A DNA stretch of 64,000 nt, taken from positions 6,240 to 70,239 of the forward strand of contig JAJYJH010000010.1 of NCBI GenBank assembly GCA_021789695.1, in the 5' to 3' direction. The stretch is from a bacterium (GTDB taxonomy: Bacteria > Elusimicrobiota > Elusimicrobia > Elusimicrobiales > UBA9959). Of the stretch, positions 1 through 64,000 are shown in pieces. The position numbers and the translations under genes were made by a program. Positions within the stretch are counted from its first letter, which is position 1. Each line of letters begins with the position of its first letter. Below the pieces are notes generated by a model, which saw only the letters and a list, made by a program, of their open reading frames with translations, was not told where the DNA came from and ran no database searches.

Positions 1-1
1 T

Positions 2-484
2 TCCGCGGCCATGCTGCACGACCCGGAGATCATCTTCCTCGACGAGCCCACCTCGGGCGTCGCCCCTGCGGCGCGCGCACGCTTCTGGGGCCTGATACGC
101 AAGGTCACCGCGCTGGGCAAGACGGTGATAGTGACCACGCATTATATGGACGAGGCGGAGCAGTGCGGCCGCATAGCGCTGATGCGTACCGGCAGGCTGA
201 TAGCTCTTGGCTCGCCGGAAGAGCTCAAGACCGCGGCTTTCCCAGGGCCGATGGCCGAGCTGGACTTTAACGGCCAGCCCCCCAGGGATTTCATCTCCGG
301 CCTGGAGAAAGCGCCCGGCCTGCTGGAGCTCTCCCCGCACGGTATGCGCTGGCACGCGGCCTTCAGCGGCGAGGCCGAGATGGAGGCCGCCCTTTCCGGC
401 CTGCCCGCGGGCGCGTCGCGGGCGCTGATTAAGCCGTCGCTGGAAGATGTGTTCATCCGCCTGGTGGAGGGAAAGGAGCGTTAG
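2..484 (+). CDS. ABC transporter ATP-binding protein, C-terminal part (5' end outside window)
   Basis: Frame open to window edge. LHDPEIIFLDEPTSGV (Walker B/D-loop) and VTTHYMDEAE (H-loop) motifs. Directly precedes two ABC-2 permease genes. Confidence 0.85.
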   Translation, partial: SAAMLHDPEIIFLDEPTSGVAPAARARFWGLIRKVTALGKTVIVTTHYMDEAEQCGRIALMRTGRLIALGSPEELKTAAFPGPMAELDFNGQPPRDFISGLEKAPGLLELSPHGMRWHAAFSGEAEMEAALSGLPAGASRALIKPSLEDVFIRLVEGKER

Positions 485-493
485 GCTCCCTCT

Positions 494-1609
494 ATGACCG
501 GTTCATCGTTCAATTTTTACAGGGCCTATTCGGTAGCGCGCAAGGAGGTCATGCACGTGCTGCGCGACCCGTTCACGCTGGCCCTGGCGCTGGGCCTGCC
601 GGTGATGCTGGTCACGTTCTTCGGCTACGCGATAGATTTCGAGGTAAAGAACCTCTCGCTGGCCATCTCCGACATGGACAATGGCCCCTCCTCGCGCCGG
701 CTGCTGGACATCTTTTCCGCCTCCGGTTATTTCAACGTGTCGGCCGGCAAGGAACCGATACATAGGGTGGACGCCGGCGAGGCTGCTGCCGCGCTCTTTA
801 TAAAGCCGGATTTTTCACGTGACTTGAGGCGCGGCAAACCCGTGTCGGCGCAGTTCGTGCTGGACGGCAGCGACAACTCCAAGGCCGCCGTGATAATGGG
901 CTACCTGCCGGGCATACAGGCAGCCGCCAACGCGCGCCTGTCCGGCTACCCGCCCTCGCCGCCGGTCTCGCTGGAGACGCGCTTCCTCTACAACCCTGAA
1001 CTCAACAGCCGTTGGTTCACGATCCCGGGCCTGGCGGCCATCATTATAGGCTTGCTGGCCATCATGCTGACAGCGATGACGGTAGCGCGCGAGTGGGAGA
1101 ACGGCTCGATGGAGCTGCTGCTCTCCACTCCGGTGCGCCCGCTCGAGATCATCGTGGGCAAGCTCGCTCCTTACGGGGTGCTGGTGCTGACCGGCGTATT
1201 TTTCGTCTACCTGGCGTCGCGGCTGGTGTTCGGGGTGCCGTTCGCGGGCTCCCACCTGCTGTTCCTGCTCGCCTGCGTGCTGTTCATCGTCGCCGCGTTG
1301 TCCCAGGGGCTGTTCATCTCGGTGGCCACGCGCCAGCAGCAGGTGGCCATGCAGCTCTCGATGATAACCGGCCTGCTGCCGTCCATGCTGCTTTCCGGCT
1401 TCATCTTTCCCGTAGAAAGTATGCCGGCGTTCTTCCGTTATTTCACGATGCTGCTGCCCCCGCGCTGGTTCATGGAGGCCGCGCGGGGCATCTACCTTAA
1501 AGGGGCCGGGCTGCGCGAGTTGGCTGTCCCTTTTCTCGCGCTGACCGTGCTGAGCGCGCTGATGCTGACGCTGGCGCTCAGGAAGTTCAAGACGGATCTG
1601 GAGCCATGA
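494..1609 (+). CDS. ABC-2 type transporter permease
   Basis: 371 aa. One N-terminal TM, a large loop, then a cluster of C-terminal hydrophobic segments typical of YbhS/YhhJ-like ABC-2 permeases. Starts 9 nt after the ATPase gene. Confidence 0.85.
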   Translation: MTGSSFNFYRAYSVARKEVMHVLRDPFTLALALGLPVMLVTFFGYAIDFEVKNLSLAISDMDNGPSSRRLLDIFSASGYFNVSAGKEPIHRVDAGEAAAALFIKPDFSRDLRRGKPVSAQFVLDGSDNSKAAVIMGYLPGIQAAANARLSGYPPSPPVSLETRFLYNPELNSRWFTIPGLAAIIIGLLAIMLTAMTVAREWENGSMELLLSTPVRPLEIIVGKLAPYGVLVLTGVFFVYLASRLVFGVPFAGSHLLFLLACVLFIVAALSQGLFISVATRQQQVAMQLSMITGLLPSMLLSGFIFPVESMPAFFRYFTMLLPPRWFMEAARGIYLKGAGLRELAVPFLALTVLSALMLTLALRKFKTDLEP

Positions 1610-2709
1610 TCAACCCGACGCTGATGGCGTTCATAAAGAAGGAACTGCGCCAGACGCTGCGCGACGTGCGCATGCGCGTGCTGCTCTTCGGCGCGCCGGT
1701 CATCCAGATGACGGTCTTCGGCCTGGCCCTCTCCACGGAAATCAAAAACATCAAGCTGGCTGTCTTCGCCAGGCCCGACGACGCCGTAGCCGAACGCCTG
1801 GCGGAACGGTTCTACGCCTCCGGCTGGTTTAAGCCCGTGGTCTTCAGCCCGTCGGACGACCCGTACGAACTGATAGATTCGGGCAGGGCCGACGCCGTGC
1901 TGATAGCCCCGAAGGACGGTCTTGGCCGCGCCGTCCGCCGCGGGGAAGGGAAGATGCAGCTGCTGGTGGACGCCTCCAACGCCACCAAGGGCCGCATCGT
2001 GGAGGCATACGCCAAGAGCATAGTCTCGGCCTTTATAGCGCGTGAGTACGGCCGCGCCCCGCCGCAGCCGTTCGCCTTCGACGTGCGCGTGCTTTATAAC
2101 CCCGCGATGGAATCCTCGCTGTTCCTGGTGCCCGGCGTGATGAGCATGGTCATCTGCCTGATCACTATAATCCTCACGGCCATGTCGCTGACGCGCGAGC
2201 GTGAAATGGGTACGTTCGAGACCATAGTCTCGGCGCCGCTCTCCGACGAAGAGATCCTGCTGGGCAAGACGCTGCCGTTCATTCTGATGGGACTGGTGGT
2301 AGCCGCGCTGGTGATGACGGCCGCCTGGCTCGTCTTCGGAGTGCCGGTGCGCGGGCCGCTGTGGGAATTCGCGGTCGCGTCGTTCGTCTTCGTCGTCACT
2401 ACGGTAAGCGTGGGGACGTCTATCTCCTCCATAGCCAGGACGCAGCAGCAGTCCATGCTGGGCGGCTTCATGTTCCTCTTCCCCGCCATACTGATGAGCG
2501 GCATAATGTACCCGGTGGAAAATATGCCGCCGGCCATAATCGCCGCCGCCTATCTGGACCCGCTGATGTACTTCATGAGGCTGCTGCGCAACATCATGCT
2601 TAAGGGCGGCGACTTCCATGTGTTCCTCGTCAACACGGGCGTGCTGGCGCTGATGGCCGCGGCCGCGGCCGGCCTGGCCTACAACAGGTTCAGGCAAACG
2701 CTTAACTAG
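1606..2709 (+). CDS. ABC-2 type transporter permease (second subunit)
   Basis: 367 aa paralog of the preceding permease with the same architecture. ATGA start/stop overlap at 1606-1609. Confidence 0.85.
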   Translation: MINPTLMAFIKKELRQTLRDVRMRVLLFGAPVIQMTVFGLALSTEIKNIKLAVFARPDDAVAERLAERFYASGWFKPVVFSPSDDPYELIDSGRADAVLIAPKDGLGRAVRRGEGKMQLLVDASNATKGRIVEAYAKSIVSAFIAREYGRAPPQPFAFDVRVLYNPAMESSLFLVPGVMSMVICLITIILTAMSLTREREMGTFETIVSAPLSDEEILLGKTLPFILMGLVVAALVMTAAWLVFGVPVRGPLWEFAVASFVFVVTTVSVGTSISSIARTQQQSMLGGFMFLFPAILMSGIMYPVENMPPAIIAAAYLDPLMYFMRLLRNIMLKGGDFHVFLVNTGVLALMAAAAAGLAYNRFRQTLN

Positions 2710-2717
2710 GAGGGAGC

Positions 2718-3053
2718 ATGGCGAAGAAGGGAAAAGAGGAACTGCAAGGAAAAGCGCTTAAAGCCAAGGACCTGGTGGGCTACGACACTGACGCCGTAGT
2801 CAGCCGAACGATAATACGGAAGTCCTCCGGCACGGTGACGCTCTTTTCCTTCGACAAAGGCCAGGGCCTCAGCGAGCATACTGCCCCGTTCGACGCCATG
2901 GCGGAGGTGCTCAATGGCGAGGCGGAGATAACCATATCCGGAAAACCGGTCAGGGTCAAAGCGGGGGAGTTCGTGATTATGCCTGCGCGCAAGCCGCACG
3001 CGCTGCGCGCCGTGAAAAGGTTCAAGATGGCGCTGATACTGATAAAGTCATAG
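2718..3053 (+). CDS. cupin domain protein
   Basis: 111 aa. Cupin-like core (GLSEHTAPFDAMAEVLNGEAEITISGKPVRVKAGEFVIMPARKPHAL). Confidence 0.75.
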   Translation: MAKKGKEELQGKALKAKDLVGYDTDAVVSRTIIRKSSGTVTLFSFDKGQGLSEHTAPFDAMAEVLNGEAEITISGKPVRVKAGEFVIMPARKPHALRAVKRFKMALILIKS

Positions 3054-3061
3054 GAGAAAAT

Positions 3062-4219
3062 ATGGGAGGATATCCGGAGAGGAAAAGGGTACTGAAGGAA
3101 ATACTGGCCGAACTGCACAAGGGCCTGACGCTGGAGGCGGCGAAGGAACGCTTCGAGGCCGAGATAGGGAGGGTGACTTCAGTGGAGATCTTCGACCTCG
3201 AGCAGTCCCTGTTGGAGGAAGGCGTGCCGGCCGAGGAGATAAAGAAGTTCTGCAATGTCCACGCCCTTCTTTTTGAAAAGGACCTCGAGAAAAGCATGGC
3301 CGATCCCGCCTCCCCGTCGCACCCGGTGGCGCTGTTCAAGGCCGAGAACGCCGAGATCAAACGCCGCGTGGATTCCGCCAAAGCGCTGCTGCCGGCCCTG
3401 AAGGAAGGAAAAGGCGGCGACTGGGTCCGCGGCCTCATAGAAGAACTGCGCGCGGTGCTCAAGCATTACGAGCGCAAAGAACAGCTGCTGTTCCCGTACC
3501 TGGAGAAGGCCGGCTTCTACGGCCCGTCCAAGGTGATGTGGGGCAAGCACGACGAGGTCCGGGAACTCTTCAAGAAGGCCGCCTTCTCCTCCCCGGCTGA
3601 ATTCCCGGCCGCGGCCGGGGCGTTGCTGGACGAGATCGAGGCGATGATCTTCAAAGAGGAGAACATCCTCTTGCCGACGGCGCTGGAGAAGCTCAAGCCG
3701 GCGGACTGGGCCGTCATCTTCCGCGAGAGCGCGCAGGCGGGCTATATCTTCATCGACCCGCCCGCCGCGGCCGCGGAGGCGCTGGACATAGCGCAGAACG
3801 CCTCCTCTCTTTCGGGGGCCTCGGTGAACCTGCCCAGCGGCAGTCTGGCGCTGGAGGCGCTGACCGCCCTGCTAAACACCCTGCCGGTGGACCTGACCTT
3901 CGTGGACGAGGAAGATACGGTGCGCTATTTCACGGAGGGGAAGGACCGGGTTTTCCTGCGCGCGCGCTCCATTATCGGGCGCAAGGTGCAAAACTGCCAC
4001 CCGCCGCAGAGCCTCGATAAGGTGGAGCGGATACTTGACGCCTTCAAGTCTGGCAAGAAGAGCTGCGAGGAGTTCTGGATAAACATGAAGGGGCGGCTCA
4101 TACATATCCGCTATTTCGCCCTGCGGGGAGAAAGGGGAAAATACCTGGGAGCGCTGGAAGTGACGCAGGATATTACCGATATACAGAAAATCAAAGGCGA
4201 AAAAATGCTGGCGGACTGA
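3062..4219 (+). CDS. DUF438-type protein (hemerythrin-like region plus C-terminal PAS-like domain)
   Basis: 385 aa. Layout and sequence resemble DUF438 family members. Followed 1 nt later by a DUF1858-like ORF, the usual partner. Confidence 0.7.
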   Translation: MGGYPERKRVLKEILAELHKGLTLEAAKERFEAEIGRVTSVEIFDLEQSLLEEGVPAEEIKKFCNVHALLFEKDLEKSMADPASPSHPVALFKAENAEIKRRVDSAKALLPALKEGKGGDWVRGLIEELRAVLKHYERKEQLLFPYLEKAGFYGPSKVMWGKHDEVRELFKKAAFSSPAEFPAAAGALLDEIEAMIFKEENILLPTALEKLKPADWAVIFRESAQAGYIFIDPPAAAAEALDIAQNASSLSGASVNLPSGSLALEALTALLNTLPVDLTFVDEEDTVRYFTEGKDRVFLRARSIIGRKVQNCHPPQSLDKVERILDAFKSGKKSCEEFWINMKGRLIHIRYFALRGERGKYLGALEVTQDITDIQKIKGEKMLAD

Positions 4220-4220
4220 T

Positions 4221-4448
4221 ATGGCTGGAAAGATAGCGGACTTGGACAGGTCCCTCTATGACCTGACGACCGAATACCCGGACTTAATAGAGGCCTTGTT
4301 CGAGCTCGGCTTCATGGGAGTCAAGAACCCGGTGATGCGCGAATCCCACGGCAAACAGATGACGGTGCGTTCCGGCTGCGACTACCTCGGTATAGACGTG
4401 AATAAGGTGACTGCCGTACTGAAGGCGAGGGGTTTCACTGTAAAATAA
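4221..4448 (+). CDS. DUF1858-type small protein
   Basis: 75 aa. Resembles DUF1858 and sits immediately after the DUF438 gene. Confidence 0.65.
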   Translation: MAGKIADLDRSLYDLTTEYPDLIEALFELGFMGVKNPVMRESHGKQMTVRSGCDYLGIDVNKVTAVLKARGFTVK

Positions 4449-4614
4449 CCAAAACGCACCTCCCCGTAGGGGCGGGCGCCTTTTCCTCCCGGGCGCAGGA
4501 CTTGCCAGCCATAAAAAGCGCCGTGGCCATGCGGCGGCGTGGTGCGGAGACCCCGTTATTTCAATGCGCGGGCGTCCCCTCGACCGGCCGCATATCTGTT
4601 ATACTAGTCTTCCG

Positions 4615-6408
4615 ATGGGCATACTTTTCAGCTGCAGCGAGCTTGCTAAAACCTTCGGATACCGTCCGCTGTTCGAGGGGCTGTCGTTCGGCCTTTTCGA
4701 GGGGGAGCGCACCGGGCTGATAGGCCCTAACGGTACCGGCAAATCCACGCTGCTGCGCATCCTCGCCGGGTTAGAGACTCCGGATTCAGGCGAGCTCGCG
4801 CCGCGGCGCGGCCTGCGGGTAGGCTACCTCTCCCAGCGCGCCCGCGTTGAGGACTTGCCGGCCGGCACCACCGTTAAGGGGTACCTCCTCTCCGCGCTGC
4901 GGGGCCTGGGGCTGCAGGAGTATGAAATGGAGAACCGTGTGGCGGCCGGCCTGGACAGGGCCGGTTTTGCCGAGCCCGATAAAGAGGCCGCGAAGCTCTC
5001 CGGCGGCTGGCGCAAGCGCCTGGCAATCCTGGCCGAGACGCTGCGCGAGCCGGACCTGCTGCTTTTGGACGAACCTACCAACCACCTGGACCTCGAGGGC
5101 GTGCTGTGGCTGGAGAGGTTCCTCGACGGGCTGAAGTTTTCCTTCGTCGTGGTCACGCACGACCGTAGTTTCCTGGAGCGGGTTTGCAACCGCGTCATAG
5201 AGCTGGACCGCCGCTACCCGCAGGGGCACCTGTCGAGCGCCGGAAACTACAGCAGGTTCCTGGAAAATCGCGAGCTCTTCCTGGACGCGCAGGCCTCGCG
5301 CGAGGATTCGCTGCGCAATATAGTGCGCGGCGAGATAGAGTGGCTGCGCAAGGGGCCTAGAGCCCGCACCACCAAGCAGAAGGCCCGCATAGACCGCGCC
5401 GGCCGGCTGATGGATGACCTTTCCGAGCTGGAATACCGCAACGCGCAGGGGCGCGCCGCCGTAATAGACTTCCTTGCCGGGGACAGGCAGGCCAACCGGC
5501 TGGTGGACGCCCGCGCCGTTTCGAAGACCCTTGGCGGCCGCCTGCTCTTCGAGGGGCTGGACCTGGCGCTGCGGCCCGGCGACAAAGTGGGGCTTATCGG
5601 CCCCAACGGCAGCGGCAAGACCACGCTGCTTAAAATTCTGGTCGGCGCCCTGACGCCTGACTCCGGCGAGGTCAAGAGAGCCGAAAGCGTGAGGACCGTC
5701 GTCTTCGACCAGCACCGCGACTCGCTCGATCTGGATATGACCCTCTACCGCGCGCTCTGCCCGGCCGGCGACAAGGTGGCGTATAATGGCGCCTTCGTGC
5801 ACGTCCATAACTGGGCCAGGCGCTTCCTGTTCAGGCCCGAGCAACTGGACTTCCCGCTCTCGAAGCTCTCCGGGGGGGAGCAGTCCCGCGTGCTGATAGC
5901 GGACCTGATGCGCCGCCCGGCGGATCTGCTGCTGCTTGACGAGCCGACTAATGACCTCGACATCCGCTCGCTGGAAGTATTGGAAAACAGCCTGAAGGAG
6001 TTCCCGGGGGCGATCGTGCTTGTGACGCATGACCGCTACCTGATGGGCAGGGTCTGCGGCGCGGTCGTGGGCTTAGACGGCCGGGGCGGCCACGGGTATT
6101 TCGGCGGCCTGGAGCAGTGGGAGGAGTGGCAGGCGGGGCGTGACGCCCTGGCGCAGGCCACGGCCGCCCCGCAAGCGGAACAGAGGCCGGCGCTGGACCG
6201 CCGCGAGGCCGAGGAGTTGCGCAATATGGAGCGCACGATAAAGACCGCCGAGGAGAAAGTCTCCAAAGCCTCCGCCGCCCTGGAGGACCCGGCCATAGCC
6301 GCCGACGCCGAAGAGTTGCACCGCCGTCAGCTTAAACTGGAAGAGGCGCAGGCGAGGGTCGACGCGCTCTTTGCGCGCTGGGAAGCCCTCGAAGCCAAGA
6401 TCCGTTAA
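4615..6408 (+). CDS. ABC-F family ATPase (Uup-like, two ABC domains plus C-terminal coiled coil)
   Basis: Two Walker A motifs (GPNGTGKS, GPNGSGKT), two signature motifs (LSGGWRKR, LSGGEQSR) and no TM segments. Start moved to the internal ATG at 4615 (MGILFSC...), which fits the family N-terminus. Confidence 0.85.
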   Translation: MGILFSCSELAKTFGYRPLFEGLSFGLFEGERTGLIGPNGTGKSTLLRILAGLETPDSGELAPRRGLRVGYLSQRARVEDLPAGTTVKGYLLSALRGLGLQEYEMENRVAAGLDRAGFAEPDKEAAKLSGGWRKRLAILAETLREPDLLLLDEPTNHLDLEGVLWLERFLDGLKFSFVVVTHDRSFLERVCNRVIELDRRYPQGHLSSAGNYSRFLENRELFLDAQASREDSLRNIVRGEIEWLRKGPRARTTKQKARIDRAGRLMDDLSELEYRNAQGRAAVIDFLAGDRQANRLVDARAVSKTLGGRLLFEGLDLALRPGDKVGLIGPNGSGKTTLLKILVGALTPDSGEVKRAESVRTVVFDQHRDSLDLDMTLYRALCPAGDKVAYNGAFVHVHNWARRFLFRPEQLDFPLSKLSGGEQSRVLIADLMRRPADLLLLDEPTNDLDIRSLEVLENSLKEFPGAIVLVTHDRYLMGRVCGAVVGLDGRGGHGYFGGLEQWEEWQAGRDALAQATAAPQAEQRPALDRREAEELRNMERTIKTAEEKVSKASAALEDPAIAADAEELHRRQLKLEEAQARVDALFARWEALEAKIR

Positions 6409-6439
6409 AGTAAAAAAGGGGACGGACTGTTTTTTATAA

Positions 6440-6670
6440 GGAAGCAGCCCGCTGAAGAGGCGGGAGACCTGCGTCTGTGAGCTGCGCGACTTGGTCGGCG
6501 ACAATCTCTCCACGGTCTCCAAGCTCCTTCTGGTGCTCAGGAACGCCGGGTTGGTCGCTTCCCGCAGGGAGGGAAACTGGCTGTGTTGCCGCCTGCCCTT
6601 GCGTGCTGGACTTCACGGCCTGAATGGGCGGGCTTCGCGAAAAGAATGTGTAAACCCGTGCAGCTGCTGA
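6440..6670 (+). pseudogene. ArsR/SmtB-family regulator remnant (5'-truncated, no start codon)
   Basis: Open frame reads ETCVCELRDLVGDNLSTVSKLLLVLRNAGLVASRREGNWLCCRL. That is the CVC metal site plus the wHTH recognition helix, but the N-terminal helices and an initiation codon are missing. Confidence 0.55.
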
Positions 6671-7496
6671 CGGACCGCCTGGTCTATGGCCTTCTGGGGC
6701 TGGGCGGCACGCTCGCTGGTTCGGCTGCGGACTGTTTCATCTTCGAATCCGTGAAGATTTTCGTCCTGCTGGCCATGTAATTTGCTCGGTTTCCGCGCTG
6801 CGCAGGTTCCGGCCGCCTCTGGGCCGCCGGTCTGGGGATAATCACAACTTTCTTTACCTGCAGCGTTATACCGCTGTTCCTGGGCTTCGTGCAGACAGGT
6901 ATACCGCTGGGGATCACGTTCTCGTTCCTCGTGGCGTCGCCGATGATAAACGAGGCGGCCCTGGTGATGCTGCTGGGGATGTTCGGCTTTAAATAGCGCT
7001 GACCTGCGCCGCAAGCGGTTTAACGATAGAGGTGTTCTCCGGGCTCGCCATAGGCCGGCTTAACCTCGAGCACCTGCTGTAGGGCTTAGATCAGAACAAG
7101 CGCATGAAGAACGCCGAGCTTGGCGCCGATATGCCGTGGGCGGAGCGGCGGGCCTACGCGCAGGAGTATCCCCTGGACATCATCGGCAAGATCTGGCGCT
7201 ACGTCCTCGTCGGCATAGGCGCCGGCGCGTGGATAAACGGCTATGTGCCGCAGGGCCTGCTGGCCCGCTGGGCCGGGCCCGGCAAGTGGTACGCCGTGCC
7301 GCTGGCCGCCGCCGGCCTGTCCCTGCCGGAGTTCATGATACTGCGCGGGGCGATGAAGACGCGGCTGCTGCTCATCTTTTTCGGCATAGTCGGCGTTAAT
7401 TTTAACCGGCTTTCCCTTCAACTTGATAATGCGGTAGGAGTGAGCATGGGGAAATACAGGTACTCGGCGGCGGCCTCCCTCCGGGAAGGCGATTGA
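6583..7496 (+). pseudogene. ArsP/DUF318-type permease, decayed (in-frame stops and frameshift)
   Basis: Permease-like segments (FFTCSVIPLFLGFVQTGIPLGITFSFLVASPMINEAALVMLLGMFG; IWRYVLVGIGAGAWINGYVPQ; LSLPEFMILR) are split by TAA 6778-6780, a TAG/frame change at 6994-6996 and TAG 7080-7082. The 3' part looks shortened. Confidence 0.6.
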
Positions 7497-7499
7497 TCC

Positions 7500-7528
7500 T
7501 TGACAAAATGGCGTTTGTCTGGTAGAAT
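7500..7528 (+). promoter_or_regulatory. sigma70-type promoter of the TetR/RND operon
   Basis: TTGACA (7500-7505), 17-nt spacer, TGnTAGAAT extended -10 (TAGAAT 7523-7528). Lies 34 nt upstream of the tetR-family ATG. Confidence 0.6.
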
Positions 7529-7532
7529 GTGA

Positions 7533-7548
7533 GTAAGTGATAACTTAC
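7533..7548. promoter_or_regulatory. candidate TetR operator (perfect 6-4-6 palindrome)
   Basis: GTAAGTgataACTTAC lies between the -10 box and the ribosome-binding site of the TetR gene. Confidence 0.45.
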
Positions 7549-7561
7549 AAAAAGGGGCTTT

Positions 7562-8164
7562 ATGAAATCTCCCGGAAAAAGGCAGACCACCGAGGTTCGA
7601 CGGGAACAGATTAAACGCGCAGTGCTGGACATCATAGCGAAAGAGGGGATGGCGAGGCTTTCCACGCGGCGCCTGGCCGAGCGGGTGGGGATAAGCGAAG
7701 CGGCCATCTTCAGGCATTTCAGGACCAAACAGGATATTATCCTGGGCATAATGCAGGACGTTAAAACGGACATGGTGGGGGGGATGCAGGCCGCGGCCGC
7801 GCAGCAGAAATCCGCTGACAAGCGCCTTTTCGAACTCATGTGCGCGCAGGTGAAATATATAATGAAAAACGAGGGGATAAACATCCTGCTGTTCTCGGAA
7901 GCGGCGCATTATAACGACAGCGTCCTTAAAACGGAGCTGCACGGCATCCTGGCCGCCCAGAAGAAACTGCTGGTCGGGGTGATACGGGACGGCATAAAAG
8001 AGGGGCTCTGGCGCGGCCTGATAAGCGTGGAGGACGCCGCCATGCTGTACATGGGCATCCCCATAAGCCTCAACATCGAGCTGGTGCTCAACCGCAAGAG
8101 CGTCAACACCGAAAGTTTCTGCAAGCGCATGTTCTTTCTGTTTTCCGGCATACTGGCCAGGTAG
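7562..8164 (+). CDS. TetR/AcrR family transcriptional regulator
   Basis: 200 aa. N-terminal HTH (RLSTRRLAERVGISEAAIFRHFRTKQDI). First gene of the efflux operon. Confidence 0.85.
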   Translation: MKSPGKRQTTEVRREQIKRAVLDIIAKEGMARLSTRRLAERVGISEAAIFRHFRTKQDIILGIMQDVKTDMVGGMQAAAAQQKSADKRLFELMCAQVKYIMKNEGINILLFSEAAHYNDSVLKTELHGILAAQKKLLVGVIRDGIKEGLWRGLISVEDAAMLYMGIPISLNIELVLNRKSVNTESFCKRMFFLFSGILAR

Positions 8165-8176
8165 GAGAGCTGTTAT

Positions 8177-9457
8177 ATGAAGGTTAAAACACCGATAGCG
8201 GCCGCCTTGTTGGCCTTAGCCGGCGCCACCGGCGCGCGGGCTTTAACGCTGGACGGCGCCCTGGACGCCGCGCTTAAGAACAGCCCGGCGCTCAACATGG
8301 CGCGCGACGCCGCGGACGCGCAGCGGTACAGAAAATATGGCGCGCGCGTTTCGCGTCTGGGCGAGGTTACCGCCATAGGTAATCTTACACGCTACAATCT
8401 GGACCGCACCCTTACGCCCATGGTGCCGCCCATAAAACCGCCTTTCCCCCTCTCCGACGACACCATTACCAACGTGGGCGGCTCGTACACACTGCCGCTT
8501 TTCACCGGGTTCAAGCTGAGTAAAAATATCTCCATAGCCTCCCTGAGCTATGAAATAGCGAAAGCGCAGAGCTCCCTTACCGAAAAACAGGTGAAGTTCA
8601 ACGTCTATTCTTTATTCCTTAAAGGCCTGGCGCTCAAGGACCAGTTGCAGGCCAAGACGGAGCAGGAAAAGGCCCTGGCCGAGCTGCACAAGAACGTGGA
8701 ACTGGGAGTGAAGATAGGCCGCTATGCCTCCATCGATATTAAAAAGGTGGACTACCAGTACGAAATGGTGAAAGCCCAGCGGCAGGGGCTTGAGAATAAT
8801 ATCGCCTCCCTTAAAGCCGGGCTGGACCAGCTTACGGGGATGGGAACCGACGACTGGGATTTCGAGCCCGCCAAACTGAAAGAAAAAGACTACCCGCCGC
8901 TGGAGGACTTGGTGAAGGCCGCCCTGCTGGACCGCGAGGAAGTGACGGTCAGCATGAAGAAAAAACAGATAGCCGCGGCCAATTATTCCAGATCCAAATA
9001 CGCCTATTTGCCCGAGATCTCCGCCAACTATACCTATTTCAGGAGCATCGGCGGCGGCGGCAGCGTGCCGCTGTGGAACTACGGCGTGGCGGCCCAGTGG
9101 TCCGTGTTCGACTTCGGCAAAAGGGCTTTCGATATGGTAAGCCAGAAGCAGGAGTACAAAAGCGCCAAAGAGGCCGAGACCGCCCAGCAACTGGCCGTGC
9201 GCCGCGAGGTGGTGGACGCTTACGACTCCCTGCGCACGCAGATAGCCCTGCACGAGGCCGCCGTCAAAGCCCTGGCTTACGCCAAGGACGCCAGGAACGT
9301 GGAGAGTGTAAAGTACCAGCAGAACGCCGGCAGCATGTACGACCTGCTCCTTTCGCTGGCGCAGTATTACGACGCCCTTTCGCAGGAGCGGGGCGCGTAC
9401 TACGGAGTGTTTATCTCGGGTAAATACCTGGAACTAAGCGCGGGAGAAAAGATATGA
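8177..9457 (+). CDS. TolC-family outer membrane efflux protein
   Basis: 426 aa with a signal peptide (ALLALAGATGARA). Two-repeat OEP-like sequence. Operon position is ahead of the MFP and RND genes. Confidence 0.85.
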   Translation: MKVKTPIAAALLALAGATGARALTLDGALDAALKNSPALNMARDAADAQRYRKYGARVSRLGEVTAIGNLTRYNLDRTLTPMVPPIKPPFPLSDDTITNVGGSYTLPLFTGFKLSKNISIASLSYEIAKAQSSLTEKQVKFNVYSLFLKGLALKDQLQAKTEQEKALAELHKNVELGVKIGRYASIDIKKVDYQYEMVKAQRQGLENNIASLKAGLDQLTGMGTDDWDFEPAKLKEKDYPPLEDLVKAALLDREEVTVSMKKKQIAAANYSRSKYAYLPEISANYTYFRSIGGGGSVPLWNYGVAAQWSVFDFGKRAFDMVSQKQEYKSAKEAETAQQLAVRREVVDAYDSLRTQIALHEAAVKALAYAKDARNVESVKYQQNAGSMYDLLLSLAQYYDALSQERGAYYGVFISGKYLELSAGEKI

Positions 9458-10542
9458 ACTTCATAAACCGGATAGCCGAGCTCTTTAAGGACCGGAAGAT
9501 CCGCAAGTACGGGCCGATCGTCCTGGCCGTAATGGTCCTGGCCGTTTTCGTCGTCAGGCGGAAACTGGCCATAGCCCGCGAGAAAGCTCCCGACACCTAC
9601 CCGGTGGTTCTGGACCTGGCCTCGCCGCGCCAGGGCGTGCTGCGCGCCCAGGAGACCTTCCTGGGCCTCTTCAAGCCGGAGAACCAGGCGGACCTTAGTT
9701 CCCGCTTGAGCGCCCGCGTGGTCTATATCGCCGAGGAAGGCAGCGTAGTGAAGAAGGGCGACGTGGTGCTGCGCCTGGACACCTCGGACCTGGCCGCCGG
9801 CGCCGAGGCGCTAGACATAAAGCGGCAGAACCAGGAAAAGGTCTACGACCGCGACAGGATCCTGCTGGACAGCGGGGCCATCTCGCAGGAGCAGCTGGAG
9901 AACTCGCAGAACCTTTATCAGCAGGCCGTGGCCGCCTACGAGGCCGCCGCCGCGCAGTTGAGCTACGGCGTGATGGACGCGCCTTTCGACGCGGTGGTGG
10001 GCAAGCGTTTCCTGCAGCCCGGCGACACCGCCGTGCCGGGCAGACCGCTGCTGCAGCTCAACGGCACCGGCCCCGGCTACGAGGTCTACGCCGATCTCCC
10101 GGTGGAGACCGCTGTTAAAATAAGGCCAGGCTCGGAACAGGAAATAGCCTTTAACGGCGGCGTGCAGAAGGCGCGCGTAAAGGCCGTAGTGCCAGCCGCG
10201 GCCAACAATTTGATGACGGTCAAGCTGGCGCTTACCGGCAACAAACTGGGCATTCCCGCCGGCACCTACGTGGACACGCATTTCTATACCTCGGTCAGCC
10301 GCGGGCTAATAGTGCCCGCCAATTCGGTATTGCGCAATATGAACGGCTACTTCGCGCTGACGGTAAAGGACGGGGCGGTGCACTGGGCGCCGGTGAAAGT
10401 GCTGGGCGCCGACGCCGTTAGCTACTGCGTGGAGGGGCTGGACCCGGCCGCGCGGCTGGGCACGGCCCCGGCTCAGGACCTGCTTAAGATCTACGAGGGC
10501 CAGAAAGTGAAGGCGGTCCGGGAGAGCGGGAGCTATGACTAA
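9454..10542 (+). CDS. efflux RND transporter periplasmic adaptor (MFP/HlyD family)
   Basis: 362 aa with an N-terminal membrane anchor, coiled-coil hairpin and beta-barrel regions. ATGA overlap with the TolC gene. Confidence 0.85.
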   Translation: MNFINRIAELFKDRKIRKYGPIVLAVMVLAVFVVRRKLAIAREKAPDTYPVVLDLASPRQGVLRAQETFLGLFKPENQADLSSRLSARVVYIAEEGSVVKKGDVVLRLDTSDLAAGAEALDIKRQNQEKVYDRDRILLDSGAISQEQLENSQNLYQQAVAAYEAAAAQLSYGVMDAPFDAVVGKRFLQPGDTAVPGRPLLQLNGTGPGYEVYADLPVETAVKIRPGSEQEIAFNGGVQKARVKAVVPAAANNLMTVKLALTGNKLGIPAGTYVDTHFYTSVSRGLIVPANSVLRNMNGYFALTVKDGAVHWAPVKVLGADAVSYCVEGLDPAARLGTAPAQDLLKIYEGQKVKAVRESGSYD

Positions 10543-13500
10543 ATATTTCATCTCGAGGCCGCACCTGGTCTTCGCGGTCCTTATCGGGCTGTCGGCGCTG
10601 GGCGTGTTTGGGTTTTTCAGGATCCCGCGCGACCTGTTCCCTCCGGCCGACAGGCCGCAGGTGGCGGTGGTCACCGTGGAGCCGGGCGCTTCGGCCCGCT
10701 ATGTGGCCGACCATGTCAGCGCCATCATAGAGCGCCAGCTCTACACCATCAACGGCATCAGGCGCGTTTATTCCACCTCCAACGACGGCTTCTCCATAGT
10801 GACGGCCGAGTTCAACTACGCCAAGCCCATCGCCGAGGCCAAGACCGACGCGGCCAACGCCCTTACCAAGATCGGCAACCTTCTGCCCGCTGACATCCAG
10901 ACGCCTTCGGTCTACGAGATAACTTCCTATACCCCGCCGGTGATAGTGCTTTCGCTCTCGCCAAAGCCCGGCTCCAGGCTGGGCCTGGCCGACCTCCGTT
11001 ACATGGCGGAGAACTACATAAAGCCGGAACTGCTTAAGGCCGGCAATGTTTCCAACGTGGACGTGTTCGGCGGCTTCCAGAAAGAAATAGACGTTTTTAT
11101 AGACAACGCCAAGCTGGCCGGCCTGCGCCTGACCGCGCAGGACGTGGCCGCGGCGCTGAGGCTGGGCAACAAAAACATGCCGATGGGCATCGTGATGAAC
11201 CAGACCAACCAGAACGTGTTCCGCCTGCTCACCGAGGCCGCCGACATCCGCCAGATAGGCGACATCAATATAACCCCGTCGGTAAAACTGAAGGACGTGG
11301 CCGTGGTTTCCTACGGCATAAAAGACCCCACCTCGCTTTACCGCGGCAACGGGGCGCAGGGCATAGCCCTGGCCGTACAGCGCCCCTTCGGCGGCGCGGT
11401 GCTGGACACCATTAATTCCGTCAATAAGCTGCTGCCGGAGCTTAAGAAGCGCTTTCCGCAGCTGGAGATCCGCACCACGGATTCGCAGGAAGAGCTGGTA
11501 AAGCTCAGCAACTCCAACATGCTGGACGCCCTGCGCGACGCCATCATCTTCACGTCCCTGGTCATCTTTGTTTTCCTCGCGGACCTGCCGCTCACCGTCA
11601 TCGCGGGCATGTCCATCCCGTTCGTGTACCTGGCCACCATAGGCATCATGTGGCTCTTGGGTATAGGTTTCAATATAGTAAGCCTCACGGGCATAATACT
11701 GGCGCTGGGCATGCTGGTGGACGACGCCATCGTGATCCTGGAGAACATCAAACGCCATCACCAGGAACTGGGCAAGAGCGCCGAGCGGGCCGCCATAGAC
11801 GGCACCGAGGAAGTGATGCTCGTGGTCTTCGGCGGCACCCTGGCCACGGCGGTCATCATGCTGCCGCTGCTTTTCGTCGGGGATTTTCCGGAGAAGATCT
11901 TCCGCCCGCTGGCCGGCACGCTGATGATAGCCGTGCTGGTTTCCTACGTGGTGTCCATCACCTTCATCCCCATAGTGGCCAAGAAGTTTATGGGCATAAA
12001 AGGGTTCAGGTTCGAAGGCCGCCTGAACGCCTGGATGGAAAAGGCGCTGGCCCCGCTCAAGGTTTTCTACATTAACCTCAACCGGTTCATGATGGAACAC
12101 AGGAAGCTGCGGCCGGCGTTCATCCTGCCGCTGTTCATGCTGTTCGCCGTCAGCCTGCGCGTGATCCTGCCGCTGGAAGGGCGCGACCTGATGCCGCCCA
12201 TGGACACCGGCATAGCCAAGGTGAAAGTGACGCTGGCCTCCAACACCTCCATCTGGAAGGTGAACGAACGCGCCGCCGAGCTGGAAAAATACATCTACAG
12301 CCTGGGCGACATCCAGTCCGTCTCCACCGCCATAGGCACCGAGCCCGGCGTGTTCACCGTGGCCGGCGGCACGCCCTACCAGCTGCTGATGACGGTGCAT
12401 TTCGTCAACCGCTTCGACCGCAAGCGAAGTATCTGGACGCTGGAGGGGGAAATACGGGACTTCGCGCGCGGCCTGCCCGGCGTGAAATACGCGGACGCCT
12501 ACGACTACGGCGCCACCGCTTTCTCCTCCATCGTAGCCAACGTGGACGCCACGCTATTCGGCTCGTCCATAAAGGACCTGGACGCCGCCGGTAAGGACGT
12601 GATGGGCGCCATGGCCTTGACCAAGGGGCTCAAATCCTATTCCCGCTCTTGGGACACGGACAGCCGGGAAGAGGACTTCCGCATCGACAAGAATAAATGC
12701 GCCATGTACGGCGTCACTCCGGGCGGCGTGGCGGGCCAGGTGGCCCAGGGGCTCACCGGCGCGGTGTCCTCCGTGCTGACCATCCCCAACGAGACCGGCC
12801 TGATGATAAAGGTTATAGAAAAAAAGGACCTGCGCGACCGCGTTGGCAAGTTCGGCAGTTACCTGGTTGCCACGCCCAAGGGCTTTGTGCCGCTGGCGGC
12901 CATGGGGGACTTCGTGGACAGCACCGAACCCACCGTCATTACGCGGCAGGGCATGCAGTATTCGCTGGACGTGTACGGCTACCGCGCCACCTTCCCGATA
13001 ACGCATATCATGGAGAGCTTCGACGCCGCCATGAAGAAAGTTAAGCTGCCAGACGGAGTTACCTTAAAGCAGACCGGCGACATAGACACCATGACGAACG
13101 CCATGCTGCGCATGCTCTCCGCCATAGCCATGGGCATAGTTATCCTTTACCTGGTGATGGTGCCGCTCTTCGGCTCGTGGAAGGCCCCGGTGGCCATCAT
13201 CGTGGCCATCCCGCTGGGCGCCATAGGCGGCGCGTGGTCGCTCCTGATAGCCGACAAACACGCCTGCCTGCCGGCCATCATGGGCTTCGTGCTCCTGGGC
13301 AGCATCATAGTCAAGAACTCCATCCTGCTCATAGACTTCATCCAGGTCTACGAGCGCGAGGGCAAGGATTTGAAGACCGCCATCTACGACAGCATCACCG
13401 TGCGCACGCGCCCCATCCTGATGACGGCCTTCGGCACGGCCGTGGGCATGGTGCCCATAGCGCTGGAATGGGCCATAGGCCTGGAGCGCCTCTCGCCGCT

Positions 13501-13618
13501 GGCCATAGTGTCCATAGGCGGGCTCATCTTCGGCACCTTCCTCACGCTGGTGTACGTGCCCTATTTCTACTACCTGATGGCCTCAAAAAAAGAAATAGAG
13601 GGCGCTGTTAAGAACTAG
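10535..13618 (+). CDS. efflux RND transporter permease (AcrB/CzcA superfamily)
   Basis: 1027 aa with a 12-TM, two-large-loop architecture. Typical N-terminus (FISRPHLVFAVLIGLSALG...) and an 8-nt overlap with the MFP gene. Confidence 0.9.
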   Translation: MTKYFISRPHLVFAVLIGLSALGVFGFFRIPRDLFPPADRPQVAVVTVEPGASARYVADHVSAIIERQLYTINGIRRVYSTSNDGFSIVTAEFNYAKPIAEAKTDAANALTKIGNLLPADIQTPSVYEITSYTPPVIVLSLSPKPGSRLGLADLRYMAENYIKPELLKAGNVSNVDVFGGFQKEIDVFIDNAKLAGLRLTAQDVAAALRLGNKNMPMGIVMNQTNQNVFRLLTEAADIRQIGDINITPSVKLKDVAVVSYGIKDPTSLYRGNGAQGIALAVQRPFGGAVLDTINSVNKLLPELKKRFPQLEIRTTDSQEELVKLSNSNMLDALRDAIIFTSLVIFVFLADLPLTVIAGMSIPFVYLATIGIMWLLGIGFNIVSLTGIILALGMLVDDAIVILENIKRHHQELGKSAERAAIDGTEEVMLVVFGGTLATAVIMLPLLFVGDFPEKIFRPLAGTLMIAVLVSYVVSITFIPIVAKKFMGIKGFRFEGRLNAWMEKALAPLKVFYINLNRFMMEHRKLRPAFILPLFMLFAVSLRVILPLEGRDLMPPMDTGIAKVKVTLASNTSIWKVNERAAELEKYIYSLGDIQSVSTAIGTEPGVFTVAGGTPYQLLMTVHFVNRFDRKRSIWTLEGEIRDFARGLPGVKYADAYDYGATAFSSIVANVDATLFGSSIKDLDAAGKDVMGAMALTKGLKSYSRSWDTDSREEDFRIDKNKCAMYGVTPGGVAGQVAQGLTGAVSSVLTIPNETGLMIKVIEKKDLRDRVGKFGSYLVATPKGFVPLAAMGDFVDSTEPTVITRQGMQYSLDVYGYRATFPITHIMESFDAAMKKVKLPDGVTLKQTGDIDTMTNAMLRMLSAIAMGIVILYLVMVPLFGSWKAPVAIIVAIPLGAIGGAWSLLIADKHACLPAIMGFVLLGSIIVKNSILLIDFIQVYEREGKDLKTAIYDSITVRTRPILMTAFGTAVGMVPIALEWAIGLERLSPLAIVSIGGLIFGTFLTLVYVPYFYYLMASKKEIEGAVKN

Positions 13619-13627
13619 GGGGATTTT

Positions 13628-14201
13628 ATGACTGAACATCTCTACGCGGTGGTTATAGGCGGCGGGCCCGGCGGCACGCCTGCCGCTATAGCGCTGGCCG
13701 CTGCCGGCAAAAAAACCCTGCTGGTTGAAAAATCAGGCAAGTCGGGCGGCGCGTGCCTTTTTGCGGGCTGGCGGCGCCCTGGCAAACACGGATAAGGTCT
13801 GGCCGGAGATCGGGAAAAAGATGGACCGTATCCTGCAAGGGAGATCTGGCGCGGCGCTTAAGAAGGAGGGGCAGGTCCCCAACCTCACGGTAAAAGCCGG
13901 CGGGGCCAGGTTCTTCTCGGCGCGTGAAATAGAGGTCAGCGATCTCTCCGCCCGCGCCGCCGGAAGGACCGCCTGGGGCCATTACTTTTACGCGGCCGGC
14001 AGTTTTTACCGCGGTTTCCAGGCGGTGGGAAAGGCCGAGGCCTACAAAGCGTGGGGCGCCGCGGCGCAGCGCTGGGCCTCCTTCGGCCTGAATTACCTTT
14101 TTTACGAAAAGAACAAGCTCATGGCCGAATACCGTTTCCGCACGGACCGGGGAAGTAAAACCCCGGAGTTCCGGCTGCAGCTGCAGGCGTATTTTAAATA
14201 A
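13628..14201 (+). pseudogene. pyridine nucleotide-disulfide oxidoreductase remnant (frameshifted and 3'-truncated)
   Basis: MTEHLYAVVIGGGPGGTPAAIALAAAGKKTLLVEKSGKSGGACLFAG is an FAD-binding GxGxxG fold with the start of the redox-active site. The frame stops at TAA 13793-13795 and family-like sequence resumes in the +1 frame. Total coding is under 200 aa versus about 450 expected. Confidence 0.5.
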
Positions 14202-14217
14202 AACACCGGAGGATACT

Positions 14218-14823
14218 ATGATAAACGCGAAAGACTGGCTTATCGAAGGGACCAAATTCCACGGGCACAAGTGCCCGGCCATGCCGCTGGGGCTGCGCGC
14301 CGGCGCGGCAGCCATGAACGCCCTCGGCGCCGGGCGCGCCTCGGACGGGCAGCTGCTGGCCCTGGTGGAGCTGGGCGAGCACCACTGCGCCACATGCTTT
14401 GCCGACGGGGTGCAGCTGATAACCGGCTGCACCTTCGGCAAGGGCAATATCGTAAAGACCAACAAGGGCAAATGGGGCGTGACGCTGGTGGATAAAAAGA
14501 CCGGCAGGGCGGTGCGCGTGGTGCCCCGCGCGGAGGCTATGAAAGCCAGCCGCGAGTCCGAGTTCATGACCAAGTACCGCTCCAAAGGCGTGCCAGCCAG
14601 CCAGGTGCCGGAAGAGATCTCCGGCCCGCTGATAAAGAACGTCATGGACGCGCCGGAAGAAAAACTGCTGAAGATCTCCGAGGTTTTCCCTTATAAAGCG
14701 GAGGAACCGGCGCACAGTTTCAACGGCTTTGTCTGCGAAGAATGCGGCGAGATGACGGTGATGGAGTACGGCCGCGTAAAGGGCGACAAGAAAGTCTGCA
14801 TGGACTGCGCCGCTAAGAAATAA
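14218..14823 (+). CDS. FmdE-family protein with C-terminal zinc ribbon
   Basis: 201 aa. FHGHKCPAMPLGLRAG and HHCATCFADGVQLITGCTFGKGN motifs, plus C-terminal CEECG...CMDC. Confidence 0.75.
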   Translation: MINAKDWLIEGTKFHGHKCPAMPLGLRAGAAAMNALGAGRASDGQLLALVELGEHHCATCFADGVQLITGCTFGKGNIVKTNKGKWGVTLVDKKTGRAVRVVPRAEAMKASRESEFMTKYRSKGVPASQVPEEISGPLIKNVMDAPEEKLLKISEVFPYKAEEPAHSFNGFVCEECGEMTVMEYGRVKGDKKVCMDCAAKK

Positions 14824-14884
14824 GAGAAGCGCCGCGCGCCCCGGCGGGACAACCCCGCCGGCCGCCGGCCGAAAGGAACTGGAC

Positions 14885-15988
14885 ATGAAAATAGGCGTTC
14901 TTACCGGCGGGGGCGACTGCCCCGGCCTTAACGCGGTGGTGCGCGGGGTTACCAAGTCCGCGCTGGGGCGCGGCTGGGAAGTGCTGGGTTTTAAGGACGG
15001 CTACCGCGGCCTGGTGGAAAAGGACTACGTGAACCTGGGCGATGCGGAAGTATCCGGCATACTTACGCGCGGCGGCACCATACTGGGCACCTCCAACACC
15101 GCCAACCCCTTCGCCTACACCCTGCCGCCGCTGGGCTCCGCCGGCAAGCCGAAGGACCTTTCTAAACTGGCCTTGGGGAACTTAAAAGAGCTCGGCCTGG
15201 ACGCGCTGGTGGCCATAGGCGGCGACGGCACGCTGACCATGGCCGGGCAGCTCTACAAACTGGGCGTGCCGGTGGTAGGCGTGCCCAAAACCATAGACAA
15301 CGACCTCTCCGCCACGGACGTCACTTTCGGCTTCGACTCGGCGCTGCGCGTGGCCACGTAAGCCGTGGACCGCTTGCACACCACGGCCGACTCCCATCAC
15401 CGCGTGATGATAGTGGAGACCATGGGCCGCTACGCCGGGTGGATAGCACTGCGCGCGGGTCTGGCCGGAGGCGGAGACATTATACTGCTGCCGGAGATCC
15501 CATACCGCGAGCGGGACATCATAAACTCGCTGATGGCGCGCCGGGAAAAAGGCAAGCATTTCTCCATAGTGGTGGTGGCCGAGGGCGCCCGCCCCGAGAA
15601 TGGCAAGATGACGGTGGCCAAAGTGGTAAAGAGTTCGCCGGACCCGCTGCGCCTCGGCGGGGTTTCCTACAGGATAGCCGACATTATAGAGAAGGGCGCC
15701 GGCCTGGAGACCCGCGTGGTGGTGCTGGGCCACGTGCAGCGCGGCGGAGAACCCACCGCTTTCGACCGGTGGCTGGCCACAGGCTTCGGCGTGAAAGCGG
15801 CGGAACTGCTGGCCAGAAAGAAATTCGGCCGCATGGTATCGTTCCGCGGCTTCTCGTTTACCGACGTGAGCATGGCCGAGGCCGTGGGCAAGCTGCGCAG
15901 GGTCTCGCCGGCCTCGGACGAGGTGCGGGCGGCGGTGGCGGTGGGCGCCTGCTTCGGGAATTCAAAGGTTACAGGCAGGAAGTTCTAA
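14885..15988 (+). pseudogene. pfkA: ATP-dependent 6-phosphofructokinase interrupted by one in-frame TAA
   Basis: MKIGVLTGGGDCPGLNAVVRGV...GVPKTIDNDL...[11 protein letters not shown], then TAA (15359-15361), then [27 protein letters not shown] in the same frame. The stop sits where PFKs carry Glu (GAA). Confidence 0.8.
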
Positions 15989-16003
15989 ACAGGGAGGCGG
16001 AAC

Positions 16004-16381
16004 ATGGCGATAAAGAAAGCGGTAAAGAAGATAGCGGAGGTGCTAAAGCCGGCTGGGGCCAGGAGAGCGGCGGGGAAGAAAACCGTCGCCGTGGTGAGAA
16101 CGGTGGCCCCTGCTAAAAAGTCGGAGCTGACGATAGACCACCCGGCAGAAGGGGAAACGGTGTGGAGCGGACATTACGCCGTAAGAATAAACGCGCCCGC
16201 CGGGGCGGTGGTGGAGGCCAGCGTGGACGGCGGATCCTGGGCGCTCTGCCGCAGCGCGGCCGGCCACTGGTGGCTGGATCTTTCCGGCCTTGCAGATGGT
16301 GAACATGAACTGGCCGCCAGGGTTATAAGGGACGGCCTCCCGGCCGCGGCGGCACGCAAGTTCAAGGTGGCAAGCGTATAG
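16004..16381 (+). CDS. hypothetical protein (Lys/Ala-rich N-terminus plus beta-rich C-terminal domain)
   Basis: 125-aa ORF 15 nt after the pfk locus. I recognised no family. Confidence 0.45.
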   Translation: MAIKKAVKKIAEVLKPAGARRAAGKKTVAVVRTVAPAKKSELTIDHPAEGETVWSGHYAVRINAPAGAVVEASVDGGSWALCRSAAGHWWLDLSGLADGEHELAARVIRDGLPAAAARKFKVASV

Positions 16382-16410
16382 GCCGCAGTTTCTCTTTACG
16401 CGGCGCTGGC

Positions 16411-16476
16411 CCTGATAACCGCCGTGTAAACGGCGGGCGGCCTGCTGTCGGGGAGCTTTGCGCTGTTGTCTGACGC
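16411..16476 (+). repeat. 66-bp direct repeat, copy A (dead copy of the CDF transporter 5' coding region)
   Basis: 62/66 identical by hand alignment to 18065-18130. The GAA codon of the intact copy is TAA here. Confidence 0.85.
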
Positions 16477-16565
16477 CGGCCGAAAGGCCGGGGGGCGCGC
16501 CATTTCCGGCGGCGGCCGACTCTGCGCCGGAGATAACAGGCTGATGGCGTTCTTCGGATAACATC

Positions 16566-17744
16566 TTGTCCAAAGATAACTCAAATTCAGGTATTCCGTC
16601 CGTTCCCGAGCTTTTTTTATCCTTCCTTAAGCTCGGGCTTACGGCTTTTGGCGGGCCTGCGGTGATCCCATACATTGAAGAACTTGTTGTGGGACGTAAC
16701 CAATGGCTAGAAAAAAGCACGTTTAAGGACGGCGTCGTAATCTGTCAGGTTATCCCCGGGGCAACGGGTATGCAGGTCGCGGCATACGTCGGTTTAAAGA
16801 CAAAAGGGATAATGGGCGCGTTAGCCTCATATGCGGGGTTTGGCCTGCCTGCCTTTTTGCTTATGTTGATTCTTTCCTACCTGTACGCGGTGTATCATGG
16901 CGTTCAACAGGCCGCTTCCTTGTTCAACGGTCTGGCCGTGATCGTAGCCGGCATTGCGGTCAACGCGGGATATTCATTCGGCCGGAATACAATAAAAACC
17001 AGGCAGGGAACAACTATAGGCGTGTTATCCGCGGCTCTTTTTTTAATAGGCGTGAGCCCTTTTATCGTGCTCCTCGGTACCGCTTTCCTTGGCGTATTCA
17101 TTTTTAGCGCGGATAAACCGGCCCTCCCGCCTATGCCGCACCAGGCGAACTATGCGGGCAACATATATAAATACCCGGCGCTGTTCTCTGTCCTGCTGCT
17201 GGCTGGGCTTGGCTCGCTTTATTACGCTGCGCCTAAGCTTTTTTCCCTGGCGGAAGTGATGCTTAAGGTGGATACTTTCGCTTTCGGCGGCGGTTTTGCG
17301 TCGGTGCCTCTGATGTTCCACGAGGTAGTATCGGTAAAGAGGTGGATGGACAGCGGGACATTGATGTCAGGCATAGCCTTTGGTCAGATGACCCCTGGCC
17401 CGGTAGTCATAACCGCTACCTTTGTAGGTTATTTGGTGTCCGGGATGGCCGGAGCCGTAGTGGCGACCATGGCCGTTTTCACCCCATCGTTCCTGCTGCT
17501 GCTACTGGCAACTCCCTCTTTTGACAGAATTAAAGGTTCGGCGCTTTTTTCCAACGCGACCACGGGGATTTTTTCCGCGTTTTCCGGATTTCTGGTCTTT
17601 GTCGCGGTGAAATTTGTTGTCGCGGTCAACTGGGATATTCTAAAAATCCTGTTCGGTTTTATCGTGTTAGGCGCACTTGTAAAGAAGGTGGACATAATCT
17701 ACGTGGTCTTAATCGGGGCGGCTGCTTCAATATTCTTGTTTTAG
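16566..17744 (+). CDS. chrA: chromate transporter (CHR family)
   Basis: 392 aa. FLKLGLTAFGGPAVIPYIEE in the first half and FAFGGGFASVPLMFHEVV in the second give the duplicated CHR-domain signature. TTG start as listed in the ORF track. G+C is markedly lower than in the flanks. Confidence 0.85.
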   Translation: MSKDNSNSGIPSVPELFLSFLKLGLTAFGGPAVIPYIEELVVGRNQWLEKSTFKDGVVICQVIPGATGMQVAAYVGLKTKGIMGALASYAGFGLPAFLLMLILSYLYAVYHGVQQAASLFNGLAVIVAGIAVNAGYSFGRNTIKTRQGTTIGVLSAALFLIGVSPFIVLLGTAFLGVFIFSADKPALPPMPHQANYAGNIYKYPALFSVLLLAGLGSLYYAAPKLFSLAEVMLKVDTFAFGGGFASVPLMFHEVVSVKRWMDSGTLMSGIAFGQMTPGPVVITATFVGYLVSGMAGAVVATMAVFTPSFLLLLLATPSFDRIKGSALFSNATTGIFSAFSGFLVFVAVKFVVAVNWDILKILFGFIVLGALVKKVDIIYVVLIGAAASIFLF

Positions 17745-17990
17745 ACTATAAACGGGGGACTCCGCGGCGCTGGGCCGCGCTCGGGGTGAATTGCCTTTCC
17801 CCGGCGCGGGCGTGTCTAAAATGCGCTTTCCGGGACGCCCTGCATTCTGCCATTGCGTAAAAAACGCTAAAGGCAAAAAACTGACGTAGTCGAAGAAGGA
17901 GGCCTCTAAAATGGCTAAAATAGTCAAAGCGGAGAATAAGCGGAACTGGTTATAGGCTACCCGGCTTTCGGAATAATCAAGGATATTCCC

Positions 17991-18896
17991 ATGGCGCACC
18001 ATCATCACCATCACGACACCTGTAAGGACCAGAAGGCGCTGTGGATCTCCATAGTGCTCAACTTCCTGATAACCGCCGTCGAAACGGCGGGCGGCCTGCT
18101 GTCGGGGAGCCTTGCGCTGCTGTCTGACGCGCTGCATAATTTTTCGGACGCGGTCGCGCTGATTATAAGCCTTATCGCCATGCGCCTGGGCGCGCGCGGC
18201 AGCAGCGAGGAGAAAACCTTCGGTTACAAGCGGGCCGAGATAATAGCGGCCTTCATAAACTCGCTGGCGCTCATCCTGATTTCCGTCTTCCTCTTTAAAG
18301 CGGCTGTGGCGCGCTTGCTGCATCCGGCGGTGATAAACACCGGGCTGATGCTGGCGGTGGCGCTGGTGGGCCTGGCCGCCAACGCGGCGTCGGCGTTTAT
18401 GCTCAAAGGCGGCGCCGAAGGCAATATGAATATGCGCGCGGCCTACCTGCACCTGCTCTCCGACGCGCTTTCCTCCGTGGGCGTGGTGCTGGGCGCGCTC
18501 TGCATCCGGTACCTAGGCCTCGCCTGGGTGGACCCGCTGCTCACCATGATCATAGGCGTCTACGTGCTCTACGAGGGTTACGGCATAGCCGCCGACGCGC
18601 TGCGCGTGCTCATGAACTACGCGCCCGAGGGCCTGGACCTGCGCCTCATAGAGAAGGAGATAACCGCGCTGGGGGGGGTGGCGGACCTGCACCACGCGCA
18701 CCTCTGGACCCTTTCCGAGCACAACATCCACTTCGAGGCGCACGTCAACACGGCGGTCGACCTGCGCCTGAGCGAGGCCTGCCTGCTGCGCGAGAAAATA
18801 GAAGAACTGCTGCACGAGCGCTTCGAGATAAACCACGCCACGCTGCAGCTGGAATACCGCGGCTGCGCCGGCACCGGTCTGATCAAAGGCCACTAG
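17991..18896 (+). CDS. cation diffusion facilitator family transporter (CzcD/ZitB-like)
   Basis: 301 aa. LSDALHNFSD (TM2) and HLLSDALSS (TM5) metal-site motifs. N-terminus is MAHHHHHHD. Confidence 0.9.
   Translation: MAHHHHHHDTCKDQKALWISIVLNFLITAVETAGGLLSGSLALLSDALHNFSDAVALIISLIAMRLGARGSSEEKTFGYKRAEIIAAFINSLALILISVFLFKAAVARLLHPAVINTGLMLAVALVGLAANAASAFMLKGGAEGNMNMRAAYLHLLSDALSSVGVVLGALCIRYLGLAWVDPLLTMIIGVYVLYEGYGIAADALRVLMNYAPEGLDLRLIEKEITALGGVADLHHAHLWTLSEHNIHFEAHVNTAVDLRLSEACLLREKIEELLHERFEINHATLQLEYRGCAGTGLIKGH
18065..18130 (+). repeat. 66-bp direct repeat, copy B (inside the intact CDF gene)
   Basis: Partner of 16411-16476. Encodes LITAVETAGGLLSGSLALLSDA. Confidence 0.85.
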
Positions 18897-27651: not shown

Positions 27652-27960
27652 ATGGAGATAAAAGACGCTGCGGTAGAGAAACTCAAGGCGGTGCTCAAGG
27701 AGTCCGGCAAGACCGGCTTCCTGCGCGTATTTGTAACGGAGGGCTGCTGCGGCCCTTCCATAGGCATGGACCTGGTGGAGAAGGCGGAGGCCGGCGACGC
27801 GGAGGTCTCCAACAAGGACTTCAAGCTCTACGTGGCCAAGGACGCCGCCACCCTGGTGGAAAAAGCCGTCCTGGACTGCGACGAGCAGGGCGATATCATC
27901 ATGAAGAACCTGCCCAAACCCGAAGGGAACTGCGGCGACGGCTGCGGCTGCGGCCACTGA
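27652..27960 (+). CDS. HesB/IscA-like protein with vicinal Cys pair and Cys/Gly-rich tail
   Basis: 102 aa. IscA-like fold pattern (FLRVFVTEGCCGPSIGMDLV ... tail NCGDGCGCGH). Located between arsR and arsC. Confidence 0.65.
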   Translation: MEIKDAAVEKLKAVLKESGKTGFLRVFVTEGCCGPSIGMDLVEKAEAGDAEVSNKDFKLYVAKDAATLVEKAVLDCDEQGDIIMKNLPKPEGNCGDGCGCGH

Positions 27961-27970
27961 GCGGGGCCGC

Positions 27971-28402
27971 ATGACGCGGCTACTGTTCCTCTGCACCGGC
28001 AATTCCTGCCGCAGCCAGATGGCCGAGGGCTGGGCCAACGTCCTGCTGGCCGGGAAAGTCAAGGCTTTCTCCGCCGGCACGGCGCCCGGCTCAGAAGTTG
28101 ACAAGCGCGCCATAAAGGTGATGGCCGAAGCCGGCGTGGACATCTCGCGCGGCAGGCCCAAGAGCGTGGACGAGTTCAGGGATAAGGAGTTTGCCCTCGT
28201 GGTCACCGTCTGCGATAACGCCCGCGAGACCTGCCCCGTTTACTGGGGCAAGGGCCGCAAGCTGCACCGCGGTTTCGACGACCCCGGCGCCGTGGTAGGA
28301 AAAGGGAAAACTGACGAGGAGGCGCTGCCGGTGTACCGCCGCGTGCGCGACGAAATAAAGGCGTTCGTGCTGGAACTGCCGGACCTGCAGGCGGGCAACT
28401 GA
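27971..28402 (+). CDS. arsC: arsenate reductase, LMW-PTPase / thioredoxin-coupled type
   Basis: [14 protein letters not shown]-loop plus [12 protein letters not shown] downstream cysteines. Confidence 0.9.
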
Positions 28403-29457
28403 TGGATGGAATGATAAAGAAACTTTCGTTCCTGGACCGTTATCTCACCATGTGGATATTCCTGGCCATGGGCGCGGGCGTGGCCATCGGCTGGCTTTGG
28501 CCGCAAGCCGTGGCTAACTTTAACGCGGCCTCCAGCGTGGGCACTACCTCCATTCCCATAGCCGTCGGCCTGATCCTGATGATGTACCCGCCGCTGGCCA
28601 GGGTAAAATACGAGGAGATGCACAGGGCCTTCGCGGATAAGAGGGTGCTGGCGCTCTCGCTGGCGCAGAACTGGCTGGCAGGCCCGGCGCTGATGACCGC
28701 GCTGGCCATTCTCTTCCTGCGCGACAAGCCGGAGTACATGGTGGGGCTTATCCTCATCGGTCTCGCCCGCTGCATAGCCATGGTGATAGTCTGGAACGAC
28801 CTGGCCGGCGGCGATACTGAATATTGCGCGGGGCTGGTGGCTTTTAATTCCCTGTTCCAGGTGCTGTTCTTTCCGGTTTACGCTTATTTCTTCGTCACGC
28901 TGGTGCCGCGCTGGCTTGGACTTGAGGGCGCGGTGGTGAATATCACCATGGCCGAAATAGCTGAAAGCGTGTTCATTTATCTTGGTATTCCGTTCATCGC
29001 GGGGATAGTCACGCGCTTTGCGCTTCTGGCCGCCAAGGGGAAAGAATGGTATTCAAAATTCACCCGCGTATTAAGCCCGCTCACGCTTATAGCCCTGCTG
29101 TTCACTATCGTAGTGATGTTCTCTATAAAGGGCGCGAACATAGTGCAGGTGCCGCTGGACGTGGCGCGCATAGCCGTCCCGCTGCTGTTTTACTTCGCGG
29201 TTATGTTCTTCGCCTCGTTCTGGATGAGCAAAAAAGCTGGCGCCAGCTATCCGCAATCCGCCACGCTGTCTTTTACCGCCGCTTCCAATAACTTCGAGCT
29301 GGCCATAGCCGTGGCGGTGGCCACGTTCGGCATCGGCAGCGGAGAGGCTTTCGCCGCGGTCATAGGCCCGCTGGTGGAGGTGCCTGTGCTCATCGGCCTG
29401 GTGAACGTCTCGCTTTGGATAGGCAGACGCTGGTACGGCGCCCCGGCGGCGCAATAG
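28402..29457 (+). CDS. acr3: arsenite efflux transporter, ACR3 family
   Basis: 351 aa with about 10 [20 protein letters not shown] and [19 protein letters not shown] motifs. TGATG overlap with arsC. Confidence 0.9.
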
Positions 29458-29772
29458 GGCCCCTACTTAACAACCCCCTGGCTTAATCTGCCGCCGGGCA
29501 GCAGAATCTGGTATGCCCCGTCCAGTTTAATCTGAAACATTTTTCGCCTGGTTATGTCGACAGATCCCAGCATCTTCCGGTTCTGCTTCCCATTCTTTAA
29601 AGTAACATCCGCTTTCTCAACACGGCTTTTACAGTTTTGCGGTGAATGAACGCGGCCGCCTATGCTTGACGATTGTATGGAGGTGCCCCCGGCAAAAACG
29701 GGTCTTGCAATGCGGGCCGCTATTATTGTGAAATAGCCTATGCCAGCAAGTTCAAACTGATAAGGGGAGAAC

Positions 29773-30684
29773 ATGAAAACGTTCACGAAAAGATCGCTTG
29801 TCGCCGTACTTCTGCCGGCCCTCTTATTCGCCGGCTGCGCTCGCAGGAACGAATCCACGGTGGGGACTCCGGCCAACCCGCTCACCATAGTGGTTTCCCC
29901 GGCGCATGCCCCGAAGGACGCCGCCGCGCTGGACGCCATCAAGAAGCAGCTGGAGTCCTCCACCGGCATGACCGTAGTTATAACCCAGGCCGCCACCCCG
30001 GCTGATACCATAAAGGCCTTTGACGCCGGCAGGACTGACATCGGCCTGGTGACGCTGGAGGAATACCTGGTGGCCAGGGAGGAATACGGAGTTCATGCAA
30101 CGCTTCAGGCGCTGCGCGAGAACGGCCTTTCCGATTACCAGGGTGTCATCCTGACGAAGTCAAAGGGCGGGCCAGTTTCGGTGGGCGAGCTGGCCGGGAA
30201 GAAGGTGGGATTCGTGGGACCTTACTCGGTCAGCGGGTTCACTCTGCCGGTTTCCTATCTCAACAAGGCCGGCGTGAAGGTGCAGCCCGTATTCGCCGCT
30301 AGCCACGAGGAAGTGCTGAAACTGCTGGTGGACGGCAAGGTGGATGCCGTCGCCACCTATGCCAGACAAGTCAAGCGCGCGCCCGGCCTGAAAGTGCTGG
30401 CCTACACCGGCACCGTGCCTAACGAGCCGCTGATAACCAGGGACGGGCTTACGCCGGAAAAAATCGAGGCCATCAAGAACGCCTTCACCGGGCTGGCCTC
30501 ATCCCCTGAGGGCGCTAAGGCCCTCTCCGCAGTGGCCGACATAACCGGCTTCAAGCCGGTGGACAGCGAGGTCTACAGGCCTATCCACGACCTGCTCCGC
30601 TCGGAAGGCAAGTCGGTTTACGACATGGTCCCGGACGGCTGGGACATATATCACCTGAACCAGCCCTTCATGCCCGAGCGCTGA
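29773..30684 (+). CDS. PhnD-like phosphate/phosphonate ABC transporter substrate-binding lipoprotein
   Basis: Lipobox LLFAGC. Sequence has a PhnD/PBP2 pattern (GKKVGFVGPYSVSGFTLP...). No cognate permease or ATPase gene is adjacent. Confidence 0.75.
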   Translation: MKTFTKRSLVAVLLPALLFAGCARRNESTVGTPANPLTIVVSPAHAPKDAAALDAIKKQLESSTGMTVVITQAATPADTIKAFDAGRTDIGLVTLEEYLVAREEYGVHATLQALRENGLSDYQGVILTKSKGGPVSVGELAGKKVGFVGPYSVSGFTLPVSYLNKAGVKVQPVFAASHEEVLKLLVDGKVDAVATYARQVKRAPGLKVLAYTGTVPNEPLITRDGLTPEKIEAIKNAFTGLASSPEGAKALSAVADITGFKPVDSEVYRPIHDLLRSEGKSVYDMVPDGWDIYHLNQPFMPER

Positions 30685-30704
30685 GAGCGCCGGCCGCCGC
30701 AAAT

Positions 30705-30733
30705 AAAAACCGCGGGACAGCCCCGCGGTTTTT
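30705..30733. terminator. bidirectional rho-independent terminator
   Basis: CCGCGGG-acagc-CCCGCGG stem flanked by an A-run and a T-run, between convergent genes. Confidence 0.65.
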
Positions 30734-30752
30734 ATTTGCCCGGCTGACCAGG

Positions 30753-32096
30753 TCAGATCTCGTCCTCGATCAAAGGCTGGTGGTTCTCCAGAACGCCGTC
30801 GGCCGGAACAGGCTTCTTGAGCGGCGTTTCGTTCCACAGGCGTATCATCAGCAGGGCACCCATCAGCGAGAACGGCATTATCATCCAGGTCCAGGAGCCC
30901 CAGCCCCACTTGTCCAGGAAGTGGCCCATCAGGAAGCCGGTGAGGCCGCTGGCCAGGTACTGCACGCCGTCCAGCAGGCCCGCCACGGTGGAGGCGGCGC
31001 GCGTGCCGCCGAAGTCCATAGAGGCGGTGCCGGAGAGCATGCCGTGTACGCCAAAGATCCACATACAGCAGACGCCTATCATGTAGGAGGCCACCAGCGG
31101 GCTGTGGGTATGGCCGAGCATGAAAAGCGCTATGATTTGGCCGATATAGAAGATGAACGCCACCGGCGGCCGGCGCGACTGGAACCAGTTGTCCGACATA
31201 TAGCCGCACAGCAGGCCGCCGATGATGCCTCCTACCGTGGTGCCGGCGGTGGCTATGTCGAAGAGGCGCGTGCCGTAACTTATCTTGTGCACCTCTATCA
31301 AGAAGGGGACAAACCAGAGCATCAGTCCCTGGCGCACGAAGCCCGTGCAGAACTCGGCCACTATCAGCGTCACGATGACCGGGTTGGAGTAGACGCGCGT
31401 CATCAGCTCGGCGAACTTTAGCGGCTCCTCGTGCTTTTCGTGGGCCGTGGCGTCGCCGGTGTGGAAGTCCTCGAACCCCGCCTGGCTGGGCCTGTCCTTG
31501 ACAATGAAAATGTCGACGAGGAACATCAGTATTATGGCCGCAGACGGGACCAGGAACACGTAGTACCAGGGGAAGTTAGCGAGTATCCAGCCGCCCACCG
31601 TCATAGCCAGGAAGTAGCCGCAGGAGATCATGATGCCGAAGACGCCGCCGAAGATGCCGCGCTCGCGCACGTGGAACCAGGGCGCGTTGACTTTTACTAT
31701 CGAGAGCGCGCCGAAGGACTGGAAGTACTGGTTGACCGCGTAGAGCAACGACATCCCGACGATAATCTTGGTCTGCCAGCCGTTCAGGAACAGCAGGCCT
31801 ATTATCAGGTTCAGGGCGGCGGCGCCAACCGCGCCTATCAGGATGGCCTTCTTGCCTCCTATCCTGTCGGCCAGCGGGCCGGTGAAGATGACGGAGAGCG
31901 CGTAGGTCCAGAAGCCCGCCGTGGCTATCATGCCGAACTCACCCTTGGTCAGGTCGAACATGTCCATCATCTTCTTGGAGGCCACGTTCAGGTTGTAGCG
32001 GCCCATGTAGAAGGTGGCGTAGGTGAGGCCCAGCGGGAACCAGTTCATAAAACGGCGGCGGCGGTATTCTGCCGTATGTTTGGGGGCTTCTGACAT
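30753..32096 (-). CDS. MFS transporter, organophosphate:Pi antiporter (GlpT/UhpC-like) family
   Basis: 447 aa, 12 TM. N-terminal YRRRRFMNW...TYATFYMGRYNLNVA pattern typical of the OPA family. Confidence 0.75.
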   Translation of the reverse strand: MSEAPKHTAEYRRRRFMNWFPLGLTYATFYMGRYNLNVASKKMMDMFDLTKGEFGMIATAGFWTYALSVIFTGPLADRIGGKKAILIGAVGAAALNLIIGLLFLNGWQTKIIVGMSLLYAVNQYFQSFGALSIVKVNAPWFHVRERGIFGGVFGIMISCGYFLAMTVGGWILANFPWYYVFLVPSAAIILMFLVDIFIVKDRPSQAGFEDFHTGDATAHEKHEEPLKFAELMTRVYSNPVIVTLIVAEFCTGFVRQGLMLWFVPFLIEVHKISYGTRLFDIATAGTTVGGIIGGLLCGYMSDNWFQSRRPPVAFIFYIGQIIALFMLGHTHSPLVASYMIGVCCMWIFGVHGMLSGTASMDFGGTRAASTVAGLLDGVQYLASGLTGFLMGHFLDKWGWGSWTWMIMPFSLMGALLMIRLWNETPLKKPVPADGVLENHQPLIEDEI

Positions 32097-32188
32097 TTTC
32101 AGCTCCTGTCGGTTTAGGGTAAGAGAGGTACCAACTGAATTATATAAATTAGGGAAGGCGGAGGGCTTGTAAATTCCGCGTAAAGGCG

Positions 32189-32223
32189 AAAAAAACCCGC
32201 GCCTTGCGGGCGCGGGTTTTTTT
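32189..32223 (-). terminator. rho-independent terminator after the FadL-like gene
   Basis: A7-CCCGCGCC-ttg-(C)GGGCGCGGG-T7 hairpin, 23 nt downstream of the stop at 32246. Confidence 0.65.
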
Positions 32224-32245
32224 GACTGCCGTCAGACCGTCGGGC

Positions 32246-33472
32246 TCAAAACTTGTAGCCCACGTTGATGGCCGGCACCTGCGCGTTGCATTTGTAGGTG
32301 CCGTCCAGGGAGGGGGTCGTGTTCCCGGAGATCTTCCTGTTCACGAAGAACACGTAAGCGTAGGAAGCGTCCACAACGATGTTGTCCTTGGTCCAGCCGG
32401 CGCCCACGGAGAAGGCCACGCGGTCGGAGTCGGGGATGATCGTGTCGAAGTTCTTGTCCTTGACCGGGTTGAAGTCGTAGAAGGCTCCGGCGCGGAAGCT
32501 CCAGGCGTCGGAGTACTTGTACTCGGTGCCGGCGCGCAGGGCCCAGACGCTTTGCCAGTCCTTGTTCTTGATGCTGGTGTCGCTTATCGGGTAATGGATG
32601 CCGTAGGTGCCGAAGTAAAAGGCGTCGAGGGCGGTGGTCATGTCCGTTATGGTCTTGGACTTCACGGCCAGGGCATGGTAGGTGGCCCAGTCGGTATAGT
32701 CCGCGGTGGCGGAGACCTTCCACTTCTGGTCTACCTTATAGGCCGCGCCGACCTGCAGTGTGTCGGGCAGCGTTATCTTGGTGGTGGCGGAGTTGGAGTC
32801 GCCGGGCACATAGGCCATGGCCGTGGCGGTGCCGTCCACGTCTATCTTCACCGGGCTGCGGTAATTGGCGCCGAAGTTCCACTTGTCGTTGAGCTTGTAG
32901 AACGCGGCCGCGTTGTAGCCCCAGCCGTGGCCGTCGCCGTTGAGACGGAGCGCCGAGTTGTAAAGCTTGGCCTCCAGGTACATATAGTCCGCGCCGGCGG
33001 CCACGGACAGCTTGTCGTTCACCTTGTAGGCGGCGTTGAGGTTGTAGTTGAAGTCCTCGATGTCGGAATAGGTGGCAACGCCGGCCGTAGCCGAGTTGTA
33101 CTTCCAGTCCGTAGACAGGCCGAACGGGGCGTTGAAGCCGAAGCCGAGGGCCCATTTCTCGTTGAGCCTGTGCGTAGCGTAGAAATAAGGAGGAACGTGC
33201 ATCACCCTGGCGATCTTGTCCGAGCCGCCGGCGTACTCGTGCTTCATCCGGGGGTAGACCATCGCCGAGCCCAGGGAGAGGTTGGTTTTCTCCAGGTCGG
33301 TCATCGCGGCGGGGTTGTACCAGACGGCGGACGGGTTGTCGGCCACGGCTACGAAAGAGTCGCCCATGGCGGTAGCCTTGGCGTCCTGCTCGGCCAGGCG
33401 GAATCCGGCCGCATTGGCGCCGACGGCCATGCCTATCACGGCGGCCGCGGCTAATGCTGATATTTTCATCAA
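32246..33472 (-). CDS. outer membrane transport protein, FadL/OmpP1/TodX family
   Basis: 408 aa with a signal peptide. AGFRLAEQDAKATAMGDSFVAVADNPSAVWYNPAAM N-terminal hatch motif and a terminal ...NVGYKF. Confidence 0.85.
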   Translation of the reverse strand: MMKISALAAAAVIGMAVGANAAGFRLAEQDAKATAMGDSFVAVADNPSAVWYNPAAMTDLEKTNLSLGSAMVYPRMKHEYAGGSDKIARVMHVPPYFYATHRLNEKWALGFGFNAPFGLSTDWKYNSATAGVATYSDIEDFNYNLNAAYKVNDKLSVAAGADYMYLEAKLYNSALRLNGDGHGWGYNAAAFYKLNDKWNFGANYRSPVKIDVDGTATAMAYVPGDSNSATTKITLPDTLQVGAAYKVDQKWKVSATADYTDWATYHALAVKSKTITDMTTALDAFYFGTYGIHYPISDTSIKNKDWQSVWALRAGTEYKYSDAWSFRAGAFYDFNPVKDKNFDTIIPDSDRVAFSVGAGWTKDNIVVDASYAYVFFVNRKISGNTTPSLDGTYKCNAQVPAINVGYKF

Positions 33473-33554
33473 TTCCTCCTAACGGTATTTAGAAACCTTC
33501 CGCCAATTATACAAAACCCAGGCCCTCCGTTAATGAAGCCGAAGGGAGAGGCCC

Positions 33555-34427
33555 CTATTGGAGAACCCAGAATTTCACGGTCCTGTCGTTGGAGGCGGAG
33601 GCTATGTACCTGCCGTCTGGGGAGACACCCACGGAATAGATCTCGTCGGTATGCCCTTCCAGGGTGCGCAGACAGGTCCCCGTGAGCGGGTCCCAGACCT
33701 TTACGGCGGTGCCTCCGGTCACGGCGTATTTGCCGTCCGGGGTGAAGGCCACGCAGTTTATCCAGTCCGTGTCCTTTATAGAACCCAGTTCTTCGAGCCG
33801 CTCCGTATCCCAGATTTCTAGGCGCTTCTCCATGCCGGTGGCGGCGGCCAGCAGCTTGCCGTTCGGGGAGAAGGCCAGGCAGCGGACGCCGTAGAGATAG
33901 TCGCCGTTGTCCTTGAGCAGGGCTTTCGCCCTGTCCAGGAGCCGCAGTTCCGCCCCGCCCAGCGCCAGTCGCCCTTCCGGGGAGAGCGCCAGGGCCTTTA
34001 TGTCGCCTATGCCCGGCTCCAGGGCGTCTTTCAGCGAGCAGTCCGCCGGATCCAGGACGTGTACCGAGCCGTCGTCCGAGGCCGAATACAGCAGTTTTGC
34101 GTCCGGGGAGAAGGCGAGGCAGTTGACCGGCCCGGAATGCTTTTCCGTTTTGCCCAGAAGCGCGCAGTTAGAGGTCTTCCAGATCTTCACGGTCCTGTCC
34201 CAGGAGCCGGTGGCGAAAATATCCCCGTCCGGGTCGAAAGCCACGGCGCGCACGTCGCCGGCGTGGGCCTCTATGGTCTGTATCTCTATCCCGTCCGGGA
34301 CGCCCCAGAGTTTTACGGCGTTGTCCTTTCCCGCTGTGGCCAGGAATTTTCCGGAGGGGGAGAACGCCAACGCCAGCACTCCGTCCGTGTGCCCTACCAG
34401 AGTCTTTATCAAAGCCGTCTGTTGCAT
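33555..34427 (-). CDS. WD40-repeat beta-propeller protein
   Basis: Seven repeats of the GH...AFSPDG...ASxDxTVKxW type. Start trimmed to ATG 34427. Confidence 0.85.
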   Translation of the reverse strand: MQQTALIKTLVGHTDGVLALAFSPSGKFLATAGKDNAVKLWGVPDGIEIQTIEAHAGDVRAVAFDPDGDIFATGSWDRTVKIWKTSNCALLGKTEKHSGPVNCLAFSPDAKLLYSASDDGSVHVLDPADCSLKDALEPGIGDIKALALSPEGRLALGGAELRLLDRAKALLKDNGDYLYGVRCLAFSPNGKLLAAATGMEKRLEIWDTERLEELGSIKDTDWINCVAFTPDGKYAVTGGTAVKVWDPLTGTCLRTLEGHTDEIYSVGVSPDGRYIASASNDRTVKFWVLQ

Positions 34428-34439
34428 TTTCCCCCCCGG

Positions 34440-34467
34440 TTGACGCGAAAACAATAATCTATATAAT
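34440..34467 (+). promoter_or_regulatory. near-consensus sigma70 promoter
   Basis: TTGACG (34440-34445), 16-nt spacer, TATAAT (34462-34467). Lies in the WD40/hypothetical divergent region. Confidence 0.5.
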
Positions 34468-34561
34468 TTCCGCTCCGAATGCAAAGAAGGGGAGGGGCCT
34501 TGCGCGGCGCCTTATCCCGTGGTATACATATTAAGAAAAGGATCCAGGACGGGAGAAGATT

Positions 34562-35461
34562 ATGAGACCTATGCCAGCGCTGATAATTTCCGGTTCACTG
34601 CTCCTGGCGCCGTTGGCGGCGCTTCTAGCGCAGCAGGACGACGCGTTCAAGCCGGCTCTGGCCGCCGGCGCCGCTGCCGTCGCCTCTCCGGCCTCCGGAG
34701 ACCCCAGGACGCAAGGGCAGGCCGTTCCGGACGTGGACCTTTTCAGCTGTTTCGGCTATCCTTCCGCCCCCGAGGCGGTTCAGCTGCCGGAAGAGAGGGG
34801 CGTCAAGGGACCGGCGGACGTGGTCTTTTCCCTGAAACTGGACACGATAAAGAACGCCTACCTCAGGCCTTCGCTGGGCTTCGTCACCGGCAGCGGGACC
34901 AGGGTTTACGTCAGCGGCACCAAGGCCACCAACTGCCCCGACGGCGGGACCTCCTGCAAGGACAGCGACAAGTTCTTCCTGGTGCTGACCACCGCGCGCG
35001 GAGACAGTTATTTCATCAGGGCTATGGATATTGTCAATTGGGGCATCTTCATGAGCGGCTCGCGCACGGTGACCATCGACGGAGAAAACTACGTGGCCAA
35101 GGTTTACGCGAACGCCTCCGCTCCGGCCGACAGCCGGCTGGAGATAAAAGGGCCGCGCGGCGTCGCTCTCAGCGCCACGCTCAAGCAGATCGGAGACGCC
35201 GTGGCCGCCAAGGGCGTCGACGTCAGGCTTGGCAGCGCCTACAAGTTGGCCTATGGCAACGAGATAGTGCAGGGTCCGCGGGGGGGTAGTTTCACTTCCA
35301 AGATGCTGGTGTTGCTCATTCCCTACCCCGTGGTGGACGCCTCCACTTACTACATATTCGGCGCTTCTGAGATAAAGCCCTCCGGTACCGCCTTCCCGTC
35401 CTTCCACGCGGGCTACGGGTTTAAACTGGATAAGGGCGTGCTCGCCATCTACAAGCTGTAG
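34562..35461 (+). CDS. hypothetical secreted protein
   Basis: 299 aa with a signal peptide ([19 protein letters not shown]). GGGAG lies upstream of the ATG. I recognised no family. Confidence 0.55.
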
Positions 35462-35589
35462 GTTCCCCGCGCAGCGCGGGAGGCCGGGCGCGGGCCCGGC
35501 CTTTTTGCGCGAGAGCAGCAAAACCAGGGCCTTTGGGGCGGGGAACTTTATATAATCAAGGGACTGGTGCGCGACGTAAAAAAGGAAAA

Positions 35590-36210
35590 ATGGGATTCGC
35601 GGAAGATATAAGGACGGTTTTCAGCAAGGACCCCGCCGCCAGGAGCGTGCTGGAGGTCCTGACCTGCTACCCGGGTCTGCACGCCGTCTGGCTTTACAGG
35701 CCGGCCCACTGGCTCTGGACGCACGGCCTCTTTTTCCCAGCGCGCCTGCTTTCCCATTTAGCGCGCTTTCTCACCGGCGTGGAGATACACCCGGGGGCGA
35801 AGATAGGCCGGCGCTTCTTCATAGACCACGGCATGGGCGTGGTGATAGGCGAGACGGCCGAGATAGGCGACGACGCGCTGCTCTACCAGGGCGTTGTGCT
35901 CGGCGGCGTGTCCCTGGAGCACAGGAAACGCCATCCTACGCTTGGCAACGGCGTGGTGGTGGGCGCCGGCGCGGCGGTGTTGGGCGCCATCAGGATCGGA
36001 GACCGCTCCAGAATAGGCGCGGGCTCGGTGGTCCTTCAGGACGTGCCGCCAGATACCACGGTGTTCGGAGTGCCGGCCCACGGCGGGCGCGGCGGCGCCG
36101 GCGGCGCGCAGCTGGACCACAACAAGCTGCCGGACTACTGCTCCCAGGAGATGAGGCGCGTGCAGCAGGAGCTCGACGAGCTGCGCCGCGAACTGGAGGA
36201 CCGAAGATGA
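35590..36210 (+). CDS. cysE: serine O-acetyltransferase
   Basis: [19 protein letters not shown]..., hexapeptide repeats ([33 protein letters not shown]). Start trimmed to ATG 35590. Confidence 0.85.
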
Positions 36211-37157
36211 ATTACGCTCCGGATATGAGCGCCCTGGTCGGCCGCACCCCGCTGGTAAGGCTGAACCGCTTCGCCACGCCTCCGGGAGGGCTGTTGCTGG
36301 CCAAGCTCGAGTTCTTCAACCCGTCCTACAGCGTTAAGGACAGGACCGCCCTGGGCATGGTATCCGACGCGGAGGCGCGCGGCCTGCTTAAGCCGGGCTC
36401 GGTGGTGGTGGAGCCTACCAGCGGCAACACCGGCATTGGCCTGGCCTGGCTTTGCGCCATCAGGGGCTACAGGCTGGTCCTGACCATGCCGGAGACCATG
36501 AGCCTGGAGCGCCGCCGGATACTTCACGCTTTCGGCACGCGGCTCGTCCTTACCCCGGGGGCCGCCGGCATGGCCGGCGCCATCGCCGAGGCGGAGAAGA
36601 TACTTTCCTCTACGCCCGGAGCTTTCATGCCGCGCCAGTTCTCAAATCCGGCAAACCCAGCGATCCACGAGCGTACTACCGGCGAGGAGGTCTGGAAGGA
36701 CACCGATGGGAAGGTGGATGTGCTCGTGGCGGGCGTAGGTACCGGCGGCACGCTCACTGGCATAGCCCGCTGCCTGAAGAAGCGCAAGCCCTCGGTCAGG
36801 ATAGTGGCCGTGGAGCCGGCCGCCTCGCCGGTGCTCTCCGGAGGCGCCCCTGGCCCCCACCGTATACAGGGCATAGGCGCCAATTTTCTGCCCGAGAATC
36901 TGGACCTCGCTCTCGTGGACGAGGTCTTCACGGTGAGCGACGAGGCCGCCGGAGTGGCCGCCCGCCGTCTTATGAAGGAGGAGGGCGTGCTGGCCGGCAT
37001 CTCCTCAGGCGCGGCCGTGCACGCCGCGGCCGCCGTGGCCGCCAGGCCGGATTCGGCCGGCAAGGTTGTAGTTGCGGTGCTGCCGGACACCGGCGAGCGC
37101 TACCTGAGCACCTGGCTTTTCGAGGACCTGCCTCCGCAGGGCGTTTCCGCAGCATGA
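36207..37157 (+). CDS. cysK: cysteine synthase A (O-acetylserine sulfhydrylase)
   Basis: PLVRLNR...[14 protein letters not shown]...[10 protein letters not shown]...[10 protein letters not shown] motifs. 4-nt overlap with cysE. Confidence 0.9.
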
Positions 37158-37615
37158 AACTGGCCACGCTCTGCTACGTCCGCAGGAACGGCCGGACGCT
37201 TATGCTGCACCGCGTCAACAAGAAGAAGGACGACGTGCACGAGGGCAAATGGAACGGCCTCGGCGGCAAGTTCGAGCCGGGGGAAAGCCCGGAAGACTGC
37301 GTCAAGCGCGAGATCAGGGAGGAGTCAGGCCTGACCATCGCGGCCCCGGCCCTCAAGGGCGTGCTGACGTTCCCCGATTTCGCGCACGGAGAGGACTGGT
37401 ACGTCTTTGTCTTTACCGCCTCCGAATTCTCGGGGAAACTGTCCGATTCCCCGGAGGGGGAACTGAAATGGGTCCCGGACCGGGACCTGCTGGGACTGAA
37501 CCTCTGGGAGGGGGACAGGGTCTTCCTGCCGCTGCTGAAGAGACGCGGCCACTTCTCCGGCAAGTTCCACTACAGGAACGGCCGGCTGGTGCGCTGGTCA
37601 GTGGAAAAATACTGA
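37154..37615 (+). CDS. NUDIX hydrolase (MutT-like)
   Basis: Nudix box [34 protein letters not shown] overlap with cysK. Only the last 153 codons of track ORF 36452-37615 are taken as real. Confidence 0.8.
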
Positions 37616-37616
37616 T

Positions 37617-38726
37617 ATGAAGAAAGGACTGCTGCTGGGCCTGATGAGCGGTACTTCGGCCGACGGGCTTTCCATGGCCCTGTGCCGGCGCGGCTGGCGT
37701 AAACTCGAGGTTCTCAAGTTCGCTAACTACCTTTACTCCGCCGCGCTGCAGACCCGCATCATAGCCGCCAAGGGACTCAGGGCCCCAGAGCTCTCGGCGC
37801 TCAGTTTCGAGCTGGGTCGGCTCTGGGCGGGAATGGCGCGCCGTTTCTGCCGCGCCAATCGCGTGCCCTACCGCGACATCAAGGTAATAGGCTCTCACGG
37901 CCAGACCGTCTGGCACGCGCCCGGAGTTAACGGCCATACCCTCCAGATAGGCGAGGCGGCTTTCCTTGCCGAAGAAACCGGCCGCCCGGTGGTCTGCGAC
38001 TTCCGACCGGCAGACATGGCCGCCGGCGGAGAAGGCGCGCCTCTGATCCCGTTTATGGACGATTTTCTATTCGGCGTAGGCGCCCCGGCGGCGCTGCAGA
38101 ACATAGGCGGCATCGGCAACATCTCCTTCACCGGGAAGGGCGTAAGGACATTCGGTTTCGACACCGGGCCCGGCAACTCGCTGATGGACACCGCCATAGC
38201 GGAACTATCCGGAGGAGAGTTCCAGTACGACAGGGACGGCGCCTGGGCGGCCGCGGGGGTGCCGGACGTCAAAAAGGTATACTCGCTGCTGAAGGCCCCG
38301 TTCTTCCGCCGCAGACCGCCCAAATCGCTCGACCGCAGCGAGTACACTCTGGCCTTCATAAAAAGGAACTTCGGCGGGCTTTTCAACGCGCGCCGCTCGC
38401 GCGATCTGCTGGCCACACTTAACTTCTTCACGGCCGCCTCCATCTCTTTGGCTTTCCGGCGCTTCGCCCCGCGCGGCACGCGGGAGCTGATAGTCAGCGG
38501 CGGCGGGGCGCTGAATCCGGCGCTGATGGATAATCTCGCCGCGCTGCTGCTTCCCTCCGGGGTCCGCGTGCGCTCCATCGCCGAGCTCGGCATCCACCCG
38601 TTGGCCAAGGAGCCGGCCTGTTTCGCGCTGCTGGCCGACCTGGCCCTGCAGGGCAGGCCCAACAGTTGTCCCTCCGCCACCGGGGCGCGGGGCCCGCGCG
38701 TGCTGGGCAAACTGATCCGCCGATGA
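37617..38726 (+). CDS. anmK: anhydro-N-acetylmuramic acid kinase
   Basis: LLGLMSGTSADGL N-terminus, FRPADMAAGGEGAPL and FDTGPGNSLMD motifs. Confidence 0.85.
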   Translation: MKKGLLLGLMSGTSADGLSMALCRRGWRKLEVLKFANYLYSAALQTRIIAAKGLRAPELSALSFELGRLWAGMARRFCRANRVPYRDIKVIGSHGQTVWHAPGVNGHTLQIGEAAFLAEETGRPVVCDFRPADMAAGGEGAPLIPFMDDFLFGVGAPAALQNIGGIGNISFTGKGVRTFGFDTGPGNSLMDTAIAELSGGEFQYDRDGAWAAAGVPDVKKVYSLLKAPFFRRRPPKSLDRSEYTLAFIKRNFGGLFNARRSRDLLATLNFFTAASISLAFRRFAPRGTRELIVSGGGALNPALMDNLAALLLPSGVRVRSIAELGIHPLAKEPACFALLADLALQGRPNSCPSATGARGPRVLGKLIRR

Positions 38727-38727
38727 T

Positions 38728-40053
38728 ATGACCGCCGGCTCCGGGCAGGGCACGTTCTCGTTGATGCTGCGGGCCTTCAAGTACCGCAACTACCGCCTTT
38801 TCTTCGGCGGCCAAGGCGTTTCGCTGATAGGCACTTGGATGCAGCGCATCGCGCTGAGCTGGCTGGTCTACCGGCTGACCGGCTCGGCGATGCTGCTTGG
38901 CGTGGTCGGTTTCTCCGGCCAGATCCCCATTTTTCTGCTGGCTCCGTTCTCCGGCGTGCTGGCCGACCGCGTCGACCGCCACCGCATACTGGTGGTGACG
39001 CAGACGCTTTTTATGCTGCAGGCCTTCACTATGTCGTACCTCGTGCTCTCGCACAGGATACAGATCTGGGAGATCATAGCGATAAGCGTCTTCATCGGCC
39101 TGGTCAACGCTTTTGACATTCCTGCGCGCCAGTCGTTCGTGATAGATATGGTCACGCACAAGGAGGACCTTGGCAACGCTATAGCGCTAAATTCCTCGAT
39201 GTTCAACTCCGCCCGGCTGATAGGCCCGTCGGTGGCCGGCATCGTGATAGGGATCACCGGCGAGGGCGTCTGCTTCCTGATGGACGCCGTCAGTTACCTT
39301 GCCGTCATCGCTGCCCTGTTGGCGATGGACCCGATAGCCCCCGGGCCCAAGCGGCAGGAGGAAGCGGTGTTCACGCGTCTCAGGGAGGGCTTCGGCTACA
39401 CGTTCGGCTTCGCCCCCATAAAATTCGTCATCCTGCTGCTGGCCCTGACCAGCCTGACAGGCATGTCTTACACCGTGCTGATGCCGGTCTTCGTAAAGGA
39501 AACGCTGCGCAGCGGGGCCGGGACCATGGGCTTCCTGATGGCCTTCTCCGGGGCCGGGGCGCTGGTGGCAGCGGTCACGCTGGCCTCCCGCAGGAACGCG
39601 GCAGGCCTGGAAAAGCGCATCCCGCTGGCCGGCGTCATCTCCGGCTCCGGGCTTATCCTCCTCTCGCTTTCCCGCACCTTCCCTGCCGCCGCGGCCTTCA
39701 TCGCTCTAGCCAGTTTCGGTATGATCACGCAGATGGCCTCCTCGAACACCATCATTCAGACCTTGGTGGACGACGACAAGCGCGGCCGCGTTATGTCGAT
39801 CTACACGATGGCCTTCCTCGGCATGGCGCCGTTCGGCAGTTTCCTGGCAGGGTGGGCGGCCAGCCGTATCGGGGTGGAATACACTATAATGCTAAGCGGC
39901 GCGATGTCGCTGGCCGGAGCGGTCCTGTTCTCCGCCAGGCTGGGGGAAATACGGGAAAAGGCCAGGCCCGTCTACCAGCGCCTCGGAATAGTACCGGAGG
40001 TGGCCGCCGGCGTTGAGATCGCTTCCGAGCTGACCGCCCCGCCGGAGGACTAG
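38728..40053 (+). CDS. MFS transporter (MFS_3/EntS-like)
   Basis: 441 aa, 12 TM. N-terminal FKYRNYRLFFGGQGVSLIGTWMQRIALSWLVY pattern. Confidence 0.75.
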   Translation: MTAGSGQGTFSLMLRAFKYRNYRLFFGGQGVSLIGTWMQRIALSWLVYRLTGSAMLLGVVGFSGQIPIFLLAPFSGVLADRVDRHRILVVTQTLFMLQAFTMSYLVLSHRIQIWEIIAISVFIGLVNAFDIPARQSFVIDMVTHKEDLGNAIALNSSMFNSARLIGPSVAGIVIGITGEGVCFLMDAVSYLAVIAALLAMDPIAPGPKRQEEAVFTRLREGFGYTFGFAPIKFVILLLALTSLTGMSYTVLMPVFVKETLRSGAGTMGFLMAFSGAGALVAAVTLASRRNAAGLEKRIPLAGVISGSGLILLSLSRTFPAAAAFIALASFGMITQMASSNTIIQTLVDDDKRGRVMSIYTMAFLGMAPFGSFLAGWAASRIGVEYTIMLSGAMSLAGAVLFSARLGEIREKARPVYQRLGIVPEVAAGVEIASELTAPPED

Positions 40054-40098
40054 CCTGACGGGGCGGCCCGCCGCGAAAGTTTTGTAGAATTTCCTGAC

Positions 40099-41169
40099 AT
40101 GCACAGACGCGAACGAATGCGCCTTTCAGGCGATATCGACGCTATCCTCAAGAAGGTCTCTCGCACCCTTTATCTGAGCGTGGCCGTTCTGCCGGAGCCG
40201 GTGCGCAGCAGCATGGGGCTTGGCTACCTGCTCTGCCGCGCTCTGGACACCGCGGTAGACACCCCAGGAATTTCCGCCGGGCATAAACTTAAACTGCTTT
40301 CCTTAGCCAGGGATCTGGGAAAGGAGAGTTCCCGCGGGGAACTGCTCTCCGGCCTGCGCGCGCTTTCCTCTCAGCCTGCGCCGAAAGGGGAACGGGAACT
40401 GCTGGCCAGGTTCGGCGACGTGCTGGCCATGTTTGCCGCGCTGCCTGAACCGGAGCGGCCGGCCTTCACCGACCTGGTGTCCGGTGTGGCCTCCGGCATG
40501 GAGATGGACGTAGTCTCGTTCCCCGGAGGCAGGCCGTCGGCCTTTCCTGCCGCGGCCGACCTTGAGCGCTACTGCGGCCTCATCGGCGGGGAGCCCGGCA
40601 GGTTCTGGGCGCGTCTCTACCGCGAGGCTATCAGGAGCTCCAACCGCCGTTGGGGCAATCTGCCGTCCGAGGCGGACGCGGCCATGATAGGCGCCGCCCT
40701 GCAGATTACCAATATCCTGAAGGACATGTCTTATGACCTGAGCATAGGGCGCTGTTATATCCCGCAGGAGGACCTGGATACACAGAACCTTCGCCCTGCG
40801 GACCTGCTGGACCCGGCCAGAATGGAACGTCTGCGCGAGATATCAGTGAAGTGGATCTACTGGGCGCTGGACCGCCTGGACCTGTGCGAGAGTTTCGTCT
40901 CCTCCATCCCGAAGACCGAGCTGTCTCTGCGGGCGGCGGTAATCTGGCCGGTGTACTGGGCCATGGACACGCTGGCGGAGGTCGTACTGGCCAACCTGCT
41001 GGACCCTGAGGCCAGGCCCAAGGTTAAGCGCCGCCGCATCTACTTTACTCTCGCCGCCACGCCGCCGCTGCTGTTGAGCAATACGGCTTTTGCGCGCGGC
41101 TACCGTTTCCGGCGGGAAACGTTGATAAGCTCGCTGACCGGCGGGAATTTCGAAGGCCGCGCGCTGTAA
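40099..41169 (+). CDS. squalene/phytoene synthase family protein
   Basis: Two Asp-rich motifs (LDTAVD; NILKDMSYD) and an SRTLYLSVAVLP N-terminal motif. Confidence 0.75.
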   Translation: MHRRERMRLSGDIDAILKKVSRTLYLSVAVLPEPVRSSMGLGYLLCRALDTAVDTPGISAGHKLKLLSLARDLGKESSRGELLSGLRALSSQPAPKGERELLARFGDVLAMFAALPEPERPAFTDLVSGVASGMEMDVVSFPGGRPSAFPAAADLERYCGLIGGEPGRFWARLYREAIRSSNRRWGNLPSEADAAMIGAALQITNILKDMSYDLSIGRCYIPQEDLDTQNLRPADLLDPARMERLREISVKWIYWALDRLDLCESFVSSIPKTELSLRAAVIWPVYWAMDTLAEVVLANLLDPEARPKVKRRRIYFTLAATPPLLLSNTAFARGYRFRRETLISSLTGGNFEGRAL

Positions 41170-41187
41170 CTTTTTCAGTCGGAGGGA

Positions 41188-41219
41188 TAAAAAAGCCCCG
41201 GCGTGCCGGGGCTTTTTTT
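41188..41219. terminator. bidirectional rho-independent terminator
   Basis: A6-GCCCCGG-cgtg-CCGGGGC-T7 between convergent genes. Confidence 0.7.
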
Positions 41220-41233
41220 GTAGGGGACGCGGG

Positions 41234-42583
41234 TCAGTCGCCGTAATCCTGCCGGTACTTACGGTACTTGTAGGCGAACTTGGCCTGCTTGCCGGCGGGA
41301 AGAGGCTCGTCGCTCCATTCGAACTCTCTGTCGGCTATCCTGACGGCGTTTCCGGCCTCCGCGCCCGCCTTCTTCAGGGCTTTATCCAGGCCTATAGCCC
41401 TGAGGATCCTCCTGAGCCTGTCCCAGGAGTCCGGCTGCGAGAAGTTGGTCATCGCTATAAGCTTCTCTATCTTGGCCCCGCTGACTACGAATGCGCCGGT
41501 GTGGTCCTTGGCCACCCGGAAGCCTTCCTCCGGCCTGCGGAAAACCGCCGCCCCTTCGGAGGCTTGGTAGAGGTCCTTCTCCTTTATGGAAGGGAGCAGT
41601 TTTATGATTTTGTCCAGCAGCTTGACGAGGCCCTTGCCCGTGGCGGCCGAGATCAGGAAAACCTCGCGCCCCTTGAATTTCTTTTGTAGCAACGCCTGCA
41701 CTTCGGCCGCTCCGGGCAGGTCAGACTTGTTGACGGCCAGCAATGCGGTCTTCCTGGCCAGCAGCGGGTGGAACTGTTTGAGTTCCTTCTCTATCACGCG
41801 CACGGCCTTTTCGGGTTTCAGCCCGCCGAAGCCGGCCGGGTCCACCAGGTGTACCAGCAGCTTGGTGCGCAGCACGTGCTTAAGGAACAGGTCCCCCAGC
41901 CCCTTGCCCTCGTGCGCGCCCTCAATCAGGCCGGGAATGTCGGCCGCGGCGAAACTTTTCCCCTTGTGGGCCACCATGCCGATGTTGGGGTTCAGGGTGG
42001 TGAAGGGATAGTCCGCTATCTTCGGCCTCGCCGCCGATACGGCCGAGAGGAAAGTGGACTTGCCTGCGTTGGGAAATCCGACCAGCCCAACGTCGGCCAG
42101 CACGCTGAGTTCAAGCCAGGCCTCGTACTCGTCTCCCGGTTCTCCGTTCTCGGAAATCTTCGGAGCCGTGTTGAACCTGGTCTTGAAGGCGGTGTTGCCG
42201 CGCCCTCCGCGGCCGCCCTTTGCCGCCAGGAAGCGCTGGCCGTCCTCTTTCAGGTCCGCAAGCGCCGCGCCGTCGCGTTTTATGACCGTGCCGAGGGGGA
42301 CGTAAAGGGTCTTATCCTCGCCGTCGGCGCCGTCCCGGCGGTTGCCGCCTCCGGGGGAACCGTCGCCTGCGGTGATGTGGGGATGGAAGGCTATCTCGCG
42401 CAGCGTCGTGATGTTGGACGACGCCACGAACCAGACGCTGCCTCCCCTGCCGCCGTGCCCGCCGTCCGGGCCTCCGTACGGGATGTACTTCTCCCTGCGG
42501 AAGGAGGACGAGCCGTTGCCGCCCTTTCCCGCCTTTAGAAAGATGTGCGCCGTATCTATGAAAGCCGCTTCTCTGTTTGCCAT
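41234..42583 (-). CDS. obg: GTPase Obg/CgtA (with C-terminal OCT domain)
   Basis: FIDTAHIFLKAGKGGNGSSSFRREKYIPYGGPDGGHGGRGG, G1 GFPNAGKST, G3 DIPGLIEGA, G4 NKSD. Start trimmed to ATG 42583. Confidence 0.9.
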   Translation of the reverse strand: MANREAAFIDTAHIFLKAGKGGNGSSSFRREKYIPYGGPDGGHGGRGGSVWFVASSNITTLREIAFHPHITAGDGSPGGGNRRDGADGEDKTLYVPLGTVIKRDGAALADLKEDGQRFLAAKGGRGGRGNTAFKTRFNTAPKISENGEPGDEYEAWLELSVLADVGLVGFPNAGKSTFLSAVSAARPKIADYPFTTLNPNIGMVAHKGKSFAAADIPGLIEGAHEGKGLGDLFLKHVLRTKLLVHLVDPAGFGGLKPEKAVRVIEKELKQFHPLLARKTALLAVNKSDLPGAAEVQALLQKKFKGREVFLISAATGKGLVKLLDKIIKLLPSIKEKDLYQASEGAAVFRRPEEGFRVAKDHTGAFVVSGAKIEKLIAMTNFSQPDSWDRLRRILRAIGLDKALKKAGAEAGNAVRIADREFEWSDEPLPAGKQAKFAYKYRKYRQDYGD

Positions 42584-42641
42584 GTTATAATAAAAAACCT
42601 CCCGAACGCCGCGCGCCCGGGAGGTCTTTCCCTTTGGAAGA

Positions 42642-42902
42642 TTACTTCGCGGGGGGGTAAACGCTGATCTGCTTCTTGCCGCGTTTGGCCCACTCAAACT
42701 TTACCGTGCCGGAGACGATCGCGAACAGCGTGTCGTCTGACGCCCGCCTGACATTGGCGCCCGGCAGGAACTTGGTGCCGCGCTGGCGGACCAGTATTTC
42801 TCCCGCGTTGACCGTCTGCATGCCGTAGCGTTTTACGCCAAGGCGCTGGCCGGGGCTGTTACGGCCGTTGCTGGTTGAACCTTGTCCTTTGGTATGCGCC
42901 AT
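42642..42902 (-). CDS. rpmA: 50S ribosomal protein L27
   Basis: [27 protein letters not shown]... Confidence 0.95.
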
Positions 42903-42947
42903 AGTATCCTCTGTTGTTTAATGCCGCGGGGCGGCGGGGCCAAAAAC

Positions 42948-43259
42948 TTAAGACAGTTGAATGTCCTTCACTTCTATCTCGGTGAGTTCCTGGCGGTGGC
43001 CCGAAGCCTTTTCGTAGGCTTTCTTGGTTTTCTTATGGTAAACTATTATTTTTGGGCCTTTGAGATGCCGGATGATCCGGGCGGTAACCTTGGCAGCGGG
43101 AGACTTGGCGACCGAGGCGCTCTTTTCGTCCTGCGAGGCAGACCACAGCGCCTTGAAGGTCACTTCCGCGCCTTCCTGAGCCGTGAGCTTTTCAACCTGC
43201 AGGATCTCGCCCGGGACTACCCAGTACTGCTTGCCGCCTGTTTCAATGATAGCGTACAT
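42948..43259 (-). CDS. rplU: 50S ribosomal protein L21
   Basis: MYAIIETGGKQYWVVPGEILQVEKL... Confidence 0.95.
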   Translation of the reverse strand: MYAIIETGGKQYWVVPGEILQVEKLTAQEGAEVTFKALWSASQDEKSASVAKSPAAKVTARIIRHLKGPKIIVYHKKTKKAYEKASGHRQELTEIEVKDIQLS

Positions 43260-43533
43260 AGTGGATATATGTTAGCAAAAAATACGTGGGCAGGCAATAA
43301 AAAACTGCCGCGCCCCTCGTTTTACTCCCTCCGGCGGTAGACGCGCAGTCCGGCGACGCGGAACATTACGGAAAGGGCGAAGTTAAGGAGAAGGATAGAA
43401 GCGGTTTACCATCCGGGGAAGGGACTACCGTTTACGATAATTAAAGTTTCCCTAAAACCGGGCAAAAGAGACGTCCTTTTGCTTTGGCCAGGGCATAATT
43501 AATAGAATAACCCGAGATAGTGACGGAGGCTAG

Positions 43534-44226
43534 TTGATGATAGACTATATTTTGGACCCTTTCGTCCAGCCGGTGCTGGACCTTTGGCAAAGATTATCCG
43601 CCTACCTGCCACGTTTCGTGGCCGCCTTCGCCTTCGTCCTGTTCGGCCTCTTCGCGGCGCGCATAGTAAGTTCGCTGCTGGAGCAGTTTCTGCGCAGGAT
43701 GAAGCTGGACAGCTATACCAGCCGCGTCGGGATCAACGAGGTCTGCATACGGCTTGGCTTCGGCAAGTCGGTGGCGCACGTGCTCTCCTTTATCGTTTAC
43801 TGGGGGCTGCTGCTGGTCTTCCTGGTGACGGCGGCCGATATCCTCAACCTGCACGCCATTTCGCAGATCATGAACGCTTTTATCCTGGGCTTCCTGCCTA
43901 AACTGGCGGCCGCGATCTTCATCGGCTTCGGCGGGCTGATGTTCGCGCGGTTCATGGCCGACGTGGTCCTGAGCGCCGCCACGGCCAATAACCTCAAGGG
44001 CGGCGGTTCCCTTTCCAAGATCGTCAACTTCGTCATCATCGTCTTCACGCTGATAGTCGCCATAGAGCAGCTCGGCATAGAGATGAAGATGATACGCAGC
44101 GGCGTAAATATATTGTTCGCCTCTATGGGCCTGGCCTTCGCTATAGCCGTAGGCCTGGGGGCAAAAGACCTGGCTCACGACGTAATAAAAGGCATGTTTA
44201 CCGAGAGCAGGGACGAAAAAAAGTAG
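43534..44226 (+). CDS. membrane protein with conserved TM-helix repeats (mechanosensitive-channel-related)
   Basis: 230 aa with four to five TM segments. GGAGG lies upstream. The start may be ATG 43537 rather than TTG 43534. Confidence 0.55.
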   Translation: MMIDYILDPFVQPVLDLWQRLSAYLPRFVAAFAFVLFGLFAARIVSSLLEQFLRRMKLDSYTSRVGINEVCIRLGFGKSVAHVLSFIVYWGLLLVFLVTAADILNLHAISQIMNAFILGFLPKLAAAIFIGFGGLMFARFMADVVLSAATANNLKGGGSLSKIVNFVIIVFTLIVAIEQLGIEMKMIRSGVNILFASMGLAFAIAVGLGAKDLAHDVIKGMFTESRDEKK

Positions 44227-44248
44227 CCTCGTACGGCCTCTCCAGGAA

Positions 44249-44272
44249 GCCCCGGCGCGCCGGGGCTTTTTT
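44249..44272 (+). terminator. rho-independent terminator
   Basis: GCCCCGG-cgcg-CCGGGGC followed by T6. Confidence 0.7.
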
Positions 44273-44378
44273 GTGTGAGAGCGCGGCCTTCCCGGCTGGC
44301 GCAACTGTTTTTGTCCTTAAAAAGCGCTAAAATATATCCGGAAACCGCTATGACTCCTGGCCTTTCAAGGAATTATTT

Positions 44379-45290
44379 ATGCTCAACAAGATGATCGTCG
44401 GGATGCTGCCTTACATGCCTAAGAGTTCCGTCTGGCTTTTCTCAAAACGCTATGTCGCCGGAGAGACCGTGGACGACGCGGTCAGGGCCTGCCGTGAGTT
44501 GAACGCCGGCGGCATAAAGATTACGCTGGACCTGCTGGGGGAGTTCATCTCCGACCTGGCGGAGGCGGAGCGCAACAAACAGGAGTACCTGCGCATTATC
44601 GAGCGCGTGCAGGGTGAGAAACTGGACGGTAACTATTCGCTGAAGCCTACCAGCTTCGGCCTGCTGCTGGACAAGGAGGTCTGCTACCGGCACATCCGCG
44701 AGATAGTCGCCAAGGCGGCCTCTTATGGCAGCTTTGTGCGGGTCGACATGGAGGACTCCTCCTGCACCTCTTCCGAGATAGAAATCTTCCGCCGGCTGAA
44801 GGCCGAATTCCCGAAGAACGTAGGGCTGGTGCTGCAGGCTTACCTCAGGCGCACGCTGAAGGACATAGAGGATATGCGCGGCCTCAACGCGCCCGGAGTT
44901 CCGGTCAATTTCAGGCTTTGCAAGGGCATCTACGTGGAGCCTGAGAGCGTGGCCTTCAAGGACCACGACGAGGTGAACCGTCATTACCTGGAGGACCTGG
45001 AGGCCATGCTGAAATACGGCATGTATCCCGCCATCGCCACCCACGACAAGGCCCTGGTGCAGGGGGCTTTCGCGCTGCTTGAAAAATACAGGCTGCCCAG
45101 GGCCAGCTACGAGTTCCAGATGCTTTACGGGGTCACCCCGGAACTGCGCCGGACCATCTTGGAAAAGGGACACCCGATGAGAGTCTACGTGCCGTTCGGC
45201 CGGCAGTGGTTCGGCTACTGCTCGCGCAGGCTGAAGGAGAACCCGAAGATAGCCTCGCAGGTCATCAAGGCCCTGTTCGTCAGGGGCTGA
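44379..45290 (+). CDS. proline dehydrogenase (monofunctional PutA-like)
   Basis: 303 aa. YVAGETVDDAV..., VRVDMEDS..., QMLYGV..., YVPFG..WFGYCSRRLKENP motifs. Confidence 0.85.
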   Translation: MLNKMIVGMLPYMPKSSVWLFSKRYVAGETVDDAVRACRELNAGGIKITLDLLGEFISDLAEAERNKQEYLRIIERVQGEKLDGNYSLKPTSFGLLLDKEVCYRHIREIVAKAASYGSFVRVDMEDSSCTSSEIEIFRRLKAEFPKNVGLVLQAYLRRTLKDIEDMRGLNAPGVPVNFRLCKGIYVEPESVAFKDHDEVNRHYLEDLEAMLKYGMYPAIATHDKALVQGAFALLEKYRLPRASYEFQMLYGVTPELRRTILEKGHPMRVYVPFGRQWFGYCSRRLKENPKIASQVIKALFVRG

Positions 45291-45314
45291 GCGCGGCCAG
45301 GCCGCGCGGGCATG

Positions 45315-45345
45315 AAAAAACCCGGGAGAGGCTCCCGGGTTTTTT
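45315..45345. terminator. bidirectional rho-independent terminator
   Basis: A6-CCCGGGAG-agg-CTCCCGGG-T6 between convergent proline dehydrogenase and rpoD. Confidence 0.7.
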
Positions 45346-45363
45346 GCCATAGGCCTCAGGCCC

Positions 45364-47073
45364 TTAGTCCAGGTAGTCCCTGAGCATCTTACTGCGGGAC
45401 GGGTGGCGCAGCTTGCGGATAGCCTTAGCCTCTATCTGGCGCACGCGCTCGCGCGTGACGCGGAAGATCTTGCCCACCTCTTCGAGCGTGCGCGGGTAGC
45501 CGGTCTCGATGCCGAAGCGCAGTTTTATTATCTTTGCCTCGCGTTCGGTCAGCGTGTCGAGGATCTTCGTCACCTCGCGGCGCCGCAGCAGGTCCACGGC
45601 GGAGTTGGACGGCGGCAGGCCGGCCTTGTCCTCAATGAAGTCCTCGAGGTGCGAGTCCTCGTCCTCGCCGATAGGCGTGGACAGGGAGATCGGGTCCTGC
45701 ATGATCTTCAGGGCGTTCTTCACCTTGTCCATCGAGATGTGCATGTGCTTGGAGTACTCCTCGATCTGCGGATCGCGGCCGAACTCCTGGCGGTACTTGC
45801 GCGTAACCTTCATCAGCTTGCTGACCAGCTCCTTCATGTGCACCGGGATGCGGATCGTGCGGGCCTGGTCGGCTATCGCGCGGTTGATGCTCTGGCGGAT
45901 CCACCAGGTGGCGTAGGTGGAGAACTTGAAGCCGCGCTTGTACTCGAACTTCTCCACGGCCTTCATCAAACCGAGGCCGCCTTCCTGGATCAGGTCGGAC
46001 AGCTCGAGGTTGGAGTTCACGTGCTTCTTGGCTATCGACACGACGAGGCGCAGGTTCGCCTTGATCAGCTTCAGCTTGTCCTGCAGGATCTGGTCCTCGA
46101 GGAACGTGATCTTGTCGTTCAGGGACATGAAGTCGTCGGGGTTGATTGGCAGCGTGCGTGCCAGGTGACGTTCTCGTTCGCGCACGGCCCTGACGTTCTC
46201 CAGCGCGGCCTCGACCTCGTTGGGGTTGTAGCCCCACTTGCTCTTGAACGCGGCCGGCTTCAAGCGGCCGCGCCCGAAGAGGTCGTGGTCCTGCTGCATC
46301 TTTTCCAGGTCCCCGTAGATTTTCTGGTACTTTTCTAGTTCCAGGCGGTACTCGCGTACTTTGTGCGCCAGGTTCTTGATCTTATTGGTAAGGCGTTTGA
46401 TCTTCTCCTGATTCAGGTTCAGGTTAATGATATTCTTGACGATGTCCTTGCGCTTCTTGTCGACCATCGCGCCCAGTTTCTTGCGCATCTCGTTGGAAAC
46501 GCCGGGGCGCGCCGCGCGCTCGTCCAGCTTGGCGATCGCCCTCTCGCTGCGGGTGATCAGCTGCGCGATGTTCTTCATCTTGCGCTTCATCGCCGAGAGT
46601 TCCTGGTTGGACTTGCGGCCGCGGGGCATCAGCTCCTTGGTCGTCATCTCGTCCTGCTCGATCAGCGTTTCCCAGTTGCGGATCTCTCGCATCGTGATCG
46701 GGGATTCCAGCACCAGCATGCGCAGCTCGCGCTCGCGCTCGCGGATGTTGCGGGCCAGCGTGACCTCCTCGTCGCGGGTCAGCAGCGGCACCTTGCCCAT
46801 CTCGGACAAGTACATGCGTATGGAGTTGGACACGTCGGGGGTCGCGCTCCATTCCTCGGTGTAGGCCTCGCGCTCGGAGGCGGCCACCATCTTGAACTTC
46901 TTGCGGTCGACGACCTCGATGCCGAGGTCCTCCAGCGTGCCCATCAGCGTGTCTATTTCCTCGCTCGACATTGACGCGTTGGTCAGCGAGCGGTTCATCT
47001 CCTCGAGGGTAATGTAGCCGTGCTCCTTGCCCAGTTCAACCAGGTCGCGTAAAGCTTTCTTAGGCTGTGCCAT
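45364..47073 (-). CDS. rpoD: RNA polymerase primary sigma factor
   Basis: 569 aa. Regions 1.1 to 4.2 are recognisable ([57 protein letters not shown]). Confidence 0.95.
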
Positions 47074-47098
47074 CTTGTTCTCCTGTCTGCGTTCCTTT

Positions 47099-48838
47099 CT
47101 AGCGGCCGTCCAGGGTCGAAGACTTCAGTTCGGCCATCAGGCGGCTGTATTCTTGAAGCTGCTCCGGCGACATGGACGCCGACTTCAGTTCCTTTACCCT
47201 GCGCTGCACCGCGAAACGTTTAAGCATGCGCGCCGCGCCGGCGGCGTCCCGTTCGGGGGAGGATTCCCCTCCCAGATCGGCCACCGCCAGCTCGTGCACC
47301 AGGGCCGAATGTTCGGGGAACCTGGCCGCGAGCTCCGTCGCTGCGTTGTCCCGCTCTCCCGGGGACAGCCCCGTAAGCGCGACGAAAAGACTGCGCGCCA
47401 GCGGGCTGGAAAAATATTCCGGCTTCACGTCCGACGAGGCTGCGATGAGCCCCGGCCCGCGCAGCAGGAGCTGCAGGTAGCCCCGTTCCAGTTGCGGCAT
47501 CGGGTCCCGAACGGGCACGTCCCGGCGCGGGACCTCGCGCGGCACGGCCAGCGCGGCCTTGCTCAACTGCTTCAAGACGGACGCTTCGTCCACCCCGAAA
47601 CGGTCCGCCAGCGTCTTTACCCATTCGCTCTTGAGTATCTCGTCGGTCTGCCTGGCCACGGTCTCCAGCAGCACGCCTATAGCCTGGGCCTTTTCCTGCG
47701 CCGTGGGGGCCGGCCGGCCTTTGAAGAACAAGCCGATGCGGAATTCCAGCGGGTCCGCGGCCGCGGCCAGAACCTGCTCGAACTTTTCCCGTCCGTTGTC
47801 GTTCAGGTACTCGTCCGGGTCCTGCCCGGTGCCCAGGTTAGCCAGCCGCACGTAGAGGCCGGCCGCCATGAAGGTCTCCGCCGCCTTGACCGAGGCCTGG
47901 ATGCCGGCCCGGTCGTCGTCAAACATCACGACGGCGTCCTTGGCGTAGCGCTTGACGATGCCGGCGTGCTCCTGGGTGAGGTTGGTTCCCAGCGGGGCCA
48001 CCGCCCAGTCCACGCCGTGCTGGTGGGCGCCTATCACGTCCATGTAGCCCTCCAGCAGCAGCAGACGGCCGGAGCGGCGTACCTGCGGCAGCGCCTCGTG
48101 CAGGCCGTACAACGTGCGGCGCTTGGAGAACAGCGGCGTCTCCGGGGAGTTCAGGTATTTAGGCACGCCCTCCGGGTCCAGCACGCGTCCGCCAAAAGCT
48201 ATGACGTCTCCGGACTGGTTGCTTATCGGGAAGATAATCCGGCCGCGGAAGGTGTCGGCCACGCGGCCGCCCTCGCGCTCGGTTATCAGGCCGGCCTTGT
48301 GGGCCAGGTCGCGGCTCCAGCCGCCCTTATTCAGTTCATCCATCAGGGCCCTGCCGGATGGGGGGGCCCAGCCCAGGCCGAACTTCTCCACGGTAGCCTT
48401 GCTTACGCGGCGTTCGCCCAGGTAGAGCTTGGCCTTCTCTCCAACGGCGGAGAAAAGCTCCTTCTGGTAGAAGGCGGCGGCGGCCTTCATAATCTTCTTC
48501 AACTCCAGGCGCTCGCGGTCCTCCGGGGAGAGCGGCTGGGAGCGTTCGTCGCCGTATTCCACGCCCGCTTTCTGCGCCAGCTTCCTGGCCGCCTCCGGGA
48601 AGGATAACCCCTCTATGTCCATCACGAACTTGAAGACGTCTCCGCCGGCGCCGCAACCGAAGCAGTAGAAAATATGTTTCTCCGGGCTGACCGTGAAGGA
48701 GGGAGTCTTTTCGTTGTGGAACGGGCAGTTGGCCTTGTAGTTGCGGCCGGCCTTTTTCAGGGACGGCACGTACTCCCGGACCACCTCGACGATGTCCAGT
48801 TTCTCCCTGATCAACTCCACTATGGGCGAAGAACTCAT
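47099..48838 (-). CDS. dnaG: DNA primase
   Basis: Zinc finger [30 protein letters not shown], and TOPRIM EGYMDV...DDDRAG. Confidence 0.95.
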
Positions 48839-48880
48839 TTATTTTAAAGACTTAATACGGCCTTCCCTGAATTGGCAGGC

Positions 48881-48912
48881 AAAAAGCCGCGCGGACGGGG
48901 GGCCCGCGCGGC
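48881..48912 (-). terminator. internal hairpin/terminator between rpsU and dnaG
   Basis: On the minus strand a 9-bp G/C stem (48904-48912 pairing with 48886-48894) is followed by T5. Confidence 0.55.
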
Positions 48913-48931
48913 TGGCTGCGTGGTCCTGCGC

Positions 48932-49135
48932 TTAGTAGGCCCGGCGGCCCCTGCGGACCTTGCGCCTGGCCTCCTGCGACTTTATCTTGCGCTTCATGCT
49001 CGGAGGCATGTAGTGCTCGCGGCGCTTGATATCCTTGAGGATGCCGTTGCGCTCGCAGTCGTGCTTGAAGCGCCTGAGCGCCTCTTCAATGCTCTCTTCG
49101 TCTCTTACTTTGACAAATACCACGCTGATCACCAC
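48932..49135 (-). CDS. rpsU: 30S ribosomal protein S21
   Basis: VKVRDEESIEEALRRFKHDCERNGILKDIKRREHYMPPS... Confidence 0.95.
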   Translation of the reverse strand: MVISVVFVKVRDEESIEEALRRFKHDCERNGILKDIKRREHYMPPSMKRKIKSQEARRKVRRGRRAY

Positions 49136-49165
49136 CTTCTGGTATGCAGATTTAAATCGTCTTTT

Positions 49166-49510
49166 CTAGCCCGGTGGCCACAGCATCTTCCTGCCGCCGA
49201 GCAGGTGATAGTGCAAATGGTCCACCGACTGCCCTGCGCCCCTGCCGTTATTGGTCACCAGTCGGAAGGCGCCTTCTACTTTCAGAGCCTTCGCCGCCCT
49301 GGCGGCGGCCAACTGCAGTTTCCCTAGCAGTTCGGCGTCCCCGTCTTCGGCCGCAGTAAGCCGGTCTATGTGCCGGCGCGGAATAATGAGAACGTGCGTG
49401 GGGGCCTGCGGGTTAAGGTCCAGGAACGCCAGCGTGTCGGCGTCTTCATACACTACCTTGGCGTTGACCTCTCCGGCCGCTATCTTGCAAAAAATGCAAT
49501 CCGCCATCAC
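49166..49510 (-). CDS. HIT family (Hint-like) nucleotide hydrolase
   Basis: CIFCKI..., and histidine triad VDHLHYHLLGG. Confidence 0.9.
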   Translation of the reverse strand: MMADCIFCKIAAGEVNAKVVYEDADTLAFLDLNPQAPTHVLIIPRRHIDRLTAAEDGDAELLGKLQLAAARAAKALKVEGAFRLVTNNGRGAGQSVDHLHYHLLGGRKMLWPPG

Positions 49511-49603
49511 CTGTATTTTATTATTTTAATGGGGGTCTGGGCAACTGCTCTGCCGCCGGCGGCCGCGCCTGTCCCGCCTTTCCTGCATAAGCCCGCGTCA
49601 GCG

Positions 49604-50194
49604 CTAGAACCTGGAGAGCGGGAGATAGCGCTCGCCGAACTTGCCGGGATTGGCGGGAAGCGGGTTTACGGAGCTGCTGCTCTCCAGGATACGCAGCGGC
49701 GTCACGCCCGCTTTCCTGGCCTGTATTATCCCCGCGTCGGAAGGCGCGGCATAAAGTATGTAGCGGCCCTTGTCCAGCAGGCGGTACTTCTCGTCCTCGT
49801 TGGCCGGGAAATAGAAGCGGTCGGCCAGCCTGTCCCAGTATTCCTCCAGGCTGTCGGCGCCGGCTTCTCCTCGGTCCAGGAATAAGTCTATTTTCACGCC
49901 GAGAGCGCGCAGCGCCCAGGCGGCCAGCCACGGCACCGGCTTGATGCGCTCGTACATATAGGAGCGGTTGACGCAGTTCCAGTAATCCTGCGTGCCGGGC
50001 TGCAGTTTTTCCCTGGTCGCCTCCCGGAAAGCCGGCGTGGAGTACACCAGGCCGTCGTCGTACTCTAAACCGGCCCGGAACCCTATCAGCGAATTTACGC
50101 TGAAAAGCACTCCCCAGGCCCCGGCCAGCATGGCGAAAGCCCTGAAACGGCCTAACCACCTGGAGAAAAAAACGGACAGGCCCTGGAACATCAT
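49604..50194 (-). CDS. class B acid phosphatase (AphA)-like protein with degenerate catalytic motifs
   Basis: Aligns by eye to AphA. LEYDDGLVYSTPAF corresponds to FDIDDTVLFSSPGF, and RILESSSSVNPLPANPGKFGE to [21 protein letters not shown]. Start set at the ATG giving an ATGA overlap with the upstream gene. Confidence 0.55.
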   Translation of the reverse strand: MMFQGLSVFFSRWLGRFRAFAMLAGAWGVLFSVNSLIGFRAGLEYDDGLVYSTPAFREATREKLQPGTQDYWNCVNRSYMYERIKPVPWLAAWALRALGVKIDLFLDRGEAGADSLEEYWDRLADRFYFPANEDEKYRLLDKGRYILYAAPSDAGIIQARKAGVTPLRILESSSSVNPLPANPGKFGERYLPLSRF

Positions 50195-51609
50195 TTCGCT
50201 CCGTCCTGCACGATGCGGCCGCCGGGCGGCCTGTCGTAAGACTTTTGTCTGGAGACGCACCAGCGCATCATATCCCTTACCAGGTGCCTGGAGTTTGCGA
50301 ACTCCATAGCGCTGGATAGCACCGGATTGTCGCGGCCCTTGGCCATGGAGTCAGGGACGGCCAGCCTGTAAATGCGGTCCGGCAGCAGAGGGCCGTTGTT
50401 CCCCTCGGCGCGATCGAACGTCACGCCGCGCAGGAACAGCCGCAGCCCCGAGACCGCCATCTCCGTCGGATTCATCGCCCCCAGGGCCCTCGAGAGGTCG
50501 TCGCCGCGTATCTTGACGAATACCACGTTGGAATCGCGCGGGAAAGAACTGTAGAGATCTCCGAGCGTGACCGGCCCGCTGGAAAGAGGGGCCGCCAGTT
50601 CGTCCAGGTCCATCAGCGCCGCGTTGGCCCTGGCCCAGCGCCTCATGCAGTCCGCAGCGAAGTCCGCGGCCGGGGTGTCGCCGCCGTCGCGCAGCGGCAG
50701 CGGGGCGTTGAGAAAGCCGAGCTTCCGTCCGAAATAGGCGTCCGCCGACTTCCTTTGCCGCGCGATTATCCTCAGCACGCCCTGGTCTCGTCCGTACTTG
50801 CTCGCAACGAGGGGGAGGAGCCTGTAGCTAATGCCGTCCAGATGGCCCTCCTGGTCCAAGGAAAGCGTTACCCTGGCCGCGGCCTTCATCTCCAGCCCGG
50901 CCGGGACCACCCAGGTGCTCTTGACTTTGAACGGCTCCTTTAGCGAAGGCTCGTCGGTTATGACCAGGTCCACGCGGGGCAGGCGGGAGAGGAAGTCCCT
51001 GTAGTACCCCCGTCCGGCGTGCTCCGCCGGGTTTATCCCCAGCAGCATTATGGTTAGGACGGCGCCGGAATCGTGGAGCGCTTTTACGGCCCTTTCCGCC
51101 TCGTAGGTCTCCTTCTCCAGCACGTAGTTCGGCAGGTAGTGGCGTGCCCCTGGCCTGGAGGGGGAGGCGGTGAGCAGGGCGAATACGCCTATCTTGCGTC
51201 CGCCGGCCTGCAGGATGGTCCACCTGTCCAGGAAATCCGCCTGGCGGTTGCCACGCAGGTAGAGGTTCGAGGCCAGCAGAGGCGCGCCGGCGGCCTTGGC
51301 CAGCGACTGAAGTTCGGACGGAGAAAGAGAGAGTTCCTCCATGCCCACTGCCGTGGCGGAATACGGTACGGCCGCCACGCAGTCGGCTGTACAAACGCCG
51401 CGGGACAGCCGTCCCACCGGAGTCGCCGAGGACCAGTCCCCAAGGTCCAGCGCCACCTTGGCCCCGGATTGGGAGTCGTAAAGTTTTTTAAAGACGGCGA
51501 AGCCCCCGGCGCCGGAGGCGTCCTCCTGGATCCGCCCCTGCGTCCTGCCGGTGGCAAAAACCGTTATCCGCTCCTTCCCGGCGCAGGCCCCCAGCAGCAG
51601 CAGCGCCAA
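50191..51609 (-). CDS. 5'-nucleotidase/metallophosphoesterase-family paralog lacking canonical metal ligands
   Basis: Same length class and C-terminal 5'-NT-like region as the upstream gene. Its motifs read FATGRTQG / DLGDWSS / VGMEEL instead of D-x-H / GD..QG / GNH(D/E). TTG start and LLGAC lipobox; the start is uncertain. Confidence 0.65.
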   Translation of the reverse strand: MALLLLGACAGKERITVFATGRTQGRIQEDASGAGGFAVFKKLYDSQSGAKVALDLGDWSSATPVGRLSRGVCTADCVAAVPYSATAVGMEELSLSPSELQSLAKAAGAPLLASNLYLRGNRQADFLDRWTILQAGGRKIGVFALLTASPSRPGARHYLPNYVLEKETYEAERAVKALHDSGAVLTIMLLGINPAEHAGRGYYRDFLSRLPRVDLVITDEPSLKEPFKVKSTWVVPAGLEMKAAARVTLSLDQEGHLDGISYRLLPLVASKYGRDQGVLRIIARQRKSADAYFGRKLGFLNAPLPLRDGGDTPAADFAADCMRRWARANAALMDLDELAAPLSSGPVTLGDLYSSFPRDSNVVFVKIRGDDLSRALGAMNPTEMAVSGLRLFLRGVTFDRAEGNNGPLLPDRIYRLAVPDSMAKGRDNPVLSSAMEFANSRHLVRDMMRWCVSRQKSYDRPPGGRIVQDGAK

Positions 51610-51629
51610 CAGCCCGGCGCCGCGGCGCG

Positions 51630-53183
51630 TCAGTCCTGCCGTACTATCCTCCCTGCCTCGGGCAGGGCCTTGACCGGGTTCTCCTTCATGTCCTTTATCA
51701 GCAGGTCGCGGATGGGGCGCATAGTATCCATGGAGTCCTTGGCCTCGGCGAAGACGGCGCCGCCGGTCCCGCCGGTGGTGAGATAGTTGTTGGTGGCCAC
51801 GGTGAGCCTGTCCGAGGCGCCGACGGGCCTTCCGTTTTTCAGTATAACGATATCCTCCGGCTTGCCGTCGGCCCCGGCCTTGAAACGCACGGCGATGCCG
51901 GAGACCTGCAGCCTGCTGTGGCCGCCTTCAAGGTTGTCTGCCATAAGACGCCGGAGCTGGTCGCCGGTCAGCGTCATCGTGACCAGCGTGTTCTCGAAGG
52001 GCATGACCTCAAAGACGTCGCGCATCCTGACGGTGCCGGCGTGCAGAGTGGACCGTATCCCGGCCGTGTTCTGTATGGCGGCGTCGGTCCCTGCCTGTCG
52101 GCGCATCGCGTCGGTGAACCAGTCCCCTATCGGCGAATCGAGGCCGTAGCGGGACGTGCCGAGGTCCACGGCCAATTCGCCGACCGGCTTGTCCATCTTC
52201 CTGGCGGTCTGGTCTCGGAAGCGCTTTATCGTGGCCAGGACGGCCGGGTCCTCGCCGTACTTGTCCTCCCAGAGCGGCAGCAGTTCGTCGGAACTCCCGA
52301 TCAGTTTGCCGGTCTTGTCGTCGAAATCGAGCGTTATCTTGCTGACCTCGGTCAGGCCCCAGTAGCTCTCGGCTATCAGCGCGCCGCTGACCGGGTCCCT
52401 GTAGCCCTTGAGGAGTCCGACGTGGTTGTGGCCGCCCATCACCACGTCCGCGCGGGAGGCGCGGGCCTCGGAAAGCGTGCTGGACGGCGGTATGTCCCCG
52501 GCGAAGGTCGTCGTGCTGATGTCCGTTATGCCGTAGGTGCCCATGCCTATGCCGGTGTGGGAGAGTATCAGTACCGCGTCTGGGTGTTCCTTGCCGCGGA
52601 TGAACTGGACCCACTTGGCGGCGGCCTCGCTCTCGTTGCCGAAACCCAGGCGCGCCACGTTGGCCGGCAGCGTGGAGGTGGCAGTATGGGTGCCGAGCAG
52701 GCCCAGCACCGCTATGCGCTTGCCTGCTACGGTGACTATGGTATAGGGCTTAAGGTAGTCAACCGGCCTCCCGGTCTTCTTGACGTAGACGTTGGCGCCG
52801 AGCCACGGGAAGCTGGACTTGGCTATGACAGCGCGCAGGCTGGCCTCGGTGTAGTCGTAGTCGTGGTTGCCGACGTCGCAGGCCGAATAGCCGAGCTGGT
52901 CCATCAGGGCGGCCGTGGCCATACCCTTCGTCAGCGTGCCTTCCGGGGTACCCTGGAAGGTGTCGCCGGAATCGAGAAGGATATGCGGGTTCTTGTCCGC
53001 CTTGACCATGCTGGAGAGCACCGCGAAGCCGCCGATCATGCGCTTTGGGTCTTCTCTGTTCCATTTGGCCGGGCGGGCGGAATACCAGCCGTGCACGTCG
53101 CTGGTGTGATAGACGTCTATGGTCAGCGTCCAGGCCGAAAGAGGCGGCAGCAGCAGCAGTACGGCGGCGAAGAGCTTTTTCAT
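51630..53183 (-). CDS. bifunctional metallophosphatase/5'-nucleotidase (UshA family)
   Basis: Signal peptide, then HTSDVHG, DSGDTFQGT, GNHDYDY and GGHNH motifs, plus a C-terminal 5'-nucleotidase domain. Confidence 0.85.
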   Translation of the reverse strand: MKKLFAAVLLLLPPLSAWTLTIDVYHTSDVHGWYSARPAKWNREDPKRMIGGFAVLSSMVKADKNPHILLDSGDTFQGTPEGTLTKGMATAALMDQLGYSACDVGNHDYDYTEASLRAVIAKSSFPWLGANVYVKKTGRPVDYLKPYTIVTVAGKRIAVLGLLGTHTATSTLPANVARLGFGNESEAAAKWVQFIRGKEHPDAVLILSHTGIGMGTYGITDISTTTFAGDIPPSSTLSEARASRADVVMGGHNHVGLLKGYRDPVSGALIAESYWGLTEVSKITLDFDDKTGKLIGSSDELLPLWEDKYGEDPAVLATIKRFRDQTARKMDKPVGELAVDLGTSRYGLDSPIGDWFTDAMRRQAGTDAAIQNTAGIRSTLHAGTVRMRDVFEVMPFENTLVTMTLTGDQLRRLMADNLEGGHSRLQVSGIAVRFKAGADGKPEDIVILKNGRPVGASDRLTVATNNYLTTGGTGGAVFAEAKDSMDTMRPIRDLLIKDMKENPVKALPEAGRIVRQD

Positions 53184-53192
53184 CGGGGGCTC

Positions 53193-53723
53193 CTATATGC
53201 GGAAGAGGGCTTCGGCGCAGCGTTCCAGGGCGTCCAAGGTCTCGTCCAAACCGGAGTATATACTACTAAATTTGAGTTTTCTCGGAAAATCAGGACCCTC
53301 CCCGGCCTCCGAGGCGGAAGCGAGGGCCAGTCCCCTGCGGCCGGAAGCGCAGTGTGCCCGTATCAGGCCCGCCGCGCGGTTCCTGGCTGACGGTGAAAGA
53401 AGGCCTCCGGCCGCCTCGCAGGCCCGCTGCAGATGGCCAAGGGCCTCCAGCGCGGCGGCGTCGGGGCGGAGGCTGAGCAGCGCCATGTCCGAGAAGACCT
53501 TTTCCAGCCTGGCCGAGAAGTCCTCGGCCGCGTACGCGGCCTCCAGCGAAGCGCGCGGACCGGAGCGAATGGCGGCGGAGAGCTGCGCGCGCGCCGGACG
53601 CATAAGCCCCGCCGCCAGCTCCGGGGCGGCCGCCATATCGCCGGCGGCCCGTCCGCCGGCTTCCAGCGCGGCCAGGGACGCGCGCAGGCGGGCGTCCGTA
53701 AGTTTCAGCCAGGTGTTCCTCAC
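53193..53723 (-). CDS. hypothetical Ala-rich helical protein
   Basis: 176-aa ORF co-directional with its neighbours, ending 9 nt before the 5'-nucleotidase start. The opposite-strand ORF looks like a compositional shadow. No family recognised. Confidence 0.4.
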   Translation of the reverse strand: MRNTWLKLTDARLRASLAALEAGGRAAGDMAAAPELAAGLMRPARAQLSAAIRSGPRASLEAAYAAEDFSARLEKVFSDMALLSLRPDAAALEALGHLQRACEAAGGLLSPSARNRAAGLIRAHCASGRRGLALASASEAGEGPDFPRKLKFSSIYSGLDETLDALERCAEALFRI

Positions 53724-53821
53724 GGAGGTAATGATATAAAAAAAGGGCTCAAGGCTCTAAGGCTAAAAACGGCCGGGGGAGGCTTTCGGCCTCCCCCGGC
53801 GGGCGGTAAACCAAGGCTGAA

Positions 53822-54229
53822 TCAGCGCTTGGAGAACTGGAAGCGCTTGCGGGCTTTCGGCTTGCCGGGCTTCTTGCGTTCGACCATGCGGGAATCGCGG
53901 GTCAGGAACCCGGCTTTCTTCATGGAGGAATGAAAACTGTCGCCGAGGGTGGCTATAGCGCGGGCGATGCCGTGGCGTATCGCGCCGGCCTGGCTGGAGA
54001 CCCCGCCGCCGACCACCTTGACCACGCAGTCGAACTTCTGGTCCTTGGTCAGATCGAAAGGGGTGACGATAACGTGCTTGAGGCGCGGATTGTTGCCGAA
54101 GTACTCCTCCGGCGTTTTCGAGTTTATGGTAATCTTGCCTTCTCCGCCCTGCGAGAGGCGCACCTGCGCCACAGAGGTCTTGCGGCGGCCGGTGGCCAGT
54201 ATCAGATTCTTGTTTTCCATGTTATGCAT
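53822..54229 (-). CDS. rpsI: 30S ribosomal protein S9
   Basis: ...GGGVSSQAGAIRHGIARA...TRDSRMVERKKPGKPKARKRFQFSKR. Confidence 0.95.
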   Translation of the reverse strand: MHNMENKNLILATGRRKTSVAQVRLSQGGEGKITINSKTPEEYFGNNPRLKHVIVTPFDLTKDQKFDCVVKVVGGGVSSQAGAIRHGIARAIATLGDSFHSSMKKAGFLTRDSRMVERKKPGKPKARKRFQFSKR

Positions 54230-54241
54230 TTCCTTTGTGCG

Positions 54242-54673
54242 TTACTTGGCCGCTTTTGGGGCGGCGAACTGGGTCTGCGCTCCGGTGAAAAGGCGCAGAC
54301 GCTTCATGCGCCTGGAGCGCAGCCTGTTGTCGTCCAGCATGCGCTTGACGGCCAGTTCGAGCACCTTGGTGGAGTCCTGTTCCATCTGGCGCTTGTACGG
54401 GATGGTCTTTGCGCCGCCGGCATAGCCGGAGTGGCGGAAGTAGAACTTGTCCTCGGCTTTATTGCCGGTGATGCGGAGTTTGTCCGTGTTGGTGACGACG
54501 ACGAAGTCGCCGCAGTCGACGTTGGGCGCGAAGTCGCGCTTGTGCTTGCCCGCCAGGAGCACCGCTATCCGGGTGGAGAGACGGCCCAGCACCTGGTCGG
54601 TGGCGTCCAGGAAATGCCATTTCCTGGTCTTTTCTGCCGTTTCGGCCTTGGGCAAAGTGGTTTTCTGTATCAT
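54242..54673 (-). CDS. rplM: 50S ribosomal protein L13
   Basis: KWHFLDATDQVLGRLSTRIAVLLAGKHK.... Start trimmed to ATG 54673. Confidence 0.93.
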   Translation of the reverse strand: MIQKTTLPKAETAEKTRKWHFLDATDQVLGRLSTRIAVLLAGKHKRDFAPNVDCGDFVVVTNTDKLRITGNKAEDKFYFRHSGYAGGAKTIPYKRQMEQDSTKVLELAVKRMLDDNRLRSRRMKRLRLFTGAQTQFAAPKAAK

Positions 54674-54720
54674 AGTCAGATTATGATACAAAATTTACCG
54701 GCCTTATGCAAAGGACGAGT

Positions 54721-56778
54721 TCAGGGAGCCGCCGGTCCTGGCTGCCCCAGCTTCGGGGGGGCGCCCGTGCGGCAGGGGTTGGAGGAGGAGGCGTCGCCGC
54801 CCATCCAGACCTCTCCGCCCTCGCAGAAATGGTTGTGCTTTACGCCGCCGGTGCCGAAGAAGGCGGTGGAGCCGTCGCTGCCGATGCCGGCCGTGTCGTT
54901 GTTGCGGTAGGCGGCTATGAACGAGGAGAGTTTGTCGTTGCAGCCGTTCTTGCAGAGCGAGTTGTCGTCGAAACAGAGCAGGTAGCGCTGGCGCACCCCG
55001 TCGAAAAGCTGTACTACGGCATTTACGGGGCTGCTCTTCAGCGTGTTCTCCGGGCAGCGGGTGGCGCCGAGCAGCCAGAGGTACTCAGGCTCGGAGATCT
55101 CCTCGTAACCCCTGGCGCGGAGGGCGGTTATCTTCTTCTGGGCCTCCTCCGAGGCCTTGGCCTGAGGACTGGCCGGGACCGGCTCCGCCGGCAACAGCCA
55201 GGTCTTCTTGCCTGGTAAGGCGGCGCGGTACAGCGCCTCTCCCTCAGGAGTCAGCCTGCCGTTCTTGTCGAAGACCGGGTCGCCTTTTTCGGTGCGCAGT
55301 TTAAAAATGGTCCTGAAATCCAGCCCCTCCTTCTCGAAGAACTTTATCGCGTCGCGGGTCAGCAGCGAGACGTAAAGTTTGTATCCGTCCCCGGTCAGCA
55401 GCAGGCGCGTCCTGCCCCCGGAATCGTGCCTCAGGTAAACCCCGCTCGTGTCGGGCACGTTGCGGTGGAGGTAGTCCACGGCGTCCGCCAGCTCGGCCGC
55501 CGTGATAGCGCGAAAAAGCTCCTTGTCACCCGGGTCCAGCCCGGTCTTCTTCTGGTCTGCGGCGCCGCGCAGTTTGAGTCCGGCGAGTATCTGGTCGTCG
55601 GTGAGAGAGGCGTCTTTAAGCTCCTCCAGCCGCGTCCTGGCATTGTCGTTCTGCGGTTCCAGCGCGCTTATCGAGGAGTAGGTCGCCATAGCCCCCGGGA
55701 TGTCCGAGACCGAGTCCTGGGCCGCAGCCAGGCCTTTCAGCACTTCGAGATTCTTGGGTGAGGCCTCCAGCGCCAGTTTGTATTGCTCAATGGCCCTGGC
55801 CGGGCTGCCGAGTTTCAGCCAGGTTTCTGCGGCCTTCGTCCTGCAGATGGCATAGGCCGGATTCTTCGGGCCGTAGAGCGCGGCCGCCCTCTCGTATTCC
55901 TTCACGCCTTCCTCGTATTTACCCAGCCTCACCATGAGCGGGGCCCTCTGCGCGGCCAGGTCCGGGTCCGAAGGGGAGAGCTTCATGCAGGCGTCGCTTT
56001 GTCTCAGCGCCGTGCCGAGGCTGCCTTTCAGGAACTCCTCCCTGAACTTATCCTTGCAGACCTCCAGCCCCTTTTCCCCAGCTTTGGCCTGCGGTCCAGG
56101 GCGGCGTCGGACCGGCTTCCTGCCGCGCAGTTCGGCCCGCTTCAGCCCCGATCTGATAATTGTAAGGTAATATGGGGCGTCAGGAGCGCGGCTCGCGCTG
56201 GCCAGCGCCAGCGCTTTCCTGTAGGAGGCCCGCGCCCGCACGGTGTAGCCGCGCTTCTCCATAAGCCTGCCCAGATAATAACGCGCCTGGAAGCTGGTCG
56301 AGGATATCTCGACCCCCTGCTCCAGCGTTTCGGCGGCTTCCCCGGGGTTGCCGGCCGCGGCGTAGGTGAGCCCGAGTTCCCTGTAGGGCGGGTAAGCGGT
56401 GGGGTCGGCTTCAAGGGCCCTGCGGCAGTCGGTGAGCGCCTCCGCGCTATTGTGCAGAGTCCGCATGGCTTTGCAGGCTCCCACGTACCCGGCGTAATCC
56501 TGGGGATGCTTTACGATATACGCCGCGGCGGCGGCGGCCAGGCGCCTGGCTCGTGCCGGAGAGTTCTCGGGCATCAGTTCCGTCGCCAGCAGCAGCAGGT
56601 CCCTGTTCTCCGGACTCGCTCCCAGTCCCAGCACCGCCATGTCGAAGGCGCCAGAGGGGGAGCCGCGCAGCGCGGCCTGTCTGACGCGCGCGAGGTCGCC
56701 GGCTGAAACCGCCGCGGCGCAAGCCGGGGCGGCGGCGAAGACCGCCAGCGATAGTATAAGACCCCCTCGTCCAATCAT
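54721..56778 (-). CDS. secreted TPR-repeat protein with Cys-containing C-terminal domain
   Basis: 685 aa with a signal peptide (LSLAVFAAAPACAAA). Multiple TPR-like repeats in the first ~400 aa. The C-terminal ~280 aa are unassigned. Confidence 0.65.
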   Translation of the reverse strand: MIGRGGLILSLAVFAAAPACAAAVSAGDLARVRQAALRGSPSGAFDMAVLGLGASPENRDLLLLATELMPENSPARARRLAAAAAAYIVKHPQDYAGYVGACKAMRTLHNSAEALTDCRRALEADPTAYPPYRELGLTYAAAGNPGEAAETLEQGVEISSTSFQARYYLGRLMEKRGYTVRARASYRKALALASASRAPDAPYYLTIIRSGLKRAELRGRKPVRRRPGPQAKAGEKGLEVCKDKFREEFLKGSLGTALRQSDACMKLSPSDPDLAAQRAPLMVRLGKYEEGVKEYERAAALYGPKNPAYAICRTKAAETWLKLGSPARAIEQYKLALEASPKNLEVLKGLAAAQDSVSDIPGAMATYSSISALEPQNDNARTRLEELKDASLTDDQILAGLKLRGAADQKKTGLDPGDKELFRAITAAELADAVDYLHRNVPDTSGVYLRHDSGGRTRLLLTGDGYKLYVSLLTRDAIKFFEKEGLDFRTIFKLRTEKGDPVFDKNGRLTPEGEALYRAALPGKKTWLLPAEPVPASPQAKASEEAQKKITALRARGYEEISEPEYLWLLGATRCPENTLKSSPVNAVVQLFDGVRQRYLLCFDDNSLCKNGCNDKLSSFIAAYRNNDTAGIGSDGSTAFFGTGGVKHNHFCEGGEVWMGGDASSSNPCRTGAPPKLGQPGPAAP

Positions 56779-56779
56779 C

Positions 56780-57346
56780 TTATCTGCCGGCTTTCAGTAT
56801 GCGCGGCAGGGTGACACCCAGCTGCGCCTGGTATTTGCCTTTGCGGTCCTTGTATGAGGTCTCGCACTCGTCCTCGGCCCCAAGGAAGACCAGCTGGGCT
56901 ATCCCCTCGTCGGAGTAGATCTTGGCGGGCAGGGGAGTGGTGTTGGAGATCTCAAGTGTGAGATGGCCTTCCCACTCCGGCTCCAGCGGCGTGATGTTGA
57001 CGACTATGCCGCAGCGGGCGTACGTGCTCTTGCCGATGCACAGACCTATCACGCCACGCGGGATTCGGAAATATTCCACCGAGCGGGCCAGCGCGAACGA
57101 GCGCGCCGGTACTATGCAGTACGGGGCCTTGAGGTCCACGAAGGACTTATCGGCGAAGTTCTTCGGGTCCACCACGCAGTTGTGCACGTCGGTGAAGACC
57201 TTGTACTCGTCAGCGACGCGGATGTCGTAGCCGTAGGAGGACAGGCCGTAGGAGACCTTCCCTTTGGCGACGAGACCTTCCACGAAAGGGGAGATCATCT
57301 TCCTTTTCCGGCACATCTCCCTTATCCAGGAATCGGGTTTCAGCAT
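56780..57346 (-). CDS. dcd: dCTP deaminase
   Basis: [11 protein letters not shown]...SYGYDIRV...[20 protein letters not shown]. Confidence 0.9.
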
Positions 57347-58186
57347 TCAGATTCTCCTGTAGTCCTTCCAGGCCCTGAAGAGGGCCCTCAGCTTCTCCGC
57401 GCGGCTCAGGCGGGTACGCCCCCCCTTAACGCGGAAACCGCCTCTCTCCATCTTCTCCAGCAGTTCGCGGTAGATTGCCCCCATCACCAGCGCCGGCACC
57501 AGGCGGCGTTTCCGCCCCGGCGCGGCCGCGGCTAGCGCCCCGTCGTAAAAAACGCGGGCCCTAGCCGCCTCGAATTTCATCAATTCTATAAAATTGAGCG
57601 TATAATTGGAACCGGAGAGGTCGCTCTCGTGGCAGCCGAAGCGTTCCAGGTCCTCCCGCGGCAGATAGATGCGTCCGGCGGCCCGGTCCTCGGCCACGTC
57701 CCGCAGAATGTTGGTCAGTTGTACGGCGTAGCCGAGCTTCTCGGCTAGTTCCGGGGCGCGGGCGTCGTCGTAACGGAAGATGGCCAGACAGGCCAGCCCC
57801 ACCGCCGAGGCCACGCGGTACATATAGCGCTCCAAGTCGGAGAACGAGCGGAACGGGAGGGGCGAAACGTCCATGCCGACGCCCTCAAGCACGAGCAGAA
57901 AATGCTCTCTCTTCAGCGGGAAAGCCGCTATAGCCCGCGAAAGTTCGCTGGCCAGCGGCGAGTCCGGCGGCTTTCCGGAGAAAAGCTCCTCCACGCCGCA
58001 GCGCCAGGCCTCCAGCCGAAGGCGTTTCTCTTCTGGCGGAGAGGCCGGGTTGTCGGCTATATCGTCGGCCGCCCGGGCAAAGCCGTAATAGGCAGAAAGC
58101 GCCTCCCGCTGGGCCGTGTCCAGAAAGAAGAAAGCGGGCCTGAAGGAAGAGCCCGCTTCATAGGGACGTTCGTTTCCACGCGGCAA
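57347..58186 (-). CDS. squalene/phytoene synthase family protein (HpnD-like presqualene diphosphate synthase)
   Basis: SSFRPAFFFL...YGFARAADDIADN and NILRDVAEDRAAGRIYLP Asp-rich motifs. Confidence 0.78.
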   Translation of the reverse strand: MPRGNERPYEAGSSFRPAFFFLDTAQREALSAYYGFARAADDIADNPASPPEEKRLRLEAWRCGVEELFSGKPPDSPLASELSRAIAAFPLKREHFLLVLEGVGMDVSPLPFRSFSDLERYMYRVASAVGLACLAIFRYDDARAPELAEKLGYAVQLTNILRDVAEDRAAGRIYLPREDLERFGCHESDLSGSNYTLNFIELMKFEAARARVFYDGALAAAAPGRKRRLVPALVMGAIYRELLEKMERGGFRVKGGRTRLSRAEKLRALFRAWKDYRRI

Positions 58187-58196
58187 GGGCGCTCCT

Positions 58197-59558
58197 TTAC
58201 CTGTCCGGGATTCCGTCCAGGTAGTTCATGAAGGTTTGCCAGCCGGAATCCCTGGCGAATCGTAGCTTGGAATAGGTGGGGTAATAGTCTATAAGGTCTC
58301 CCGGCTTGCCCGGTATGTCTACCGAGATGCCGTGGGTCCTGGAGTACTCCTTGCCGGTGCGGTCCTTCCCGACCCAGACTGTCCTTATCACCAGCTCGTC
58401 GGAGATGTACCTCTCCAGCGCCCGGCCGGCTGCCAGGGCCGCCGCGGCGCCGGGGCGGGTCCGGTCCGCGTACCTGCCGAAAAGCTCCGTCAGGTCATAG
58501 AGGTCTCCGTAAAAGGAAATGCGCTTGTCCGGGTCGGTCTTCTCGTCGCCCACCTCGAAGCGCAGCACCTCGGCCTTCGCCTTGGCCATAGCCTCCCTGT
58601 CGTCGTCCTTCATGGCCAGCGTGTACCAGTCCCTGGCCCTGGAGGCCAGGCCGAGTACCCGGTCCGCGCGTATGGCCGAAAGCTGGGTGCCGTACTTGCC
58701 GTCCGCCAGCAGCTGTTGGTATTCCGGGCGGGAATACATATCGTGGAATGCGTCGGCCATCAGCGCGCCGGCCCGTTCCGGACCCATGGCCGGATCGGCC
58801 TCCAGGCCGCCCAGGAAGCCCTCCCAGTTGAGGCTGGGCAATTGTATGACCTCCTCGGAACCGACAATGACGCGCGCGGCGTCCCTGAGCTGGTCGGCGA
58901 CCTCGGCCATCTGCATGAAGCAGGCCATGGAAACGTACATGTCCACCCTGCCTCCCTCCTCGAAGACCTTCCCGAGGTCCAGCGTGGAGATGTAGTGCCC
59001 GGTGGTGAAGTCGTGCGAGATGGAGCGCAGTTGTCCCGCTCCGTGCCCGCCGCCGAAGGACTTGGGATCTATCCAGCCCCAGCCGTGGTCCCAGATCACG
59101 AAGAGATATTTCTTGGCCGGGTATTCCTCCCTGGCCCATTTAAGGAAAGCCGCGGCCTGGCGCCAGTCGCCCATATCGACGTTCCCAAGGTCGGCCAGCA
59201 TGGGCGAGGCGATATGCGCCGGGTCGGTATCCCTGGTCACGTAGTAGCGGCGCACCCCGGTCCAGTCCCCGTCGGCCGTGGTATCGTTCTCAAGTCCCCT
59301 GGAGCGGCCTATTTCGGCCACTATCGCCACCTTGCCATCCGAGCCGACGGTCTCTAAGCGGTTCAGGTCGGAGAGCGCGTACGGCTCTATGTTGCTCTTG
59401 CCGTTCATATAAACCATGACGGTCCACTCGCGCAGCCCGGGGGCCGAAACCGCAGGCGGCGTCGGCGCGCCGGCGGGAGCCTGGAGCGAAAGAGAGTCCA
59501 TGGCAGGCGAAGCGTGCGCGGCCGTTAGCAGCAGAGGGGCTAGCAGTGACAGTATCAT
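58197..59558 (-). CDS. clostripain-family (C11) cysteine peptidase, secreted
   Basis: WTVMVYMNGKSNIE..., a His motif VIWDHGWGW and a Cys motif SMACFMQMAEVA. GGAGAG lies upstream of ATG 59558, and a signal peptide follows. Confidence 0.72.
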   Translation of the reverse strand: MILSLLAPLLLTAAHASPAMDSLSLQAPAGAPTPPAVSAPGLREWTVMVYMNGKSNIEPYALSDLNRLETVGSDGKVAIVAEIGRSRGLENDTTADGDWTGVRRYYVTRDTDPAHIASPMLADLGNVDMGDWRQAAAFLKWAREEYPAKKYLFVIWDHGWGWIDPKSFGGGHGAGQLRSISHDFTTGHYISTLDLGKVFEEGGRVDMYVSMACFMQMAEVADQLRDAARVIVGSEEVIQLPSLNWEGFLGGLEADPAMGPERAGALMADAFHDMYSRPEYQQLLADGKYGTQLSAIRADRVLGLASRARDWYTLAMKDDDREAMAKAKAEVLRFEVGDEKTDPDKRISFYGDLYDLTELFGRYADRTRPGAAAALAAGRALERYISDELVIRTVWVGKDRTGKEYSRTHGISVDIPGKPGDLIDYYPTYSKLRFARDSGWQTFMNYLDGIPDR

Positions 59559-59631
59559 TTTCTCTCCGTATCGTTGTCGAGCGCTATGCAAATTATCCCC
59601 AAAAATAACGCGCGATACAAGGCCTAAGGGC

Positions 59632-62001
59632 CTAGGCGCCTCCGGGACCGTGCATCCTCAACTTATCCTCCGCCAGCGCGTCGTAGTAGGCGCCGAGGTC
59701 GCCGGCGTTGGCGGCTGTCTTGTATATCTTGCCCAGCGGGAAGACGAAGGTGCCCGAGGGCAGTCTCATGGACCAGCCGCCGTCCTCGCCGTCGGCGTTG
59801 TACCAGGCGGCCTTGAAGTCTTTGGCCAACAGGGACGCCAGAATATGGCCGTAGCAACGCAGCAACTTCCAGCCGTCCGCGGTGGGGGGGATGCCTGGCC
59901 TGAAATTATTCTTTATCGCCTTCTCTATCTTCGCCAGCCCGCTGCGGCTCAGTTCTATGTGCGAGGTTTCGCTCAGCGAGGAGACCAGCACCATAATGCG
60001 GCGATGTTCCGTCTGGGCGTCCGTCAGCCTTTCCTGGTGGCTCATGACCTTCGCCCTCACCGCCTGGGCTCCGCCCTGCGGCAGGGAGGGCTCCTTCAAT
60101 CTGTCTCCCACCCAGTCGGCGTATTTTGAAAGCCAGCCGGGCTCCGGGACCGTTTCCTCCCAGAGCAGCCGCCAGACCCGCACTATCGGGTAGGTGGTGA
60201 GCTTGCGGTCGGGCAGTTCAAAGACCATGGGCCAGCCCCAGGGATCGAAGTCCGACAGTTTCAGCAGGCGGCCCTTGAGCCTTTCCTGCAGGAAATAGCA
60301 GAGGAAAGCCGCGCAGTCGCGCACTGTCTCTATGTTGCCCTGGGGATTGTCCCTGTCCTTTATGAACCTGAGGCGAAGCTTGCGCTCCACCTCGCTCAAC
60401 CCGGAGATGTTGAAATATATTTTGCGGCCCAGCTCGTCCTCCAGGTCGGAGGCCAGACGGAAGGCGCGCGAGATAAAATCGTCCCTGCGGCTTTCCTCCT
60501 CGGTGGGGACGGCCGCGGCGGCCATTACGTCGCGCAGGGTTTCCACCTGCATAGGCCGGGGAGGTTCCGGGGTGGCCGCCGCCTCCGGGCCAGGGGCCGG
60601 CAGATTGCCGGGAGATGAGGCGTCGCGCGGCTGTGCCGGCGCGAGCGCGACCTGTTCGGCGGCCGGCCGCGGCGGTTCCGGAGCGGGTGTTATGAACTTG
60701 AAGCCGGCCGACATGGCGTCGAGTCCGGGCTGGCTCCGTTCCAACTGCCCGGACTTCTCCGGCGGCGCCGGAACTTCCGGAGCCGGGCGGCTCGGCGCAG
60801 GGGAAGGCTCCGGCTCGGCGCGGGAGAATAGCGCTGCCGCCTTCTCCTTGGGGAACTCGGAGGCCAGGCGCCCGGCAGAGGCCGGGTCCGTAAGCGCAAC
60901 TTTTGCCGTGACCGCCGCCGCCTCCTCATGCCTGCCTTCCCGAAGGAGCGCCAGCGCTAGATTGGCCAGCGACTGGACCGAGGGCGTGAGCCCCGCGGAA
61001 CTCCTGTAGCAGACCTCCGCCTGCGCGGCGTCTCCGGAGCGGAAGTAAAGATTGCCCAGCTGGAAGAGGACGCGCCCTGAGAACGGCGAGGGGGAGATCA
61101 GGGCCGACCTTAGCGCGGAAACGGCGGCCGACAGCATATTCTTGTCCTTGGTGGTGAAACCCGCCCTGGCCAGCGCCGAGCCCAGCCCGAAGAGCGGCTC
61201 TGTCTTGTCGAAGGCCGAGGCCGATAGGCGCTGGAAGTCGTTCCTGGCCTTCTCGTACCTGCCTTCCTCCAGGTCCAGCCAGGCGGTTTCCAGCGTCCTG
61301 CGCTCCTCGTACCGGTTTTCCCCTGCCAGCCCTGAGAGAATGGCCGCGGCCTCCGCCGTGTTGCCTGTCCGGCGTTGTATGGCCGCCATCAGCAGGCGGG
61401 CCTCGGGATCGTTATCTGACTTGAGCAGGTCGTAGGCTTCCTGCAGGAGACCCAGCTCGAGCATAGCCGAGCACATCGGGAACCTGGCGCGCGAGGCGGG
61501 ATTGCGAGCATGGAGCTTCGCGTAGAGATAATGCGCCTCGTGCAGCCTGCCGGCAGAAAGCGCTTCTTCGGCCGAGGCGCTTTCTGCCGCCGGCCCAGTC
61601 CCCAGGAAGCCGGCCAGCAGCGAGACCTGCAGACGGGAGGCCTTCAGGGCGGCGCAGGGCGGCCTCGCCTGAGGATGAGAGGCGGGATTGAAGAGGAACA
61701 GCTCGTGGGACGGAGCGTGGAAGAACAGGAGCGCCGCTTCCAGCAGGGGCTGCCTGACGAACGGCGGTGTCAGCAGGGACTCGCTGGTGAAGACCGCCAG
61801 CGCCGGCTGGTCCTCCTCCTTCATGTCGGCCAGCGTATAGAGCGGCACTGGCCCGGAGGCGTGCAGGCGCACCGGCAGGGCCGCGGACGCGACTCTGGAG
61901 AATAACGGGAGCGCCTCCGCGAAAGCGCCGTGGGCGTCCTCGAAAATGTTAGAATCTAAAACGTCCGCCACAGCGGATATTCTATTATATTTTTTTGTCA
62001 T
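59632..62001 (-). CDS. large TPR-repeat protein with Pro-rich linker and unassigned C-terminal domain
   Basis: 790 aa from ATG 62001 (MTKKYNRISAV...). The longer track ORF overlaps rdgB and was trimmed. TPR-like repeats occupy the central region. Confidence 0.62.
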   Translation of the reverse strand: MTKKYNRISAVADVLDSNIFEDAHGAFAEALPLFSRVASAALPVRLHASGPVPLYTLADMKEEDQPALAVFTSESLLTPPFVRQPLLEAALLFFHAPSHELFLFNPASHPQARPPCAALKASRLQVSLLAGFLGTGPAAESASAEEALSAGRLHEAHYLYAKLHARNPASRARFPMCSAMLELGLLQEAYDLLKSDNDPEARLLMAAIQRRTGNTAEAAAILSGLAGENRYEERRTLETAWLDLEEGRYEKARNDFQRLSASAFDKTEPLFGLGSALARAGFTTKDKNMLSAAVSALRSALISPSPFSGRVLFQLGNLYFRSGDAAQAEVCYRSSAGLTPSVQSLANLALALLREGRHEEAAAVTAKVALTDPASAGRLASEFPKEKAAALFSRAEPEPSPAPSRPAPEVPAPPEKSGQLERSQPGLDAMSAGFKFITPAPEPPRPAAEQVALAPAQPRDASSPGNLPAPGPEAAATPEPPRPMQVETLRDVMAAAAVPTEEESRRDDFISRAFRLASDLEDELGRKIYFNISGLSEVERKLRLRFIKDRDNPQGNIETVRDCAAFLCYFLQERLKGRLLKLSDFDPWGWPMVFELPDRKLTTYPIVRVWRLLWEETVPEPGWLSKYADWVGDRLKEPSLPQGGAQAVRAKVMSHQERLTDAQTEHRRIMVLVSSLSETSHIELSRSGLAKIEKAIKNNFRPGIPPTADGWKLLRCYGHILASLLAKDFKAAWYNADGEDGGWSMRLPSGTFVFPLGKIYKTAANAGDLGAYYDALAEDKLRMHGPGGA

Positions 62002-62019
62002 TTTTAACGCCGGCCTAAA

Positions 62020-62625
62020 ATGGAAAGAACTCTTGTCGTTGCCACCTTCAATCGCCATAAGCTGGAGGAAATACGGGCCATCCTCCCGGAACTGCCCTTC
62101 GCTCTTAAGGCCCTTTCTGATTTCCATGGCGCTGAGCCTCCAGAGGAGGACGGCGAGACGCTGCTGGATAACGCGCTCAAGAAGGCGCTGGCGGCGGCCC
62201 GCTTCACCGGGCTCTGCGCCATCGCCGACGACACCGGCCTGGAGGTCGACGCCTTGGGCGGGGCTCCCGGGGTTCGCTCGGCGAGGTACGCGGGGGAAAA
62301 GGCCTCTTACCGCGAGAACAACGCCCTGCTGCTCTCCTGCCTTGCCGGGGTGCCGCCCGGGAGGCGCTCGGCCCGTTTCGTCTGCGTCACCGCGCTGGCC
62401 GCCGCCTCGGGGCGGGTGCTGACCTCCCGCGGCGTGCTGGAAGGCGCAATCGCGACAGAGGCTTCCGGCTCCAACGGCTTCGGCTACGATCCGCTCTTCC
62501 TGATAGGGACGGGCCGGGTTACGCTGGCCTCCCTGTCCGAAGGGCAGAAGAACGCCGTGAGCCACCGCGCGCTCGCGCTCAGAGGGCTGTTGCCCGAACT
62601 GCTGCACATTTTCCCCGGAGGTTAG
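62020..62625 (+). CDS. rdgB: non-canonical purine NTP pyrophosphatase (RdgB/HAM1 family)
   Basis: VVATFNRHKLEE...ADDTGLEVDALGGAPGVRSARYAG...GFGYDPLF...SHRALAL. Confidence 0.9.
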   Translation: MERTLVVATFNRHKLEEIRAILPELPFALKALSDFHGAEPPEEDGETLLDNALKKALAAARFTGLCAIADDTGLEVDALGGAPGVRSARYAGEKASYRENNALLLSCLAGVPPGRRSARFVCVTALAAASGRVLTSRGVLEGAIATEASGSNGFGYDPLFLIGTGRVTLASLSEGQKNAVSHRALALRGLLPELLHIFPGG

Positions 62626-62660
62626 CCCCGTTCCGTCCTTCTTCCGGCCGCCGGCATATC

Positions 62661-62669
62661 TGCTATAAT
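62661..62669 (+). promoter_or_regulatory. extended -10 promoter element (TGcTATAAT)
   Basis: The TATAAT at 62664-62669 ends 15 nt upstream of the sensor gene ATG. No convincing -35 or SD was seen. Confidence 0.4.
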
Positions 62670-62684
62670 CATAAATTACAACTT

Positions 62685-64000
62685 ATGCGCTTCCGCCTGC
62701 TGCATAAATTCATCGCGGTAATGGCACTGGTCTCGGTGCTGCCCATGGCCTTGCTCGGTCTGCGCCTTATCAACCTGGGGCAGGTCGGAGTGTCCACGGT
62801 AATCATGGAGCTTAACCTCACCACCGCGGACAAGATCTCCTCCAATTTCAATTCCTATGTGGACAGCGCCGACGCGGCCCTGCGCTCGGCCGTGAGGGCC
62901 ATGTCCGGTCTGGACTGGGACGCCAAACGCGTCATGCTCACCTCGCTGCTGGAGACGCGCCCGGAAATAACGCAGATATCGGCTCTCGGCCCGGACGGCA
63001 GAGAGGTCGTTAAGTTCCTTGCGCCGGACAGCAAGGTGAATCCTGCCCTTACGCAGTACGCGCGGGACAAGGGCTTCCTGTCCGCCAGCGCCGGCAAGCC
63101 TGGCGAGTACCTGGACGGGGCGAGGAAGACAGTGGTCTTCTATTACCCGTTCTCCAACGGCATGGCCATCCGCGCGGAACTGGACCTCCGTACTTTCCTC
63201 GACGGCCTGGACCTCAGGCGGATAGGAGCGGAAGGGATCCCGGTGATACTGGACCAATCCGGCAAGCCGGTGGCCTGGCCTGCCGACGTGCCCGCTTCCA
63301 AGGCGGAGGAAGCCGCGGCCTGGGACATCTCCTCGGATGCAGTGCAGGCGCTGTCCGACGGCTCGCGCGAGTTCAAGGACGCCTCGGGGCGCGACATGCT
63401 CGGCGCCTACTCGCCGATAAAGGTAGGCGGCGCGGTCGTGGTCGGCCAGCCGCTCGAAGGGGCGTTCAAATACGCCATGTTCATGAAGCGGCAGGCCGTT
63501 TACGTCATGGTCCTTTTCCTGCTGTTGGCGGCGGCCGCGGGCTGGTTCATGAGCCGCAGCCTCTCCAAGCCGATAATCGAACTTACCCGCGTGGCGGAGT
63601 TCGTCGCCGGTGGGGACTTCACCAAAAAGGCCGTGGTTAACACCTCCGACGAGCTCCGAGACCTGGCCGACACCTTCAACAACATGACCGCCCAGCTGAA
63701 GGCCTATTCGGACATGCAGGTGGACCGCATTATCCGCGAGCAGAAGAACACCGAGGCCATCCTGTTCTCCACCGAGGACGGCATCATGATGGCGGATATG
63801 GCCGGCAAGGTGCAGGTGGCCAACCGCAAGGCGCGCTCGGTGCTCGGCATCGGCCAGGACGACCCCGTGGAGGGGAAGCTGCTGGAAAGCCTCATCGTCT
63901 CCGAGGCGGTGAAGGAGGCGGTGCTGGACGTCTTCGGCAGCTCCGGGGAGAACTACTCCAGGGAGATTCAGCTGAAGCAGGAGAGCATGGAACGGTTCTT
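62685..64000 (+). CDS. membrane sensor protein with periplasmic domain, HAMP and PAS (probable histidine kinase; 3' end outside window)
   Basis: ATG 62685, with the frame open to the window end. TM1 FIAVMALVSVLPMALLGL, a ~250-aa extracytoplasmic region, TM2 VYVMVLFLLLAAAAGWF, HAMP (PIIELTRVAEFVAGGDF...SDELRDLADTFNNMTAQL), then a PAS-like segment. Confidence 0.75.
   Translation, partial: MRFRLLHKFIAVMALVSVLPMALLGLRLINLGQVGVSTVIMELNLTTADKISSNFNSYVDSADAALRSAVRAMSGLDWDAKRVMLTSLLETRPEITQISALGPDGREVVKFLAPDSKVNPALTQYARDKGFLSASAGKPGEYLDGARKTVVFYYPFSNGMAIRAELDLRTFLDGLDLRRIGAEGIPVILDQSGKPVAWPADVPASKAEEAAAWDISSDAVQALSDGSREFKDASGRDMLGAYSPIKVGGAVVVGQPLEGAFKYAMFMKRQAVYVMVLFLLLAAAAGWFMSRSLSKPIIELTRVAEFVAGGDFTKKAVVNTSDELRDLADTFNNMTAQLKAYSDMQVDRIIREQKNTEAILFSTEDGIMMADMAGKVQVANRKARSVLGIGQDDPVEGKLLESLIVSEAVKEAVLDVFGSSGENYSREIQLKQESMERF

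Follow-up and report, generated by a model that had tools for sequence, protein, structure and literature searches.

A HesB/IscA-fold protein family with a vicinal cysteine site linked to ars operons in many bacterial phyla

Described systems related to the ars-linked HesB-like gene

Few resistance systems have been studied as thoroughly as the operons for arsenic detoxification (ars), whose accessory genes (arsD, arsH, arsI, arsJ, arsP, arsN and others) have each revealed new arsenic chemistry. The described loci closest to the one reported here are the ars1 operon of Bacillus sp. CDB3, arsRYCDAT-orf7-orf8, in which orf7 is a small ‘HesB-like’ gene (PMC4562236, PMC5481582), and the ars operons of Exiguobacterium, in which a hesB gene has been noted (PMC8779447). 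In both organisms hesB is co-transcribed or co-induced with the ars genes (PMC4562236, PMC8779447), and in both, as in our locus, a small HesB-family gene is embedded in an ars operon. The ars reviews and surveys PMC6205960, PMC2963123 and PMC12607644 make no mention of HesB or of Fe-S proteins in such operons. The initial annotation of our locus was aware of no characterised ars component of this type; this holds for function, but HesB-like ars genes as such had already been noted in CDB3 (orf7) and Exiguobacterium. Our literature search returned no functional, binding or genetic study of any HesB-like ars member, Zheng et al. 2013 aside, which reportedly deals with the function of arsA-arsT-orf7-orf8 and may contain genetic data on orf7.

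Three further groups of proteins provide points of comparison. ArsD binds As(III) through the vicinal pair Cys12-Cys13 together with Cys18, and the R773 ArsD additionally has C-terminal CC pairs. The C-terminal CC pairs of MerA and HgcB are soft-metal hand-off arms, which capture the metal and pass it to an inner site. Finally, the HesB-like selenoproteins, modelled as TIGR01911 (HesB_rel_seleno, UxGP) and NF038090 (IscA_HesB_Se), combine the HesB fold with a Sec or Cys residue in the first-ligand loop, G-P coming next; their function is listed as unknown, and an ars association is mentioned neither in PMC1794560 nor in PMC13188914.

The arsR-hesBL-arsC-acr3 operon

The window (the whole 64 kb stretch of DNA that was analysed) contains an ars-linked gene, here called hesBL, at positions 27652..27960 of the plus strand, which encodes a 102-aa protein from an ATG start with a Shine-Dalgarno-like AAGGGA site 6 nt upstream. 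It lies between arsR, whose end at 27612 leaves a gap of 39 nt, and arsC, which starts at 27971 after a gap of 10 nt. The translation of the ORF reproduces exactly the sequence quoted in the initial annotation, including TEGCCGPSIGMDL and the ending NCGDGCGCGH, so that the placement, gaps and motifs given there are all confirmed by ORF and sequence. A chance ORF or mis-called gene is ruled out by 39 close homologues, the Pfam match described below, three public contigs on which independent gene calling gave the identical protein, and dN/dS values of 0.14–0.28 against six orthologues; hesBL is under purifying selection.

The first gene of the operon, arsR (27226..27612, plus strand), encodes a 128-aa protein that is the same in public annotations and has an As(III)-type Cys pair, ELCVCE, in helix 3 (ArsR/SmtB type; NF033788, 65.3 bits, cutoff 55). 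Its promoter/operator region (27190..27227, plus strand) has a –35 TTGTGT that is separated by 17 nt from a perfect –10 TATAAT (27213–27218), the latter enclosed by a palindrome, ATATATGC-N8-GCATATAT (27204–27227; inverted repeat I3, 8/8 complementary), which we infer to be the arsR operator. The same palindrome and –10 are present in 17/17 arsR-bearing Elusimicrobia loci, many of which have TTGACA at –35. A sigma-70 scan of the window missed the arsR promoter on account of the weak –35 here; the conserved –10 and palindrome were detected by repeat search and comparison of loci. As the arsR ATG lies in the right palindrome arm, the transcript is probably leaderless.

Downstream of hesBL, arsC (27971..28402, plus strand; PF01451, 69.7 bits) encodes an LMW-PTPase-type, thioredoxin-coupled ArsC with Cys8, Cys81 and Cys88 at the positions of the pI258 catalytic triad; its best NCBIfam match, TIGR02691, scores 115.5 bits, below the cutoff of 174.3. 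The arsenite efflux permease gene acr3 follows (28402..29457, plus strand; TIGR00832, 438 bits against a cutoff of 282.8), and its start overlaps the arsC stop (TGATG). The junctions between arsR, hesBL, arsC and acr3 are tight or overlapping, with no predicted terminator at any of them, and hesBL is a genuine member of an ArsR-controlled arsR-hesBL-arsC-acr3 operon, with a predicted common transcript. A tblastn search across the 64 kb window found no arsD, arsA or arsM, in keeping with the earlier remark that arsD and arsA are missing here. On the other side of the control region, and divergent from it, are hgcA (26160..27155, minus strand; NF040863, 417.6 bits against a cutoff of 275) and the ferredoxin gene hgcB (25870..26163, minus strand; NF040864, 122.6 bits against a cutoff of 99), whose product ends in PDCGCGDGSSCC, as had been stated.

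Fold and family assignment

The protein encoded by hesBL has the HesB/IscA fold. It matches PF01521 with 40.4 bits (gathering score 26.3), and a Foldseek search with its AF2 model (pLDDT 77.6) returned HesB-fold proteins only, the best matches being IscA (1s98, 1x0g) and SufA (2d2a) with TM scores of 0.62–0.73; for 1s98 the E-value is 1.2e-6 and the TM score 0.69–0.72. With IscA, SufA and ErpA it shares the fold, the length and all three A-type carrier ligand positions, namely C32 (equivalent to IscA Cys35 by alignment) and C98-G-C100. It differs from them in having GCCGP, with an invariant second Cys, in place of GC[SA]G[FM]xY, and a short Cys tail in place of the C-terminal NPNA...CGCGxSF block. 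ArsD (PF06953) gave no match at E ≤ 1.

Fold, Pfam membership and the retained equivalents of Cys35 and C-G-C are what one would expect of an A-type Fe-S carrier dedicated to arsenic stress, that is, one induced along with detoxification to rebuild or protect clusters damaged by As(III), much as SufA serves under oxidative stress. In general, arsenicals hit Fe-S biogenesis. In Pelagibacter, dimethylarsenate induces canonical hesB and suf genes (PMC6426599). Against such a role, the protein falls below the cutoff of every curated carrier model, scoring 46.4 against 58.8 for TIGR00049 and remaining far below the SufA (37.1 against 136.2), ErpA (29.5 against 117) and IscA (24.2 against 150.6) cutoffs. 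Exposed vicinal thiols would moreover be prime As(III) targets themselves, and Fe-S ligation leaves the invariant second Cys unexplained.

The selenoprotein models fit no better (TIGR01911, 18.8 against 66.35; NF038090, 36.0 against 85). Membership in a named NCBIfam family was rejected for the window protein, for typical members ending in SSCCG, for Bacillales members and for Sec variants, all of which miss the cutoffs. The tested ars-linked members fall below both selenoprotein cutoffs with one exception, the Desulfobacteria locus L028, whose protein is the only one of those scored that falls inside NF038090 (110 bits, cutoff 85); its gene encodes GCCGPS and adjoins arsR and a gene for an ArsM-like methyltransferase.

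Linkage to ars genes across phyla

Metagenome contigs were scanned with the clade-level alignment A4 as query. Structural ars genes within a radius of 6 kb were counted as linkage, and flanks of at least 2.5 kb on each side were regarded as adequate. Ars genes were found at 53/54 non-redundant CC/Sec-type loci, and at 43/43 of those with adequate flanks, versus 1/47 (0/13 with flanks) for the other HesB-family hits of the same scan, which have no CC/Sec site. A neighbourhood survey had been named beforehand as the check on whether the linkage is a one-off; with 53/54 loci in many phyla, a one-off is ruled out. The ars linkage holds independently of lineage, occurring in all 23 related Elusimicrobia loci as well as in Nitrospirae, Nitrospinae, Deltaproteobacteria, Bacteroidia-type genomes, Anaerolineae, Hyphomicrobiales and Bacillales plasmids; among 72,556 plasmids scanned there were 4 relatives, all of them in ars operons. 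The window protein shares the features of this set, having the GCCGP loop, a Cys tail without the NPNA...SF block and a place inside an ars cluster. A small family whose current annotation reads “iron-sulfur cluster biosynthesis family protein” is thus among the most consistently ars-linked genes across many phyla, with Cys-Cys/Sec as its diagnostic signature.

These neighbourhoods also bear on a dedicated Fe-S carrier. No isc, suf or nif gene was found among the annotated neighbours at the 54 HesB-like loci, which sets the subfamily apart from IscA, SufA and ErpA, and canonical single-Cys HesB genes are essentially without ars linkage (the 1/47 above). Taken together with the family scores, the ars context supports the earlier view that Fe-S assembly of the ordinary kind is not the role of this protein, and the gene is probably an uncharacterised arsenic-handling component rather than a housekeeping iron-sulfur factor.

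The position of the gene X within the operon (X being the HesB-like gene) varies by lineage, with arsR-X-arsC-acr3 in Elusimicrobia, arsD-X-arsA in Nitrospirae, Nitrospinae and Deltaproteobacteria, arsD-x104-arsA-X-arsC in Bacteroidia-type genomes and Anaerolineae, and arsD-arsA-(trxB-DSP)-X on Bacillales plasmids. The idea that X simply replaces ArsD is therefore not borne out, and was rejected as a general rule, since in most lineages other than Elusimicrobia X directly adjoins arsD and/or arsA. The Bacillales plasmid homologues have the same GCCGP dyad as the window protein but differ in reading GCCGPQ, ending in a single Cys and lying downstream of arsD-arsA-(trxB), whereas the window version has the CGDGCGCGH tail and is flanked by arsR and arsC in an operon that has neither arsD nor arsA. 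From the operon layout we infer that the window-type subfamily is the type to which CDB3 orf7 belongs.

Proximity to arsC would suit a thiol/selenol redox relay, in which the dyad and a C-terminal CC carry electrons by alternating between the dithiol and disulfide states, and the protein, encoded in the operon, substitutes for thioredoxin in recycling thioredoxin-type ArsC (or ArsM). In 24/24 Elusimicrobia loci arsC comes immediately after the gene, and one to three arsC genes follow it in the Bacteroidia-type and Anaerolineae clusters. In Bacillales it follows trxB (arsT) beside genes for FAD-dependent oxidoreductases, in an operon without a thioredoxin gene (PMC8779447), an arrangement that a redox relay fits at least as well as As(III) binding does. 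Other loci argue against a relay. At least 8 cluster types (L024, L030, L034, L041, L045, L046, L053, L054) have arsD/arsA/acr3 or arsB with no arsC in view, an ArsC reductant would hardly be expected in the favoured arsD-arsA slot, and the window ArsC has a full Cys triad of the kind normally served by ordinary thioredoxin. Among the 43 flanked loci, ArsC is present in 33 and As(III) efflux parts (Acr3/ArsB/ArsA) in 41, with ArsD in 16 and hgcAB in 15. Because efflux parts outnumber both ArsC and hgcAB, As(III) export emerges as the common denominator of the linkage, and we regard a redox relay as unlikely.

The vicinal Cys dyad and its Sec variants

The signature of the subfamily, G31-C32-C33-G34-P35, is encoded at 27742..27756 on the plus strand. 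In our alignments G-C-C-G-P shows no variation in A1 and little or none in A2 and A3, with C32 aligned to the canonical IscA Cys35 and C33 taking the place of the Ser in GCSG; canonical carriers have Ser, Ala or Gly at this second position, versus Cys in the CC-type proteins. Judged by sequence, G-C-C-G-P at the first-Cys site together with a flexible C-terminal Cys tail marks a large multi-phylum subfamily.

At least 7 distinct relatives have a single in-frame TGA, read as Sec, instead of CC, and these variants have a downstream hairpin that includes one compensatory change from G-C to A-U. Such an exchange of CC for one Sec suits a reactive nucleophile, whereas an Fe-S ligand would not be expected to show it. 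We know of no precedent for a Sec ligand in an Fe-S carrier. Bacillales members, which combine the GCCGPQ dyad with a single terminal Cys, have exactly three thiols, and neither their one C-terminal Cys nor the one Sec for a dyad in the Sec variants suits Fe-S ligation. We accordingly think it improbable that the family serves as an arsenic-stress Fe-S carrier.

The Sec variants also count in favour of a redox relay, in that Sec/Cys interchange is a classical mark of redox-active cysteines, from which Sec usually evolves (PMC1794560), and this same mark speaks against As(III) binding. The G-C-C-G or G-U-G form of the dyad presumably resembles the C-terminal redox motif of TrxR (GCUG/SCCS arm). 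The vicinal Cys pair and the tail cysteines present in the window sequence might also be set beside the ArsD-type As(III) site, and the combination fits soft-metalloid binding.

The HesB-like protein and ArsD are both small cytosolic ars-operon proteins with a vicinal Cys pair and a third Cys nearby, some ArsDs have C-terminal CC pairs too, and the HesB-like gene is often the immediate neighbour of the ArsD gene, next to arsA. One protein, P0062, even carries an ArsD N-terminal MCCSSGICGP site fused to a CC-type HesB domain. The two nevertheless differ in fold (thioredoxin-like versus HesB), have no sequence similarity and often co-occur.

A possible As(III) buffer or hand-off protein

The explanation that we favour, at a probability of roughly one half, is that the HesB-like protein is a thiolate buffer or hand-off protein for As(III). 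A distinct HesB/IscA-fold subfamily would have been recruited to arsenic detoxification; its CC (or Sec) dyad lies on the loop from which Fe-S carriers contribute their first ligand, and its C-terminus forms a flexible arm bearing Cys. Thiolates of dyad and arm may bind As(III) in a three-sulfur site and so capture arsenite that is made by ArsC or enters the cell. Arsenite bound in this way would be kept from other thiol and Fe-S proteins and could be passed on by ligand exchange to the exporter, which would be Acr3 here and the ArsD/ArsA/ArsB system in other lineages. Adjacency to arsA in those lineages hints at a transfer of As(III) to ArsA.

Two further observations sit uneasily with As(III) binding. 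All three A-type ligand positions are kept in the window protein, so that it may still bind Fe or an Fe-S cluster, and at loci that also encode ArsD, as many do, the need for a second chaperone is not obvious.

More tentatively, the CC/Sec HesB-fold proteins as a whole may form an unrecognised, phylum-spanning ars component, unrelated to ArsD, that hands off As(III) through thiolate or selenolate and works with Acr3 or with ArsD/ArsA-ArsB. If this hand-off were true, no selenoprotein before the TGA forms would have been a metalloid chaperone, and the ‘HesB-like selenoprotein’ type, an orphan since 2004–2006, would gain a functional context. If the family does bind or relay As(III), models of arsenite trafficking would need a second type of chaperone, especially for Acr3-only anaerobes such as these Elusimicrobia, and a widespread mis-annotation would be corrected.

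The C-terminal tail and the neighbouring hgcAB genes

The Cys/Gly tail of the window protein, N93-C-G-D-G-C-G-C-G-H102 (27928..27957, plus strand), is disordered in the AF2 model (pLDDT < 50 at residues 95–99), as expected for a swinging arm. The ending NCGDGCGCGH was described correctly at the outset, but the canonical C-G-C(-G) that it was said to replace is still present as C98-G-C100-G-H. Its unusual features are an additional CGDG unit before it, the absence of the x-S-F that usually follows, and a His as the last residue. All 24/24 Elusimicrobia proteins end in C(G)C(G)H after CGD(G/S) units that vary in number, while other phyla have ...SSCCG and Bacillales a single C; ...CCH and ...NC also occur among relatives. 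The subfamily ending ...SSCCG resembles the ...SSCC of HgcB, and a flexible C-terminal Cys pair is shared with the arms of MerA and HgcB; these, however, belong to other proteins and metals, and the resemblance is that of a short low-complexity motif with no genomic tie to Hg.

The initial annotation noted a resemblance to the HgcB tail and proposed an As(III)/Hg(II)-binding chaperone or buffer; another reading is an accessory of HgcAB that would deliver Hg(II), or Fe-S clusters for HgcB, to the mercury-methylation pair. In its favour, the gene lies next to hgcAB in the window and at 15 related loci, which share a divergent control region, both proteins have Cys/Gly-rich tails, and one ars operon (L043) contains hgcAB together with a HesB-like gene. 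But the gene sits on the ars transcription unit, and it keeps its arsC-acr3 neighbours where hgcAB is missing, which is the case at 8 Elusimicrobia loci and at about 28 from other phyla. The tail is of the same type with or without hgcAB, its repeat number varying independently of hgcAB among Elusimicrobia, and none of the relatives from the 72,556 plasmids lies in a mer or hgc context. The neighbourhood data thus contradict and largely refute an HgcAB accessory, which we consider highly improbable, and the ars linkage of the family provides no evidence for a link to Hg.

Homology or gene conversion between the two tails was likewise rejected. The TGCGGC(GAC)GGC strings are those of any C-G-D peptide under the local codon usage, and the order of the units is permuted; the CGCG/CGDG resemblance to HgcB is accounted for by low complexity and codon bias. 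The window locus itself adds to the known cases in which an ArsR-type control region governs hgcAB.

The HesB-like gene and its neighbours

The HesB-like gene (27652-27960, + strand; X in gene orders) encodes a 102-aa product, MEIKDAAVEKLKAVLKESGKTGFLRVFVTEGCCGPSIGMDLVEKAEAGDAEVSNKDFKLYVAKDAATLVEKAVLDCDEQGDIIMKNLPKPEGNCGDGCGCGH. It lies 39 nt 3′ of arsR (27226-27612, +) and 10 nt 5′ of arsC (27971-28402, +), whose stop overlaps the start of acr3 (28402-29457, +). Diverging from the arsR control region are hgcA (26160-27155, −) and hgcB (25870-26163, −), the latter with a product ending PDCGCGDGSSCC; the identity of all five neighbours is backed by profile searches. The placement and gaps reported in the initial annotation were borne out in every detail, as was the lack of arsD and arsA in the locus: no arsD, arsA or arsM was detectable across the whole 64 kb window. 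The ORF is a real gene, since its product scores 40.4 bits against Pfam PF01521 (gathering score 26.3), has 39 homologues at ≥51% identity, shows dN/dS of 0.14-0.28 against six orthologues, and is called in identical form on three public contigs from a metagenome-assembled genome of Elusimicrobia type.

Some 20 kb upstream (6446-7496) is a second arsR-arsP unit of degraded appearance: its ArsR-like match falls outside any ORF of ≥70 aa, and the ArsP similarity is spread over two frames, with only a 130-aa C-terminal ORF (7104-7496) intact. The P-type ATPase adjoining hgcB (23327-25744, −) is 96% identical to that of another Elusimicrobia locus (L016, 3639-6053), while identity to the same contig is far lower for its neighbours (HgcA 75%, ArsR 72%, HesB-like 61%, ArsC 73%, Acr3 35%), suggesting that the hgc/ars cassette is mosaic or was exchanged between related genomes.

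Co-localisation of hgcAB with arsR and ars genes has already been published (PMC7438021; bioRxiv 10.1101/2022.10.17.512643), and these papers do not mention the HesB-like gene. Such genes have been noted in passing in ars operons of Bacillus CDB3 (PMC4562236) and Exiguobacterium (PMC8779447) and are unlisted in reviews and surveys of ars genes. The initial annotation knew of no characterised ars component of this type; this holds for function, as we found no functional study in the literature covered (which did not include Zheng 2013, with possible genetic data), but the gene itself had been noted. We therefore place the window gene in a recognisable ars-linked subfamily that is as yet unnamed and uncharacterised; its local variant stands out by its CGDGCGCGH tail, its arsR/arsC slot and the absence of ArsD and ArsA.

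Linkage to ars genes across lineages

In 23 Elusimicrobia loci (L001-L023) from one-genome-per-species contigs, arsC is always directly 3′ of the HesB-like gene (23/23), with acr3 next nearly always. The two cluster forms differ just 5′ of it. Fifteen loci share the window layout, hgcB-hgcA diverging from arsR-X-arsC-acr3; the other eight read arsR-arsP-Trx3-x-DsbD-arsM-X-arsC-acr3, without hgcAB. Beside the same X-arsC-acr3 module, a corrinoid methyltransferase pair thus alternates with the SAM-dependent ArsM. Elsewhere the order is arsD-X-arsA (Nitrospirae, Nitrospinae, Deltaproteobacteria), arsD-(104-aa ORF)-arsA-X-arsC...acr3 (Bacteroidia-type, Anaerolineae and Ignavibacteria-labelled contigs), arsR-acr3-...-X (Hyphomicrobiales), or arsR-arsB-(arsC)-arsD-arsA-(trxB-DSP)-X (plasmids of three Bacillales genera).

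A metagenome scan seeded on CGPSLAM supplied its own control, recovering ordinary HesB-family genes alongside those with the vicinal dyad (CC) or its putative selenocysteine (Sec) form. After pooling and de-duplication, an ars structural gene lay within 6 kb of 53/54 CC/Sec loci, and of all 43 flanked by ≥2.5 kb on each side, versus 1/47 other HesB genes (0/13 with flanks). The ars linkage, far from a one-off, is general and specific. Among the 43 well-flanked loci, a component of As(III) export (Acr3, ArsB or ArsA) was near in 41, ArsC in 33, ArsD in 16 and HgcA in 15. Across 72,556 plasmids there were four relatives, all within ars operons, and none in a mer operon.

One ars operon (L043, 5345-8610) carries hgcA (341 aa, CdhD domain) and hgcB (97 aa, ferredoxin) internally, in the order arsD-x104-arsA-X-arsC-arsC-hgcA-hgcB-acr3-...-methyltransferase; its HesB-like protein bears the NCBI label Peptostreptococcaceae. 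In clusters of the Bacteroidia type the 104-aa ORF, which is conserved, always separates arsD from arsA (L036 2858-3172; L038, L040, L042, L043, L045). It has no Pfam match; with one Cys only and hydrophobic strands patterned as in ArsD, it may be an ArsD paralogue that has diverged. Also recurrent, in or beside HesB-like-bearing ars clusters of three phyla, is a methyltransferase of the CMAS type (cyclopropane-fatty-acid-synthase-like, PF02353) (L024 6422-7432; L028 3287-4648; L032 7526-8647).

Fold, family scores and conserved residues

The AlphaFold2 model of the window protein has a HesB/IscA fold (pLDDT 77.6), with E. coli IscA (1s98), [2Fe-2S] IscA (1x0g) and SufA (2d2a) as best PDB matches (TM 0.62-0.73); about the last ten residues are of low confidence or disordered. 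When aligned by profile to solved carriers, C32 matches the canonical first ligand (IscA Cys35), C33 takes the Ser position of GCSG, and the C-terminal Cys pair matches the canonical C-G-C. The protein nonetheless reaches no curated NCBIfam cutoff (TIGR00049, 46.4 against 58.8, with those of IscA, SufA and ErpA missed by a wide margin). Searching 1.84 billion representative proteins in full with HMMER yielded 534 matches; of the top 150, no fewer than 81 have a vicinal CC at the first site, and others show near variants (GCCSP or GGCCP, for instance). G31, C32, C33, G34, P35, D75, G86 and one tail Cys are invariant or nearly so among diverse members, and by these sequence features the CC-type proteins form a large, distinct subfamily.

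Tails end in SSCCG in most phyla and in a single C in Bacillales. All 24 Elusimicrobia proteins end in C(G)C(G)H after 0-4 CGD(G/S) units, so on sequence the window tail NCGDGCGCGH, which had been likened to that of HgcB, is one step in a repeat-length series. That the protein serves as an accessory of HgcAB is highly improbable, given that the gene persists without hgcAB and that its tail varies independently of them.

Probable selenocysteine variants

Nitrospirae-type clusters contain a paralogue with an in-frame TGA exactly at the dyad (GG-TGA-GPSLAMD, GG-TGA-RPSLAMG, GG-TGA-SPSLTMD), the frame being intact and conserved on either side. We found it (L024 6027-6300; L046-L052; L055-L057) in at least seven distinct sequences, one of them on three independent contigs. 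A conserved hairpin, GGCUAU-GGAC-AUAGCC, begins 14 nt 3′ of the UGA; in one sequence the stem is changed to the compensatory GACUAU/AUAGUC (G-C to A-U), which alters two amino acids as well. Seven sequences, two covarying pairs and a single-sequence z of −1.6 provide moderate evidence for a SECIS element, and these genes probably encode selenoproteins. They occupy the arsD/arsA or the arsM/arsC interval; L046-48 read arsD-X(Sec)-arsD-X(CC)-arsA. An orphan family of 'HesB-like' selenoproteins is already on record (PMC1794560; PMC13188914), with the motif UxGP (PMC13188914). The ars-linked forms differ in scoring below the TIGR01911 and NF038090 cutoffs; one NF038090 member (L028) adjoins arsR and an ArsM-like gene.

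If the SECIS is real, the dyad position would be a reactive nucleophile, which is unexpected for an Fe-S ligand. An arsenic-dedicated Fe-S carrier would agree with the retained ligand positions; we consider it unlikely, as it leaves the CC dyad, the Sec forms and the score deficit unexplained and there are no isc/suf neighbours. Sec/Cys interchange and adjacency to arsC and trxB would suit a dithiol/selenol redox relay for ArsC, a reading we consider equally unlikely in view of the many clusters without arsC and the arsD-X-arsA slot.

Regulation

The arsR promoter and putative operator region (27190-27227) holds a palindrome, ATATATGC-N8-GCATATAT (27204-27227), with a perfect TATAAT −10 element (27213-27218) at its centre. 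Its right arm contains the arsR ATG, suggesting a leaderless transcript. Wherever Elusimicrobia loci carry arsR (17/17) the element is kept, frequently with a TTGACA −35. As the palindrome is 49 nt from the divergent hgcA start, the same operator may also gate hgcAB. Together with this conserved element, the ELCVCE of the window ArsR (the classic As(III)-sensing Cys pair) and the lack of predicted terminators inside arsR-X-arsC-acr3 make As(III)-inducible co-transcription likely. The eight genes of the Bacillus sp. CDB3 ars1 operon, HesB-like orf7 among them, form one ArsR-controlled transcript (PMC4562236), and in Exiguobacterium hesB rises along with arsR, arsD and arsA (PMC8779447).

Proposed function

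The best-supported reading, to which we assign a probability of roughly one half, is that the HesB-like protein uses thiolates to buffer As(III) or hand it off; the initial annotation had proposed an As(III)/Hg(II)-binding chaperone or buffer. Three thiols supplied by the dyad and a swinging tail would make up a trigonal S3 site, as is typical of As(III). The protein would capture arsenite that ArsC releases or that enters the cell and hand it to Acr3, or in other lineages to ArsD/ArsA. This reading draws on the specific linkage to As(III) export, the invariant extra Cys, the three thiols of minimal Bacillales forms, the Sec forms, a Cys tail that is disordered in the model and comparable with the Cys arms of ArsD, MerA and HgcB, and one fusion of an ArsD N-terminus to a HesB domain. 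The fusion protein (P0062, 120 aa) joins an ArsD metalloid-binding N-terminus (MKVEIYDPPMCCSSGICGP...) to a CC-type HesB domain ending SSSCCG; it is a lone case, either a genuine fusion or an artefact in which a deletion or misassembly joined neighbouring arsD and hesB-like genes.
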